From: an uncultured Verrucomicrobiae bacterium
Lineage (GTDB): Bacteria; Verrucomicrobiota; Verrucomicrobiia; Chthoniobacterales; JAFAMB01
Direction: 5' to 3'
DNA length: 64,000 bases
Assembly: GCA_963813025.1 (NCBI GenBank)
Contig: CAWEXO010000008.1
Location: forward strand, 256,001 to 320,000
Shown here: positions 1 through 64,000 of the stretch, piece after piece
How positions within the stretch are numbered: position 1 is the first letter of the stretch
Layout: every line of letters begins with the position of its first letter
Notes under the pieces: model-generated
Databases searched by the model: none
Seen by the model: only the letters and a program-made list of their open reading frames with translations
Told to the model about the DNA's origin: nothing
Translations under genes and position numbers: made by a program

Positions 1-631
1 CCACATGATCGATGTCCCTGCCCATCGGACCGACAGTGTCGAGATGCCTGGGTTCGATCGGGAACACGCCTTTGAGGGAGACAAGTCCAAAGGTGGTTTT
101 CAAACCGACGACGCCGCAGCAAGCGGCGGGAACGCGGACGGAGCCTGCCGTATCGGTTCCAAAGGCGACGTTCGCCAAGCCGCTTTGGACGGCCACCGCG
201 GAACCGCTGGATGAGCCTCCGGGGATAAGCTTGCGCCTCCTGCTCATACGATTCCTTGGCGTGCGGAAGTATTCGTTTATTCCGGAAGGGGCAACCGCAA
301 ATTCGCTGAGGTTGGTTTTCCCCACGATTTGCACATTTCGCTCTCGCGAAATTGCCATGCAGGCCGCATCCCTTAAGGCTGGGGGGTTGTTCTTGGAGAC
401 ATATTCCGAACCGGCGGTAGTGACGACACCTTTCATGTCGATCAGATCCTTCACCGCCAGGCGCAGCTGTTTACCTTCCTTAGGACGCGGCCAGTAAGCA
501 ATAAACGCATGATTTCGGGGGCCGTGCGCCGGATGGCTCAACGGAATCGCGCAGCCGCCTAGAAAGACGAACAGCAAAAGCGAGGGCGCCAAAACAAGGT
601 TGAGACACGATCTTGATGCCATTTTCTTCAT
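1..631 (-). CDS. Amidase-signature family protein, predicted lipoprotein (3' end runs off the window)
   Basis: Manual minus-strand translation, absent from the ORF track: MKKMASRSCLNLVLAPSLLLFVFLGGC (lipobox) ... LAVKDLID ... GKTNLSEFA ... PGGSSSGSAVAV ... GTDTAGSVRVPA. The Lys and both Ser motifs of the amidase triad are present. Confidence 0.9.
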   Translation of the reverse strand, partial: MKKMASRSCLNLVLAPSLLLFVFLGGCAIPLSHPAHGPRNHAFIAYWPRPKEGKQLRLAVKDLIDMKGVVTTAGSEYVSKNNPPALRDAACMAISRERNVQIVGKTNLSEFAVAPSGINEYFRTPRNRMSRRRKLIPGGSSSGSAVAVQSGLANVAFGTDTAGSVRVPAACCGVVGLKTTFGLVSLKGVFPIEPRHLDTVGPMGRDIDHV

Positions 632-696
632 TAAATCTTGTCGGCGTGAGACGCGACCTCGCTCGATCGTGTCCAAACCTTATTTTGGCGCCCTCG

Positions 697-2691
697 CTAG
701 CATGACGCATTCTCAAGAGTCGTTCCGTTACTGGTCCAAGCAGGCACGTCCGCTAATTCCTGGCGGATGAACAGATGATGCCAGAGTTGAGTTGCCACGA
801 CCGCGACTAAACCCATTTCCACCGACAAGCGCTGCAGAGAACCCATCCGCATTTCGCGAAAAGCCCGCCGCCAAAAATGCACCGCCGCGACGTCAAAATA
901 TCCGGTGCGCTGCAACGAGTCCTCGCTCAAAAGCTGAGCGACAAACGGCGGCTCAGGTTGGATATGAAAACTGTCCAGGGGAGCGCGGAAAATGACTTTT
1001 CGCCGACGATATACCGATGGTGGCACCCAGCGTTCCGCTAAAAGGCGCAGCAGGTGCTTGTCCCGAAACCCTCGAAGCTTCCAACGTGGATCCACTGTAG
1101 CCAAAAAACTGAAGACTTCCTCATCGAGGAACGGATATCTCACTTCCACCGAAGAGTTCATCGCTACGCGATCCCCTTTAGCCTGGAGCAGATGCCCAGC
1201 CAGGGTGACGCGGGCCGCGACCCAGATACCTCGGTTCAGCGGGTGCCAGCGTTTGGCCCGCTCCAGCGGCATTTGCAGATCAGTCCACGGATTGGTGTTC
1301 TTCAGGACTTCTCTCATCGGCGCAGCGTAAAAGCGAAGCTTTGAGAGACCAAGCAGTCCATAAGCATCGATCCAGGCGTTGGGACCGCCGACGGATTCCT
1401 CCACGCTGCGCCGAAAGTCCTTCGGATATTGCGGCACTCGGTGCAATCGAAGATAGGCGCGGCGGAGCTGATCGCTGAGCCGCAATCCAGGAATGAGATC
1501 CAGGAAACCGAGTGCCTTGGCCGCCTTATACCACGGATAACCGACCAGCCATTCGTCAGCCCCTTCACCCGTGAGAACTACCTTCTGCCCGCAGGAATGA
1601 ACACGCTGCGCCAATAGCAGCAAAGCAGCGCAGGAGGTGTCGACGACAGGCGCCTCTGCCGCGTGGATCAGTTGAGGATAGGTGTTCAGCGCGTCATCGG
1701 CGCGGAATTTCTGGACGATTGGAGGCTTCGTGCCGATGTGTCGAGCCACGAGGTTGGCCGCGTCAAGCTCGTCGAGCTCGGGCGCCTCAACGCGGACCGT
1801 GTAAGTATTAATCGCCGGACCCTTGAGATGACAGGCGAGGGCTGTGATGATGCTCGAGTCGACACCACCTGATAAATAGGAACCTACTGGCACATCGGCC
1901 CGGAGACGCTTCCCGACCGCCTGTAGCATCAGCTGCTCGAAACGATCCACCAGAGCGCGCGGGTTCGCGCCAGGGTCTTCGTCGCCGCGGTCCGGAAAAT
2001 CCATTTCCCAATACGCATGTTCACTGACGACCGACGGAGTACCGGCATCGTTCCCCGGAACTATCTGCAAGTAACGCCCCGGAGGCAGCAGCTGCACGCC
2101 TTCGAAGCATGTCGTCGGAGCGGGCAGTGCAGAAAACGTAAAAATATGATCAATGCCGCGCAGATCGGGTCGCGCCGAGACCATGCCGGAAGCAAGCAGG
2201 CCCTTGATTTCAGACGCGAAGAGGAGCCACTCCCCTTGACGAGTCCAATAAAGCGGACAGATACCGAAACGATCGCGCCCGAGCACTAAACGCCGGCGGC
2301 GCTCATCCCACAACGCCAGGGCGAACTGGCCGCGGAGGCGCTCAAACATGGCTTCCTGGCACTCTTCCCAGAGATGCGGGACAATTTCGGTATCGCAATG
2401 CGTGACCAACCGGTGTCCGCGCTCTTCCAGGGCCGCCCTTTGCTCAGGATAATCAAAGAACTCGCCGTTAAATACTACGAATATGCTGCGGTCTTCATTC
2501 GTAACGGGCTGCTGGCCATCCGCCAAGCCCACGATACTGAGGCGTCGAGACCCCAGAGCCAGGCCGGGACGTTGAAAGTAGCCCTCCTCATCAGGACCAC
2601 GGTGAAATATCGCCTGCGCCATCCGTTGGATAATGCCATCCGCGATGGAGCGGTGTCCGGACAGATCCACAATGCCTGCAATACCACACAT
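697..2691 (-). CDS. asnB: Asparagine synthase (glutamine-hydrolysing)-like amidotransferase
   Basis: N-terminal MCGIAG nucleophile Cys, HRGPD, FNGE, RDRFG, LSGGVDSS, TGEGADE, EVRYPFLD. Confidence 0.93.
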   Translation of the reverse strand: MCGIAGIVDLSGHRSIADGIIQRMAQAIFHRGPDEEGYFQRPGLALGSRRLSIVGLADGQQPVTNEDRSIFVVFNGEFFDYPEQRAALEERGHRLVTHCDTEIVPHLWEECQEAMFERLRGQFALALWDERRRRLVLGRDRFGICPLYWTRQGEWLLFASEIKGLLASGMVSARPDLRGIDHIFTFSALPAPTTCFEGVQLLPPGRYLQIVPGNDAGTPSVVSEHAYWEMDFPDRGDEDPGANPRALVDRFEQLMLQAVGKRLRADVPVGSYLSGGVDSSIITALACHLKGPAINTYTVRVEAPELDELDAANLVARHIGTKPPIVQKFRADDALNTYPQLIHAAEAPVVDTSCAALLLLAQRVHSCGQKVVLTGEGADEWLVGYPWYKAAKALGFLDLIPGLRLSDQLRRAYLRLHRVPQYPKDFRRSVEESVGGPNAWIDAYGLLGLSKLRFYAAPMREVLKNTNPWTDLQMPLERAKRWHPLNRGIWVAARVTLAGHLLQAKGDRVAMNSSVEVRYPFLDEEVFSFLATVDPRWKLRGFRDKHLLRLLAERWVPPSVYRRRKVIFRAPLDSFHIQPEPPFVAQLLSEDSLQRTGYFDVAAVHFWRRAFREMRMGSLQRLSVEMGLVAVVATQLWHHLFIRQELADVPAWTSNGTTLENASC

Positions 2692-2884
2692 GCCAGTCAG
2701 CTTTAGTCCATGGCAGGCCGGTCAAACAATCGCTTTTTTTTGCCTGGTTCCATTCAATTGCACCGGACCGGAACGAGGCCCGAGAAATGAGAACTCCAAA
2801 AAAAGACCGATTTTGTTGGCGAAAACCGTAATGTCGTGGTCACTATCCGCACTGTTTTGCACGCTTCAGCCACTCAGGACAACA

Positions 2885-2920
2885 TTGACTTGTCCCACGC
2901 GAAATTTGTACCCATATAAT
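2885..2920 (+). promoter_or_regulatory. Possible sigma70-type promoter of the PKS operon in the divergent intergenic region
   Basis: Perfect TATAAT at 2915-2920; TTGTCC at 2890-2895 (19-nt spacer) or TTGACT at 2885-2890 (spacer too long). Confidence 0.35.
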
Positions 2921-2954
2921 CCTCCGCTCGCGTCACGCGACGCTAACCCCTTCT

Positions 2955-5900
2955 ATGCCCAAAGATCGTATCGCAATCATCGGAATTGGCTGCCGTTTCC
3001 CCGGCGGGGTGAATGACCCAGAGTCATTCTGGAAACTGCTCGTAGAGGGACGCGAGGCCGTGGGTGATGTGCCGCCTGACCGGTGGAACATCGAACGATT
3101 TTTCGATGCGGAGCCGGATCTGCCGGGAAAATCGATTGCTCGACGTGGCGGATTTTTGGAGGACATCGATCAGTTCGACCCGCAGTTTTTCGGAATCTCG
3201 CCGCGGGAAGCGCCCTACGTAGATCCACAGCACCGATTGCTGCTGGAGACAGCTTGGGAAGCGATCGAGGACGCCGGCGTGGTCCTCGATCTTGAGCGCG
3301 GGACCGACCTGGCCGTGTTTGTCGGAATTTCGCACAACGAATATCAGGGAATTCAGAGTACCCCGTTTGATCATTCCGGCATCGGTCCGCACTCGCCCAC
3401 TGGCTGCGCACACAGTATTGCGGCCAACCGCATCTCCTATTGCCTCAATCTGCGCGGCGCGAGCGTCGCGATGGATACTGCCTGTTCGTCCGCGCTGACG
3501 GCAGTGCATGCGGCATGCGAACACATTCGGGGGGGCCGAGGCGATGCGGCGCTGGCCGGCGGAGTCACAGTGATGATTACGCCCGGAGGATTCATCGGCT
3601 TTTCTCAAGCCTCGATGCTGTCTCCGGAGGGTCGATGCAAGGCGTTCGATGCTTCGGCCGATGGTTTCGTTCGTGGCGAAGGCGCTGGCATGGTGCTCCT
3701 CAAGCGGCTATCACAGGCTTTAGCGGACGGGGACCCCATCCACGGAGTGATTATTGGCACCGCTCTCAACCAGGACGGCCGCACCAATGGAATGTCGCTC
3801 CCCAGCGCCCGAGCGCAGGCGTCGCTGGTGCGCGATGCATGCGCAGACGCCGGAGTTTCTCCATCCGAAATCGGATTTGTCGAAGCTCACGGCACCGGGA
3901 CAGCGGTGGGAGATCCGATCGAGGCCCACGCGCTTTCCGAGGCACTTTGCCAAGATCGTTCGCCCGAAGCGCCGCTACTCGTCGGCTCGGTGAAGACGAA
4001 CCTCGGCCACCTCGAAACGGCCGCAGGGCTCGCGGGTCTGCTCAAGGCGCTGCTGGCGTTAAAGCACAGGTGTATTCCGGCCAGCTTGCACTTCGAAACA
4101 CCCAACCCGAACATCGATTTCGTCGCTCTGAAACTCCGGGTGTCTACATCTCTGGAGCCCTTTCCAGAGACGGATGGTCCGCGCCTGGCGGGCGTCAATT
4201 CTTTCGGCTTCGGGGGTGCCAATGCGCATGTCGTTCTCATGGAACCGCCATCGCGTCCACAGCACGAACACTTGGAAGCCCACACAGAGCGCGCTTGGCC
4301 GTTGGTGCTCTCTGCTCGATCGGACGAATCCCTGCGTTCTTCGGCGATGCGCCTTGCTGCCTGGGCGGATGAGCGATCAAAAACGAACGGCAGCTCGCCC
4401 GTTCTGCCGGATCTGGCTTATACGTTAGGCGCCAGACGGAACCATCATCCGTATCGGCTCACCCTGGTCGCCCAGTCACTCGCGGAGGCGGTCCACGAAC
4501 TCACGAGCTTCGCAATTGCCCAACAAGCTTCCAAAACGCGGATGGCCTTCGCTCCTCGTCCAGCAAGCCCGCCGCGCGTCGCATTCGTGCTGAATGGACA
4601 GGGTCCGCAATGGTGGGGAATGGGTCGCGAACTGATGCAGCACGAGCCGCTGTTCCGGCAAACTATAGAGCGCTGTGATGCCGCGATGCGCCCTTACGCG
4701 CGATTTTCACTGGCCGAAGAGCTTGGCCGCACCGAGCAAGACTCGCAACTGCATCGCACGGAAATTGCCCAGCCGGCAATTTTCGCGATGCAGGTTGGGC
4801 TGGCCGAACTATGGAAATCCTGGGGTGTTCAGCCGGCAGCAGTCGTTGGCCACAGCGTTGGTGAGGTGGCAGCAGCGTTCATCGCGGGAGTGCTTGGTCT
4901 GGACGAGGCGGCCAGGGTGATCGTGATGCGGGCACGATTCATGAACGGTTGCGCGCAAGGCGAGGGAACGATGCTGGCGGTCGGCCTGGACGAGACTGCC
5001 GCACGGGCGCTCATTTCGCGGCATGACCGCGCCGTAACGATCGCGGCGTTTAACGGACCTCGCACGCTCACCTTAGCTGGATCCCGACTTTCACTGGAAT
5101 CAATCGCCGCCGAGCTCGAATGCGAGGGGGTTTTCGTGCGGTTTGTTCGAGTAGACCATCCCTTTCATCATCCTCTAATGCGGCCCGCTTCCGAGACCTT
5201 GGAAGAAGGATTGGCCGATCTGACGCCTCAGGCAGAAACCATTCCGTTCTTTAGCACCGTCACCGGCCGGCAGTGCCCGGGAACAGCATGCGTCGCCGCT
5301 CACTGGGGGCGAGGTGTGCGGCAGCCAGTCCAGTTCGCGTCTGCCATCAATGCGTTGATCGATTCGGGCGTCGACGTATGGCTGGAAATCGGCGCGCAGC
5401 CCGCACTCGTCCACTCGATTCAGGAATGCCTTCTTGCGCGTGGCGCCAAAGCGCCGGTGCTGGCTTCGATTCGCCGGGAACGCGAGCATGAGTCCCTGCT
5501 CGAGACTGCGATGGACCTGCACCGCTGTTGCGTCGCATTGGATTTTGCAAAGATGGTGCCACCTCGGCGGCTGCTCTCACTGCCGACTTATGCTTGGGAC
5601 AAGAGCCGCTGGTGGCATGAGTCCAGCGACTGGCTCGAAGCCCGCTTAGGATCAGGGGGCCGCGGACTGCTCGATGTGCGGTTGCCGCAGGCCAGGCCAA
5701 CCTGGATAGCGCGGCTGGATGGGCGCCACATGGTCTTCCTAAAGGACCACAAAGTCGAGAATCTAGTCGTGTTTCCAGCAGCAGCCTTCGTCGAAATGGT
5801 ACTCGAAGCCGGAGTGCAATTATTCAACGAACAGCCTTTCGTCGTTGAAGACTTTGAAATTCGCAAACCGCTCATCCTGCCGGATCCAGTTTCAGGGGTT

Positions 5901-8900
5901 CACCTCGAGTTGTCCTACGACCCGAATGAGCGCACGTTTTCGGTCCACAGCAAGTTGCACGAGGGCGCAACGTGGTCGCTTCACGTGGTCGGCTCAATGC
6001 GTGGCGACCGGACCGAGACGGGCTTCGGGTCGTCAACCTGGGATTACGAAAAGCAAATCGCTTTCCAACCGGTAGAAACGGAGGCTTTCTACCGTCACCT
6101 CAGCGAAATGGGACTTTGCTACGGAGATGAGTTCCGGCCCATCCGAGAGCTCTCAGCCGCGAATGGCCAGTCCGCCGGTCGAGTCTCTTTGTCCGAGACA
6201 ATCACCGGCCGCGCGAGTGGTTATTCACTTCATCCCGTTCTCCTTGACGGGTCACTGCAAATCTTCTCGGCAGCGGCTGCGACGGTCGAGGATCGCGGGG
6301 GCCGCCTGAAACTGCCCGTCCGCTTGGCCAAAATTCTGTTTCTCCGGTGCCCGGGAGCCTCCAGCCTGGTGCACGCCAGCGTGCAACAGTGCAATACCGA
6401 GTACGTTGAAGGCAGACTTGAATTGTATGATGGGGCGGGAAAGCCTTGTGTGCTCGTGGATGGTTTTCGTGCGATCAGCATAGCGGGATCCCATCGAGGA
6501 GGCATGGCGGGAGCAAGCCGTAACGTACTCTACCACCTGGCGTGGGAACGAACGCCTGTCGCTCGGCGCTCGTCTTCTCCGGAGCCGGTACCATTGGATC
6601 GGATACGACAAGCGGCACAGAGTGCGTTGGACGAGGTGATCGCCATGCGAGGCCGAACCGAGCTTCAGCATGCGCTGGCGGCTGGGGAGGATCTCGCGGC
6701 TGCGCAACTCGCCCGCGGTTTGCGGGAAATGGCAGCGTTGACCGGATCGGGCAGCGAGTTCACGGCAGATGCTCTCCGAGTGGCGGAACCAATGCGACCC
6801 ATATTCGAGCGGCTCATCGCTCGCATCGCGAAGCGCGGCTGGCTCGAAAAAGACGGTGACAGTTATCGGCCGACAGCCTCTTTTGCGAGCGCCGCGGACT
6901 CCGCCCAAGCGATGCTGCGCGCATATATCTCGAGTTATCCCGGACATTTGTCCGAAGGCCTGCTCTGCGCCGCAAATTGTGCCGAGCTCGGTCCTATCCT
7001 GCGCGGCGAGAAGGATGCTGTGCAGGTATTATTCGCCGGGACTTCGGCCGAGTTATTGGACCAGTTCTATGGCGAGGGCATTTACACAAGCCCGTGGCTG
7101 GCGGCGATCGCCGCAGCCGTGCAGGAAGCTGCGCGTCACCTGCCGAAAGGCCGCGGACTGCGAATCCTTGAAGTCGGCGCCGGCACCGGAGGATTGACGG
7201 CTCACGTTCTGCCGCTCATCGATCACGAGTTACATTCGTACACCTTCAGTGATGTCTCTGCCGCATTTTTCAACGGCGCTATGCAGAAGCTGGCTGGATT
7301 CCCCGGTGTGGAATACAAAATTTTTGATCTCGAGAAGCCGGGCGTTGTGCAGGGCTTCGAGGCTGCCGCATTCGATTTAATCATCGGCACCAATGTATTG
7401 CATGCGGTGAGCAACGTGCGCCTGACGCTAAGGCATATTCACGAATTGCTCGCACCGGGCGGGACCTTAGTATTCATGGATCTTGCTAATCCACAACTGT
7501 GGACGGAAGCGGTGTTCGGTCTCACGACGGGCTGGTGGCGGTTTACCGATCGGGATTTGCGTCCGTTTCATCCGTTACTGGAACGCTCCCAATGGGAGGC
7601 CGTTCTCCGAGAGACAGGATTCGAGGAAACCGCTTCTTTGCCCGGTCTGCTTAGTGCGGAAGGTGAGGGTCAGATCGGTCTCCTCGCGCGCAAGTCCTGG
7701 CACAGCTCCGGTGCCGCCGCGTTTGCCTCCGGGGAGACAGTTCAGAAGGTTCCAGCGGAGAAGTCGTGGCTCATTTTCGCGGACTCCACTGGTCTAGGCG
7801 ATCAACTGGCTTTCGAACTGCGCGCGGCGGGCGTCAGCGCCCGTATTGCGCGGCCGGGTAATCATTTTGCGCAGGATGGGACCGACGCATTCTTCCTGCG
7901 TGCGGAGGCGCTCGAGGATTGGAAGCAGCTCCTTCAGAAATGCGCGGACGACGCTCCTCCGGAACGTGTTGTTTACCTGTGGAGTTTGGACTTGCCGCGA
8001 CAAGGCGCTGACGCGTTGATGGGCACCGATTCGTTGCTCCATCTCGTCCAGGTACTCGATGAGATCGACCGCTCGAAAAAATTGCGTATCGACCTGGTGA
8101 CGCGTGGCGCGCAACCGGCGGACGGAGCAATCAATGCGAGCGGGGTGGCGCAAGCAGCAGTCATTGGATTGCTACGGGTCATCCTGAATGAGTATCCCAA
8201 CTTCTCTGGACGCGGAATCGACCTGCCTCCCGAACCCTCGCCGGCTGATCTTTCCTTGCTTTGGAGTGAACTGCTAGCTGACGATTCGGAGCGTGAAACA
8301 TCATTCCGCGGCGAAGCCCGATACGTTCAGCGCCTCGCTCGCGGTCGATCCTCCCACTTGGAATCCCTCGATCCCGCAGTGCCACTGCGACTCGAGTCTC
8401 GCGAACGCGGACATCTCGACACGCTGGGGTTCAAAGCTTTCGGCCTTCCAGCCTGCGAGCCCGGCGAAGTGCTGATCCAAGTGAAAGCTGCCGGAATGAA
8501 TTTCCGCGACGTGCTGAAGGCGCTCGCGCTCTATCCTGGTGAGGCGCCGGATGCACGTATCTTCGGCGATGAGGTGGCCGGCATCGTTCAGGCCGTCGGC
8601 CGAGATGTTGATCATGTAGCACCGGGGGACAGGGTGTTCGGCCTGGCCGTTTTCGGGCTCGCTACCCATGCACTTGCAAGAGGGGGCGACGTACGCCGCA
8701 TTCCCGGCCGGACTATCGTTCGAACAGGCGGCCACCTTGCCGGTTGTTTTCATGACAGCCTGGCACGCGCTGCAGAATGTCGCGCGGATGCAGAAGGGTG
8801 AGCGTATCCTCGTCCATGCGGGCGCCGGCGGCGTTGGAATGGCGGCAATCCAGATCGCGCATCATCTTGGAGCGGAGGTCATCGCGACAGCCGGCAGCGT

Positions 8901-10650
8901 GACCAAACGCTCCCTGCTGGAGACGCTGGGCGTGAAGCACGTGATTGACTCGCGCCGCGCTGATTTTACGGATGCCGTGATGGAATTAACCGGTAGGCGC
9001 GGCGTAGACGTAGTTCTCAATGCGCTCGCCGCAGAAGCGATTCCGATGGGGCTTTCCTGTCTCGCGGAATTCGGCCGCTTCATCGAAATCGGCAAACGCG
9101 ACATCTATCAGAATTCCCGGATCCCTCTCTGGCCGCTACGTCGTAACGCATCGCTTCACGTCGTTGCTATGGATGCTGTCTTTTCCGGCGATGAGGCCCT
9201 AACCCGACAGATGCTGGAGGAAATATCTCGAGCTCGTCGAACGAGGCGCCTTCTGTCCGCTCCCGTTCCGCTCGTTTCCTGCGTGCCGCGTTGACGCGGC
9301 GTTCCGCCTTATGGCGCAGGGCAAACACATCGGGAAAGTCGTCGTCACATTTCCCGAAGCGTTTCTTCCTCGCCGCGGAGAAGCACTGGCCCCGTCACTC
9401 GAAATTGACCCGGAGGGCTGCTACTTGATCACTGGGGCTTTCGGCGGCTTCGGGAGAGTGCTGGCGCAATGGCTGGTCGAGTCCGGTGCTCGCCATCTTG
9501 TGCTCACTAGCCGCGGGGGTGCGAGCTGCGCCAGATGCGCAGACATTCGTGGAAATCCTGCGCAATCGCGGCATCGATGTGAGAGCGGTGCAGGCGGATA
9601 TTGGCTCACCTGAAGACGTGGCGCGGCTGGTAGCGGACATTCGGTCAGCCGGTCGCCGACTGCGGGGGCTGTTCCACCTGGCGATGGTGATCGACGATGC
9701 GCCGCTTGTTTCACTCACCCGCGAGCGAATGCGAAGCGTACTGGCCCCGAAGGCGTATGGTGCATGGTTACTCCACGAGGCCACACGCGACCTCGAACTG
9801 GACTGCTTCGTTATGTTCTCGTCGGTGTCGAGCATCTTTGGCAATCCGGCGCAAGGCAACTATGCTGCCGCCAACGCGTTCCTGGACTCGCTGGCTCATC
9901 ACCGCCGCGGCTTGAGTCTCCCCGCTCTTACGATCAACTGGGGGGTCCTGGGTGGTGAAGGTTATGTCGCCCGCAACGAGCGCGTCGCCGAATTCCTCGC
10001 GCGACAAGGAACTAGTGAACTCTCGCCGCGCGAAGTGATGGGGTTAATGGAATCATCCCTCAAGGCAGGCACTACGCAGGTGATGGCGATCCGCGTCGAT
10101 TGGACCAAGTGGCGGCAGTTTTTCCGCGGCATGCAGGAGAAGCCCTTGTTGCAAACGTATTTTTGCCGCTGTCGAAGGCCAGGAGACGGCTGGCGCGAAC
10201 AATGATTATCGTCTCAAGATCGAATCGGCAGCGCCGGAAGAATTGGAAGACATCATCGGCCAAGCGGTGCGTGATGCCGTCGGCTCGGTGCTGCGCGTGA
10301 AACCTGAGACGCTGCGCGACGATCAGCCGCTCACCGACCTGGGACTGGATTCGCTCATGGGCGTCGAAATCGAAAACTCGCTTGAGACATCGCTCGGCGT
10401 GGCGCTGGCGCCAGCCAGCTTGACCCGGGCTCGAACGATCGGTCAGATCGTTTCCTTGATCGCAGAGTACATGGGCGCAAAAAGGACCGGAGGAAGAAAC
10501 GCGACAAACGCTGCAACCGCGACAGCTCCGATGCCCGCCTCCGCTGGAGAGGTAGACTTGGAAGCGCTTTCCGATGAGGAGATCGCCGGGTTGCTTGGCA
10601 ATGAAGCGGCCTCAGAGAGCGCGCCTGACTCCCGGAGCGCGGCGCGGTGA
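2955..10650 (+). CDS. Type I highly reducing PKS, KS-AT-DH-cMT-ER-KR-ACP, split by about 4 single-base frameshifts (~8706, ~9228, ~9525, ~10155)
   Basis: KS DTACSS/EAHGTGT/GHLE; AT GQGPQW, GHSVG, HPFH; DH HKVENLVVFP and LLDGSLQ; cMT LEVGAGTGG and NVLH; ER HAGAGGVG; KR TGAFGGFG, VIDD, NYAAAN; ACP LGLDSL. ORFs 2955-8801, 8668-9294, 9311-9613, 9486-10205 and 10243-10650 join colinearly. Confidence 0.92.
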
Positions 10651-12019
10651 GTGGAGTCCCGGATGTCCGCAGATAAACGCGCCGCGTTTAAGCAGTGGCT
10701 GGAAAGTGGAAAAGCGCTTCTTCAACCTTTGACCTTTCCGCAACGGGAATTATGGGAGACATCGCCGGTGGCCGTCACGGACGTGGCGAACCATATCTGC
10801 TGCCTCATTCAGGTCAGGGGCGTCATTACGCCACGGGCGTGCGAGGCTGCGCTTCGGCGAGTCGTGGAGCGGCAGGAGGTGTTGCGACTCTCCTTCCTGC
10901 CTGGCAAAGACCGGCCAGTACAAATGATTCGTCAGAGCAGTGACGCCAATTTCCGCTTTCGCGAGCTTTCATCCGTGAAGGCGCGCTACGAGCCGGTCGA
11001 AGCGCTCGCGACAGAGATTTTTCGGGAGCCATTCGATCTCGTGCGAGGACCACTTTACCGAACTGAGATGCTCAGGCGAAGCGCCGACTGATCATGTGCT
11101 GGTCTGTAGCGATTCATCATGCCATTGCCGATGGCTGGTCGCTGGGTGTTTTTGTCCAGGATCTGTGCGTTGCTTATGTGCAAGGGATCGTCCGTCCGCA
11201 CGAGAGCCTTCCGCCCTTGCCTCTCACCTATACGGCTTGGGGTGCAGCCGAACGCGGGTTCTGGCAGCCATCGGAGCTAGAGCGCCGCGCCGGTTTCTGG
11301 AAATCCAAACTCGCTGGAAGAAAGCGTCTCTGGAATGCTTTGGAAAAACCAGGGACCGCCACGGGTGCGCCTGAGCGGTATGTCTCTCATCTTCCGGCCG
11401 ACCTGGCCGACTCGGCGCGGGAAGTGGCTCGCACGACGAGCGCCACGCTCTTTAGCACATTGCTGGCCGCCTTTCAGGTCACGCTTTCTTTCTGGACAGG
11501 CGAACAGGACATCCTGGTCGGTACCCCCGTCGCGAATCGGACAAAGCAGGCGGTGCGGGAAACAATGGGCTATTTCGCCGATATTGTGCCTCTCCGCGGT
11601 CAAGTGGATGTCGGATCGCCCATTCTCCGATCAGCCTCCGGGCGGTGCAGCAAGCGACGGTAGATTGTTTCGCGAACGCTATGCCATTTGCTGAACTTGT
11701 TTCCGCGCTCGGGGACCGGCCGGCTCGGGGGTATAATCCCGTTTTTGAAGTCCGTTTCGCGCTGCAAAACTATCCCGTTCCTGACGTAGCGCTGCACGGA
11801 TTGTCCGCGCAGCTCAGGATGTGCTCGACCGGTACTGCTCGCTTCCATCTTGGATGCGAAATCACGGTAGTGCCGGACGGGCTGGAGATCGTCTGGCTTT
11901 TCCGGACTGTTCCCTCTAGCGGAAATCGAAAACCTGGCTACCTGTTCCAGGGTGTGTTGGCAGCCGCTTGTCGCTCACCGGAAAGTCGGATATGCGCCCT
12001 AAGGCGCGAAATGCGATGA
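10651..12019 (+). CDS. Stand-alone condensation (C) domain protein with frameshifts at ~11088-11105 and ~11610-11640
   Basis: PLTFPQRELW, RQEVLRLSF, PFDLVRGPLYR, catalytic HHAIADG, DILVGTPVANR, MPFAELV; no A or T domain follows. Confidence 0.88.
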
Positions 12020-12972
12020 ATACGACACCATCAACCCAAGCCGTTCTCGAACCGGAGCAACCTCACTGGGTGAGCCGCGCAGCCTTCCCGGTCCTGGTCT
12101 CCATTTTTTTTCTCAATCAAGCGGCCTTGGGTGCCGCCGTGTACCTCAGATCTATCTGGCTTGCGGCCCCCTTAATGTTAACCGCTAGCCATCTTATGCA
12201 CGGAATTTTGATCGGTTTCCATGAGGCGTCTCATGGCCTGCTTCGAAAGAACCGGCGGTTGAACGAAATCGACGGCGTTATCATCGGAGTCATGAGCCTA
12301 ATGAGCTTCAGCCTTTATCGCGCGGCGCATCAACTGCATCACGCACATCTAGCCACTCAACGGGACGAAGAGCTCTGGCCCTTTGTCATTCCCGGAACAC
12401 CCCGCTGGATTCGAGTCCTCTCCGCCATTCTCGAACTTTGTCTCGGCCTGTTTTACACGCCATTTTTATTCATACGCACATTTCTCCGCGCTGGTTCGCC
12501 TATTCGGAACAAAAAACTGCGGCGACGAGTTTGGGCAGAGTTTGCCCTAACTGTCGGCGTATGGTTTTGCATTTTAGGGGCGGTGACCTCGACGGGTGCA
12601 TGGAAATATTTTTTGTGGATGTATCTGGCACCTGCCTATCTGGCCGCGAATATGCAGAGTTGGCGCAAATACATCGAGCACGTCGGATTGACCGGGTCCA
12701 CGGTGAATAGCTCGACTCGGAGCATTGTGGCAAACGGCCCCCTGGGCAGGCTCGTCGCGTTCACTCTGCTCCATGAGCCATATCATGGCGTGCACCATCG
12801 ACATTCCGGACTGCCGCACGCGGAATTACCCCAGTTCGCCGCGGAACTCGCGCCGAAGAATCCGGGGGAGGTAGCGCCGTTTCCGAGCTACTGGAATGCT
12901 TTGATGCACCTTTTGCGCAGCTTGGCCGATCCCCGTGCGGGAGCGCAGTGGCTTGCAGCAACGCCGCCTTGA
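12016..12972 (+). CDS. Membrane fatty acid desaturase family protein
   Basis: His boxes HEASH, HQLHH, HGVHH; TM segments; ATG overlaps the upstream stop (ATGA). Confidence 0.88.
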   Translation: MNTTPSTQAVLEPEQPHWVSRAAFPVLVSIFFLNQAALGAAVYLRSIWLAAPLMLTASHLMHGILIGFHEASHGLLRKNRRLNEIDGVIIGVMSLMSFSLYRAAHQLHHAHLATQRDEELWPFVIPGTPRWIRVLSAILELCLGLFYTPFLFIRTFLRAGSPIRNKKLRRRVWAEFALTVGVWFCILGAVTSTGAWKYFLWMYLAPAYLAANMQSWRKYIEHVGLTGSTVNSSTRSIVANGPLGRLVAFTLLHEPYHGVHHRHSGLPHAELPQFAAELAPKNPGEVAPFPSYWNALMHLLRSLADPRAGAQWLAATPP

Positions 12973-13100
12973 ACAAGCGCTCAATCCTGAGTTCCGCGCG
13001 CCGGCGCGAAAACGCGACCCTCCGATTTGGCGACTCAAAACGAATTATTATTGGCTCCTTGTCGTCTATCAGGGGGCAATCGGTACGATCCTACGAACAA

Positions 13101-13916
13101 TTGAAAATTAACGAGAGTAGAAAAGAAAATCGCCAGACTCCTGCGCCTTGGCAGCTTTCCGGAGCGTCTTCAGCATCATGCGGAGAGCCATTTGCGCTGG
13201 AGGAAGAGGCGGCTAGCCCTGCGGAAGATGTATTCGAGGTTCTGGCCCTTAGAAAACACTTCGATGATGGCCAAGTACAGGCTCTACGAGGTGTGGATTT
13301 GCGGGTGACTCAGGGTGAATTCGTTGCCATTACCGGCCCGAGCGGCTGTGGAAAAACCACTCTGCTTCAAATGCTCGGCGCGCTGAACCGGCCTACTGCG
13401 GGCACCCTGCTCTATCGCGGAAACTCCATCCCTGATCTGCCTGATCCGTCCGTCTATCGCGCCCAGGAGATCGGATTTATTTTCCAGTCATTTCACCTTC
13501 TGCCAACGTTCACCGCACTGGAGAACGTGCAAATTCCGATGTTTGAAAGCGAACTGCCGATTTCGGAGCGGCGAGCTCGAGGGATCGCTTTGCTGAAATC
13601 GGTTGGGTTGGAGCATCGTCTCCATCATTTCCCCGCCAAGTTGTCTGGCGGAGAAAGACAGCGTGTCGGGATCGCTCGCAGCCTGGCTAATAGCCCTTCT
13701 GTCCTGCTCGCGGATGAGCCAACCGGTAGTCTGGACAGCGAGAACGCGCACCTTGTTCTCGACCTGATCGTTCGGGTACACCAGGAGCAGAACATGACTC
13801 TGGTGCTGGTGACACACGACGTGAGTATCGCCCAACGAGCATCCCGAACAATTCAGATGAAGGACGGGCACGTTGTGTCAGATCGTCAAACGACCCTCAG
13901 CGGAAAATATATATGA
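13101..13916 (+). CDS. ABC transporter ATP-binding protein, LolD/MacB type (start uncertain)
   Basis: GPSGCGKT, LSGGERQR, LLADEPTG, VTHD. Confidence 0.92.
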   Translation: MKINESRKENRQTPAPWQLSGASSASCGEPFALEEEAASPAEDVFEVLALRKHFDDGQVQALRGVDLRVTQGEFVAITGPSGCGKTTLLQMLGALNRPTAGTLLYRGNSIPDLPDPSVYRAQEIGFIFQSFHLLPTFTALENVQIPMFESELPISERRARGIALLKSVGLEHRLHHFPAKLSGGERQRVGIARSLANSPSVLLADEPTGSLDSENAHLVLDLIVRVHQEQNMTLVLVTHDVSIAQRASRTIQMKDGHVVSDRQTTLSGKYI

Positions 13917-15028
13917 GCTTCTTTACAGTGGTGGTGCGTGGGCTGATACGTCGTCCGATGCGAACTGGGCTAACGCTTCTGGGCATTTCCATAGGGATCG
14001 CGGCCGTCGTGGCACTAGTCGGTATCGCGCGGGGATTTGATAAGAGCTGGGCGACTGGAATGAAGGCTCGCGGCACCGATGTGGTTGTCAGCGACATGAG
14101 CAGCTCGCTGATCCCGAAGCCGTTTAATATGTCCGTGCGTGACCGTATCGTTCACCTCCCCCATGTGGCGGATACGTGTGCGATTTTGGTCGATTTGATG
14201 AGCGTGGAAAACGTCGAGATGATGATGGTATCTGCGCGAGAGTGGGACGGATTCGCCTGGAAAAACCTTCGGTTAGTTTCCGGGCGGATGCCGCGCGATC
14301 CCGCAGAGCGAACGGTCGTCCTCGGCCGCACTGCGGCCGATGTGCTGAAGAAAAAAGTCGGCGATCCGATCCAGATCGACACTGCCGAATTGACTGTCGT
14401 CGGGATCGTTGATGGCAATGCCTGGGTAGAGAACGGCTCAATCATACTCTCGCTGCCACTTTTTCAGGAAATCACGGGGAACCAGGGCAAGATCAACGTG
14501 ATTGACGTCCGCGTCACACCCTCGACCACACCCGCGGAGGTAGAACATCTCTGTGCGCAGATCAACCAGCTTGTCCCCGAAGGTCGCGCTATGCTGGCCG
14601 GCGAGAACATCAACCACAGCGAGGCATCGCGCATTGTACAGGCCATGAGCTGGGGCACTTCTTTGCTGGCAGTGCTCGTCGGTGTGTTAGGCGTGATGAA
14701 CACCATGCTGATGAACGTTTTTGAGCGCACTCAGGAAATTTGCATCTTGCTCGCACTGGGCTGGAAACGTGCGCGAATCGTTCGCATGGTCTTGTGGGAA
14801 TCGGCTTTGCTCGGCTTCTTCGGCGGCGTTTCCGGCGTGTTGATCGGCTCGGTTGGCGTGAAGGTTTTGGGAGCGGCGCCTGCGATCCGCGGACTCCTCG
14901 AGCCGGACATCAGTATCAGACTTATTGCGACATCAGTGGCGATCGCCGTTGCGGTAGGAGTAGTCAGCGGTCTTTACCCCGCATGGCGCAGTTCGCGGCT
15001 GACGCCTAGCCGAGCTTTGCAGGCTTGA
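13913..15028 (+). CDS. ABC permease, FtsX/MacB/LolE type
   Basis: RTGLTLLGISIGIAAVV, large periplasmic loop, ERTQEICILLALG, YPAWRSSRLTP; ATGA coupling to the ATPase. Confidence 0.9.
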   Translation: MSFFTVVVRGLIRRPMRTGLTLLGISIGIAAVVALVGIARGFDKSWATGMKARGTDVVVSDMSSSLIPKPFNMSVRDRIVHLPHVADTCAILVDLMSVENVEMMMVSAREWDGFAWKNLRLVSGRMPRDPAERTVVLGRTAADVLKKKVGDPIQIDTAELTVVGIVDGNAWVENGSIILSLPLFQEITGNQGKINVIDVRVTPSTTPAEVEHLCAQINQLVPEGRAMLAGENINHSEASRIVQAMSWGTSLLAVLVGVLGVMNTMLMNVFERTQEICILLALGWKRARIVRMVLWESALLGFFGGVSGVLIGSVGVKVLGAAPAIRGLLEPDISIRLIATSVAIAVAVGVVSGLYPAWRSSRLTPSRALQA

Positions 15029-15062
15029 GCGGTCCGAACGAACCATGCAATCGCGTCAACCG

Positions 15063-15858
15063 ATGAAGTTGCGCCTTGCCGGCACCGTCCTTAGTCTCGC
15101 GTTGTCGGTTCAGCGCTGGCGCCGCCAATAGCGAACCGTCCGCCAAAGATCTCGCCGCAAGCCTGGCCGCCCGGCAGGAGGGCACAGCATACGTGCGCTT
15201 GCGTCTGGAGACGAAACAGCCGGGCGGCGCGACAAAGACGATGCTCCAACTGCAGCTCAAGGAGCGCCACACGAAAACAGCTGGCGATGTCGTTTACCAG
15301 GTCCTTTGGCCTAAAGAGCGAAAAGGAGAAGCTGTTCTTTTACACAAAGCAGCGAGTCAGCCTCCGACCGGATCGATTTTCACTCCTCCGGACAAGCTGC
15401 GCTCTCTGAACCCCTCGGAGATGAAGGATAGCTTGTTCGGCAGCGACCTCTCTTACCTGGATGTTATCGAAGACTTCTTCACCTGGGACAACCAGGCAAT
15501 CGTCGGCACCGAGGTTCTGAACGGAGTGAACTGCGTCATTCTCGAGTCGAAGCCGAGCAAAGCTGAATCTTCCGTTTACGGCAGAGTGCGCAGCTGGATA
15601 GACCCTAAGCGGCTCGTGCCAGTCCGCATCGAAAAATACCTGCCCTCGGGCGAACTCGCGCGGCGCATCGAGACGGTTCGAGTGGCTACGGATGATACCG
15701 GTCATCCCATCCCCGCCGATCTCACGGTGCGCGTTCCGCGGGAAGATTCGGTGACCGAAGTGGATGGGTCGCGGATTAGACACGATGTGACCTTTTCCGA
15801 TCGCGAATTCACGCCAGAAGGCCTGAAAGAACTCTCGGCACCGAAAAGCGCACCGTAA
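15063..15858 (+). CDS. LolA-like outer membrane lipoprotein-sorting protein (apparent 1-bp frameshift in the signal peptide, ~15108)
   Basis: ATG 15063 gives MKLRLAGTVLSLALSV, which joins SAGAANSEP; motifs DSLFGSDLSYLD, CVILESKP, YGRVRSWID, FTPEGL. Confidence 0.75.
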
Positions 15859-15984
15859 GGAAAGCGGCGGGAGCGGAGGGAGCGGGTTCGGCGGAGGGAG
15901 GTAGCTGAAGAGTTGAGGAGTTCACCGTTTTGCGCTACCTCCCTCCGCTGAACCCGCTCCCTGCGCTCCCGCCGCTTTCCTTAC
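15855..15984. repeat. Long GC-rich palindrome (REP/MITE-like copy 1); may also terminate convergent transcripts
   Basis: 15855-15905 is the reverse complement of 15934-15984 with 2 mismatches over 51 bp; 28-nt loop. Confidence 0.9.
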
Positions 15985-16282
15985 CGCTTCCTCCACATAC
16001 GACTTCAGTATGAGCGCGTTATTATGTTCAGTGTCGTGCGCACTGTAGAGGAGCGTCAGGTTGCCGGGCCGGGCCGCATCGACCAGCGGTTTCCAGGCAG
16101 CCGGGTTCTCGGTTAACTCGGCTCGATACCGCCGTTGGAATTCCTTCCATTTGGCAGGATCGTGGTTGAACCAGCGGCGCAGATCGCTGCTTGGGGCGAC
16201 ATCCTTGCGCCAGGCCTGCATGCGCAGCGCTTCCTTCTTCATCCCGCGCGGGCGGATCATAAACTCGTTTGATCTGGATCAT
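15922..16282 (-). pseudogene. DUF488/YeaO family gene with internal deletion and frameshift
   Basis: MIQIKRVYDPP jumps frame to PRGMKKEAL..KDVAPSSDLRRWFNHDP..LTLLYSAHDTEHNNA; the usual DGxRxLVDRLW segment is missing; the 3' end runs into the palindrome. Confidence 0.75.
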
Positions 16283-16310
16283 GGCGACGGTGTTGGCGAA
16301 AAAGAAAAAT

Positions 16311-16459
16311 CTCACACAAAGACACGAAGACACAAAGGAAAGCGGCGGGAGCGGGTTCAGCGGAGCCAGGTGTCGCGAGAGGGTGAACTCCTCAACTGTT
16401 CAGCTACCTCCCTCCGCTGAACCCGCTCCCGCCGCTCCCGCCGCTTTCCTTTGTGTGAG
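16311..16459. repeat. REP/MITE-like palindrome copy 2, inverted relative to copy 1
   Basis: Arms AAGGAAAGCGGCGGGAGCGG / CCGCTCCCGCCGCTTTCCTT; internal GGTGAACTCCTCAACTGTTCAGCTACC is a near-exact reverse complement of the copy 1 loop. Confidence 0.85.
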
Positions 16460-16528
16460 GCAGGTAGATTTGCAATACTTTCTTGAGTAGACAAGAATCT
16501 TGTTTGGACCGCTGGCGGCTAACTACTG

Positions 16529-17308
16529 ATGAAATCAGAGTGGTGGCGTGGAGCAATAATTTATCAAATTTATCCGAGAAGCTTTCTCGACGTGAACGGG
16601 GATGGCATCGGAGATCTGCCAGGCATTAACCAGAAACTCGACTACGTCCGTTCCTTGGGCGTGGATGCCCTCTGGATCTCACCATTTTTTAAGTCACCAA
16701 TGCGCGACTTCGGTTACGACGTCGCCGACTACCGCGCCGTGGATCCGATTTTTGGCACCAACGCGGATTTTGCTGCGTTGATCTCCTCGGCGCACCGAAG
16801 AGGTCTGAAGATCATCATCGACATGGTTTTGGCCCATACCTCCAATCAGCACCGCTGGTTTCAGGAGAGCCGGCATAACCGGACAAACCCGAAAGCGGAC
16901 TGGTACGTTTGGATTGACCCGAAGCCCGACGGCACACCTCCAAACAACTGGCAGGCGGCATTTGGTGGCTCAGCTTGGCAGTGGGATTCACGGCGCAGGC
17001 AGTACTATCTTCATCATTACCTAAGCAGCCAACCGAACTTGAATTGGCATAATCCGCAAGTTGTCCATGCCATGTTTGATGAGGTACGTTTTTGGTTGGA
17101 GGCAGGCATCGACGGGGTTCGCCTCGATGCGATTACAACCCTCGCTCATGATCCTGAATTGCGAGATAATCCTGCGCGCCGCGTTGATCAGCGCGATCTG
17201 CAGCCGATTCGCTGGCAGGAGTGGGTCTACACTCGCGACCAACCGCGTACTTTGGAACTGCTGACCGAAGAGATCTTAGTTAGTCAGATGCAAAGGACCT
17301 TGGACTAG
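16529..17308 (+). pseudogene. GH13 alpha-glucosidase, N-terminal half only
   Basis: WWRGAIIYQIYPRSF, DGIGDLPG, DFGYDVADY, PPNNW, GIDGVRLDA; ends at 259 aa, before the remaining catalytic motifs. Confidence 0.85.
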
Positions 17309-17326
17309 ATGAATTGCCTTCTCCGT

Positions 17327-18412
17327 TTAGAAAAGGTCGAATGGGCCATCGAAAAATCTTGCCGCGCTCCCCAGGTCCATTCCGTCTGCAAAGGCCCTAA
17401 TCGCTTTTTGCGTCTCGATTGAAAATTTTAAGTCATCATTCTGGGAGACCCCCGCTAACTGGTCACTTAGGTCTGGCCAGATCAGGGCCAACTCGTATCC
17501 TTTCTCTTGCAGCTTCTGGAGCCTTCGAAAAACAGCCGTAGCATTGTGATTCAGATCGTCACCCTTCAGAGTTGGCCAAGAACCTCGAAGAGCCATCGCT
17601 CCTTCTATCTCACCGACGAACGGTTTCTTGCAGTCCGGAAAATACCTCTTTGAATCAGCCTTGGGTAAATAGTGCCTGAGAGGAATCAATTTGCCCGGGC
17701 CGTCCTTTGCCCCTCCGTAATAGTGAAACTGCGGATCCGTTCCTCTCGGAAATTCTGATACATTGCGGGCGAAGGCGAATCCAACCGTAGAGGGAACGAT
17801 GATTTCGTCGAGGCATGCGCTCAGGAACTCCTTAAGCTGGAATTTCCGTAAGGTCCCCTGCGGTCGAATGAGTGGGGTATACACTTCCCACTCCGGTTCA
17901 TTCATGACATCAAACGAATAGATAGCTGCTCGCTGTGACGGACTCAGCGCGGCCAACAGCTTCTTCAACGTCCCATTCACGAACACGTTGCGCTTTCCTT
18001 CATCGATAACTAGATCGATTTTTCCGCCGCCCGGATTGTCGCAGATTCGCAGGATAGGAGATTGAGAAAAACCAAAATCAAGCAATACCGGAATCAGATT
18101 AACTCCGCTATTCCTCGCTATATCAACGAGCCTGACGAACCGTTTGACCACGAGGTCATCAAGTTCCGGAGCTGGGGTAAACTCCCAATTTGTCGCGATC
18201 TCTTCTGACAATCCTGGAGAGCGCAGCTTCGGCGGGTTGCCAGACAGCCCTTGGCCGACGGCAAAAAGCCAGACCCGAATGCAGCTAACCCCAAGTTTCT
18301 GAAGTCTTCCGAAATTCTTCGGAACCGTTTTCTCCCAATCTCGGCCGTCATCTGGCTGGAAAAGAAATGCCCACAGATTGTATGGCCAGGCATAATTCAC
18401 GCCCACGTTCAT
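17327..18412 (-). CDS. Clan GH-A (GH5-like) glycoside hydrolase-like protein
   Basis: GVNYAW, IRVWLF, FDVMNEPEW (acid/base), QFHYY, FVGE (putative nucleophile). Confidence 0.55.
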   Translation of the reverse strand: MNVGVNYAWPYNLWAFLFQPDDGRDWEKTVPKNFGRLQKLGVSCIRVWLFAVGQGLSGNPPKLRSPGLSEEIATNWEFTPAPELDDLVVKRFVRLVDIARNSGVNLIPVLLDFGFSQSPILRICDNPGGGKIDLVIDEGKRNVFVNGTLKKLLAALSPSQRAAIYSFDVMNEPEWEVYTPLIRPQGTLRKFQLKEFLSACLDEIIVPSTVGFAFARNVSEFPRGTDPQFHYYGGAKDGPGKLIPLRHYLPKADSKRYFPDCKKPFVGEIEGAMALRGSWPTLKGDDLNHNATAVFRRLQKLQEKGYELALIWPDLSDQLAGVSQNDDLKFSIETQKAIRAFADGMDLGSAARFFDGPFDLF

Positions 18413-18531
18413 CGGGGTCTACTTTGTGGATGCGAACGAGGAGCAAGACAAACACTGATTCGAATGATCACACTGGCTTCGCTGTCGCAATCTGGCCCTG
18501 CTCTATTATGGTACGGCGGAGGGAACGTGAA

Positions 18532-18780
18532 TCACGCTGCTCCCAATTTTCGCAACGGACGTCCTGCGCGGAGATCGCGTTCAATGCGCTCGAGGGGCAC
18601 TCCCCTGGTTTCAGGCACGAAGCGAAAGCAGAACCAAAGGCCGACCAACGAAAGCACAGCGTACAACAGAAACGTCGAAATACTGCCGAGTCCATTCAGT
18701 AAGCTCAGAAACGTGAGTGACACTACAAAGTTGCTAAGCCAGTTAGCCATGGTCGCGACGGCGGCCGCTTGACCCCGTCG
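18532..18780 (-). pseudogene. Sugar porter MFS C-terminal fragment
   Basis: RGQAAAVATMANWLSNFVVS..VPETRGVPLERIE. Confidence 0.85.
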
Positions 18781-18898
18781 TTCCAAAAGCGTGGGGAGCG
18801 GCCATCAGAAACACTCTACTAGAATCCTGACTGTGGTTCGTGGTATTTCACATCCCGCGGACAGAAAAATCATTTCAGTTAATCATAGATGAATATAA

Positions 18899-19456
18899 AT
18901 GAAAAAGGAATTCTCAACAAAACATCGTGAAGAACTACTCAATACGTTAAAAGCCAGTTTTGAGAAAAACATCAATCGCCATAAAGGTCTTGAATGGGCA
19001 AAAGTACAAGCAAAGCTGGAAGCGAATACTGAAAAGCTGTGGTCGCTGAATGAAATGGAAAGAACCGGTGGTGAACCGGATGTTGTTGGCCACGATAAAA
19101 AGACAGGCGAATACATTTTTTATGATTGTTCCCCGGAAAGCCCTAAAGGCCGCAGAAGTGTTTGCTACGACCGTGAAGCGCTGGAGTCGAGGAAAGAACA
19201 TAAACCAGAAGATAACGCTATTGATATGGCGGCTGCCATTGGCATTGAGCTTTTAACGGAAGAACAATATCGAGAATTGCAGAAACTTGGTAATTTCGAT
19301 ACGAAAACGTCGAGCTGGGTGAAAACACCTTCTGATATCAGAAAACTCGGCGGCGCCCTCTTTTGTGATCGCCGCTACGACACTGTTTTCGTGTATCACA
19401 ACGGTGCGGAGTCTTACTACGCTGCTAGGGGGTTCCGCGGCTCGCTAAGGGTCTAA
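18899..19456 (+). CDS. DUF4256 family protein
   Basis: MERTGGEPD, ESPKGRRSVCYD, FDTKTSSW, LGGALFCDRRY, YHNGAESYY. Confidence 0.85.
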   Translation: MKKEFSTKHREELLNTLKASFEKNINRHKGLEWAKVQAKLEANTEKLWSLNEMERTGGEPDVVGHDKKTGEYIFYDCSPESPKGRRSVCYDREALESRKEHKPEDNAIDMAAAIGIELLTEEQYRELQKLGNFDTKTSSWVKTPSDIRKLGGALFCDRRYDTVFVYHNGAESYYAARGFRGSLRV

Positions 19457-19639
19457 TGGAAAAGCCGGTTTGGACCGAAAGGTTTAGGCAGGCCCTCGCC
19501 GATTTCGTGAAGGCGAACCGGAGACCTACTCGTGATGATGATCGTCGAATATGTCAGTAACCGGCGTTTTTTAGATCGTGATTCGCTCTATCTCGTCGAG
19601 TGAAATCTCGTCCTGTCGGCGCGTTTCTCGACCGCTGAT

Positions 19640-20190
19640 TTGCTTCCCTTAGAACGAGTGCAAATCGATCACACACTGGTTGACGTGGTTATAGTCGATG
19701 AAGGCGATCGGCTACCGATTGGCCGCCCCTGGTTAACGCTCGCTATCGATGTGGCGAGCCGGGCGGTTCTCGGCTTTTCGGTCTCGCTCGATGATGGCGC
19801 TCACGTCCTGCTGGAACTGTGGTTACTCCCTGCTTTTTTGCGATCCTGAGAGCTCAACCTCGTCCATGGTGGTAGAGATAATTGGCTTGGAAAGCGCCAT
19901 TTTGACGATGGTGGCAGGAAATTCGCCCAATCCACGCTGGGCCGGACGGCTTTGCGCCAAAGCTTTCACCGAAAAACTCGGAACTTGATGCAACGCCTGA
20001 CGACAACGACGGACGACCGGGTGCCACTCTTTGTCCGAATAGCCGATGCCGATCCGCGCTTGCGTCATTACCTTTTCGGACGGCAGCGTCGCGGGATGCG
20101 AATCGAGAGATTGTCTTGGTACTGGCGCTTCTTGCTGATGATAATCCTTGTGCGCCATCTTAATTCCAGAGAGGAAACCGGGCCTGTCCA
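19640..20190 (+). mobile_element. Tn7/Tn5053-like remnant: TniA/TnsB DDE core fragment joined to a probable TniQ C-terminal fragment
   Basis: PLERVQIDHTLVDV..IGRPWLTLAIDVASRAVLGF at 19640-19792, then an abrupt switch to LTSCWNCGYSL (Zn knuckle); the TniQ call is weaker than the TniA call. Confidence 0.65.
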
Positions 20191-20202
20191 TCTCTGGGGT
20201 CC

Positions 20203-20499
20203 GTGGAAGCGTGCCCTGCTCTTCTGGCCGTGCTTTCGAAGTCGACCATGCCGGCCGTGAGCAAGGCTTTGGCACTGGAGTACGCAGCGAATAACATCCG
20301 GTTCAACACGGTGTCGCCCGGCAACGTCAACACGCCGATGCACGCCAAGGATAATCATGCGGCGCTGGCGAAGTTTCATCCCCTCGGTCGGATGGGTGAA
20401 ATTTCTGACATCGTCGACGCGGTGCTCTATCTCCAGAACGCCACGTTCGTAACGGGGGAAAACCTCCGAGTGGATGGCGGGGTCCATGCCAGTCGATAA
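20203..20499 (+). pseudogene. SDR oxidoreductase C-terminal fragment
   Basis: LALEYAANNIRFNTVSPG..FVTGENLRVDGG. Confidence 0.8.
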
Positions 20500-20510
20500 T
20501 AATTCCACCG

Positions 20511-20740
20511 CCAGATACCGATGGTTATCCCAATCCATGATTGCCACCGTATCGCCCCGCTCCACCCCCAAGCTGGCGAGACCTGAGGCGAGCCTTCCGA
20601 CTCGCTCGGCGAACTGACAATAGGTGAGCCGATTCTGGTTGGCAGACACGATCTCCTGATCCGGGGCGCGTGTGACCCCCGATTCCAGCAAACCCTTAAT
20701 CAACAATGGGAAACCGTAGGCTGACAACGTTTGCGCGATG
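20511..20740 (-). pseudogene. Acyl-CoA ligase 5' piece
   Basis: SAYGFPLLIKGLL..RLTY..GDTVAIMDWDNHRYL, which continues at 23328 on the other strand. Confidence 0.85.
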
Positions 20741-20762
20741 GACCCTCTTTTTCCGGAGCTTT

Positions 20763-21324
20763 TTAGCCGTCAACCATCCGCTGGTGAGAACGATAGAGAC
20801 CGAAGAGGGTTACTGCCGATCGGTTTACCAATTGCTCTGTGGCGGGGCCTGAGCCGCCACAGAGCGTGGTAAGCCAATCGAGCAGCTCACCCACTTCGCG
20901 TGACGGCGGCGGCGCCAGACCAAAACCACTTCCAATGATCGCTATTAGCCTCTTGGAGAACTGTTGCGCTCGCTTGCGATAACTCTTCAGCAGCCCCTCC
21001 CATCGCCGCTCGACTTCCCCAAGTTCCTTGCCTAAGAAGAAGCGTTCTACTAAGGCGTTGTTCAACAGCCGATAGGAAAGCGCAAAACTCGGTAACAGAC
21101 TCACGGTGCGCTGGCAGCCGTGGCAAAAAAAAACGCCGCACCCGGATCCGCACTAATCCCCGAACTTCCCTCATGGCGCTGACCCAGCGCTCCTAGTAAC
21201 CGTGCGCTTCCAAAGGCCCACGTTTGCCGCAATTCGCACACTCCGCCGGCCGGCCAATCGCCCGTTCCAGCCCTCTTTCCACATACTGGTCTGGACTCCA
21301 AGAAAGCTTCACGATTCTCTGCAC
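20763..21324 (-). pseudogene. DUF6431-like Zn-binding, transposon-associated gene, with stop and frameshift
   Basis: Manual translation: CANCG..HGY*ERWV..IRVRRFF(fs)CHGCQRTVSLLPSFALSYR. Confidence 0.6.
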
Positions 21325-21529
21325 GACTGGACGCTATAATTCGTTCGCCGATCTGTGGCGACGATAAACTAACGACCCCTTGCCCAGTCAGACAACCAAC
21401 CTCTTTCCCAAACTCTCAACGGAAAATTTCTCACTACTTCCGGGCTCAATCCGACTCCCGTTTCCGGAAACAGCACGGAACGTTACACCAGTGCTTCCGG
21501 CTTTTTCCTCTCTGCTGTATCTTAGCCCT

Positions 21530-21778
21530 GTGCCTATCACTATTGAGCTTCCGGATCTTGCTTCTCAGAACAGCTCCTGGCCCGTTGGCGGGAGATCCTG
21601 GCCGATCCAGAACTCGCCAGACTTCCCTATCGCATCGAGACTGATCACGCCACATCATTTATGAGGCCGCCCCCGGCTCCGCTCCACGGCCAGCGCCAAG
21701 TCGATATCGCTCTCCTTCTGCATCAGCTGCTTCCAGGCAGCCGCACCTTGTCGGAGTGCCCTGTTTCCACCGCATCGA
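21530..21778 (+). pseudogene. Uma2 (DUF820) endonuclease-like 5' fragment
   Basis: RWREILADPELARLPYRIETD..MxPPPAPLHGQRQ..ECPVSTA across frameshifts. Confidence 0.65.
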
Positions 21779-22097
21779 ACGGCTGGTCGGGAGTAGGACT
21801 GCTGAGAACCTCGGAGTCTCCCTCGACCCTCGACCAACCCTGGAAACCCGGCCACTTGCGCTCCGCCTACGGCGCCATCTGTTCCCACAAGTTCAAACCC
21901 CCGAACATCACCGACGATATCTTCCTCGGACATAAACTCCTCGGACCCAATGCCTCCCTCACGGTCGGCCAGAGTTATCAGGATTTTTACATTCGAAACT
22001 CCTGATCCAGCCCTGTTAGGATAGGAGGGCTATTCCACACACTTATGACACCGGAAAAAGCCTATGCTAAAGCCCTACAACGTATCCGGCAAGCCGG

Positions 22098-22853
22098 TTA
22101 CTTTTGAGAAATGGACTGGCTGAGCCAGTCCTCGAAGCGCGTTGGGCTGAGGCGGGGGTTATCTCCAGGGACGAGGCTCTGATCGTTAACCTCTATGCCG
22201 TAGTAGAGCGCACGGACGTCCGTAATCACCTTGCGTGGGTCGCCTTTTGCGCTCAAGAAACGCCGGACCAATTCATCCATTCGGATCGGTTCGGGACCGG
22301 CTACCTCGACCGTATCGTTTAATGGTTCGGCGATTGCGACATCGGCCAGGGCGGCAGCGAGATCATCCGACACGATGGGCTGCATGAGAGCGGATGGTAA
22401 CCGAACCGTTGCACCTTCGGTGGAGAATTGGGCGATGGCGCCCACGAACTCGAAGAACTGCGTGGCGCGGACGATCGTGAACGGAATCTTTGAGGCCTTG
22501 ATCAGATTTTCCTGGACCATTTTTGCACGGAAATAACCACTCGCCAGTAGGCGATCGGTGCCAACAACTGACAGGGCAACATGGTGCCCAACGCCAGCGG
22601 CACCTTCCGCAGCAAGAAGGTTTCGGCCTGATGTCTCGAAGAAGTCCAATACTGCCGTGTCCTCCCACGAAGGCGAGTTCGCTACGTCAACGACAACCTG
22701 AGCACCTGTAAGCGCTTTGGCTAAGCCCTCACCAGTGATGGTGTTTACGCCAGAAGAAGGTGACGCCGCCACTACCTCATGACCATGCTGCCGAAGGTTG
22801 TTCACGAGCTTTGTGCCGATGAGCCCGCTGCCGCCAATCACGACGATCTTCAT
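22098..22853 (-). CDS. NmrA-like/atypical SDR NAD(P)-binding protein
   Basis: MKIVVIGGSGLIG, HHVALSVVG, YFRAK, RATQFFEF. Confidence 0.88.
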   Translation of the reverse strand: MKIVVIGGSGLIGTKLVNNLRQHGHEVVAASPSSGVNTITGEGLAKALTGAQVVVDVANSPSWEDTAVLDFFETSGRNLLAAEGAAGVGHHVALSVVGTDRLLASGYFRAKMVQENLIKASKIPFTIVRATQFFEFVGAIAQFSTEGATVRLPSALMQPIVSDDLAAALADVAIAEPLNDTVEVAGPEPIRMDELVRRFLSAKGDPRKVITDVRALYYGIEVNDQSLVPGDNPRLSPTRFEDWLSQSISQK

Positions 22854-22968
22854 ATGCTTATTCATATTGCTGGAGCTGAAAGATTTGCTTTTCATAACGG
22901 TAGCAGCATCAGGCAGGTTGTCATTTTTGTTAGCCATCGGCTTTCCATAACAGCTATTCACGAAATGA

Positions 22969-23100
22969 ATGACGGCATTCGATGATCTCTCGCTGCTCCG
23001 TACCTTTGTTTGCATCGTGGAGTGCGGCAGTATTTCTGCCGGGGCGCGCCGCTTGAAAAGCTTGAAAACTCCTCAGCCGACTTTAAGCCGTCATCTGCGC
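22969..23100 (+). pseudogene. LysR HTH 5' fragment, divergent from the SDR gene
   Basis: DLSLLRTFVCIVECGSISAGARRL..QPTLSRHLR, then unrelated sequence. Confidence 0.85.
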
Positions 23101-23327
23101 CTGCGCAGGGTTGGTGAGAAAGTCCGATTCACCACCGACAGACCACGGTTTCCTGTTTAAAACGGTCTTTTGTCGGTCTGAAATACCCGTTTCGAAAAAC
23201 AAAGTTCGATTTATGCGAAGCTGGTGAGTAAAGTGGACCTCTTCAAGCCCGCCTTGAGCTCCCAAAGGGGACGGTGGCTTCGGGAGAACCAGGCCAAGTT
23301 CGCGTAAACGCGAACCCGGTTTGGCGC

Positions 23328-23495
23328 CGGTATCTGGAGTGTTTCTTCGCGGTGCCGATAATGGGCGCGGTGCTCCATACCGTGAACGTCCGCCTTTCGG
23401 CCGACCAAATTCTTTACACGATCAATCACGCCGAGGATGACGTCATTCTGATCAACAATAAGTTCCTTCCACTCCTGCAGCAGATCTGGGATCTG
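23328..23495 (+). pseudogene. Acyl-CoA ligase next piece
   Basis: RYLECFFAVPIMGAVLHTVNVRLSADQILYTINHAED. Confidence 0.85.
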
Positions 23496-23530
23496 GTCAA
23501 CGCTTTCTTCCTTCCACCAGTGAAATAGCC

Positions 23531-24129
23531 ATCAATGGGAATTCGGTTACGATCGAAACCCTAGCCGGGCAAGGCAGCTAGGCCTCTCGACGATTTTCCA
23601 GGAACTTGCGCTGGTCGAAAACCTCACTGTCTTCGAAAACATCTTCCTGGGCAGAGAGATCGTTCGTCCGCTCTTTGGGTTGCCCATACTCGCCAAGAAG
23701 AAAATGCGAGATCGGGTAGTGCAATTGATCGATGAACTTGGTGCCCACATCCCATGGCCGACCTCTCTGATCTCGGACTTGTCCGGTGGTCAACGTCAGG
23801 CTGTGGCTATCGCGCGTGCCACCGATCTGGAGACAAAGTGGGTCATCATGGATGAACCAACAGCTGCACTCGCCGTGATCGAAACTGGTAAGGTACTAAG
23901 ACTGATTAAGCAGCTGCGCGACAACGGCAAAGCTGTGCTGCTTGTCAGCCATAATCTGAACGACGTTTTCGAAGTCGCAGACCGCATCGTAGTGCTGCGC
24001 CGCGGCCGGAAAGTGGCCGACTGCCAGCGGGCGGAGACCGACCTGGAGCAGGTTGTCAGTTGGATTACTGGAGCGAAACCCGGTTCTCAAACCCGGACAG
24101 CCAACTGGAGAAGAAGCCGAAGCCCATAA
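23531..24129 (+). pseudogene. Sugar ABC ATPase lacking the Walker A region
   Basis: FQELALVENLTVFENIFLGRE, LSGGQRQAVAIARA, IMDEPTAAL, VSHNL. Confidence 0.8.
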
Positions 24130-24309
24130 ACATAGCGAGCAGTTGCTCTTTTTGTTCAGTGGAGAGTTGCTAGCGGAATTGGATGATGAAGTCCGAAATT
24201 TGACAGATGGCAACGTCTAACTGCCCACCGGAGTGCCCGCCTGGCCAGAAAGGCTAAAGCTTCTTTTTGATCTGAGATTAGGAATGCGGCGCTCTCTCAG
24301 CGTGCGTAA

Positions 24310-25904
24310 TTACTTAGCAGAGGAGCTATCTGACAGAAGTGACAGTTCTACTACAAAGGTCGCTCCCTGCCCTGAACCGGTGCTGAAGGCACGCAGAGTG
24401 CCGTTGTGCCCTTCTATAGTTGCTTTTGCGATTGCTAAACCAAGACCCAGGCCTCCGAACTCACGGGTTATGGCCTCACTGGCTTGACTGAAAGGAGTAA
24501 AAATTCGTCCAGCGGCTTCCGGTTCAAAACCGATCCCATTGTCTGAAACTTCCACAACGATTCTTTCCTGAGTGCTTCGCGGGTCAAATTCATTACGCGA
24601 TTGCACGCGGATAATTCCTCCGGCAGAACTAAACTTGGACGCATTCTTCAGCAGATTCCAAAAAGCCTGTTGTAACCGGGCGGCGTCTCCGGATATGGCG
24701 TGAGCTGCGGCTTCCAGGCCCTGGTCAAAGCGCTGTTTTTTGGCGCTAAAATCTGGCATTGCTACTTCAATTGCACGGCGTAGAACGTCGTGGAGGTCTA
24801 GCGGCACTCGCGCAAGTTCCAGCTTACCGCGAGCGATACGAGTGACATCGAGCAGTTCGTCGATGAGGCTCACTTCGAGTTTCACGTTGCGGTCAATCAT
24901 CTCGAGGATTTCCTTGGCGCCCGGAGAAAGGTCTTTCTCTCGTGCCAGCATATGGATCCCCATAGCCACTGGGGTCAACGGAGCGCGCAATTCATGGCTC
25001 AGCACGGCTAAAAGATGATCTTTTGCTTGGCTTGCAGCTTCGGCTTCTGAGCGCGCCTTTTCCGTTTCGGCTAACGCGACGCTCAATTCTTCGTAGCTTT
25101 GCTCGAGCGCCAGCTGGGCCTTCCGAGCGGGAGTTTCATCGCGCAAAATCTTGACAAAGCCGACTGCCTCACCTTCGGGCACGGCTCTCATGGACAGCAA
25201 AGAGCCGCTACACCAAAAACGACTGCCGTCTTTCCGCACATGCCAACGCACATCAGCCGCACGGCCTCCGATCAGCGCCTGCGAAGTCTCCTTTAACGGA
25301 GCGCCGGCGGCCCGGTCCTCGGGAGTAAAGATGATGTCACAGAACTCTCCAGTAATTTCTTCTGCCGTATAGCCAAGTAATTGCTGAGCTCCTGAATTCC
25401 AGGACGTTATGCGCCGCTCAAGATCGGTAGAGAAGATGGCGTGCTCACGCGCGTTCTCCACGATTAACCGCAGCTTCTCTTCATTGGTGCGCAGCTGGTT
25501 TTCAAGTCGTTTGCTTTCAGAAGTATCCGCGAAGAGTAAAGCGACTCTTTTAGCGCCCGGACCACCAACGCGCGAGACGAATACATCTAACCAGCGATCG
25601 AGAGTTGGAATTCGCTCCTGAAAGCGGATCGAAATTCCAGTGCGGAGTACCTCAGCATAGCATTCAATCCAGGAAGACTCAACCTCTTGGAACAGCTCAC
25701 GAAAGGTTCTGCGAGGAGGATCGACCTTAGTCATTTCTCGCGCAAAAGCCGGATTGAATTCGGCATTCCGGAAACCCACTACGTCGCCAGCCGAATCCAT
25801 AATCGCCTCTTTGACTACGAACGGCTCGCCAATGGAGTTCAGCAGGTTTGATAGCGCTCTTCACTTCGGCGCCGTGCTTCTTCTAAATGGCCTTCATTGC
25901 CCAT
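24310..25904 (-). CDS. PAS-PAS sensor histidine kinase (true start probably 25904 with a 1-bp frameshift near 25850; track ORF starts at 25800)
   Basis: SWNSGAQQLLGY, RKDGSRFW, LSHELRAPL, NLLKNASKF, DNGIG, GGLGLGL. Confidence 0.9.
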
Positions 25905-26045
25905 AGGTTTTAATGCGAATCCATTGCTAACGGATTACAAGTACGAGATTCAAACAACAGCGGATGGGACTGGCGCGAGTTTCAGTAGCATTAAAGTGCC
26001 AGCAGCGGAAACCGCGCGCGACGGCAGGCGCGATTTAGATGAAAG

Positions 26046-26444
26046 ATGGCCAACGCGGTTCCGCATCGTTTGAAGATCTTCATTGTTGAGAATCATCCTG
26101 ATACTCTGGCCATCATCACCTTGTATCTGAAGCAGATCGGGCACCAGGTACAATCAGCCCACGATATGAGATCAGCGCTGGCAGCCTTACCGCAAGCGGA
26201 CCCAGACGTGTTCATCAGCGACATTGGATTACCGGATGGCAGCGGCTTCGAGCTTCTCAGTCATGCCCACCTTTCACCACGTGTGTATACGGTTGCGATG
26301 AGCGGTTTCGGCATGAGTGCCGATCATGTAAAAAGCAAAGAAGCTGGGTATCGCCAGTTTCTCCTTAAGCCTTTTAATCCGGCGCAGCTAGATGAGATTT
26401 TGGACGAAGCGACTCGTTGGCATTCAGTAGTCCAGATTCCATGA
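26046..26444 (+). CDS. Single-domain response regulator
   Basis: IFIVEN, SDIGLPDGSG, AMSGFG, LLKPF. Confidence 0.88.
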   Translation: MANAVPHRLKIFIVENHPDTLAIITLYLKQIGHQVQSAHDMRSALAALPQADPDVFISDIGLPDGSGFELLSHAHLSPRVYTVAMSGFGMSADHVKSKEAGYRQFLLKPFNPAQLDEILDEATRWHSVVQIP

Positions 26445-26574
26445 TATCGGACTCGGAAAAGGTGTTACGAGTAGGCGATCGAGAATGATGCAGATCTTTT
26501 TTGAAGTTTAACCAGTGCTTCGGACCGTTCCCAAGTTGATATCCATCAAGCTTGGCCATCGCGAGCGCTCTCCC

Positions 26575-26671
26575 CGAGCGAAAATCTCATTCCCTACGCC
26601 TCAACCAAAGCTGCCATCGCCAGCTTCACTCGTTCGCTCGCCAACCACGCCATGGAAAAGGGAGTTCGCGT
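26575..26671 (+). pseudogene. Short internal SDR fragment
   Basis: PSENLIPYASTKAAIASFTRSLANHAMEKGVRV (YxxxK). Confidence 0.7.
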
Positions 26672-26881
26672 GTCCTCGGCTGCAATGTTGCAGATTAGAT
26701 CGTAGAACGGTCGATACTTTTCCTTCCCGCGGAAGTTAAAGGACTGGAACGTGTAATTCATCAGGGTGGACATTTCCCCGAACTTTCCGCCCATCAGCTC
26801 CTGGACGGCAGCCGCAGCAGCGGGATTTGGAGACTCGGGAGTCGGCAGGTCAACAGCGATAAGATCGTACCGTTGGATCAT
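26672..26881 (-). pseudogene. Manganese catalase 5' fragment
   Basis: AAVQELMGGKFGEMSTLMNYTFQSFNFRG..IAAE, truncated before the conserved His. Confidence 0.85.
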
Positions 26882-27114
26882 GGCGCAACTGTTCGAACGA
26901 CATCAATATTAGCAGGGTAAGGAATCTCCCTGAAAGACTATTAAGGAGAAATCAGGCGCTTTCCCGTCCTTCCCGAGAGCTTCACAGCAAATCGGCGCTA
27001 AGATAGATAATTTATCGCCAGAAATGCGCGATACCTGCACGGCCACCACGATTCCGAGGCCCCAAAGCATCAAGAATTTTGATTCGGCAATCTTCGCCTC
27101 AAGACGAGAAACAG

Positions 27115-27241
27115 CAGCGTCGAGCCAACCATGGTGGCCCAGATCAAGTTTACGGAGTGGACGCTTGATGACCAACTTCGGCAGCCCGTGTTTTTAGGAT
27201 TGCGCTCTGACGAACCAGCTAAGGAGGTTTTTCGTCAATAA
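27115..27241 (+). pseudogene. LigD-type ATP-dependent ligase, OB-domain 3' end
   Basis: VEPTMVAQIKFTEWTLDDQLRQPVFLGLRSDEPAKEV. Confidence 0.8.
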
Positions 27242-27851
27242 ATATTTAGACCCTAAGAATGCGTTCGACGCATTGCAGTGGACTTAGCGTACAATCTTTC
27301 CCGGTGAATGTAGTGAGCCGGTATGGGCTCAAAGACGCGGACCAGGCATTAGGGCCGCAATAAAATGAGCTAAGTCACAAGAGATTTCTCCGGGGCCTGC
27401 AACTTCAGCAGGCGGATTTAGAATTCTGCCCTGGCCGCCGTTTGCGCAACGTGTTCCTAATCACACCGTGCTAAGAGCACTTCGGACGGGATGAGGCCGT
27501 CAAACGCCTGCCAAGGCTCTAAAGCGGTTAAGGAGAATTCTCGCCAGCTCCTTCCTCCCGATCCTCGGGAAGATCCCGTGTTTCGCCTTCGACCACTTCG
27601 TCAGACATCCCGCGTCCTCCGGTCTCTTCGGGAACTGGCTCCTCTGGGTCCATGTCCTTTCCGCCCTGGTCGACCGGGCCGTCATTGATCGAGTTCATAA
27701 TGTCCAAAGTTCGACCCCAGGGGTTTTTCCGGACGTGTCGGTGCAGTTATTCGTGCCTGGGAACGCTGCCCGCGAGCCAATAGGAACGTCCCCGTTAGCT
27801 TCAGACCAGCAGGGTCGGCGGGTAGAGTCGTCCGTCAGGAAACGGGTGATG

Positions 27852-28094
27852 TTAACGCGTGCTAGTGGGTCGGGTGGTAACACGCTCGTCACGGCGTCTA
27901 CCCAATAAGCCGGCGAGCCCGATTAGACCAAGCAACCCGATCCACCCATAGCCGTGATGCTCCTCTCGCTGCTCAACGGGAGTGTTTCCCGGAGAGGGAC
28001 TAGCGGTCTGAGCGGACACTCCTAATGGTACGAGTGAGACGCCAGCACAAAGAACTAGTATTGCCGTTTGTTTTCTAATAGTTGCGTACCTCAT
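27852..28094 (-). CDS. Small exported WGxxGxxG-CTERM-like protein
   Basis: Signal peptide ending VSA-QT, short linker, YGWIGLLGLIGLAGLLGRRRD. Confidence 0.75.
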   Translation of the reverse strand: MRYATIRKQTAILVLCAGVSLVPLGVSAQTASPSPGNTPVEQREEHHGYGWIGLLGLIGLAGLLGRRRDERVTTRPTSTR

Positions 28095-28224
28095 TGACGG
28101 TTCATCGTGGCTGCGCTTGCTCACGGATGTATCCTTTCGCTTCCGCCTTTGTAGGCGGGCGAACCCCACTCCCGAAGGAAGCGGCTTCTGAACATGCCGT
28201 GTTTGTACCGTGGTCGCGTTTGCC

Positions 28225-28380
28225 GCGGAGAGCCGTTCATTTCGATGCCGATCACTTGGAAGGAGCTGTCCGGAGCCGTGAAACGCTGAGACGAGAGGCG
28301 GTGAAGCGTACGAAGCGGGTCGGCGATTTGTTTGAGCCAGTGCTCACGCTTCAGCAAATGTTACCCTCACCATTTACAGA
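28225..28380 (+). pseudogene. LigD polymerase-domain 3' fragment
   Basis: EPFISMPITWKEL..RVGDLFEPVLTLQQMLP. Confidence 0.65.
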
Positions 28381-28404
28381 AGCACTCGCTGCCGGACCGC
28401 CGAC

Positions 28405-28706
28405 AGATTGTGGTCGGAGTTTGATGAGACGGGTGGCGCCGTCACTCTTTAAGATGCTCAGTTCGTGATCGAGAAAATCGAAGTGGATTTCAAACGCATA
28501 AAATCCACGCGGAATCAGTGACGTCGTTAGTCCGCGGGAAGTCACGTAAAGCGTGACATCCAGGAATGATTGATCCAAGGGGAGAGCGACAACCGAATCT
28601 TACCGACAATTTGCATCCACATGTGCAACGTCTCCGCCGTTGCTTGCCACTTGCCGAATGGCAATTCTGGCCAGAATTGGGCTCGTTGACTGTCGGAAAG
28701 CATCAT
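28405..28706 (-). pseudogene. DUF5996 family 5' fragment
   Basis: WPELPFGKWQATAETLHMWMQIVGKIRL..VTLYVTSRGLTT..IHFDFLDH. Confidence 0.75.
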
Positions 28707-29413
28707 AAAAAACGATCAGCGGTAACGCCGTCAAAAGGCGAATGGCCCTTCGCAGACACTCTCCGTCACCTTGCGTCGGTCATGGGGAGCTTCCTTGGCC
28801 CAGATTCACAAGGTGGATTCGGGGCTCAAATCGATTACGCCCAAGGAAGCCATCGACGTCGTGCTCTGCTGGTGTCAAAAGTTGAAGATAACGAGAACTA
28901 TTATTAGTTAGTGAGACTAACGTCAGAATAAATTAGAATATTTTTAGTCTGAGCGTTCGAACAATTGGGCGTCGCATCGCGGCCTCGCAGAGAACGCCGT
29001 GTGACTTCAGAGATTATTTTGCGTGATTCCTCGGGAAAGGGTCGGTCAAGAACGCTTTGCTTTTGAAATCGTTCTTTAACTTGTGTGGTTCTCGTCCCAT
29101 CCTGCGTCAATCAGCTAATCGACGTCTTTTTTTGGTCCTGACTTGTAGCTGGACCATGCTTGGGCGCATCAGCGCGGTTTCGCCCGGATAGGGTTCTTGA
29201 AACCGGGTGGCACACACTCACACTGCCGTCCCACCGACCGAGAAGGTGGGGATTCATTTAGGAATTCTGCCGATTGTGACCCGGATTAAGCGCCAGCAGA
29301 ATCAAATCAGATCTCTTTGTTGGACGGTTCAAGTGCGCCGCCATTCAGATTAGTGCACCGGATCCGATACCAGACACCTTGTCGTAGTCGGTCGGGTCAA
29401 GTCCGCCGGCCAC

Positions 29414-30415
29414 TTATGGGCGGCCCGGCTTGGTCACCTCGATAAGGTCTCGGGGGGTTCCCGAGCGGCCGCCGAGCGCCGCCGCGAGCGCCCCGAGCAA
29501 CAGGGCCACTGTAGCGGCAAAGCCGCCCTTGGCTGCGCCTTTGCGCGCGGCGTCGGCTGCCTGCTGGGCTTGAGCCTTCGCCTGGTCGGCTATTTGCTGA
29601 GCCTTTGCTTGCGCTTGCTTGTAAGTTTGTTCAAAACCGTTCACGACCTGCTCGGCGTCCGAATGGCTTTTGCCGGTGCGGCTCATCACGGCGTTGATCA
29701 AAGCCTCGTGGTCAGTGGCACTAACCCCTCCTGGGTTCTGGAAGGCGCGAGTGATCAAACCCATAAGGTCAGCGTTGGAGGCCTGATTTTGCGGGTTTCC
29801 GGCAGCATGCGAGAGTTCGTCGACCTGCCCCTGGATGCCGGATAGGTCCACGCCGCTGTTCTGAAGTGTCTGCTTGGCGGCGTTTACAAGGCCGGGCGCG
29901 GCGCTGGCGGCCCCTTGGCCGGCGGCAGATACCACTGAGGAGATCAGACTGCCCGCACCGCCGATGATCGCACCGAGGCCGCTGGTCAAAAGGTAAAAGC
30001 CCACCAGTGTGGTAAGTCCGAAGGTAACCAACCCATGAAGTATACCGTCCCGCTGATGAGGAAACCCTGCCAGCCGACCAGCCACATGACCTCCGATGAA
30101 AAGGGAAACCAACACGCTCAGCAGTGTGTAGATCGCCGTTCCGATGCCCCAGTTTCCGGCCGATTGGGTGTCATATGGATCGAAGGCGCTGGCGCCCAAA
30201 CCGAATCCAAGCAGGCTGAAGGCGAGCTGGGTGACTAGCGCCATCACGACGCCGGCAAAGATCGCACCCCAGGAGATGCGCTTCGAAACCGCCACGGCTC
30301 CGTACAGGGGTGGTCCGCCTTCAGCGACGTATTCTCGTGGGTTCAAGGGAGTGCTTTCTGCAGAGCCCGGGACCTTGCGGTAGGGATCATCGGTGGTAGC
30401 CATAAATACAGCCAT
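29414..30415 (-). CDS. Membrane protein with RISWGAIFAG motif and Ala/Gln-rich coiled tail
   Basis: 333-aa ORF, several TM segments, strong coding bias. Confidence 0.75.
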   Translation of the reverse strand: MAVFMATTDDPYRKVPGSAESTPLNPREYVAEGGPPLYGAVAVSKRISWGAIFAGVVMALVTQLAFSLLGFGLGASAFDPYDTQSAGNWGIGTAIYTLLSVLVSLFIGGHVAGRLAGFPHQRDGILHGLVTFGLTTLVGFYLLTSGLGAIIGGAGSLISSVVSAAGQGAASAAPGLVNAAKQTLQNSGVDLSGIQGQVDELSHAAGNPQNQASNADLMGLITRAFQNPGGVSATDHEALINAVMSRTGKSHSDAEQVVNGFEQTYKQAQAKAQQIADQAKAQAQQAADAARKGAAKGGFAATVALLLGALAAALGGRSGTPRDLIEVTKPGRP

Positions 30416-30670
30416 GATTCGCGACGGGGATCATCGTTGGTTGTCACAGAATGAGAAAAAAGCCCGGCCTCAATCTCACTGTGATCGAATTGAAGACGTT
30501 TTTTGCTGCGGGAAGCGCAGCAGTGTGATCCGAGTCTGGCCGTCCGGGCTTTTCTGCCGACCGAGAGCTTGGCGAGATCGAGGAAATAGCCGCTTATCGC
30601 AACCTCCTTCATCTCGTCAATGGTAAGCGACTCCCCACGCCTGGGAAACCGAAGAAGGCCAGAGCGACTG

Positions 30671-31049
30671 CACGATGCGCTTGGCACTATCGACATCCTT
30701 GTGAACAATGCCGCTTTCCAGCAGGCCTAGGAAACATTCGAGGACAATTTCCGATGAGGAGTTTGAGGAAACATATCGCGTAAATGTTTTCGGCATATTC
30801 CGACTTTGCAAGGCGATCCTCCCGCAGATGAAAGCGGGCGCATCTATTATTAACACGGGATCGATTCAGTCCTTCGATCCCAGTCCGCCTTTGATCGCCT
30901 ATGCCTCGACCAAGGCGGCTATTGTCAGCTTACCCGGTCGCTTTCTAGCTTTGCGATGAAGCAAGGCGTGCGAGTCAACGCCGTCGCGCCGGGTCCTGTT
31001 TGGACGCCACTGATTCCCTCCACGATGCCCCAGGAGAAGGTGAAGAACT
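30671..31049 (+). pseudogene. Stress-type SDR (YdaD/YghA-like) internal fragment with stop and frameshifts
   Basis: IDILVNNAAFQ, SIINTGS, YASTKAAI, VNAVAPGPVWTPLIP. Confidence 0.8.
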
Positions 31050-31529
31050 CTGTGACCCTGCGAACGACCAGCCCACAGACGAGATCCTTTTTACGCCGCG
31101 AAAGCTCTTCCGCTTTGCGCCTCAACCTCCCAGCTTCAGAGTTCGCGCCTGTTCGCGAATTCTGAACCAACACTGTGGAGCGGCTACGATCCGAAAATCG
31201 AATAAAGTTCTGAAGCGTTGCAGACGCTCTATGCAATTTGACCTGATCGTCCATCGCCCTCTTCGGCACTTTCCGGAATCAGCATGCCAGCCCTAATCTT
31301 GGAGATTGGACGACCCGCCTTTCACCAGTCGCTTAAGTGATCACGGAAACTCAACGAACAAGGCCATGAATGGCGTAAACGCGGCGTATCGCCCTCGAGC
31401 AATTCCGAAGCCGCCTCAGGCGCGCTCTGATTGCGGCAAACATTTGGTTCGTCGTCCTGGCGGCTTCGTCGGAACGTCCGGTTCCAGTTCGCGACACGAA
31501 CTGGTTGAACCTTTAGAAGGAGTAAAAGA

Positions 31530-32546
31530 ATGGGATCTACGACTCATACAATCGAAGTAAATGCACCGTTAAGAGCGGTTTACAATCAGTGGACACAGTT
31601 TGAGGACTTCCCTCATTTTATGGAGGGCGTCCAGGAGGTGCGCCAGGAAGGAGATAAAAACCTGTTCTGGAAGGCCCAAGTTGGCGGTAAAGAAAAGTCC
31701 TGGGAAGCAGAAATTGTCGACCAGGTTCCTGACCAACGGATCGCCTGGGAAAGCACGTCAGGGGCTCCCAATTCAGGAGAAGTCATTTTCGAAGAATTGG
31801 ATGCAGGACGAACACGAGTAACGCTGACGATGGATTACGAACCTGAAGGCATGCTTGAGAAGGCCGGCGATGCGCTCGGCATTCCATCAGGGCGCGTGGA
31901 AGGCGATCTGAAACGCTTTCGCGACTATATCGAATCCAGAGGCGCTGAAACCGGTGGTTGGCGGGGCGAGATCGAAGGCGGTGCCACACCGGGAGTGCCG
32001 CTTGAGCGGGAGCCGCTGACCGAGACTCCTCTTCGAGCTGAGGACAGCCTTGCCACTGAGGATGTCGGTGCGGGCGTCGCTCGATCCCTCGGCCATGAGA
32101 CGACTACAGAAGAAGTGGCGCTCACTGAAGAACAGTTGAAAGTAGGGAAGCGAAACGTTGCTGCCGGCGAGGTCCGCGTGCGAAAAGTGGTCGAAACCGA
32201 ACGAGTCAATGTTCCGGTCGAACTGAAGCGCGAAGATGCCGTGATTGAGCGCATCCCAACTTCCGAGGTAAAAGCCGGAGCGCCATCAAGCTTCCAGGAA
32301 GACGAAATCCGGGTGCCGCTGAGCCGAGAAGAAGTCGTTGTGGAAAAGGAGACTCGGGTGATCGGTGGTGTTCGGGTGCGGAAGACGGAAAAAGTGGAAC
32401 AGCAAAACGTCAGTGATACGGTTCGACGGGAAGACGTTAAGGTAGCCAAAGGTGATGCGAGCGGCGCGCGAGTGCAAGATGACTTGGAAGCGGAAGATCT
32501 TAGAGGCGACAGTAAGCGCCGAACTGACGTCGACAGAGACACATAG
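31530..32546 (+). CDS. SRPBCC (cyclase/dehydrase-like) domain fused to a YsnF/AvaK (DUF2382) domain
   Basis: VYNQWTQFEDFPHFM..DLKRFRDYIE, then EEQLKVGKR..GEVRVRKVV..VPLSREEVVVEKE; AAGGAG RBS. Confidence 0.85.
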   Translation: MGSTTHTIEVNAPLRAVYNQWTQFEDFPHFMEGVQEVRQEGDKNLFWKAQVGGKEKSWEAEIVDQVPDQRIAWESTSGAPNSGEVIFEELDAGRTRVTLTMDYEPEGMLEKAGDALGIPSGRVEGDLKRFRDYIESRGAETGGWRGEIEGGATPGVPLEREPLTETPLRAEDSLATEDVGAGVARSLGHETTTEEVALTEEQLKVGKRNVAAGEVRVRKVVETERVNVPVELKREDAVIERIPTSEVKAGAPSSFQEDEIRVPLSREEVVVEKETRVIGGVRVRKTEKVEQQNVSDTVRREDVKVAKGDASGARVQDDLEAEDLRGDSKRRTDVDRDT

Positions 32547-32614
32547 CAACCTGGAGATTCGAAAGCCAGTTCGCCGGCGGCACGGGAGACGGGACTCACG
32601 ATTGCCGCCGGAAC

Positions 32615-33838
32615 TTACCCCTGCCTTGCGGCGGGTGGTTCGGGTGAGAAGCACGTTCTGGCGAACTGACTCACCCGCTCCGCAAAATGTTTGTGATGCT
32701 CAATCAGGCCCATGTGCTTGGCCGGCTTGAGCACGGTCAGGTGCGAGCCGGCAATGTCCTGCTGCATGCGCTGACTCGCCTCCGGTTTGCACACCGGATC
32801 GCGGTTTCCGGCGATCACCGCCGTGGGCACCGTGATGGTTTTGAGCGTCGTTGTCGCGTCGTAAAGCAGCATGCTCAACATGCCGCGAGCGAGCACCGCT
32901 GGCGAGGCTTTGACCCCCAAGCGGGTAACGCGCTCAACTTGCTCCCAAGTTTCACCTCCGGCAAATCCGCTGCTCTTGCTGGACAGGTGGGAAGAGCCAT
33001 TGAGGTAGCTCAGCTGGTTCATCAACCAGACAAGCGGCGCAAGCCCAATTGTTAGGTACAACAAAGGCACGATCACTGGACGCTCCAGGGCGCTGAGCAA
33101 ACCGGCCATATTCGTAGTGCGCACCGGGTTGGTGTAGGTGGTCTGGACTAAGGCAATGCCGCCGACGCGCGTCTCCAATTCCCGGGTGAAAAGCCGACAG
33201 AAAGTCAGGGTTATCATCCCGCCGATGCTGTGACCCAACAGAATGGCCGGACGATCGCCCGCCAAGGCCAGCACCGCTTGCAAGTGGCTGGCAAGGTTCT
33301 CTAGGCGGTAGTCCTGGTCGGTGGAAGGGGTCGAGCGTCCAAGGCCAGGCAAATCCCAGACGATGAGTCGAAAGTGACCCGCTAAGTCTTGTCTAAGGTA
33401 ATCCCATTCTGTGCGATCGGCCCCCCAGCCGTGGGTGAGAACGATGACCGGGCCGTCCACTGGGCCGTAGCACTCGACGTGGAGTTCGGCGCCGTCGGGT
33501 CGTCCAAGGCGAGATACAACCGCCTCTTCCCGCGAGTGCCTCGATGCAGCATTGTCGTCGGTGGAACCTTTGGCCCTAGTCAAGAGGCCAAAGGCGGCAC
33601 GTACGACCAGTCCGCCGACTAAAGCCCACAATAGCAGGGCTGCGGCAATTGCGAGGAACAAGGTCGGAGGGTTAAAGCCCAAGTGCGGGGCAAAATACGA
33701 GCGCTCGTGGTCGAAGTCGTAGCTCCATGACCGCCGGTACCATTCGTGGCTACAATAAAGACCTGCCCCGATCAGGATGAACGAGAACAAGCCTAAAAAC
33801 CAAACTCGGAGGATGGACGTAGGAATCATAACTGCCAA
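32615..33838 (-). CDS. Membrane-anchored alpha/beta hydrolase
   Basis: HGWG, DLPGLG, GHSIGG nucleophile, C-terminal Asp and His. Confidence 0.85.
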   Translation of the reverse strand: MAVMIPTSILRVWFLGLFSFILIGAGLYCSHEWYRRSWSYDFDHERSYFAPHLGFNPPTLFLAIAAALLLWALVGGLVVRAAFGLLTRAKGSTDDNAASRHSREEAVVSRLGRPDGAELHVECYGPVDGPVIVLTHGWGADRTEWDYLRQDLAGHFRLIVWDLPGLGRSTPSTDQDYRLENLASHLQAVLALAGDRPAILLGHSIGGMITLTFCRLFTRELETRVGGIALVQTTYTNPVRTTNMAGLLSALERPVIVPLLYLTIGLAPLVWLMNQLSYLNGSSHLSSKSSGFAGGETWEQVERVTRLGVKASPAVLARGMLSMLLYDATTTLKTITVPTAVIAGNRDPVCKPEASQRMQQDIAGSHLTVLKPAKHMGLIEHHKHFAERVSQFARTCFSPEPPAARQG

Positions 33839-34034
33839 ATAGAGCGCGGAATAACGTCAATGCTGCAGTGCACTCGGTAAAAAAAAGGCGCGGTGAAGGT
33901 TAGCACTTCCAGTTAAAGGGCTTCGGATGAAACAGGTTTATCTCTGAGCCGTTTGTAAACGTGACAAAGGAACGGCCGCGAACCCATCTAATGGCGCAAC
34001 GCGCCTGCCCTGGCCACCGACGTGAAAGGACAGA

Positions 34035-34282
34035 CTAACCCCCGACAAGGCGAACCAGCAACACAACGACGATAGCGCCCACAATCGACAGGAAAAATCC
34101 CGGGGATGAAAGCTCGAGCCCTCGGCGGGCGGGGAGAACAGTCGCGCGAGCAATCCGCCCACGACCGACCCGATGATGCCCAGTAAAGTCGTTCCGAGGA
34201 AGCCCATGTGGGTGTGCATGATCGCGCTCGCAATCAGCCCGACGATGAAACCGACAATAATCGACCAGAGAAGATGTAACAT
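34035..34282 (-). CDS. GlsB/YeaQ/YmgE family stress membrane protein (1-bp frameshift near 34100)
   Basis: WSIIVGFIVGLIA..LGIIGSVVGG..GFFLSIVGAIVVVLL. Confidence 0.75.
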
Positions 34283-34313
34283 AGGCCCGACTGCTAGACA
34301 AAATCCTGACCTT

Positions 34314-34805
34314 CTACTTGGTGACCGCAACGTTGATCATCGACTTGGCTAGCTGCGTTAGCTTCTTGTCGGTTGCATCTTCCTCGCTCAAGGTCTTTTG
34401 TAGGAGTTCTTCGCCCTCTTTGTCTCCAAGCAATCCGGCATAGGTTCGAACGGTTCCATAACCAGCCATCTCGTAGTGTTCTACCCTCTGGGCAGCTGCG
34501 ATCAGACCGGCATCCTTGACCTCTGGATCGGCCTCTTCTTCAATCATTTCGGCGCCTTCGGCCACAATACCTTCCATTCCCTTACATTTCGGGCCGCGGG
34601 TGGACTGTGCGTGACTAGATAAGATTTTCTCTAGCCGTTGGACATGCTCTTTTGTCTGTTCAAGGTGCTCCTTGAATCCGGCCGCAAGTTGCTCGTTAGT
34701 AGCCGCCTCTGCCATTTTAGGGAGCGCCTGCGTTAGTTGCCGTTCGGCGCTGTAGAGGTCTTTTAATTCGTGATAATAAAGGTCTTGGAGAGTTTCGAGT
34801 TCCAT
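34314..34805 (-). CDS. Ferritin-like DUF892 (YciF-like) protein
   Basis: ELKDLYSAERQ, HLEQT..RLE, CKGMEG, AQRVEHYEMAGYGT. Confidence 0.9.
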   Translation of the reverse strand: MELETLQDLYYHELKDLYSAERQLTQALPKMAEAATNEQLAAGFKEHLEQTKEHVQRLEKILSSHAQSTRGPKCKGMEGIVAEGAEMIEEEADPEVKDAGLIAAAQRVEHYEMAGYGTVRTYAGLLGDKEGEELLQKTLSEEDATDKKLTQLAKSMINVAVTK

Positions 34806-34841
34806 ACCCTCTTGATTCGTGAGTGCCCGCTGTCGCGGACT

Positions 34842-34857
34842 TGCCGTAAAAGTGCCA
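34842..34857 (-). promoter_or_regulatory. Possible sigma54 -24/-12 element upstream of the DUF892 gene
   Basis: TGGCACTTTTACGGCA (GG-N10-GC); the -12 box is imperfect. Confidence 0.3.
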
Positions 34858-34959
34858 CAAGCCGTTGCCCGGGAAAATGTCAGGATGCCCTTCCGGGCAG
34901 CACTCCGCCCGAAAACTACTCAAAAAAGATCTTAGGATCTCGAGACTAAAACCGACAAG

Positions 34960-35230
34960 CCGCGGCGCAACTACAGGGCTGAGCAGGACATGATCGATGC
35001 GCAGACCCGCGGGCGAACGCGTTCCGGAAATATTTTCAAAAGGTGTATGCATTTGACGGCTGCAGCGTGCGCAAAGCATCGGTCTAGCCCTGCGCGACGC
35101 GTGGGCGTTGCGCACCTCGGGCCGAGAGAGCGTGTCGTTCCGCCCGCGCTCCGGTGTGTAAACGTCGAGCTCGGCATGATGTTGTAGGCGCCGACGAGCA
35201 CGACCGGCCCGCCGGTTGTCGCCCGGCTCC
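34960..35230 (-). pseudogene. Degraded exodeoxyribonuclease III fragment
   Basis: PVVLVGAYNIMP and AGLRIDHVLLSP in different frames. Confidence 0.55.
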
Positions 35231-35339
35231 TCCCTCCTCCGTTCATCCGCAAAGATCGCCTGACTGTTCACGAATGAAACATTGACGTCCTTGAGAAAAC
35301 GTTTCTCGCCGCTGAAGCAATCACGGTCGTAGCGACGAG

Positions 35340-35824
35340 CGTTAACAGTCACGTTTATTGCGGACTTCGCCACTTGCGACAGCTTTTGGTCGGTTTGTCT
35401 TTCCTCTTCAAGCGTCGTTTCAAGAAGTTGAGCACCTTCCTGGTCGCCCAGAAGTTCAGCGTAAGCACGGGTGGTTCCATACCCTGCCATTTCGTAATGC
35501 TCGACGCGTTGCGCCGCGGCAATCAATTCCGCACCTTTGACCTCCGGATCGGCCTCTTCCTCCATCATTTCCGCTCCCCCGCGAGCACACCTTCCATGCC
35601 TTTGCACTTGGCTCCGCGCGTGGTTTGATGGTGGTTGGTCAGGAGCTTCCAAGACGGGCAGCATGTTCCTTGGTGTGCTCAAGATGTTCTTTGAATCCGG
35701 CAGCCAACTTTTCGTGCTGAGCCGCTTTCACCATTTTGGGAAACGCTACAATAATCTGCTTCTCAGCGCTGTAGAGATCTTTCAATTCGTGATAGTAAAG
35801 GTCCTGGAGAGTTTTGAGTTCTAT
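35340..35824 (-). pseudogene. Degraded second DUF892 copy
   Basis: Start ATG changed to ATA, frameshifts, retains LIAAAQRVEHYEMAGYGT. Confidence 0.85.
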
Positions 35825-35988
35825 ACAGGACAGGATCGTGACAGCGGGCGTTCGCGGACTTGGTGAGGATTTGCATGGGAGAAGCTCACGCCAACGCTCG
35901 ACAGAGTTAAAATACCCGGATGTGCAAATTACGCTCGAAGTCCCCGCCCCTCAGAAAACATGGATTAACCTGCCCAACGTGCGGATTC

Positions 35989-36876
35989 CTAAAAACGGCG
36001 TTGTGCTTCGGCCCGTTCGGCCAGGATCACCTTCTCCTGGGACACCCGGCGTAGTTTGCGGGCTAGGCCTAACTTCGATAAAGTCCAAATGAGCCATTTG
36101 GTGGGATCGAACTGCCAGGGCTTAACTCCGTTGCGGTAATCGTGCTGAAATTCGTGGTGGTAGTTATGATATCCCTCTCCAAAGGTAAGGAGTGCCATGA
36201 ACCACGAATCGCGCGCGCTACATCGAGAAGAGTAGGGCTGCGTTCCCAGGGAATGGCAGAGCGAATTGATGCAAAATGTACAGTGCTGCAGCACCACAAT
36301 GCGGGCCACCCCTCCGATGAGGAAAGCTCCCAGAGCCGCCACCCAGCCGCCCCAACAAAATCCGACCACCACTGGCAGGGCAAAGGCGACCACCGCGCCG
36401 ATCCAATGGATGTAACGGTTCTGCCAACGCACCAGCGGGTCTTTTTGCAAATCGGCCACGTTGTCGAAGGGCGGCAGAGGGTCGAGCTTGAACAATAGCC
36501 AGCCGATGTGGGCATGAAAGAGTCCCTTGGAAATGCAGTAAGGGTCTTCATCATGGTCGACGTGCTTGTGGTGATTACGGTGCTCGCAGGCCCAGAGTAA
36601 TGCGGAGTTCTCAAAGGCGGCCGCGCCGAATACCAGCACGAAAAGGCGCACCGTCCAATGGGCTTGGAAGGCGAGGTGGGAAAAGAGCCGGTGGTAACCT
36701 AAGCTGATGGAAAAGCCGCAGGCACAAAACATGGCCACAAAGAGGCCCGCCTGGAAGGCGTCGAGCCCGAAGCAGTAGATGTAGGCGGGCACGGCCGACA
36801 GCGCGAGCAGCAAGGTGCCGATCAGAAAGGAGCTGATGGGCCAGTTAACCCGGTCAAAAGGGATCCGTGAAAACAT
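35989..36876 (-). CDS. Delta-9 acyl-CoA-type desaturase (possibly 3' truncated)
   Basis: GYHRLFSH, HRNHH, GEGYHNYHH, DYRNG, DPTKW. Confidence 0.9.
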   Translation of the reverse strand: MFSRIPFDRVNWPISSFLIGTLLLALSAVPAYIYCFGLDAFQAGLFVAMFCACGFSISLGYHRLFSHLAFQAHWTVRLFVLVFGAAAFENSALLWACEHRNHHKHVDHDEDPYCISKGLFHAHIGWLLFKLDPLPPFDNVADLQKDPLVRWQNRYIHWIGAVVAFALPVVVGFCWGGWVAALGAFLIGGVARIVVLQHCTFCINSLCHSLGTQPYSSRCSARDSWFMALLTFGEGYHNYHHEFQHDYRNGVKPWQFDPTKWLIWTLSKLGLARKLRRVSQEKVILAERAEAQRRF

Positions 36877-37109
36877 GGGTCATTGGAAGCTGGCTTAACC
36901 ACCTCGATAGAGTGGGCCGTCGCTACGATGCAAGCTGGCGTCTCGCGTAGGCGAGTCTGTAGGCATCAGAGCAAACGTATCCATGACTAAAGAAGAGCGG
37001 CTTTCTCGGGGCGGCCCCTGAAAGGTTTAGCTGGTATTCTTACCTTTCACACTAGATTGATCTCACGAGCGCCCATTCCCAAAACTCGGCCCGCTAAGGA
37101 CTACGCCGA

Positions 37110-38177
37110 TCACGATCCGGGTTGTTCACCTTTTTGCTTTGATCGCTGTGGTCGCGGTGCCGGCTTTAATTGCTTCTCCTCGGCAGCGCGGACAGCCTCC
37201 TCTTTCGCCTGACTAGCTACTGCGCCCACTTTACCCGCTATTTCAGAAATTTTGTCGCCAGCAACCTCTGGCGTTATTCCCTGTCGCTTGGCTTCGTCCA
37301 TGGTGGTCGTTGCAACCCGTTCTGCCACCGCCTTTGCCTTGTCCAAGGTTTCTTTCCCTCTTTCCTTGACTTGCTCGACGAGCCGGTCGGACTTTTCGCC
37401 CATCAATTTATCTTCTTGCCGTGTCCTCGGAAGAAGGAGGCCTGTCAACAGACCGACACCTAGAAAACCAACAGCTACCGCGAGAGGATATTCTTCTACC
37501 GCCTCCTGAAACCTGTCTCCGGCGTAGACATAGCCTTCCTGAAGATGCTGGGTCGCGCCGCTTCCGGCGCGCCTGCTCCGGCGAACGCCTTCACCCACTA
37601 CGTTCCCGGCCGATGTGGCCGTAGTTTGGACGCCGATGCCAATGCCCGATATCTTTCCTGTCACAGCCTCAGTAGCACCTGAGAGTGCTTCCTGAACTTG
37701 CGCAGTTTTTTCTTTTATTACTGATGCAATACCACTTTTTTCGGATTGCTCGTACGGCATCAGAGGCTCGGTCTCCCCTGCACTGGGTGAGCCAGGCATC
37801 TGCGGATCATCAGCCGCTCCAGACCTTTGATTCTCTGTCTGCGTGGGATCGTCAGTCTCCGCACGTAAGATCATCCAGGTAATTCCAGCGCCGATCAATA
37901 GTGCCGGCATCGGATTTTCCTTCACTTGTCGCACGACATTGCGATACCCGCGCTTCAGCGAGTCGCCTGACCCGCTGTCGGCCTGGTGAGCTCCATGGGA
38001 TTCAAACCAACCTAAAACGTCGTTAATGAGCGACCGCGGACTTAACCGCTCATTTAAGTCTTCGAGAGTATCATCCAAGCGCCCTCGAGTTCGCCGAATG
38101 TCGCTCTTTATCTCGCCGGTCGAGCGCGTGTCCTCTTTTGGCGGATTTGACGTTAGTGGATCTTGTTCTGGGCCCAT
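37110..38177 (-). CDS. DUF3618 domain protein
   Basis: EIKSDIRRTRGRLDDTLEDLNERLSP, ENPMPALLIG, YPLAVAVG..LPRTRQED. Confidence 0.8.
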   Translation of the reverse strand: MGPEQDPLTSNPPKEDTRSTGEIKSDIRRTRGRLDDTLEDLNERLSPRSLINDVLGWFESHGAHQADSGSGDSLKRGYRNVVRQVKENPMPALLIGAGITWMILRAETDDPTQTENQRSGAADDPQMPGSPSAGETEPLMPYEQSEKSGIASVIKEKTAQVQEALSGATEAVTGKISGIGIGVQTTATSAGNVVGEGVRRSRRAGSGATQHLQEGYVYAGDRFQEAVEEYPLAVAVGFLGVGLLTGLLLPRTRQEDKLMGEKSDRLVEQVKERGKETLDKAKAVAERVATTTMDEAKRQGITPEVAGDKISEIAGKVGAVASQAKEEAVRAAEEKQLKPAPRPQRSKQKGEQPGS

Positions 38178-38563
38178 TTTTTGTCTTCTTTCAGAGTTTC
38201 AACGGTCTTTTCAGGAACGAATGACAGCTTTTTCAAAGTCTCGACACCTTTGACTATCATTACGACGCTGATTGCTCCAATAACGAGCCCAACAATCAGA
38301 AGGCCGAGAAATATCGCCCAACCGATGCTGACGCCGTTTGCTAGCAGCTGGTGAGAGATTAAGGAACTGATAGCCAACAAGAGAAAAGTAATCGCACAGT
38401 AAGCGACCAAAGCGCCTCCCGCGACGTAGGTTACGTTCAGCGCCGTGCTGGAGATCTTTTCGCTGATCTCCTTTTTGGCAAGAGTTATTTCTTCGCGCAA
38501 GAGGAGAACCCCCTCTTCACGCAGGTCTTTCAGTAACTCAGCGATGGTCGGTTGGTTTGCCAT
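38153..38563 (-). CDS. Phage holin-like family (DUF1469/YqjE-like) membrane protein
   Basis: LLREEITLAKKEI, 2 TM segments, PEKTVETLKED. Confidence 0.8.
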   Translation of the reverse strand: MANQPTIAELLKDLREEGVLLLREEITLAKKEISEKISSTALNVTYVAGGALVAYCAITFLLLAISSLISHQLLANGVSIGWAIFLGLLIVGLVIGAISVVMIVKGVETLKKLSFVPEKTVETLKEDKKWAQNKIH

Positions 38564-38569
38564 GTTTGC

Positions 38570-39175
38570 CTAAAGCGCCCCTTCCGGCGCAGACGCTATT
38601 GTGGATGGTGAAGCCGAGGACGCCCGCGAATGATTTCGATTACTTTCGACGCTCGACACGCGACTGTTTGCCGCGCCGCGGTCCGATGCCTTTAGAAAAC
38701 GGGCTGCCACTAAACCCGCCCCGAACATTATACCAAAAGCAATTTCCGGGCGCCGGCGTGCGAAGTGTCCGGCGTCGTCGTAGATCTCGGAGATCTTTCT
38801 TTCACGCAAATACGTAGAAGCGCGGTCCAACCGGGAGGCTACTTCATCAGCCCGACTGGCCAGGGCAGCATGACCCTCTTGATTCAACTTTTCCGAAGCT
38901 GCCTTTGCCGCCTGATGATATTCGTGAACTATGTCTGCTAATCTATTCTTTTGCTCGTTGACGACCTCCTGCCCATAGCCCGCCGTTTTTTGTGCTACTT
39001 CCTTTATTTCTGTCTTCGCGCTCTCAAAAGAAGCAGCCGCCTGTTCAGATGCACCGTGTTTTACCTTCGCAGCCTCTTTTTGGACGGTTCCAACCTCGCT
39101 TTTCAGTTGCTGCGCTGCCGGCGGATCTTGTTCCCGCTCTGAAGCGGCGGCCTCGGATGGTGGTAAATTGTCCAT
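38570..39175 (-). CDS. Helical stress-associated protein, first gene of the DUF3618 triad
   Basis: RLDRASTYLRE..FARRRPEIAFG..GLVAARFLKAS. Confidence 0.7.
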   Translation of the reverse strand: MDNLPPSEAAASEREQDPPAAQQLKSEVGTVQKEAAKVKHGASEQAAASFESAKTEIKEVAQKTAGYGQEVVNEQKNRLADIVHEYHQAAKAASEKLNQEGHAALASRADEVASRLDRASTYLRERKISEIYDDAGHFARRRPEIAFGIMFGAGLVAARFLKASDRGAANSRVSSVESNRNHSRASSASPSTIASAPEGAL

Positions 39176-39479
39176 GAAATTTCCTTTAGTTTGGATTCGA
39201 TGGGATAGAGGATTGGCTGCTAATGGGATCGCAAGTGGAATGCGAAGAGGATGTTTAAAAGTCGCTCGTTCGCCTTTTTCTCGGTCCGAAAAAGCGCCAC
39301 AGCTTGTCGTGTTTTTACCTTGGTTTTCATAGAGCAACGCTAAGTCGTAGAGGCTCTGCGCCGGGCGAGGATGCGCCGACTTCGTGGCTTTTGGGGTAAA
39401 ACTTGACTTTCACGCAATTAAAAAAATCCTTGGAAAAAGAAAATGGCTCCTTGTTCTTTATCTCGCGCGTAATCTGGCA

Positions 39480-39881
39480 AGCGAAGTTCGGCGGATGGTC
39501 ATGGATTCGTTTTCGGAAACCATGACTTCGATCGAAGTCGAGTTGAAAACACGGGTTCGCGGGCGCGGCGCTGATGGAAGGGCGCGTCACGAGGAACGAG
39601 TCACGGGCAATCTTGCCTACGCGACCTTCGTTCATGATACCTCCCGGCCGGTGGATGGGATTCCGGATCCTCATTTTCACATCCATTCCTACGTTCTGAA
39701 CGCGACATTCGACCCGGAAGAAAACCGCTGGAAAGCAGGATTCTTCCGGGATCTGAAGGCTGATGCGCCGTTCTGGGAAGCATTTTTCAACGAGGCCTTC
39801 GCGCAAGTCAAAGGGGAGCTCGGCGCTAAGACGCGCGAGGCCAAAGACAAGGGTCCTATGGACCAGGCCAAGCTGTGGTAG
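39480..39881 (+). mobile_element. MobF (TrwC/TraI-type) relaxase internal fragment
   Basis: TGNLAYATFVHDTSRPVDGIPDPHFHIHSYVLNAT (HUH motif); catalytic Tyr N-terminus absent. Confidence 0.85.
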
Positions 39882-39884
39882 AAG

Positions 39885-40150
39885 TTTGTGCCTAAACGAT
39901 TCCAGACCTCTGGGGGTAGTGTTCCGAAGACACGGAGAGTTTTGCCTTCAGCAACCGGTGGCATGCTGGGCCCAAATGGCGGGGCTGGTTCAGGGCTCAC
40001 GGGTACGGCTGGGGCTCCGGGCGCTGGCTGCGGTGGTATGACAAGAGCTAGGGTTGGGCCAGCTTTTTCGGCTTTCGCCATGGTCAGCAGAAAGACGTCG
40101 CTGTCGAATGCTATCTCATCCGGCGCGAACAGTTCGGCGAACCAGATGCG
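39885..40150 (-). pseudogene. Probable DUF499-type ATPase C-terminal fragment
   Basis: DEIAFDSDVFLL..Pro-rich linker..GTLPPEVWNRLGT (recalled resemblance only). Confidence 0.45.
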
Positions 40151-40490
40151 ATCGTAAGTACCATCATCGCGTTGCCCCGAAACGAGTCCAAAAAATCGCC
40201 ATTCTGAACGAACTCCACAATCTTGCGCAGTTACTTCACGAAGTATTGGTAAACTTCGGTGCAGCTCTTACGAGCTGCTGAAGGAGAACTCCAAGCTTCA
40301 AATGATCTCGAAAACCGCCGCCAGGGTCAAGGACGTTTCTTTTCTCTTGTCGAACAAGGTTTTGGGCAGCTCACGCCTTCCAAGTTGCGAATGGTACTCG
40401 CGAATTTCTTGGCCTGCTTCAACCTGTAGTAGTTGGTCTTTTTAATTAGCGTCTCAACGAGAGGACTCATTTGCGCCTCAAAGTCTTGCC

Positions 40491-40991
40491 TCAATGGTTC
40501 GTTTCGGCGGTATAACTGACCTTCTTTTCAGTCCCTTTGTTCGAGTTCGGGTACCGGGTCCGACCACGAGATTTTTCACTGCGCGCCAAGCTTTGGTGCC
40601 ATAATGCAATCAGCCGTCTTTTAACGTCAATGATTCTGGGCCGCCCGGAGGATCTGGATCTTGCATGCGGGATCTTCAGTCCTATCACTCGCCTAGAGTC
40701 TTGCCGGTTTGCCGGGATTCCGGCAGCTGCATTCGTCGACACCTCTTGATCATTTATTTCTGGAGTTAACGCGAGAACGGGAGTCGGAGTCGACGCTGCG
40801 ACGCTCATCTGTGAGAAGGGATTTTTCTGCGGAGAAATCTCAGCGACCGGGCTTCCGGCGAGCGCCGCTTTTCCTTCGGGATTGATATGCCTCGGATGCT
40901 CTTGTATCGCGAGCACGACCGCCCCGAAAACAACTACACCCAAAACGCCCGTTCCAAACCCAACATATTCGCGATTGATGGTTTTAATCAT
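40491..40991 (-). CDS. Hypothetical protein with one N-terminal TM segment
   Basis: 166-aa ORF with hydrophobic N-terminus and basic C-terminus. Confidence 0.45.
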   Translation of the reverse strand: MIKTINREYVGFGTGVLGVVVFGAVVLAIQEHPRHINPEGKAALAGSPVAEISPQKNPFSQMSVAASTPTPVLALTPEINDQEVSTNAAAGIPANRQDSRRVIGLKIPHARSRSSGRPRIIDVKRRLIALWHQSLARSEKSRGRTRYPNSNKGTEKKVSYTAETNH

Positions 40992-41096
40992 GTCATGTGT
41001 CCCGCCAAAAAAGAACGGAATTATCCTGGCCTGCGTTTAAATTCCGCGACCTGTGATGAGCCTGACTGCCACCACAATCACGGTCGCCTTTCACAA

Positions 41097-41345
41097 TCAG
41101 CGTGAAGAAAGATCCGGGATACCCGCAGTGAGCGCAGCCACGTCGCAATCCAGGGCGACGCACAAGGTGCACAGCCCCGAGAAGGTCACGTTGCGTTCGC
41201 CGCGTTCGACTCCTCCAACATAGGTGTGATGGAGGCCGCAGACGGCGGCAAAGGTCCGTTGGTTGAATCCGAGTGCGGTTCGCGCATTTCGCAGCCGCAG
41301 TCCCAGTCTCAACAATTCCACGCGCGGGGTATTCATTAGAGTCAT
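41097..41345 (-). CDS. XRE family HTH regulator
   Basis: LRNAR..QRTFA..GLHHTYVGGVERGERNVT. Confidence 0.85.
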   Translation of the reverse strand: MTLMNTPRVELLRLGLRLRNARTALGFNQRTFAAVCGLHHTYVGGVERGERNVTFSGLCTLCVALDCDVAALTAGIPDLSSR

Positions 41346-41631
41346 AGAGTCCTTAAAGTCTCAGGGCGTCCATCGTTGAAGGGCTCTCACTCGGCGCCGC
41401 CGTCAACCGGTGAGGCTGCGTGCTCTTAAAAGCTCGCCTCGCGCGGGATCACGTTCTAAGCCGTTGCCGGAAAGATGTCGCTTTCTCGCGGATTCCTCAC
41501 AGTCAACCCAAAAAGAGCACAACCCAGCATACTGCTTTAGATGAGTTGTCCCTATCTTTTAGCTATAGCCACGAAAGAACGCCTCGACTCGACCATTTTC
41601 CCTCGCGCCGGCTCCAGGTAAGGTTGCTAGC

Positions 41632-41865
41632 TTACGCGGCCGCCTGATCGCTCGCGCAAACCTGTACCAACGTATCAACAAAGCGCGCTACGACGCTAGC
41701 CGACACGCTGTCCGCTTTCCAAACGGCTCCGACCGGCATCTGCAGGGGCTTTTTCGCGCTCAACTCGCGAAAGACAACCCCATCGGTGCCCTCCCGCTCG
41801 AAAGGTTTACTCACCACCGCTAATCCAAAGCCCGCAGTCACAAAGGCCAGGGCGCTGGAGGCGGC
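41632..41865 (-). pseudogene. LysR substrate-binding 3' fragment
   Basis: ALAFVTAGFGLAVV..GVVFREL..AVWK. Confidence 0.7.
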
Positions 41866-42019
41866 ATGAGCTTCTTTGACGAGCTTTGGGACAAAACCTG
41901 CGTTTACCCCGTTATTTCGGACACTGATTTTGGGCTGATTAGTGTTTATTGCTGCAGCGTGCTGATGGCATGTTCAAGACACACGGTGTTCCAAAGCGCG
42001 AGCGAGGCAACAACCAGAT

Positions 42020-44040
42020 TTAGGCCGCTGACCCGATGTTGCTGGGTTTTGTAGTTTCGATTGGCCGCTCATTCGCGCTGTCATCGGCCGCAGCTGCGGT
42101 TCGCGCAGCTTCAAGGCAAGCTTCCACAGTTTCCCGCAACGAACTTGTATAGTAATCCGCACCAAGCGCAGTCCGAAGCCGCACGTCGCTGAGAATAAGG
42201 TCTTCACTGGGCCAAAGACCGACAAGCAGTGTAGCTGTGGGTAGCCGACGCCGCAACCGGCGCGCTAAGTACTCAAGGTACGCAGGCGTGCCACTAAGTT
42301 GGAGATAGGAAATGCAGATCATTGCAGACCCAGTAAGGTCCGCTTTGGGCATCCGTTCAGGCGAGGTGGTTTCGTGAGCGAATACCCGCGCTCCTAAACC
42401 GTGCTTGCGGACCAGTTGCGCCAGGATCGAAGATGCTGCTTCATCCAGAGGACCGCTCCCGGCGACACACAAGACGGGCGAGCTCGACTGCCACGCATGC
42501 GGAAGATCGGCGGGTTTTTCGCCCTGCGGCGCCGTAGACTTGGGCAACTCCTGCTCCACTTGACTTGGTAGGCCACTCACGACAGCAATCGATGTCTTCT
42601 CGTCCGCACCGGCGTGAGGATCAGCGTCCGGGTATTCGTCCAGTTTCTCGATCAGGCGTTTGATCGTCGTTTTAATGCGCTCAAGCTGGTCTGCTCCTAT
42701 TCGACCCGCTGAGCGTCTGCGGCCGCAAGCCGCAGCCCTTTCAGTACTACCTCGTCGTAGTAGGAAGATAGAGAGCGTTCCTTGAGAAGCAGCTCCGCTT
42801 GGGACTGCGCTTCGTCCGAGTTATCGGCCAACATCCGTTGATAAAAGCTTTCAACTGGCGTCAATGGCGGCCGGTCACCCAGTAAGACATCGAAAAATTC
42901 CAGACGCTTCACGTGCCGGCCGAGAACAACGAGCACCAGAGTCAGAGGCGTCGACATGATGAGCCCGATCGGGCCCCATAGCCATCCCCAGAAGATAGCC
43001 GCCACGATGACCGCAAACGGTGATAGGCCTGTAGAGTGTCCATACAGCAGTGGCTCTAAAGCTTGACCGACTATCGGTTCGAGGACGAAGTAGAGCCACG
43101 CGGTCCAGATCAGCTTGACCCAACCCGGATCTACCGCAGCGGCTAAGGCCAAGGGAAAAACGGCCGAGAGGATTGATCCGACGTAAGGAACAAAACGCAG
43201 CAGTGCACTTACAACACCCCACAGCATCGGCGAGGGCAGGCCGATAATGGATAAGCCGATCGCAATGATAACTCCAAACCCGAAGTTGATCGCGAGTTGG
43301 GTAATGAAATAGCGGCTGAGGCGCCGGCCAGCGTCGTCCATCGCCTGCGTTGTGCGGTGCAAGTCGCCCGATCCGGTCAGCCGGATTAAGCGATCACGCA
43401 AATCTTCCCTCTGCAGCAGAGCAAACACTGTTACGACAAATACCAGCGCCGTGGTGGAAAGCGGAGCGACGAGCGGAGACAATATGCGCTGGGTCATCTC
43501 CAAAGGTGACGGGTTAGGGTTGTGCACTTCCACCGGCATAGGTTTCTGTTCCGTCGCCGCTTCCTCAGCGGGGTTTTCGGGAGAGGTCGGCGGCTGACCC
43601 TGCTTTTCACGTTCGACCTGCCGGCCGATGCCGCTCAAGACTCGATTGGCGCGGTCCAAAGTTAACCCGCGGAGCATTTCCACCTTGCGTTCGATGGTGC
43701 TCGCGTAGCGCGGTACTTGCCGGGACAGCTCAGCGATCTGCGCACCGACCATGCTGCCGATCCCCAGCGCAATAGCCAGAGCGAGAGCAACGGCCAGAAG
43801 TACCGGAGCAGTCCGTCCAATCGGCAGGCGCCGGAGCAAACCTACGAGCGGCACCAGGATGAACGATAGCAGGACAGCGAGTGTGACTGGTATCAATACT
43901 GCGCGGGCGAGAAACAAGGCCGCGACGATCACCACGGCCACCAAAGGGCCGAGCAAGCCTGAAGAGCTGGGAGTTTCGGCGGGTGGCACCGAGGCTGAAT
44001 CGCCTCGCGGCAATATGGAAAGTCTTACGGGTTCCGGCAT
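42020..44040 (-). CDS. AI-2E family transporter with long C-terminal domain (1-bp frameshift near 42707)
   Basis: REDLRDRLIRL, RFVPYVG, EPLLYGHSTGLS; adding one G gives QRGRIGADQLER and joins ORF 42020-42580. Confidence 0.85.
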
Positions 44041-44280
44041 GGGATCAAGATATCAAGTTAATCTCCTCCGCCGTGCGGTTGTAAGCCGGGATTGGCGCTT
44101 CCTTGCCGTGTTCCCAAGCCACACTTTTGACGGTGCCGAAACCGGCGTAATCTTGGACCAGCTTGGGCTCGAATGCTTCCGGTTTTAAGTCCGCGCCGTA
44201 CTTGCGCGCCCTTTCATAGCCCTGGTAGCGCTCGTGGTAAAGACCGGCATCCCGGGTTTCATCCCACAAGGTAGCTGAAC

Positions 44281-44694
44281 ATGAAAGCCAAGCAGCACCT
44301 GGAGCAGTCCATGCAAGAGGAACAAATACGTGAAGCCCTGAATACGCACTGGCACGCGTCGGCAGCCGGCGATGCAAACGCGGAACACGATATTTACGAT
44401 GACGATGCCATTTGTGATTATCCCCAGTCAGGCGAGCGAATCCTCGGGCGAAGCAACTTGCAAGCCTTGCGAAGTCATCATCCCGGCAAGCCGTCGGGCT
44501 TCAACGTCAAGCGAATTCTCGGAAACGGTGATCTCTGGATCACGGAATACACAATCACGTACCAGGGGCAACCAGCATACACAGTGAGTATTATGGAGTT
44601 CCGCAACGGAAAGGTCGTGCGCGAGACACAGTATTTCGCGGATCCCTTCGAGGCGCCGGCCTGGCGGAGCCAATGGGTTCAGCAGATCGCGTGA
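44281..44694 (+). CDS. NTF2/SnoaL-like protein
   Basis: DYPQSGERI, VSIMEFRNGKV..ETQYFADPFEAPAWR. Confidence 0.85.
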   Translation: MKAKQHLEQSMQEEQIREALNTHWHASAAGDANAEHDIYDDDAICDYPQSGERILGRSNLQALRSHHPGKPSGFNVKRILGNGDLWITEYTITYQGQPAYTVSIMEFRNGKVVRETQYFADPFEAPAWRSQWVQQIA

Positions 44695-44949
44695 CGCCGC
44701 ACTGAGGCGAGATTGAACCCCGACCGGCGGCTGAGCTGTTCATTCCTACTTTGATGATGGCCCGTCGGAAGTTATGGCGGCGACGCGCGAGATCCTTAGG
44801 CAGGGTGGGAGCTTCATCAAGATGATCGCTGGATCCATTTGAAGATTTGAAGCACCGGATAGCGCACCCAGTGGGTCGAGACGATGGATTGAGTAGGTGA
44901 GACTCACTGTGAGTACTCCTCGCGTCTGGCGCCTTCGTCGCGCGGAGTT

Positions 44950-45340
44950 ACCCATGGACACCATGAAGCTGGCGAGACAATATCACAGAGACGAATGAAT
45001 ATCGCAGCGGAGTCGGTGCCCACTGGCCTTTCCTTTCTGACCCGGGGCCTAAAGTCCAAAAGGACCTTGACATCGCCGAGTACACAGATCCTCTCCACAA
45101 TCCGATGATCCCCCACGTGATTGTCCTCGAGCCGGGTCTTGTGATTTATAAGATCTGCATGGACTACTGGTTCTTCGGTCGGCCCACGGTGGAAGATCTC
45201 CGCCAGGATTTACGGGCCGTTACCAAGAAATGCCGGCCGGACTGGGACATTACAACGCCCGAACTCAGAGCGGGGTGGCAACAAGGCCGAAAGGAACTCT
45301 TTTATCCTTACGGCAAAACGTACGCCCAACCTTGGGCGAA
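44950..45340 (+). pseudogene. Redoxin-like protein 3' fragment
   Basis: VQKDLDIAEYTDP..MIPHVIVLEPGLVIYK..YWFFGRPT..RPDWD. Confidence 0.55.
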
Positions 45341-45394
45341 CAGGACTAGGATTCGGGACGTCGGATTAAGCCGCTTTCGCAAGTGTGGCAGACC

Positions 45395-45605
45395 CCCGTA
45401 CGACCAGCGCACCGGCACATCACAGGCTTCCGCGAAATCGAGAAGGCTCGAAAACTTTGCGTTCCAGCACACATTCAGGCCGCTGCACACAAGCGACACT
45501 CGTGGGTCCGAACGCACAGGCCCCTCCGGCGGGTGCGGAGATGCATGCGACGGATCGACGACGCCGGGCGTTATCGGTTTTCCTGGGCCGAAAATCTCCG
45601 TGTGC
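45395..45605 (-). pseudogene. FAD/2Fe-2S oxidoreductase internal fragment
   Basis: HTEIFG..SLLDFAEACDVPVRWS, cut just before the Cys cluster. Confidence 0.7.
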
Positions 45606-45890
45606 CCGGAAGCCCTAAGGCCCTTCGAATTTTGTCGGCAACGTCTTTGTGCGTCCACGGGTAAAACTGGTAACGCATAATCATCGCATATCCGCCCGCT
45701 TGAATGAGGGCGTAGACCGACGTCTTTGGGAGGGCTCGGACTGCAAAAACAGGCGTTAGGCCGAGATGGCGCGCGAGCCTGATTTTGGTCAGAAACTCCT
45801 CAATATCGAGATACCCTAAAGTATTTTTGACCTCCACGCCGTAGGCCATGCCATCTCTCTCAAAAATGAAGTCCAGATCGTGCTCGTTGG
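45605..45890 (-). pseudogene. PD-(D/E)xK nuclease-like fragment
   Basis: HDLDFIFERDGMAYGVEVKN. Confidence 0.5.
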
Positions 45891-45891
45891 G

Positions 45892-46768
45892 TTACTTGCC
45901 GTCGGACCGGCTCAATCCATCCAGGCTGCGAAGGACGGCAGCGTCGAGTTCGATGTGTAAGGACGCGACGTTTTCTTCCAGTTGGGTCGCGGAAGTTGTT
46001 CCCGGAATCGCAACGATATTTGAAGATCGATGCAGGAGCCATGCGAGTGCGACCTGCGGTCTTGAAACATGGAGGCCCCCGGCCACCTCGGCCAAGGTTC
46101 CGCCGGCCGAGGCCAGTGGCGATCCCGGTTTCATCGGATCGGCGGCCAATGGGCCGTAAGGGAGAAACAGGATGCCATGCTCGGCGGTAAAATCGACGAT
46201 AGCATCGCTTTGACGTTCTACGACGCTAAACCTGTTCTGCACGGAGGCCATGGGCGCGGTCGAGAGGGCTTCTTTGAGCTGATCCAACGTGATATTGGAG
46301 AGGCCAATCCGCCGGATCTTTCCTTGTTTTTGCAAAATCGCAAGCCCCGCAACGGAATCAGCGAAGGGGACATCGGGGTCGACCCAGTGAAGCTGGTAAA
46401 GGTCGATGCAATCGACTCGGAGGTTTCTCAGGCTGTCTTCGCAGTCTCGCCTCAGTCCTTCGGGGGCTTCCGTCCAGAAACCGTGCAGTGGCCGTCTTTT
46501 TGACCACTCCGCCTTTCGTTGCGATAAAGAGATCGTCCGGGTAAGGAGACAAGGCGTCGGCGACGAGTCTTTCGTTCCAGCCCGGGCCATAGGCTCTTGC
46601 AGTATCGATAAATCGAATTCCCAAATCGAGCGCATGGCGCAGCAGCTGTTTGCCTGCGTCCCAGTCGATGTAAGGACCGTAATAGTTTGGCTGCCCTGTC
46701 AGGCGCATGGCGCCATAGCCGAGTCGGGGAACAAGGAAGTCGCCAGTGATCGAGAATGTGTTCTGCAT
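45892..46768 (-). CDS. Aldo/keto reductase (1-bp frameshift near 46475)
   Basis: RLGYGAM, FIDTARAYG, IATKGG / IDLYQLH, IGLSN, IPGT. Confidence 0.85.
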
Positions 46769-47074
46769 ATTTGCATTTCAAAGAGATTTCGGTTGAGGAT
46801 GCCCGGTGTTTGGTTGCCGAAGAAGATTCATGGCGCACCTTGCTTTTTTGCAAGTTTTAACAGAGACGAGATTTGAAGGTCCGGTCAGTTTAGTCAGCTC
46901 GATATACGATTCCGACGACAGACTAAGAGGGTGTCTGGGCGGCCTGATGAGCTTCGAGGCTTCGGCACTTTCTTCGGCGAGTGGCGTTGGGCAGAAACAA
47001 ACTTCCACCCAATGTGCTGTTCCATCTTGGGCCAGACGCGCGCGTTTCATGTCGCAGAGGTATTCGTCACCGCG

Positions 47075-47330
47075 CCCTGAGTCCTTACTCCTTGGGTCAA
47101 TCCGATGAGCTTTTTATAGCTTTGCTTTAACTGCTCCTGGCCTGCTTGCGTACAAGTCCGGGCCGCTCGGCCAATCTTCAACACTCGATGTTTGACCGCC
47201 CGAGCATGATGGACAATGGGAAGTTCGGAGTCCTGACAACCTCCGGCGATACGTTGCAAAGACCGGCTCGTGACTCGCACTGAATCGGCCAGCAACGAGC
47301 TGTCGGTGGGGTGGTGAATGTTGGTTTGTA
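47075..47330 (-). mobile_element. ISNCY/IS5-like transposase internal fragment
   Basis: TNIHHPTDSSLLADSVRV..YKKLI. Confidence 0.7.
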
Positions 47331-47604
47331 GAAGAGCGATTTCATCCTCGTCACCCTGAGAAATGCGGCGGACGAGCTCGCTGTGTATGGGCTTCAGGAT
47401 CCTCCACCCTCCACTGGTGCCAATCATATCTTTTCCGGAGTTTGTTGTCGTGGGGAAATGCGACTCGGTTCCCGCTTTGGATGCCAACGCATTTAGCGTG
47501 ACAGACGCAGGGGCACGCGCAGCAAATCGAGCAATCGAGCTGCCCCGGGGAAGAAGAGCGGGAGCGAGCCCGCGCCATGCTTAGTCCGTTGGCCTGAAGG
47601 TCGA

Positions 47605-47901
47605 TCAACTTTTCTGAGAGGAACCGGGAAGACCGTGATCTTTTAAGAATTCGTCAAGAACTTCTTGAAGCCTTTTGAGAGACGTGCCTTCCTCGACGTC
47701 GACTTCCACCACAGAAATCGCGCTCGGTTCGAAATTTCCTTGCAGCGCAGGCGGTTCGGGAACTTTAATTCCCGAGTTTGCTAAATGATCAAGAAATGAC
47801 CCCAACAGATCTTCTTGCACATGAAAGCTTGGAAGGGACTCGTCAGTGGGTGGCAGGAGAATAATTCTTTCAGGCGGCATAAAGTAATTGTGATCTTCCA
47901 T
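47605..47901 (-). CDS. Small acidic hypothetical protein
   Basis: 98-aa ORF with plausible composition. Confidence 0.45.
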   Translation of the reverse strand: MEDHNYFMPPERIILLPPTDESLPSFHVQEDLLGSFLDHLANSGIKVPEPPALQGNFEPSAISVVEVDVEEGTSLKRLQEVLDEFLKDHGLPGSSQKS

Positions 47902-48212
47902 TGATCGACGGCGGCCGAGGCCTCGGATGGGTCCTAGAAAAATTTGTTTAGGACGATTTGCAACCGGCGGGCGGTCCGGCCGTTGTCTTCAATGCGTCTC
48001 GAAAGGGTGCAACCGGTTTTAATGGCCGGAACGAAAAGCAGTCCCGGACTTACATTTAGTTGGCCTGAGGATACGTCGCGAACTGAATTGATCTTTTTTT
48101 CGACTGACGAGAGAATTACTTGCTTGTAGGCCGCCGTCGTGGGCTCGAGAGAGCTACTTAGTCTCTCTCCAGTAGTCGCTAAGACGTTAGCCACCGAAGG
48201 AAAATTTCGCCA

Positions 48213-49682
48213 ATGAATAACCCCCAGAATCCCTCTCCCACCCTTGGCTCTTATCGCATGTACCTCGACGGCGAATGGTCCAACGGGGAAGCTTCCGAGA
48301 CCATCGAAGTTGAAAATCCGGCAAACGAAGAAATTATCGCAACCATCCCCGCCGGAACGCCGAACGACGCCCAGCGGGCTTTGGATGCCGCCAGAAACGC
48401 GCAATCAGGATGGGCTGCACGTCCTCCGATCGAGCGCGCAAAATTGCTCCACAAACTCGCCGACGCCATCCGCGCGCACCAAGATCATTTAGCGCGAATC
48501 GTGACGCTCGAACAAGGCAAGCCGCTCAAGGAAGCCATCGGAGAAATCGGAGCGACCGAAACGTTTATCCGGTACGCAGCCGAAAGCGCTCGCCGGATTG
48601 AAGGCGATATCATGCCCTCCGACAATCCGAATGAGGAAATCTGGATCCGGCGAGTTCCCTACGGGGTCGTGGTTGCCCTCACAGCATGGAATTACCCGTC
48701 GGCACTCGCGGCCAGGAAGATCGGCCCGGCCCTGGTTGCCGGTAATACGGTCGTTCTGAAGGGTCACGAATGTACGCCTCTTTCTGGTCTGGAACTGGCC
48801 AGGCTCGCGCACGAGACCGGTTTTCCAAAAGGAGTTTTCAATGTTGTGACCGGCACTGGTCGCACGATCGGTGAAGCGCTCACGATGAGTCCGCTAACAG
48901 ATCTTGTGACGATGACCGGAAGTGTCCGCGCCGGGAAAGAGATCTACCGCGCAGGAGCGGAAAAGCTTGCCGTCCTCCGCCTTGAACTGGGCGGAAAGGC
49001 ACCCTTCCTCGTGATGGAGGACGCGGACCTGGAAGGCGCAGTGGAAGCGGCAGTCATTGCCCGGTTTACCAACTGCGGTCAGATCTGCACCTGCAACGAA
49101 CGGATGTACGTGCACGAAAAAATCGCGGACGATTTTCTCGAGCGTTTCGTCGCTCGGGCGCGCTCGCTCTCAATCGGAGATCCAATGAAGAACTTCGATC
49201 TTGGTCCGAAAGTAAATCGTCCTGAGGTCGAAAAAGTGGAGGCAATTGTGAACGAAGCAATCGCAGGGGGTGCCCAAGTGCTGCTCGGAGGCAAGCGTCT
49301 ACGCGATGGTCAGTTCGCGAAAGGTCATTGGTTTGAACCCACGGTTCTCACCGCCCTGGATAACCGTGCCCCTATCTTGCAGAGAGAAGTATTCGGTCCC
49401 GTCATTCCCGTTCTTCGGTTTCGCGATTTCGAGCAGGCCATCAAGTATGCGAACGATACCGAGTACGGTCTTTCCGCGTTCATTTTTACCAATGATTTCC
49501 GCCGGATCATGAACCTGTCACGAAGCCTCCAGTTCGGCGAAGTCTATGTGAATCGACCGAATGGCGAACTCATCCAGGGCTTCCATAACGGCTGGCGCCA
49601 TTCCGGCCTAGGCGGAGAGGACGGCAAGTACGGCCTGGATGGTTATTTTCGCAAGCAAACCACCTACGTTCGTTTTGCTTAA
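48213..49682 (+). CDS. aldA: NAD-dependent aldehyde dehydrogenase (AldA/lactaldehyde dehydrogenase-like)
   Basis: AWNYP, MTGS, LELGGKAP, NCGQICTCNER, EVFGP, GEDGKYG. Confidence 0.88.
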   Translation: MNNPQNPSPTLGSYRMYLDGEWSNGEASETIEVENPANEEIIATIPAGTPNDAQRALDAARNAQSGWAARPPIERAKLLHKLADAIRAHQDHLARIVTLEQGKPLKEAIGEIGATETFIRYAAESARRIEGDIMPSDNPNEEIWIRRVPYGVVVALTAWNYPSALAARKIGPALVAGNTVVLKGHECTPLSGLELARLAHETGFPKGVFNVVTGTGRTIGEALTMSPLTDLVTMTGSVRAGKEIYRAGAEKLAVLRLELGGKAPFLVMEDADLEGAVEAAVIARFTNCGQICTCNERMYVHEKIADDFLERFVARARSLSIGDPMKNFDLGPKVNRPEVEKVEAIVNEAIAGGAQVLLGGKRLRDGQFAKGHWFEPTVLTALDNRAPILQREVFGPVIPVLRFRDFEQAIKYANDTEYGLSAFIFTNDFRRIMNLSRSLQFGEVYVNRPNGELIQGFHNGWRHSGLGGEDGKYGLDGYFRKQTTYVRFA

Positions 49683-49834
49683 AAAATCATACCTTGTCCT
49701 TCTCTTCTGATCTTTTTTAAAAACGCGACCCCACGGCCAAGGCGATTTCCTGGGGTTTTCCAGTCCCGGCTTGGTTTGCCGCTTGCGCATACATCGTCAG
49801 CTCGATCTGTCTGAACCTCACCGCCAGCGGACGC

Positions 49835-50010
49835 TATGTCCTTGGCAGGCGTTATTCTTCTGGGTCTGATCTTCAATATCCTCAATTTCGAGAACGGTCT
49901 GGGTTGGATTTGTCTATCGGCCTACTGGCAGTCAGTGATCCGCGGAGCCTTTCTCATGATCGTCGTCGTGCTTCAGGCGAACCTGACCGCCCGGCACCGG
50001 TCTACATCTT
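49835..50010 (+). pseudogene. Sugar ABC permease 3' fragment
   Basis: LAGVILLGLIFNILNFENG..SAYWQSVIRGAFL. Confidence 0.7.
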
Positions 50011-50047
50011 AACCTTCCTACTCGATCTCAAACACAAGAAATCACTT

Positions 50048-51136
50048 ATGCCACACCTCACTGAACTGATCCCCGGATACTACCGAATCGCGCTGTCAGC
50101 AGCGGTTAGCGACAGCATGCACGGTCACATGGCCTCGTTTGAACTCAACACCGTTCGGCTTCGCGACTCTGATGGTGCAGAAGGGGTAGGATATACCTTT
50201 ACCTGCGGCCGGAATGGGTCCGCCATTCACGCGCTGTTGGAACGCGATTTTCCCGATCTCGCGCTCGGTCAAGATGCCGATCGAATTGAATTCTTATGGA
50301 CGAAACTCTGGTGGGGATTGCACTACGGAGGACGAGGCGGACCCACCGTGCTCGCGCTGTCCGCCTTCGATATGGCACTGTGGGATTTGAAAGCAAAAAG
50401 ACTGAATCAACCCCTTTGGAAGCTCTTAGGCGGGAATGATCGTCACGTTCGGTGCTACGCCGGTGGGATCGATCTCGATCTGCGACTAGAGCGATTACTC
50501 GAACAGACCGACAACAACCTAAAAAAAGGTTTTCGCGCCATCAAGCTGAAGGTGGGCCGGAAACGATTGGCCGAGGACGTTGAGCGCGTCAAAGCCATGC
50601 GCCAGCATCTCGGCGACGATTTCCCTTTGATGGTCGACGCGAATATGAAGTGGACGGTCGACGAGGCGATCCGAGCCGCACGCGCCTTTCAGCCGTTCGA
50701 CCCGGTTTGGCTCGAAGAGCCAATTATCCCCGACGATTTTGCCGGTCATTCACGTCTGGTTCGCGACGGCGGTCTGCCGATAGCGACGGGCGAAAACCTG
50801 CGCACGCTCTGGGATTTCAAACACCTGATTGAAATTGGCGGAGTGACCTTCCCAGAGCCGGATGTAACGAACTGCGGCGGTATTACCCCCTTCCTGAAAA
50901 TCGCTCATCTCGCAGAAGCCTTTAACCTGCCGGTTACGACCCACGGCGCGCACGATGTAACCGTGCATTTGCTAGCAGCAGTACCCAACGCTTCCTACCT
51001 GGAAGCACATGGCTTTGGCCTGGATCGCTACATCGCTGAGCCGCTTCACATCGAGGAAGGGTTTGCCATCGCGCCCGACCGTCCCGGTCACAGCATCGAA
51101 TTTGATTGGAAAGGCCTGGAATCCATCCGGGCATAA
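50048..51136 (+). CDS. Mandelate racemase/muconate lactonising enzyme family (sugar-acid dehydratase-like)
   Basis: DMALWD, KLKVG, MVDAN, LEEP, GEN, THG. Confidence 0.9.
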   Translation: MPHLTELIPGYYRIALSAAVSDSMHGHMASFELNTVRLRDSDGAEGVGYTFTCGRNGSAIHALLERDFPDLALGQDADRIEFLWTKLWWGLHYGGRGGPTVLALSAFDMALWDLKAKRLNQPLWKLLGGNDRHVRCYAGGIDLDLRLERLLEQTDNNLKKGFRAIKLKVGRKRLAEDVERVKAMRQHLGDDFPLMVDANMKWTVDEAIRAARAFQPFDPVWLEEPIIPDDFAGHSRLVRDGGLPIATGENLRTLWDFKHLIEIGGVTFPEPDVTNCGGITPFLKIAHLAEAFNLPVTTHGAHDVTVHLLAAVPNASYLEAHGFGLDRYIAEPLHIEEGFAIAPDRPGHSIEFDWKGLESIRA

Positions 51137-51183
51137 CACGAACCTCAGCGAGGCATCTCTCACTCGTAAAAGGAAAAACAATA

Positions 51184-51954
51184 ATGAAACTGAAAGATAA
51201 GGTCTCAATCATCACCGGTGGCGCCAGCGGAATCGGAAAAGCAATCGGCGAACGCTATGCCAAGGAAGGCGCCCGGGTGGTGGTAGCAGATCTCGACGGT
51301 AAAACCGCCGAAGGACTAGCACAGCAGTTCGGTAACGGCGCATTCGGTATTGAATGCGACGTAACGAAGCAAGAATCGATCGATCACCTGGTCGTAACGG
51401 TCGTCGAAAAAGCCGGTCGCATCGACATCCTGGTGAACAATGCCGGTATCTTCGCGATGGCTCCGATTACCGAAATAACGCGGGATCAATGGCACAAACT
51501 ATTTGCGGTGAATTCGGAAGGCAAATTTTTCACCATGCAAGCGGTCGCCAGGCAGATGATCAAACAAGGTCATGGCGGAAAGATTATCAACCTGGCCAGC
51601 CAGGCTGGCCGGCGCGGTGAACCGCTCGTTGCCGTGTACTGCGCTTCGAAGGCGGTCGTGATCAGTATCACGCAATCGGCCGGGCTGGCTCTGATTAAAC
51701 ATGGCATTAACGTCAATGCCATCGCCCCGGGTGTGGTCGATACGCCCTTTTGGGAGTTTGTTGATCGGGAGTTCGCGCGTTATGAAAATCGCCCAATCGG
51801 AGAAACCAAACGGATGGTCAGCGAAGCCGTCCCCTACGGCCGGATGGCCAAACCGGAAGACCTCACCGGCATGGCCGTATTCCTGGCGACGGAGGACGCC
51901 GATTACATTGTTGCGCAAACCTACGGAGTCGATGGCGGCAACTGGTTAGCTTAA
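51184..51954 (+). CDS. L-iditol/sorbitol 2-dehydrogenase-like SDR
   Basis: TGGASGIG, NNAG, ASQAGRRGE, YCASK, VAQTYGVDGGNW. Confidence 0.88.
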   Translation: MKLKDKVSIITGGASGIGKAIGERYAKEGARVVVADLDGKTAEGLAQQFGNGAFGIECDVTKQESIDHLVVTVVEKAGRIDILVNNAGIFAMAPITEITRDQWHKLFAVNSEGKFFTMQAVARQMIKQGHGGKIINLASQAGRRGEPLVAVYCASKAVVISITQSAGLALIKHGINVNAIAPGVVDTPFWEFVDREFARYENRPIGETKRMVSEAVPYGRMAKPEDLTGMAVFLATEDADYIVAQTYGVDGGNWLA

Positions 51955-52160
51955 ATGAGTAATCGTCTGGCAGGGAAACGTGCCGTTATCACGGCGGCTG
52001 GACAGGGTATTGGTCGGGCAGCGCTGAAGCCTTCCTGCGTGAAGGCGCAGAGGTGATTGCAACCGATAGCAACGAAGCTGCTCTTCAGTCCTGAGCGGTT
52101 GCGAAACCCGAGGGGCTTAATTAACGTTACCGATCCAGCCGCGATTGAGGCATGCAAAAG
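51955..52160 (+). pseudogene. SDR 5' fragment (BDH2/2-keto-3-deoxy-L-fuconate dehydrogenase-like)
   Basis: MSNRLAGKRAVITAAGQGIGRA..EGAEVIATD. Confidence 0.7.
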
Positions 52161-52300
52161 CAGAACTCTGAAAGCTTTGACTGGACATAGTTAAATCTTC
52201 TGTCGTCCACGAGAAGGCTCTCGTTTAGACTCTTTCATGCCCATGGCGACTCGCAAAGCTCCAACGAGCGCATCGCTTCCAAGAACGAGCCCACTGAGCG

Positions 52301-52735
52301 TTATGTCTCCCGCGCGACTTCAGAAGCATTCTTGTCCTCGCGTAAGCCGATGAAACTGCAATGGCGCAGGTGGCCAGCCGCAGTCCATTCTACGAACGCC
52401 ACCTGGCACACCAATTCCGGTTTCACCCACCGGCACTCCTTCATGTTTTCAATGGTAAGCGACTCTCCCCACCGAGAGGCTTTCTTTTCGGGAAGGTTCT
52501 TGAATGGGCAGTTTGGCGTTACGAGCCTCTCGAGTTTTGGGAAAATCTGGTTGCGCTGCATCGGCGTGAAGCCATTTTTCACCTTTGCTACAAAGATGAG
52601 CCCGGTATTTTCATTGACGCCGACCAGCAGAGCCTCGAAGCCATGCGTACCGGGAATGTAGCCGCCGACGACAAACTCCTGCTCGCGGTTGATGCGAAAT
52701 TTAATCCATGCTCCGGAACGCTCGCCTGCCTCGTC
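52301..52735 (-). pseudogene. LigD-type ligase C-terminal fragment
   Basis: GERSGAWIKFR..QEFVVGGY..WVKPELVCQVAFVEWTAAGHLRH..GLRED. Confidence 0.85.
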
Positions 52736-52794
52736 ACCTATCGTGGTTTGGAAATGAGCGATGTTGTCGGTTCGAGCCGATTATGTTCTCAGTT

Positions 52795-53005
52795 CGCTAC
52801 ACCCGGGAAACTGCTACGATAACGCGAAGGCGGAGGCGTTCTTTAGCACGCTCAAAAGCGAATGCCTGCCAGCTCAAGTTTTGATTCCAAGGTGGCTGCA
52901 CGTCGCGAGCTGTTCGAGAATATCGAAATGTACTACAGTCTTCTGAGCCAATCAGATAACGCACATTAACCAACTATCCGTGTCCGTTGTTTTCGGGGAA
53001 CTACA
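52795..53005 (+). mobile_element. IS3 family 3' remnant with probable right end
   Basis: GNCYDNAKAEAFFSTLKSE; terminal TGTCCGTTGTTTTCGGGGAACTACA ends in CA as IS3 ends do. Confidence 0.75.
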
Positions 53006-53019
53006 TTTTGGCCAACTAT

Positions 53020-53120
53020 GCCAATCGGGTCTTGAAGTTGGGCCTGGATCTGCACTCTCGGCAGGTGACGGTAGCGATGCAGGAAGATGGCGATCGGATC
53101 AAGGCGGCCGGGGAAAATGA
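53020..53120 (+). mobile_element. IS110 family transposase 5' fragment
   Basis: LKLGLDLHSRQVTVAMQEDG. Confidence 0.6.
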
Positions 53121-53259
53121 GCCATGGGGTTTTTCTGAATTGGGTGCAGGAGTCGCGAAGACGGCAAACCAGCAAGTCAACATCAACGTTTCGCAGAGTT
53201 CTCCATGTTCACTTTCGGCCTTGTTTAACAAGTAATCTTGATATTCGTTTTGATTGATC

Positions 53260-54708
53260 ATGAAGACGGATGTACTGATTGCCGGGGGCAGGTCCTGTCG
53301 GACTGACGATGGCCTCAGAACTGGAGCGCTACGGCTTGTCCGTCCGCCTCATCGACAAAAATACCGACCGCACCGACAAATCCAAGGCGCTCGTTCTCTG
53401 GGCGCGTACGCTCGAACTGATGGACCGTATGGGCACGGGCAGCACCCAGCGCTTCATCGATGCCGGCCTTGAAGTCCAGGGGGCTAATATTCTCTCGGGG
53501 CGTGAGGAAATCGCCCGCGTTGAAATGACTCACATCGAGTCACCCTACAATCGCGCTCATGATTCCGCAAAGCGACACGGAACGCCTGCTGGAAGAGCAT
53601 CTTGCGAGGTTCGGCCTAAAGGCTGAGCGCCAAGTGGAATTGAAGCAATTTCAGTCGAGCGCGGATGGAGTGCCATGCACACTCCTCCTTCCCAATGGCC
53701 GTGAAGTAACCGCAGAGGCATCGTGGCTGATCGGCTGTGATGGCGCCCATAGCACGGTACGTCATCAGCTTGGCATGGAATTCCACGGCAGTACGCTTCT
53801 GAGCGATTGGATTCTAGCCGATATTCATCTGAACGGCGTTCTCGGTGCTCCTGCGATTAATATCTTTTGGCATGTGCAGGGAGTGCTTGCCATTTTTCCT
53901 CTTCACGGAACGCGATACCGCGTGATTGGCGATGTTGGAGAATCGTCAGGCTCCATTGGCGAAGGACATCTTCCCACTCCAACGGTGAAGGAAGTTCAGC
54001 GAATTCTCGACGTGCGCGGTCCCGGCGGAATTCGGGCTAGCGCTCCCGTCTGGCTCTCCTCTTTCAGCATCAACGAACGTAAAGTCTCGGACTACCGCTC
54101 AGGTTGCATTTTCCTCGCCGGAGACGCAGCACACGTCCATAGCCCAGCGGGAGGCCAGGGGATGAATACTGGAATGCAGGACGCCTGCAATCTTGCGTGG
54201 GAAACTCGCGCTTGTCTCGCGGGGTATTTGCGCGCCGGAGCCGTTGCTGAGCAGCTACAGCATGGAGCGCAGCGCAATCGCCAAACTGGTTCTCGAGGCA
54301 ACGGGGAAAGCAACGGCAATGGCCGTAATGAAGAGCGGCATCAAGCAGTCGGTCCGTAATCATATAGCTTCGCTAGTTTTTGGACTTGCGCCGGTCACAC
54401 GCGCGATGGCAAACCTCCTTTCGGAGGTGGCCGTTGCATATTCCGACAGTCCGTTGAACGCGCAATCCGCGCATGCGCACGGCGGCACAGAACCCGGCAA
54501 GCGCGCCCCAATCCGCGAGGGTGAGCCGGCGGCGGGTTCGGGTAGCTCGCCGCGCTTTGTGTTGTTTGCAGAAGACACGCCCGCGTCGAGATCGCTGCTT
54601 TCGAAATATCCGAATCTTGTCGAGCCTTCGCCGCGCAAGGAGTTCGCCGAGGGAGGCATATCGATGGCGAAGAAGCAACCCAACAAGCCGCCTAACAGAT
54701 TATTTTAA
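53260..54708 (+). pseudogene. FAD-dependent monooxygenase with frameshifts (~53288, ~53555, ~54200); 3' end possibly altered
   Basis: GAGPVGL, IGCDGAHSTVR, LAGDAAHVHSPAGGQGMNTG; some shifts may be sequencing errors. Confidence 0.75.
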
Positions 54709-54975
54709 CAAGGATGCGCCCGTCCCCGATACACAACTTTTGACAATATCTCAAAGCACTGGCGCAAAGCGCTCTACGGCCGTGCTTGTGCAGGAGCCAG
54801 GGTCCCATACGCCATATGGATTAGCAACGTAGCACCCGCTCAAAACCAGCCAGCCCGCTCAAGTGCTCTCCAAGCGATTGACTTCGAACGATCCGTGCCA
54901 CAGCTTGTCCCGGGTTTTCTGAGGCTGGTTAGTTCCCCTTCCTGATCGTCCCAATTGCAGCGAGGGATTCATTTT

Positions 54976-56334
54976 ATGAGCGCAAAGATCCCCGGACTTG
55001 CCGCTGCGAGCTCCGTCGCGAGCCGTCAGGCCAAGATCAAGAACGTGATCCAGGTAGCCAGCGGCAATTTCCTGGAGATGTATGATTTCATTCTCTTCGG
55101 CTATTACGCTGCCGCGATCGGAAACACCTTCTTCCCGAAAGGGGATCCTTTTGCGGTGCTGATGGCCTCGCTCATGGCCTTCGGAGCTGGGTACTTAATG
55201 AGGCCGATCGGTGCGATCGTTCTGGGTGCCTTTATCGATCGGCATGGGCGGAGAACCGGGTTGATTCTTACGCTCGGCTTGATGTCGGTCGGGACGCTTA
55301 CGATCGCCTGTCTCCCCGGGTATGCCGTTATCGGAATCGCCGCTCCCCTGCTCATCGTGCTGAGCCGGTTGATCCAGGGCTTTTCGGCTGGGGTCGAGCT
55401 TGGCGGCGTTTCTGTCTATCTCTCCGAGATTGCGACGCCCGGCAATAAAGGTTTCTACGTGAGCTGGCAATCGGCCAGCCAGCAGGTCGCGGTGATGTTC
55501 ACCGCCGCCTTGGGAGTGGCTCTTAACCTCGCGTTGGGCCGGCCCGTGATGGACAGCTGGGGCTGGCGAATACCCTTCTTGATCGGCTGTTTGATCATCC
55601 CTCTCCTCTTTGTTCTACGCCGCGGCTTGCCCGAGACCGAAGCGTTTCAAGCTCGCAAACATCGCCCATCATGGTCCGTGCTTCTCCGCACGGTGACCCG
55701 CAACTTAGGAACCGTGGTAATCGGAACGATGCTTGTGACAATGACGACCGTCTCTTTTTATTTGATCACGGCCTACACCCCCACCTTTGGCGCGCACGAG
55801 CTTCGCTTGGCGCCTACCGCGGTGCTTCTGGTTACCTTGTGTGTGGGGTTCTCCAACCTGGTCTGGCTGCCAGTGATGGGGGCGGTCTCTGACCGCGTCG
55901 GCCGCTTTCCCGTCTTGGTCGCCTGCACGGTCCTGGCGCTGGTTACCGCTTATCCCCTGATGCAATGGCTGGTGGCCTCGCCTTCATTTGAAAGATTGCT
56001 GGCTGTCCTGCTCTGGCTCTCGTTTCTCTTTGGAAGCTACAACGGTGCCATGGTCGTCGCGTTGACCGAAATCATGCCAGAAGAAGTGCGAACAGCCGGC
56101 TTTTCCCTCGCTTACTCCTTGGCGACCGCGATTTTCGGCGGATTCACCCCAGCCATTTGCGAAGCGTTAATTCACATGACGGGCAATCGCGCCATGCCCG
56201 GCATCTGGCTTTCGGCGGCTGCGCTCATTGGCCTTACCGCCACTCTCCTCAGCCGGTCTCGATTGTCCGTCGGGTATCGTCCTTCGCTCTACCATGCATC
56301 TCCCCCGAGTAGCGCGGGTCCGGCGATCCGGTGA
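54976..56334 (+). CDS. MFS metabolite:H+ symporter (CitA/TcuC-like)
   Basis: [38 protein letters not shown]. Confidence 0.9.
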
Positions 56335-56347
56335 GATGGACCGTCAA

Positions 56348-56548
56348 TCAGTGCAGGATGAGCGGCGGGCGAGCCTTCTCGCTGGCCCGGACCTCGCGCG
56401 ATCCCACCGAGGAGGCGCATCGCTTGCACAAGTAATCGTAGATTTCCCGATCAGGTAGAATCAACAGCAGCTTCTCGTACACTGGTTGCGCCGACTGGCA
56501 TTTGGAACAGTATAACGAAGAAGCGCGAAAGTTTTCGAACTGTCTCAT
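56348..56548 (-). CDS. Small Zn-ribbon protein
   Basis: MRQFENFRASSLYCSKC..YLCKRC. Confidence 0.65.
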   Translation of the reverse strand: MRQFENFRASSLYCSKCQSAQPVYEKLLLILPDREIYDYLCKRCASSVGSREVRASEKARPPLILH

Positions 56549-56644
56549 AGAACGGCAACGACTTTCACTCTTGGACAGGAATCCGCCTGCGTCAACCGGC
56601 GAAGGCTCATTAGCCCGTATCGTCTCGGATCCTATTAAAACTTT

Positions 56645-56735
56645 ACCAAGGATTCGGGGTAGTTGAAAAGGGTTGCTTCCATTGAAGGCGTGGATGTTGG
56701 TGCCGCACACGCCTAGGCGGTGAACGCACACTTCG
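56645..56735 (-). pseudogene. Zn-dependent alcohol dehydrogenase N-terminal remnant
   Basis: GVCGTNIHAFNG..PRILG. Confidence 0.5.
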
Positions 56736-57144
56736 CATCCTCGGGTTGGATCGCCACAAGAGGCTCTTCTGTTGCCCTCGTAGCCAGTTTGCCCAGAGGA
56801 CCTTGCGCTTGTCGCTGCGCTTCGGCCGGGAGGACTAGCTCCGATCAGTTCTTTTCAGAACCGTCAACCTAGCCCGCCGCGAACACAGATGTTTACAAAG
56901 GAGCGTGTTCTATGCCAACCGAACAGTATCTGAGGCAGGATCAGCTCGCCGAGACCTCGAAGAAAACTCGCGTTCCGAACACCGATCAATAAATTGATTT
57001 GAGAGCAGACGGCGCGAGGTATCATTAGCGATTTTGATCCAGTCTTCCCTCGTGCGCGGGCTGATCTCGTAGTCCGCCAGTCAGACGACGGCGGCTGGCC
57101 CGCGCCATAGTATTCCGGCACCTGAGATTAAAATCGCTCCAAAC

Positions 57145-57471
57145 CTACTTGACCGAAGAAAAGGCGGTCGGTTCAAGGAAGGAGTTGCTGATCGAGGCGA
57201 CGATCGGGCCCTCGCGCTCGCTCTCTGCTCGCTTCTCGATCCATTCAGGATCGGTGGCGAAGACGTTCCATTTCCTCTCGCGATCGGCGAGCGATTCCCA
57301 TTGCAGCATGTAATAGAGCTCACTGTTCGATTCGCCGATCAGCACCGTCCAGAATCCGGCCTGCCGGATGCCCAGCCGTTCCCAGATGCGCAAGGTCGTC
57401 GTTTCAAAACGCTTCAAAAGCGCCGGCATGCGACCCGGCAAGCAGCGGTAGATACGCAGTTCGTATATCAC
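57145..57471 (-). CDS. NIPSNAP family protein
   Basis: IYELRIY, GFWT, WESLADRE, LEPTAFS. Confidence 0.9.
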   Translation of the reverse strand: MIYELRIYRCLPGRMPALLKRFETTTLRIWERLGIRQAGFWTVLIGESNSELYYMLQWESLADRERKWNVFATDPEWIEKRAESEREGPIVASISNSFLEPTAFSSVK

Positions 57472-57633
57472 ACGACCCCTTATTCACCGACCCTCCCGTA
57501 CTGCTCCTGTCCTTGTCAATATCACAGGATCAAAAGCAGCATTCCGCCCATGGCAATCTCTGAAGCCAACCTCGGCATGCCAGCAAAGAACCCCAATCCC
57601 CCGCAAAAAGTTCCTTTGCCCCCTCCCACACGA

Positions 57634-58032
57634 TCAGCTTTTTGCGAGCGATTCAGGCTCATGATTAACAGTAACGGGCTGACCAACGCGCAGGAGCCCC
57701 GAGCTTTGCTCGCAGCAAAAATTCATCCCGAAAATCACCCCGCCTTCCGTTGATGAGCGGTAGCGGGAAGTGTTCGCAGCGGTTCGGGGCTGCGCCGCAA
57801 ACTGATCTGATCTGTAGTCGTAATCACGCAGCGCACGCATGGACCGCCATGCCGGAAGGTGAGTTTCTCGATCTGAAAAGCCGTCCACGTGTCCTCTTCG
57901 TAGGCCGCCTGGCACCATAAACCGCCGATCGTTCCGAAGACCCCGCGCTTGTATCTCGGCTTCCTCCAGGCTGATACCGGCGCACGATTTTACAGGATAA
58001 ATACAGATCTGCGAAATGCGGGGCGGGATCAT
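57634..58032 (-). pseudogene. MOSC family gene with large internal deletions
   Basis: IYPVKSC..DRRFMV at the start and FGMN..LRVGQPV at the end; the middle is missing. Confidence 0.7.
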
Positions 58033-58066
58033 GGTCGATAAAAGCGGCGCTATGGGTCAAGATTCG

Positions 58067-58516
58067 TCAAGTATGCGCCTGACTCCAAAGGATAAGCCAA
58101 GCAATCAGGAATACTAATGGCAGAAGAAGCGGAGAGGCGATTCCTAACCAGCGAGTGAGCTGGCTTCCTTGGATCTCCGGGAAGCCTTTGACCGAAGAGA
58201 CATGAGTCGCGTAAGCGCGACGGAGGCGATAAAGCGCACGAACTCCTGCGATCACGCTGCAGTAAATCAGGATGTCAGAAATACATGCAACCGCTGGAAT
58301 AATATTGAAGAGGAGGTCCTGTTGTTTTGCCAATAAGGGATTGCGAGCCTGTGGCGCGGCGTTGGCGATGATCGCATACCCGGTGAAAAAGAACGATTGT
58401 GCCGCCATCAGCCAGGACAGTCGCTGCACGATCAGAATGTCCTCATGTTGGATCTGATCCCGGATAGTGTGGTACCAATCCGCCGGGCCAAACAGATTAG
58501 CCGAGGGTTCGCTCAT
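58067..58516 (-). CDS. Hypothetical 3-TM membrane protein
   Basis: QIQHED..QRLSWL plus three hydrophobic segments. Confidence 0.7.
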   Translation of the reverse strand: MSEPSANLFGPADWYHTIRDQIQHEDILIVQRLSWLMAAQSFFFTGYAIIANAAPQARNPLLAKQQDLLFNIIPAVACISDILIYCSVIAGVRALYRLRRAYATHVSSVKGFPEIQGSQLTRWLGIASPLLLPLVFLIAWLILWSQAHT

Positions 58517-58619
58517 TGGCCTTCACGTAGTTATTCTGTTTTCGAATTGCCAAATTGGACAGTTCCATTCGCCTCAACAAAATGCTTGATTCAAACGGTT
58601 CTGAGCCAGAAAAAGTAGC

Positions 58620-59483
58620 GTGCGGAACATCTGTTGGATGTTGCTGTTCATAAGTCTGAGCGGGCAAGTGCTCGCGGAGGACGATGTGCTGGAGCGCGCA
58701 CTTCGTGCCATTGAACGAACTGACCAGACGCTTGCTCGCGCCCGAGAGCTTCACGCACGGAGACGGCGTGCGCAGGGAGTAGCGGCGGTCCGGCCGCTAG
58801 GGGCACCGCCAAGTGGCGCGGCCACTGCCGGCCAGCAAATACCGTTGCCCGATGAGACTGGCGGACCAAAGCCGCCTCCCCCGCCCAGCATCACGGTCAC
58901 CCAGTTGCGACCGGAAGACATCCAGGATTTGTCACAGACCAGTCCTCCCGAGCGTGACCTCATCCAAAAAGCTTTGGCATTGACCAAGCGCCATCTTGGA
59001 CCAGCGCACAATTCCGATAATCCGGACAGTGGCGGTCTCGATCCGGGCGGGTTTGTCCAGTATCTGCTGAAATCGCGGGGCATCGCCGACGCACCGCATG
59101 ATCCTGCCCAGATCTATCTGTGGGCGAGGCAGAACGGAAATTTCCATGCTGTCCTCAGCCGGAGCCCGGCCTCCCCCGAATTGAAAGATCTCGCACCGGG
59201 AGATCTACTGTTCTGGTCAACCGTCGACGCATGGAATCAGGAAATTCCGATAACCCAAGTGAGCCTTTACGTTGGCAAAGAACGCAGCGACGGCAAACCG
59301 GTGATGGTCGGAGTGAGCCAGGGGCTGCTCTATCATAACGCACCGATGACGGGCTTGAGCGTCCTCGATGTTCAGCAGAACGCCGCCGATCCTGCGGAGG
59401 ACTACCTCCTGCCTCGCCTCGTCGGGTATAGCGAGATTCCCGGCTTGAACGAGAAACCAGATAATGCGCCCCCGCCGCAGTAG
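58620..59483 (+). CDS. Secreted NlpC/P60-like protein lacking the catalytic Cys/His
   Basis: Signal peptide, Pro-rich linker, GGLDPGGFVQY, LAPGDLLFW, ITQVSLYVG. Confidence 0.7.
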   Translation: MRNICWMLLFISLSGQVLAEDDVLERALRAIERTDQTLARARELHARRRRAQGVAAVRPLGAPPSGAATAGQQIPLPDETGGPKPPPPPSITVTQLRPEDIQDLSQTSPPERDLIQKALALTKRHLGPAHNSDNPDSGGLDPGGFVQYLLKSRGIADAPHDPAQIYLWARQNGNFHAVLSRSPASPELKDLAPGDLLFWSTVDAWNQEIPITQVSLYVGKERSDGKPVMVGVSQGLLYHNAPMTGLSVLDVQQNAADPAEDYLLPRLVGYSEIPGLNEKPDNAPPPQ

Positions 59484-59606
59484 GTGTCGCTGTTAGTGCC
59501 AGTGGCAGTGCTAGTGCTGCCAGTTGTCATCGGTAATCGGCGATCGGCGGCAGCTACCGCCGTCCGAAGAATTTGTGGCATTCCCTTCCTGTGCCATCTT
59601 GCTCCC

Positions 59607-60194
59607 ATGATTCCCGGAAGCGAGAAACGCAAAGCCGAATACCCGATCGATCAACTGTTTCTTGATCGCTGGTCGCCACGGGCGATGTCGGGCGAACGCA
59701 TCACTGAGGAGGAACTCTTCACCTTATTCGAGGCGGCTCGCTGGGCGCCTTCTTCTTATAACGGCCAACCGTGGCGCCTGCTATACGCACGGCGCGAAAC
59801 CGAACAGTGGCCGTTGTTCTTTGATCTCTTGGTGGATTTCAACAAGACCTGGGTGAGAAATGCGGCGGTATTGATTCTTTTCGTTTCAAAGAAGACTTTT
59901 GAGCATAATGGCGAACCGGCGATCACCCATTCGTTCGATACCGGTGCGGCCTGGGAGAATCTCGCGCTTCAAGGGAGCCACAGTGGATTAGCCGTTCACG
60001 GCATGCAGGGGTTCGACTACGAAAAAGCCCGATCTGTTCTCCAGATCCCGGATGATTTTTCGGTTGAGGCGATGGCGGCGGTTGGCCGGCCGGGTCGCGT
60101 CGACGATCTGCCGGAGCAGATCCGCCAGAGAGAAGCCCCGAGCGACCGCCGACCTTTGGCGCAGACGATTACGGAAGGCCATTTTCGCGCGTAG
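59607..60194 (+). CDS. Nitroreductase family protein
   Basis: RWSPRA, ARWAPSSYNGQPW, FDTGAA, HGMQGFD. Confidence 0.9.
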   Translation: MIPGSEKRKAEYPIDQLFLDRWSPRAMSGERITEEELFTLFEAARWAPSSYNGQPWRLLYARRETEQWPLFFDLLVDFNKTWVRNAAVLILFVSKKTFEHNGEPAITHSFDTGAAWENLALQGSHSGLAVHGMQGFDYEKARSVLQIPDDFSVEAMAAVGRPGRVDDLPEQIRQREAPSDRRPLAQTITEGHFRA

Positions 60195-60254
60195 CGGCGT
60201 CCGAGTCACTGGAACTGGCACCGGCACTCGATCTGTGGCATGTGAAACCTTCAG

Positions 60255-60845
60255 ATGCTTTCCAGCGCGCAATCTCTCGAACTCATCGGGATTTTCTTTC
60301 TGCCTTTTGTGCAAGAAGACTCGGCCAGCGTGACAGCAGCGCTTCTCGGGACGAATGGCACTTTTTTCGCCTGGCAAACCTTGACCGCATGCGCGCTTGG
60401 GATGTGGACAAGCGACTTTATCGTTTACCTGTTAGGCCGGTTTGGCGGACGAAACCTTTTCCGATTGCGTTGGATCCGAATGATCGTTTCGCCGCGACAG
60501 GTTGAGCGAACGTCCACCTGGTTCGAGTCTTTCGGCTGGCCGACACTCGTCTTTAGCCGATTGGTGCCAGGATCGCGGACTGCTCTTCTTTTCACTTCGG
60601 GACTGCTTCATTATCCAGCCAAAAAATTTCTCCTGGTCAGTCTTTGTGCGGCTCTTGGCTGGTTGATTGTTGTCTTTGCGCTATTCGCTCATCTTGGTCT
60701 CGGCGCGACTGCTATCCTTGGGTTGCGCTGGATCCTGTCTGCCGTGCTTCTCGTGGCCGGCGGTGCCGCGGGTATCTCCTTGCTCGCGCGGAGGTGGAAA
60801 AAAGGCAAACCTGCCCGGGATGTTCCCGCGCTGCCGGAGCGTTAA
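60255..60845 (+). CDS. DedA/VTT family membrane protein
   Basis: FVQED, SDFIVYLLGR, SRLVPGSR. Confidence 0.8.
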   Translation: MLSSAQSLELIGIFFLPFVQEDSASVTAALLGTNGTFFAWQTLTACALGMWTSDFIVYLLGRFGGRNLFRLRWIRMIVSPRQVERTSTWFESFGWPTLVFSRLVPGSRTALLFTSGLLHYPAKKFLLVSLCAALGWLIVVFALFAHLGLGATAILGLRWILSAVLLVAGGAAGISLLARRWKKGKPARDVPALPER

Positions 60846-60851
60846 GAACGC

Positions 60852-61603
60852 GTGGTGTTTTTCCTTCTCCCCGCCGCGTTTTTTGCGGGTGTGGTCGACG
60901 CGAGCATTGGCGGCGGCGGACTGATCCTCGTTCCCGCCTTGTTTGCGGCGTTTCCGGCATCACCCCATCCATTGTTGTTAGGCACGAACAAGCTCGCGTC
61001 GGCTTGTGGAACCGGCAACGCCTTTCTGACTTACTCGCGTCGTGTCCAACTTCCCTGCGACTGGTCGCCAGTGTTGCCCTGCTCGCCGGATTATTCGCTA
61101 TCCTCGGAGCGGAAACAGCGCGCTTGATCTCGCCGCGAGTCTTTCGACCTCTGCTGCCTTGCGTGCTTCTGGCAGTCCTCGTCTACACCTTTCGTCGGAA
61201 GGATCTCGGAGCATTTCACACCTTTCGCTCGGACGAAAAGCAGCCGGCGGCTAAGGCGCTCCTCCTCGGCGCCTGCATCGGATTCTATGATGGAATGATC
61301 GGACCAGGCACAGGAACCTTTCTGATTCTATTATTTGTCCGGCTCCTCGGTTTTGACTTTCTGCACAGTTCCGCAGCGGCCAAACTAGTGAATCTATCGA
61401 CGAACCTGGGAGCCCTGTTGCTGTTTGCCGCAACCGGCAATGTCTGGTGGCCAATTGGTTTAGCCATGGGACTAGCGAACATGCTGGGTGCACTGGTTGG
61501 AGCGCGTCTCGTTATCCTGCATGGGAACCGGCTGATCCGCCGGATTTTTCTCGCGGTGGTGATCGTGCTGTTGGGAAAGACCACGCTGGACAACTTCTAT
61601 TGA
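60852..61603 (+). CDS. TSUP/TauE family transporter (1-bp frameshift near 61057)
   Basis: AGVVDASIGGGGLI..GTNK / GFYDGMIGPGTG. Confidence 0.85.
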
Positions 61604-61809
61604 ACGGCTTGAGCCTCGGTACGGGCAAGCTCCTTCTTGACCTTCCTAGTGTTGAATCACGCCTCGATCCGGACGAGCGGGAGCTCATCCCTACCATCTT
61701 GACGCCATTCCAAGGCAGTTCCTCTTTCGCTATAATTATGAGCACCTCCCGCTGCGCAAGCGTTTTCCAACCTCGGCGGATCTTGCCTCCGATGAGACGT
61801 GACCCGCCC

Positions 61810-62970
61810 CTAAGCTTCAAATAGCGGGACGCTGGAAACCTGCGGAGCCATTTTTTGCAGGCTTTGGATTCGGGCAAGCGATGCCTCGACCTCACCGCGA
61901 TTGAGCAAGCCGGTGACGGTGACTAAGGCACGGTAGGTCGATTCCGGAGCGAGGATAGGGACTCGCCGCGCACTGCGTTCAATGGGTTTCGGATAAGGAA
62001 AGCTGGTAGCCGGCTCCAGACCAGTTACGTAACCAGTTTTTCGCGCTGCCTCATTTTTCCAGAGAGTTAAACAAGGCAGTTGTCGCGTATTGTAGGCGAC
62101 GGTTACACCCCGGTCGGACTCTGGCGAAATAAGGGCCGCCTCTGTCCACCCTTGTTCGTCGGCAAATGCTTTGATCAAATGAACTTGTTCGGTGTACCCG
62201 GCAAGCTGCGGACCGGCGTACCGGTTCCAATTGGCCATCCCCCCTTCCACGGCGCGGCGATCCCGAGGCGCTACGGATTCCACTGGCGCATGAAACTGGG
62301 CGCCGGCGCCAAGCAGCGGCGGCCCGAAGTTGATATGGTAAAGCGTTTGCATCTCCTGGGGGATATCGGCCAGGTTGACTATCTGATCGTCCAAAGTCAC
62401 CGCCGCGGAGCCGATTTCGGTGACGATGTTCGTTATGAGCCTGAGCTGAGGACCGAACATGATGGTTTCGTCGACGACCCCGCGGAGGATAACCCGCGGG
62501 CGAGGAGCCGCCTCAAAACGGAATTCCAGGTAACTAGCCGGAAGGTAGTTGAGCCGGCCATGCAGGGTCAGTGGTTTGCCATCGTCGAGGCAGGGTGCCC
62601 CGATCGACTCAAGGCCGCAACGCGATACCCACTCGCCGTAACCATTCAGCCACCCAAGTCCGCCTGCTTCGGTCAAATTCACATATTTCGGATGAACGAT
62701 CTCACGCACTGGCGATTCCCAACCGAGCCGGAGATCCCCGATCCGCCCTGACCAAAGCTGGCAACCACGGGAAGGAACCACCGTAAACTTCAGAGCGCCA
62801 TTATCGATCTCTACTATCTCGACGCCATCTTGACGGCCGCCTCTGAGTTTTGTCTTGGAAACCTTCCAAACGATTGCGCCGGTATATTCTTTTACCTCAT
62901 CGGAGACGAGCTCCCATGAATCGAGGTCAATGCCTGCGCTTGAGTCAATCAGTACGGTGGACATGGGCAT
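61810..62970 (-). CDS. Aldose 1-epimerase-like DUF4432 protein
   Basis: LRGGRQDGV, GGLGWL, CGLE, LHGR, YHINFG, YVTGLEP. Confidence 0.85.
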   Translation of the reverse strand: MPMSTVLIDSSAGIDLDSWELVSDEVKEYTGAIVWKVSKTKLRGGRQDGVEIVEIDNGALKFTVVPSRGCQLWSGRIGDLRLGWESPVREIVHPKYVNLTEAGGLGWLNGYGEWVSRCGLESIGAPCLDDGKPLTLHGRLNYLPASYLEFRFEAAPRPRVILRGVVDETIMFGPQLRLITNIVTEIGSAAVTLDDQIVNLADIPQEMQTLYHINFGPPLLGAGAQFHAPVESVAPRDRRAVEGGMANWNRYAGPQLAGYTEQVHLIKAFADEQGWTEAALISPESDRGVTVAYNTRQLPCLTLWKNEAARKTGYVTGLEPATSFPYPKPIERSARRVPILAPESTYRALVTVTGLLNRGEVEASLARIQSLQKMAPQVSSVPLFEA

Positions 62971-63085
62971 TTCAGAGGATAGCCAGGTCTGGAAATCGCT
63001 TCGAATGATATTTCATCCGACCGACGAAAGATGTTATCCTGGTTGGTAAACGTTCCTATCCGAGGCTATTTTTTTGAGGTAACCC

Positions 63086-63469
63086 GTGCGCGTAAAGCCG
63101 GAGAGTGTTTTCAGCCGTCGCTTCGTGAATCCGCACTACTATTCTGCCTGGGCCTCCTATCGAACTCTGCGACGTCTCGTGTTCACGCTGTTCGCCGCCG
63201 CGATCGTGCAGGTCAAACTTTTTGCGCTTCTGCCGGCAATCCTTTTTCCGCTTGCGTTTTTCGCCTATTTTCTCAGTGCGTTATGGCTGGCCAATTGGCG
63301 GTGTCCTCGCTGTCGGCAACCATTTTTCCGGGGCGCGTTTCTGCGCAGCCTCTTTGGAGGACGTTGTTTCCACTGCGCTTTGCCAAAATGGGCAGTGACC
63401 CGATCGGGAAACATTGTCTTTCGACCGCGTTTTCCGCTTGGCTGGACCGCCGAGACAGAGTTGGATTGA
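63086..63469 (+). CDS. Small membrane protein with CxxC/CxxC Zn ribbon
   Basis: 2 TM segments, then WRCPRC..RCFHC. Confidence 0.6.
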   Translation: MRVKPESVFSRRFVNPHYYSAWASYRTLRRLVFTLFAAAIVQVKLFALLPAILFPLAFFAYFLSALWLANWRCPRCRQPFFRGAFLRSLFGGRCFHCALPKWAVTRSGNIVFRPRFPLGWTAETELD

Positions 63470-63593
63470 CTTGCACAAAACTAACCTGTAGCGAGGCCGC
63501 TCCTCTGATCGACGAATTTAGTGGAAAAAAGGCAGCCGGACGTCTGGCCTAAGCTTGTTTGGCGGCCTCGCTGTTGGCTAACACGATTCTACG

Positions 63594-63896
63594 ATGAAAT
63601 TTTTTTGCCTGTTGGTGATATCCCTTTTGGCAGTTACGTTTGCGGCCGAGGCTGACCATCCACTCTATGTGCCAGGCCCGTACCCACCTTCGGATCCGCC
63701 CATGTCGGCCAGCCGGGCGCGGAGCGAGTACAATTCCTCAGACGAAACGCACTCGAGATCACAGCAAACGCGGTATTATCGGAAGAGCAGCAACCGAACC
63801 CGCACCGGAAAGCACCCGCAAAAACGGCGAGGATTTTTCAGTTGGTTTGCGCCGCATAAGACAAAGCACCGATCAACTGGACGACATCATCGATAG
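63594..63896 (+). CDS. Small secreted basic hypothetical protein
   Basis: Signal peptide MKFFCLLVISLLAVTFAAEA. Confidence 0.55.
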   Translation: MKFFCLLVISLLAVTFAAEADHPLYVPGPYPPSDPPMSASRARSEYNSSDETHSRSQQTRYYRKSSNRTRTGKHPQKRRGFFSWFAPHKTKHRSTGRHHR

Positions 63897-64000
63897 ATTC
63901 CGGCCATTCAAACCGCGACCGGCGAACGACCATTGCTTACTCCGGCCGGCAACGGAATCGAACGTAGCGCCGACGGCCTCGTCGGTATCTTGCACGCGCG

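Follow-up and report, generated by a model that had tools for sequence, protein, structure and literature searches.

A Conserved Polyketide Synthase and ABC Exporter Locus of Chthoniobacterales with a Replaceable Accessory Gene Pair

Gene Content of the Locus

What might a bacterium make, and where would it send it, with a single reducing polyketide synthase (PKS) module, a free-standing condensation (C) domain, an AsnB-family amidotransferase, a lipoprotein amidase and an ABC exporter encoded side by side? This question is raised by a 64,000-nucleotide stretch of DNA (the window) from an uncultured member of the Chthoniobacterales, an order of soil and freshwater bacteria. An earlier note on this DNA had described eight genes around one divergent region, devoid of adenylation (A) and thioesterase (TE) domains. 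A Pfam profile search of 14 open reading frames (ORFs) of the window recovered all eight with the families assigned to them, around a gap of 263 bp, and a ninth gene, encoding a TPR protein, lies further left. The features are as follows (G000 is the source genome).

G000:C8:254420-255187, minus strand: RMD1-3-like TPR protein (ninth gene; TPR PF21033), outside the window, left of the amidase
1..631, minus strand: 5' part of the amidase-signature lipoprotein gene (PF01425), ~435 aa from ATG 631 (450-aa frame), extending past the left edge to G000:C8:255324
697..2691, minus strand: AsnB-family glutamine amidotransferase, 664 aa (PF00733 and GATase), accessory module A
2692..2954, no strand: divergent intergenic region between asnB and the PKS gene, 263 bp (sequence)
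2955..10650, plus strand: single-module highly reducing PKS, KS-AT-DH-cMT-ER-KR-ACP (Pfam; frame map against G007)
10552..10596, plus strand: acidic C-terminal helix after the ACP (VDL.ALS.EEI..LL), recognizable in nearly all of 81 PKS C-termini
10663..12019, plus strand: free-standing NRPS-type C domain, ~450 aa (PF00668), HHxxxDG intact, basic N-terminal helix
12016..12972, plus strand: membrane di-iron desaturase/hydroxylase with three His boxes (PF00487)
13182..13916, plus strand: ABC ATPase, LolD/MacB-like (PF00005), start uncertain
13913..15028, plus strand: MacB_PCD and FtsX permease (PF12704, PF02687)
15063..15858, plus strand: LolA-like periplasmic carrier (PF17131; three-frame translation)

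None of the 14 ORFs matched an A, TE, AMP-binding or MMPL family in Pfam, and a scan of loci L014-L156 for the AMP-binding core motif gave a single match, located at the edge of L058. The tight coupling of the genes noted earlier holds in part: the sequence does contain ATGA overlaps at 12016 and 13913, but the stop/start adjacency of PKS and C at 10650/10651 depends on a GTG, and the C protein of an intact relative aligns from ATG 10663. The divergent asnB/PKS arrangement was found in most relatives by locus comparison.

Frame Breaks

Mapped against G007, the PKS gene is split here into five frame pieces, with shifts near 8700, 9225, 9510, and 10150, while the C gene lies in at least three (breaks near 11090 and 11640, together with a brief shift around 11900 that is compensated) and the LolA-like gene has a signal-peptide-like start, from ATG 15063, in another frame, with a shift near 15100. 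In relatives, the PKS is one ORF of ~2550-2600 aa and C is one ORF of ~450 aa. Contigs from short-read run X1 have one base fewer at each of four sites (8701, 10151, 11106, and 11615), and the two among the matches listed are 97-99% alike. In all three genes we therefore regard the breaks as probable assembly errors, although the DNA of X1 could come from the source sample itself or from a sister strain. Distant fragments were all that runs X2 and X3 yielded. That the cluster is instead a decaying pseudogene in the source genome would account for the eight or more shifts across these three genes, but we regard it as very improbable, given the four sites in the short-read contigs, the 67-86% identity of every piece to an intact relative with motifs intact, and the similar breaks, at other positions, in other few-contig assemblies (L099, L100, and L111).

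The Conserved Core

The PKS begins at its KS and has neither a loading module nor a TE. Its catalytic motifs are retained in most of 81 intact ORFs of relatives, from loci some of which overlap. The AT carries the motif (V)DHPFH, whose HPFH we take to be malonyl-type, the cMT domain is present and intact, and the acidic helix after the ACP is presumably docking-domain-like. Mas (9D2Y, 6e-214) is the second-best PDB match. The C motif was found within none of the 81 PKS ORFs, that is, the two are separate proteins, and HHxxxDG is present in 83 of 83 C orthologues. The best PDB matches of C are the NRPS C domains TycC (2e-40) and Txo2; PapA was absent from its 55 PDB matches in this sequence search. 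Multi-module NRPSs dominated a search of 50% representatives with C, which thus says nothing on homologues beyond the phylum, and a tblastn search of plasmids gave NRPS C domains of ~30% identity only among the best 10 of 938 records, all 938 being below 60%.

The three His boxes of the desaturase are conserved among 52 orthologue ORFs. Both exporter subunits score below the trusted Lol families (ATPase against LolD TIGR02211, 230 bits for a cut-off of 308; permease against LolC/E TIGR02212, 59 for 362), and by its profile matches the exporter is a MacB/FtsX-type ABC system with a PF17131 LolA_like protein, outside the LolD/LolCE cut-offs. The TPR protein has a signal-peptide-like N-terminus, and its model (pLDDT 95.6) is closest to the TPR domain of PTPIP51 (7CC7: TM 0.83, Z 27.0, rmsd 2.5, 224 aligned), followed by 2PL2 (Z 21.9), TPAT 8G52 (21.7), and the sterol transporter 7T1S (21.0), which is BstC of a bacterial sterol transport system (PMC10942540). 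Binding and transfer of phosphatidic acid have been reported for the PTPIP51 TPR domain, although the transfer was judged slow and lacking a mutant control in a cited commentary (PMC10243591). More generally, the N-termini of the hydrolases and carriers are of exported or lipoprotein type. A complex prediction for the amidase and the TPR protein gave a score of 0.00 and no verdict.

Distribution in Chthoniobacterales

The C domain of the cluster was found in 112 of 400 sampled Chthoniobacterales genomes, about a quarter, and is rare elsewhere in Verrucomicrobiota; across these 112 genomes the cluster is conserved at 45-90% identity, with a patchy distribution within genera. The 400 genomes comprise 90 with both C and AsnB, 22 with C only, 10 with AsnB only and 278 with neither, leaving out of the AsnB count a match in G717 (39% identity, a paralogue). 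Within flanks of up to 10 kb of 80 AsnB loci, we found KS in 72, TPR in 72, the amidase in 65, C in 56, and the desaturase in 52, a co-occurrence that argues against chance association. Loci of the AsnB type are also found in Prosthecobacter records. The series PKS-C-desaturase-ABC-permease was contiguous in 17 of 20 further loci and partly cut from view in one more; in the remaining two the block is split, with pieces elsewhere in the same genome. The earlier note had named a lack of co-occurrence in related genomes as evidence against a cluster; on the contrary, the gene set recurs both in AsnB loci and in genomes of the order. No conserved regulator or receptor was seen across the compared loci.

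An Accessory Pair and Its Replacement

AsnB exceeds the cut-off of its family (TIGR01536, 406 bits for 267) and carries both family hallmarks, an N-terminal Cys glutaminase and an ATP PP-loop synthetase; the MCGI start and SGGxDSS are found in 98 and 97 of 100 orthologue ORFs, respectively. Its best PDB match is the hydroxyamidotransferase 7YLZ (1e-50), ahead of Escherichia coli AsnB (3e-38). The amidase (PF01425, 209 bits) falls below the GatA cut-off (TIGR00132, 185 for 481) and has a lipoprotein-type signal. It carries an LGGC lipobox with Lys/GGSSSGS/GTDTAGS motifs, and ClbL is among its matches. The catalytic residues K24, S103, and S127 are invariant in 65 sequences, and a lipobox expression matched 51 of 72 amidases.

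At a threshold of E<=1e-70, an amidase orthologue was present in all 58 AsnB-positive carriers, in 4 of the 22 AsnB-negative ones and in 1 of 80 genomes without C and AsnB; G637 (97% complete), G712, G717, and G768 have the amidase but no AsnB orthologue, and several carriers have extra copies. Near-complete genomes that lack AsnB, G515 and G494 among them, still have PKS and C, and the TPR orthologue is absent from 15 of the 22 AsnB-negative genomes. AsnB and the amidase are thus an accessory pair and not part of the core, which is the new point of this analysis: both are present, as noted earlier, but as a replaceable pair that some carriers lack, not as fixed parts yielding an amide or ester head group.

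Most carriers without AsnB and amidase have, frequently in the same locus, a gene for a protein of SAM-methyltransferase fold (gene X) and one for a lipoprotein alpha/beta-hydrolase. Gene X was found in 16 of the 22 AsnB-negative and 6 of the 58 AsnB-positive genomes (the source genome, one of the 58, is without it) and in none of the 80 non-carriers; the cultured Chthoniobacter flavus Ellin428 also carries it (CfE428DRAFT_5844). In metagenomes, 42 of 80 loci have it apart from the core genes, as do 14 of the 30 loci of at least 6 kb. The hydrolase clade, defined by a threshold of E<1e-165 set after inspection of the data, occurs in 17 of 22 AsnB-negative against 2 of 58 AsnB-positive genomes, related alpha/beta-hydrolases being common (67 of 80 genomes at 1e-30). 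GHSMGG is present in 25 of its 25 ORFs, a lipobox-like motif in all 10 distinct ones, and the gene adjoins cluster genes in nine genomes (G478, G515, G528, G604, G670, G673, G712, G717, and G736). Both modules occur together in six genomes, only two of which have the hydrolase clade, and in loci L177, L201, and L205. The six carriers without AsnB and X are broken assemblies, three of them without KS-AT and one with a match that starts at residue 216. On a quick, midpoint-rooted C tree, on which many AsnB labels come from the locus alone, the X-only state requires at least four changes, and 10 of 14 X-only rows form one clade of related genomes. Gene X and an esterase-type lipoprotein can replace AsnB and the amidase, in a pairing that is not strict. 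As another AsnB replacement, we considered a GH1 lipoprotein and a PLD protein upstream of the PKS in genus g22, and rejected it; they lie beside the PKS only in 5 of 7 g22 loci.

Gene X matched no Pfam or NCBIfam family, and neither its alignment nor the alpha/beta-hydrolase gave a significant PDB match by sequence. Its model (pLDDT 85.8) has a class I SAM-methyltransferase fold, a Rossmann fold with a glycine-rich motif, and is closest to 3OCJ (Z 19.0, rmsd 3.2, 248 aligned), then to AprA MT2 and the CurJ CMT (Z ~16); the carboxyl methyltransferases LCMT1/PPM1 (Z 14.3-14.6) rank below these PKS C-methyltransferases, C-, O-, and carboxyl methyltransferases all scoring Z 13-16. Because the cis-cMT of the PKS is intact in X lineages, gene X is no substitute for it. 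In the pathway proposed below, the product of gene X would make a carboxyl methyl ester.

A Possible Cap-Export-Uncap Pathway and Its Alternatives

The replaceable AsnB/amidase pair points to a reversible cap and not to a permanent head group. We tentatively favor a cap-export-uncap pathway for a methyl-branched acyl chain, which we would put at somewhat short of an even chance. The acyl chain that the PKS likely makes would be long, reduced and methyl-branched; the free C domain would likely release it with a free carboxyl, and AsnB would likely cap this carboxyl as a primary amide in the cytoplasm, with a methyl ester cap instead in relatives with gene X. Transit of the uncharged product through the envelope would likely fall to the ABC, LolA-like, and TPR proteins. 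Outside the inner membrane, the lipoprotein amidase would then remove the cap or transfer the acyl group to an envelope acceptor. Iteration, chain length, the site of desaturase action and the nature of the outer step (hydrolysis or acyl transfer) are what we infer; as its nucleophile, C may use water, by analogy with crocacin, or, like TwmB, a small amino acid. The exported methyl-branched lipid of the earlier note thus stands as likely, on the conserved PKS, C, desaturase and exporter, while its reading of a fixed amide or ester head group looks incomplete, given the swap of the pair. A bolder form of this proposal, to which we give slightly less credence, is a new diderm envelope route with two unrelated, interchangeable caps (AsnB amide or SAM methyl ester), ferrying by LolA-like and PTPIP51/BstC-like proteins, and ATP-free uncapping or transacylation by a matched lipoprotein amidase or esterase.

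The swap would be explained equally well if the starter were masked on the ACP of the PKS itself, as malonamoyl-ACP by AsnB or as the methyl ester of malonyl-ACP by X. Extension by the PKS would give an omega-capped chain, whose thioester end C would link to an acceptor; once exported, the chain would have its omega-carboxyl freed by the hydrolase, yielding a dicarboxylic-type lipid. In favor of this scheme, the PKS starts at its KS and is accompanied by neither a loading module nor a FAAL. Among named folds, those closest to X belong to PKS methyltransferases that act on an ACP, and malonyl thioesters are the substrates of both the OxyD/ChxD amidotransferase and the BioC/BioH methyl-ester strategies. 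However, glutarimide-type malonamoyl starter systems have a stand-alone ACP and AT beside AsnB, for which there is no ORF or space in window positions 697-15858; a single ACP would be needed for priming as well as for extension, and genomes that carry both modules fit less easily, so that we find this scheme unlikely. A permanent head group, as in the earlier note, seems more doubtful. AsnB would help to make an amine or polyol, to which C would transfer the chain, giving a Mas/PapA-like envelope lipid, with the hydrolase serving only turnover or remodeling. The intact HHxxxDG, the LolA-like and lipid-carrier-like TPR proteins, and the formation of N-acyl amides through the C domain of TwmB (PMC11153888) are consistent with it; the persistence of PKS and C without AsnB in G515 and G494 is not, a methyltransferase could not supply the same amine, and the hydrolase type tracks the capping enzyme. 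Less probable still is a finished amide or methyl ester acting as a secreted signal or antimicrobial, with the lipoprotein hydrolase as self-protection or signal quenching. Fatty-acid methyl ester and amide signals exist, and both the patchiness within genera and the extra amidase copies would suit this idea, but a membrane-bound destination agrees better with the two predicted lipid carriers, and the compared loci share no regulator or receptor. The near absence of the hydrolase from non-producers (1 of 80) argues against shared immunity, while leaving self-resistance untouched.

Comparison with Known Systems

The earlier note had likened the locus to the mycobacterial Mas/PapA/MmpL logic. 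It does resemble the Mas/Pks2, PapA, MmpL/DrrABC, and LppX systems (PDIM, sulfolipid) in that one reducing PKS module is accompanied by a separate C-fold enzyme, an exporter, and a periplasmic carrier. Membership in this group is nevertheless not supported, in view of its cis C-methyltransferase, malonyl-type AT motif, a C whose best PDB matches are NRPS C domains, MacB/FtsX ABC exporter, desaturase and swappable module, and of the absence of FAAL and of an MmpL/RND exporter among the 14 ORFs; Mas/Pks2 lipid systems introduce methyl branches through a methylmalonyl-selective AT and have no cis methyltransferase. Outer transacylases of the Ag85/Chp type would parallel the lipoprotein hydrolases.

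Mask-then-unmask strategies are known from BioC/BioH methyl-ester masking and colibactin-type prodrug deacylation, and AsnB enzymes amidating a polyketide carboxyl from OxyD/ChxD, PieD, and TsnB9. Compared with BioC/BioH, OxyD/ChxD, and colibactin-type systems, the cluster has two unrelated mask/unmask pairs, apparently interchangeable on one core, and its unmasking enzymes are predicted lipoproteins. The fungal PKS-C enzymes TwmB (wortmanamides) and LovB share the highly reducing KS-AT-DH-cMT-ER-KR-ACP set followed by C, with no A domain; the C of TwmB makes its amides with beta-alanine or 5-aminopentanoate (PMC11153888). In contrast to these, the present cluster is bacterial, its C is never fused (0 of 81), and it has dedicated export and a periplasmic hydrolase. 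The hydrolytic C-like release domain of crocacin and the free-standing C of C-1027 release or esterify a tethered chain (PMC5640695), but within modular assembly lines, whereas the cluster has one PKS module with lipid carriers. Finally, the ninth gene shares the compact TPR fold of PTPIP51/RMDN3, BstC and TPAT T-components at ~20% identity or less, and differs from them in its linkage to a PKS cluster.

In the literature searched, we found no description of the cluster or its product, nor of any polyketide product from Chthoniobacterales. The system of PKS, free C, desaturase, and exporter is thus conserved and apparently undescribed. Chthoniobacterales are among the commonest soil bacteria, and the conservation of the cluster across 112 of the 400 genomes implies a lipid that is widespread but has so far gone unseen, a possible biomarker; were the new route true, a methyl-branched lipid would be diagnostic of a quarter of the order. 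The exchange of modules also provides a sharp test for an orphan cluster, since amide and methyl-ester intermediates should converge on one acid, and suggests a probable function for an unannotated methyltransferase family (gene X) and for bacterial RMD1-like TPR proteins.

Gene Content and Reading Frames

Pfam searches recovered all eight genes claimed by the earlier note and, in agreement with it, no A or TE domain in the cluster.

Genes of the cluster by strand (Pfam)
Minus strand: amidase, AsnB
Plus strand: KS-AT-DH-cMT-ER-KR-ACP PKS, condensation domain (C), desaturase, ABC ATPase, MacB/FtsX permease, LolA-like protein

The ATGA overlaps proposed there are present in the sequence, but the claimed PKS/C adjacency uses a GTG at 10651, and the ATG at 10663 is the likelier start of C. 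A ninth gene, encoding an RMD1-3-like TPR protein, lies outside the window to the left, next after the amidase. The window corresponds to G000:C8:256001-320000, and the genome (G000) contains two PPTase-family genes.

The PKS, C, and LolA-like reading frames are interrupted at no fewer than eight places in the G000 assembly. We read these frame shifts as assembly errors, because relatives have a single PKS ORF and a distinct C ORF of ~450 aa, and because a base is missing at four of the sites from the contigs of a short-read run (X1) that may be the G000 source sample.

Conservation and Apparent Novelty of the Cluster

The cluster is real and conserved, and related loci belong, by record titles, to Chthoniobacterales and other Verrucomicrobiota. 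Orthologs of C were identified in 20 of 31 family genomes (counting G000 and one partial match) and 112 of 400 order genomes, while a phylum-wide sample of 400 genomes gave only three clear matches besides G000 and one 31% NRPS match. The conserved synteny that the earlier note proposed to look for is present in relatives: among 20 more distant loci, 17 keep the PKS, C, desaturase, ABC, and permease genes side by side and one further locus is partly cut from view; where this core is split, the absent parts were found elsewhere in the genome. At 80 AsnB loci, where no more than 10 kb of flanking sequence was covered, we counted KS (72), TPR (72), amidase (65), C (56), and desaturase (52).

Most of 81 intact PKS ORFs, from a set in which some loci overlap, retain the KS, AT, DH, cMT, ER, KR, and ACP catalytic motifs; blanks re-checked for AT were motif variants or reflected a wrong regex anchor. 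HHxxxDG is found in 83/83 C proteins. A conserved acidic helix C-terminal to the PKS ACP and a conserved basic helix at the N-terminus of C, which we take to resemble docking domains, suggest that the PKS hands its chain directly to C.

The cluster is apparently undescribed, as had been supposed: literature searches of accessible main texts found no account of it, and the accessible parts of PMC8692599, PMC7298704, PMC12714770, and PMC3542564 contain no description. Mycobacterial PKS-PapA-exporter systems, with which it had been compared, and fungal PKS-C enzymes work similarly, but the cluster lacks defining features of both.

Two Modules Associated with the Core

AsnB is not part of the core. 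Among the 400 order genomes, 90 carried C and AsnB, 22 C alone, 10 AsnB alone, and 278 neither (one AsnB match, a paralog at 39%, was excluded beforehand). The amidase tracks AsnB, being found in all 58 AsnB-positive genomes taken from 100, 4 of 22 AsnB-negative genomes, and 1 of 80 non-carriers taken from the 278. A TPR ortholog (E < 1e-62) occurs in 58/58 AsnB-positive and 7/22 AsnB-negative genomes. Amidase genes are duplicated in tandem at L014:12131-14881 (G007) and L026:12088-14903 (G008), and several other carriers have additional, unlinked copies.

Comparison of AsnB-negative loci revealed two recurrent neighbors, a protein of ~365 aa (X) and a lipoprotein alpha/beta-hydrolase (PF12697, PF07819). 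X has a homolog in C. flavus Ellin428 and no match in Pfam or NCBIfam; its model has a class I SAM methyltransferase fold. It is present in 16/22 AsnB-negative, 6/58 AsnB-positive, and 0/80 non-carrier genomes, and the close hydrolase clade, at a post hoc threshold, in 17/22 AsnB-negative and 2/58 AsnB-positive genomes. Six carriers have neither AsnB nor X, and all six are broken assemblies. In a quick tree of C, at least four changes are needed to explain the X-only state, but one clade holds 10 of the 14 X-only rows. Speaking against a strict swap are some genomes with both modules, four with the amidase but not AsnB, and 42 of 80 metagenome loci, mostly short, in which X is remote from the core genes.

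In 7 of 11 gaps inspected, a patatin protein of ~1290 aa separates X from the hydrolase. In five genomes of genus g22, three genes lie immediately 5' of the PKS.

Additional genes in related loci
L142:7407-11276, L145:8617-12474, L220:4074-7919: patatin protein, two or three patatin stretches, between X and alpha/beta-hydrolase
L105:13802-17311, L117:2606-6146: GH1 lipoprotein, secreted protein, and PLD, 5' of PKS

The cluster is split in genus g249 (L107, L134, L135): one site has TerC-C(-desaturase-ABC-permease), and a second carries PKS-LolA-like together with X and the hydrolase.

Possible Function

A carboxylate could be neutralized by an amidotransferase using ATP and Gln as well as by a SAM-dependent methyltransferase, and an amidase and an esterase could both reverse such a cap. 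Given this shared chemistry, and since the amidase and the alpha/beta-hydrolase are both predicted lipoproteins, the simplest reading is that the chain would be capped in the cytoplasm, exported, and uncapped or transacylated outside. The main rival is that the malonyl starter, not the finished chain, may bear the same cap, for which BioC/BioH and OxyD/ChxD are precedents. If the finished chain is capped, its free carboxyl could arise through hydrolytic release by C, for which crocacin is a precedent (PMC5640695), or from an N-acyl amino acid, for which TwmB is one (PMC11153888).

The predicted TPR model best matches the PTPIP51 TPR (TM 0.83; Z 27.0), followed in order by 2PL2, TPAT, and BstC. 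The PTPIP51 TPR is reported to bind lipids and to transfer them slowly in vitro (PMC10243591), and BstC to be a sterol transporter (PMC10942540). The TPR match and the LolA-like protein favor a hydrophobic product destined for the envelope.

Neighborhood and Other Loci

Directly 3' of the LolA-like stop lies a long GC-rich inverted repeat (15860-15990). X1 contigs have loose ends there, and the inverted repeat is therefore probably a terminator or a repeated element of the REP/MITE type. The genes at 16500-63000 (truncated alpha-amylase domain, PAS histidine kinase, AI-2E transporter, aldehyde dehydrogenase, enolase-family enzyme, MFS, TauE, DUF4432) are ordinary, and none looked tied to the cluster. 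Elsewhere, a separate multi-module NRPS locus occupies G000:C5:8059-42413; it encodes no fewer than four C domains of the NRPS type (22024-42413) and has a PPTase-family gene at 8059.

Between desaturase and ABC, G686, G737, and probably G773 carry an insert encoding a small Thr/Val-rich, secreted-looking protein (L108:16353-16898, L120:3081-3611), whose L108 copy had no Pfam match. An asnB-TPR-amidase locus (L049:1679-5785; 77/64/60% identity) is in a record titled Akkermansia muciniphila MAG, which is possibly misbinned or mislabelled. At L001:11179-13166, to the left of the cluster and next to genes for a sugar ABC system, are two membrane-protein genes whose products by eye resemble alternative complex III subunits.
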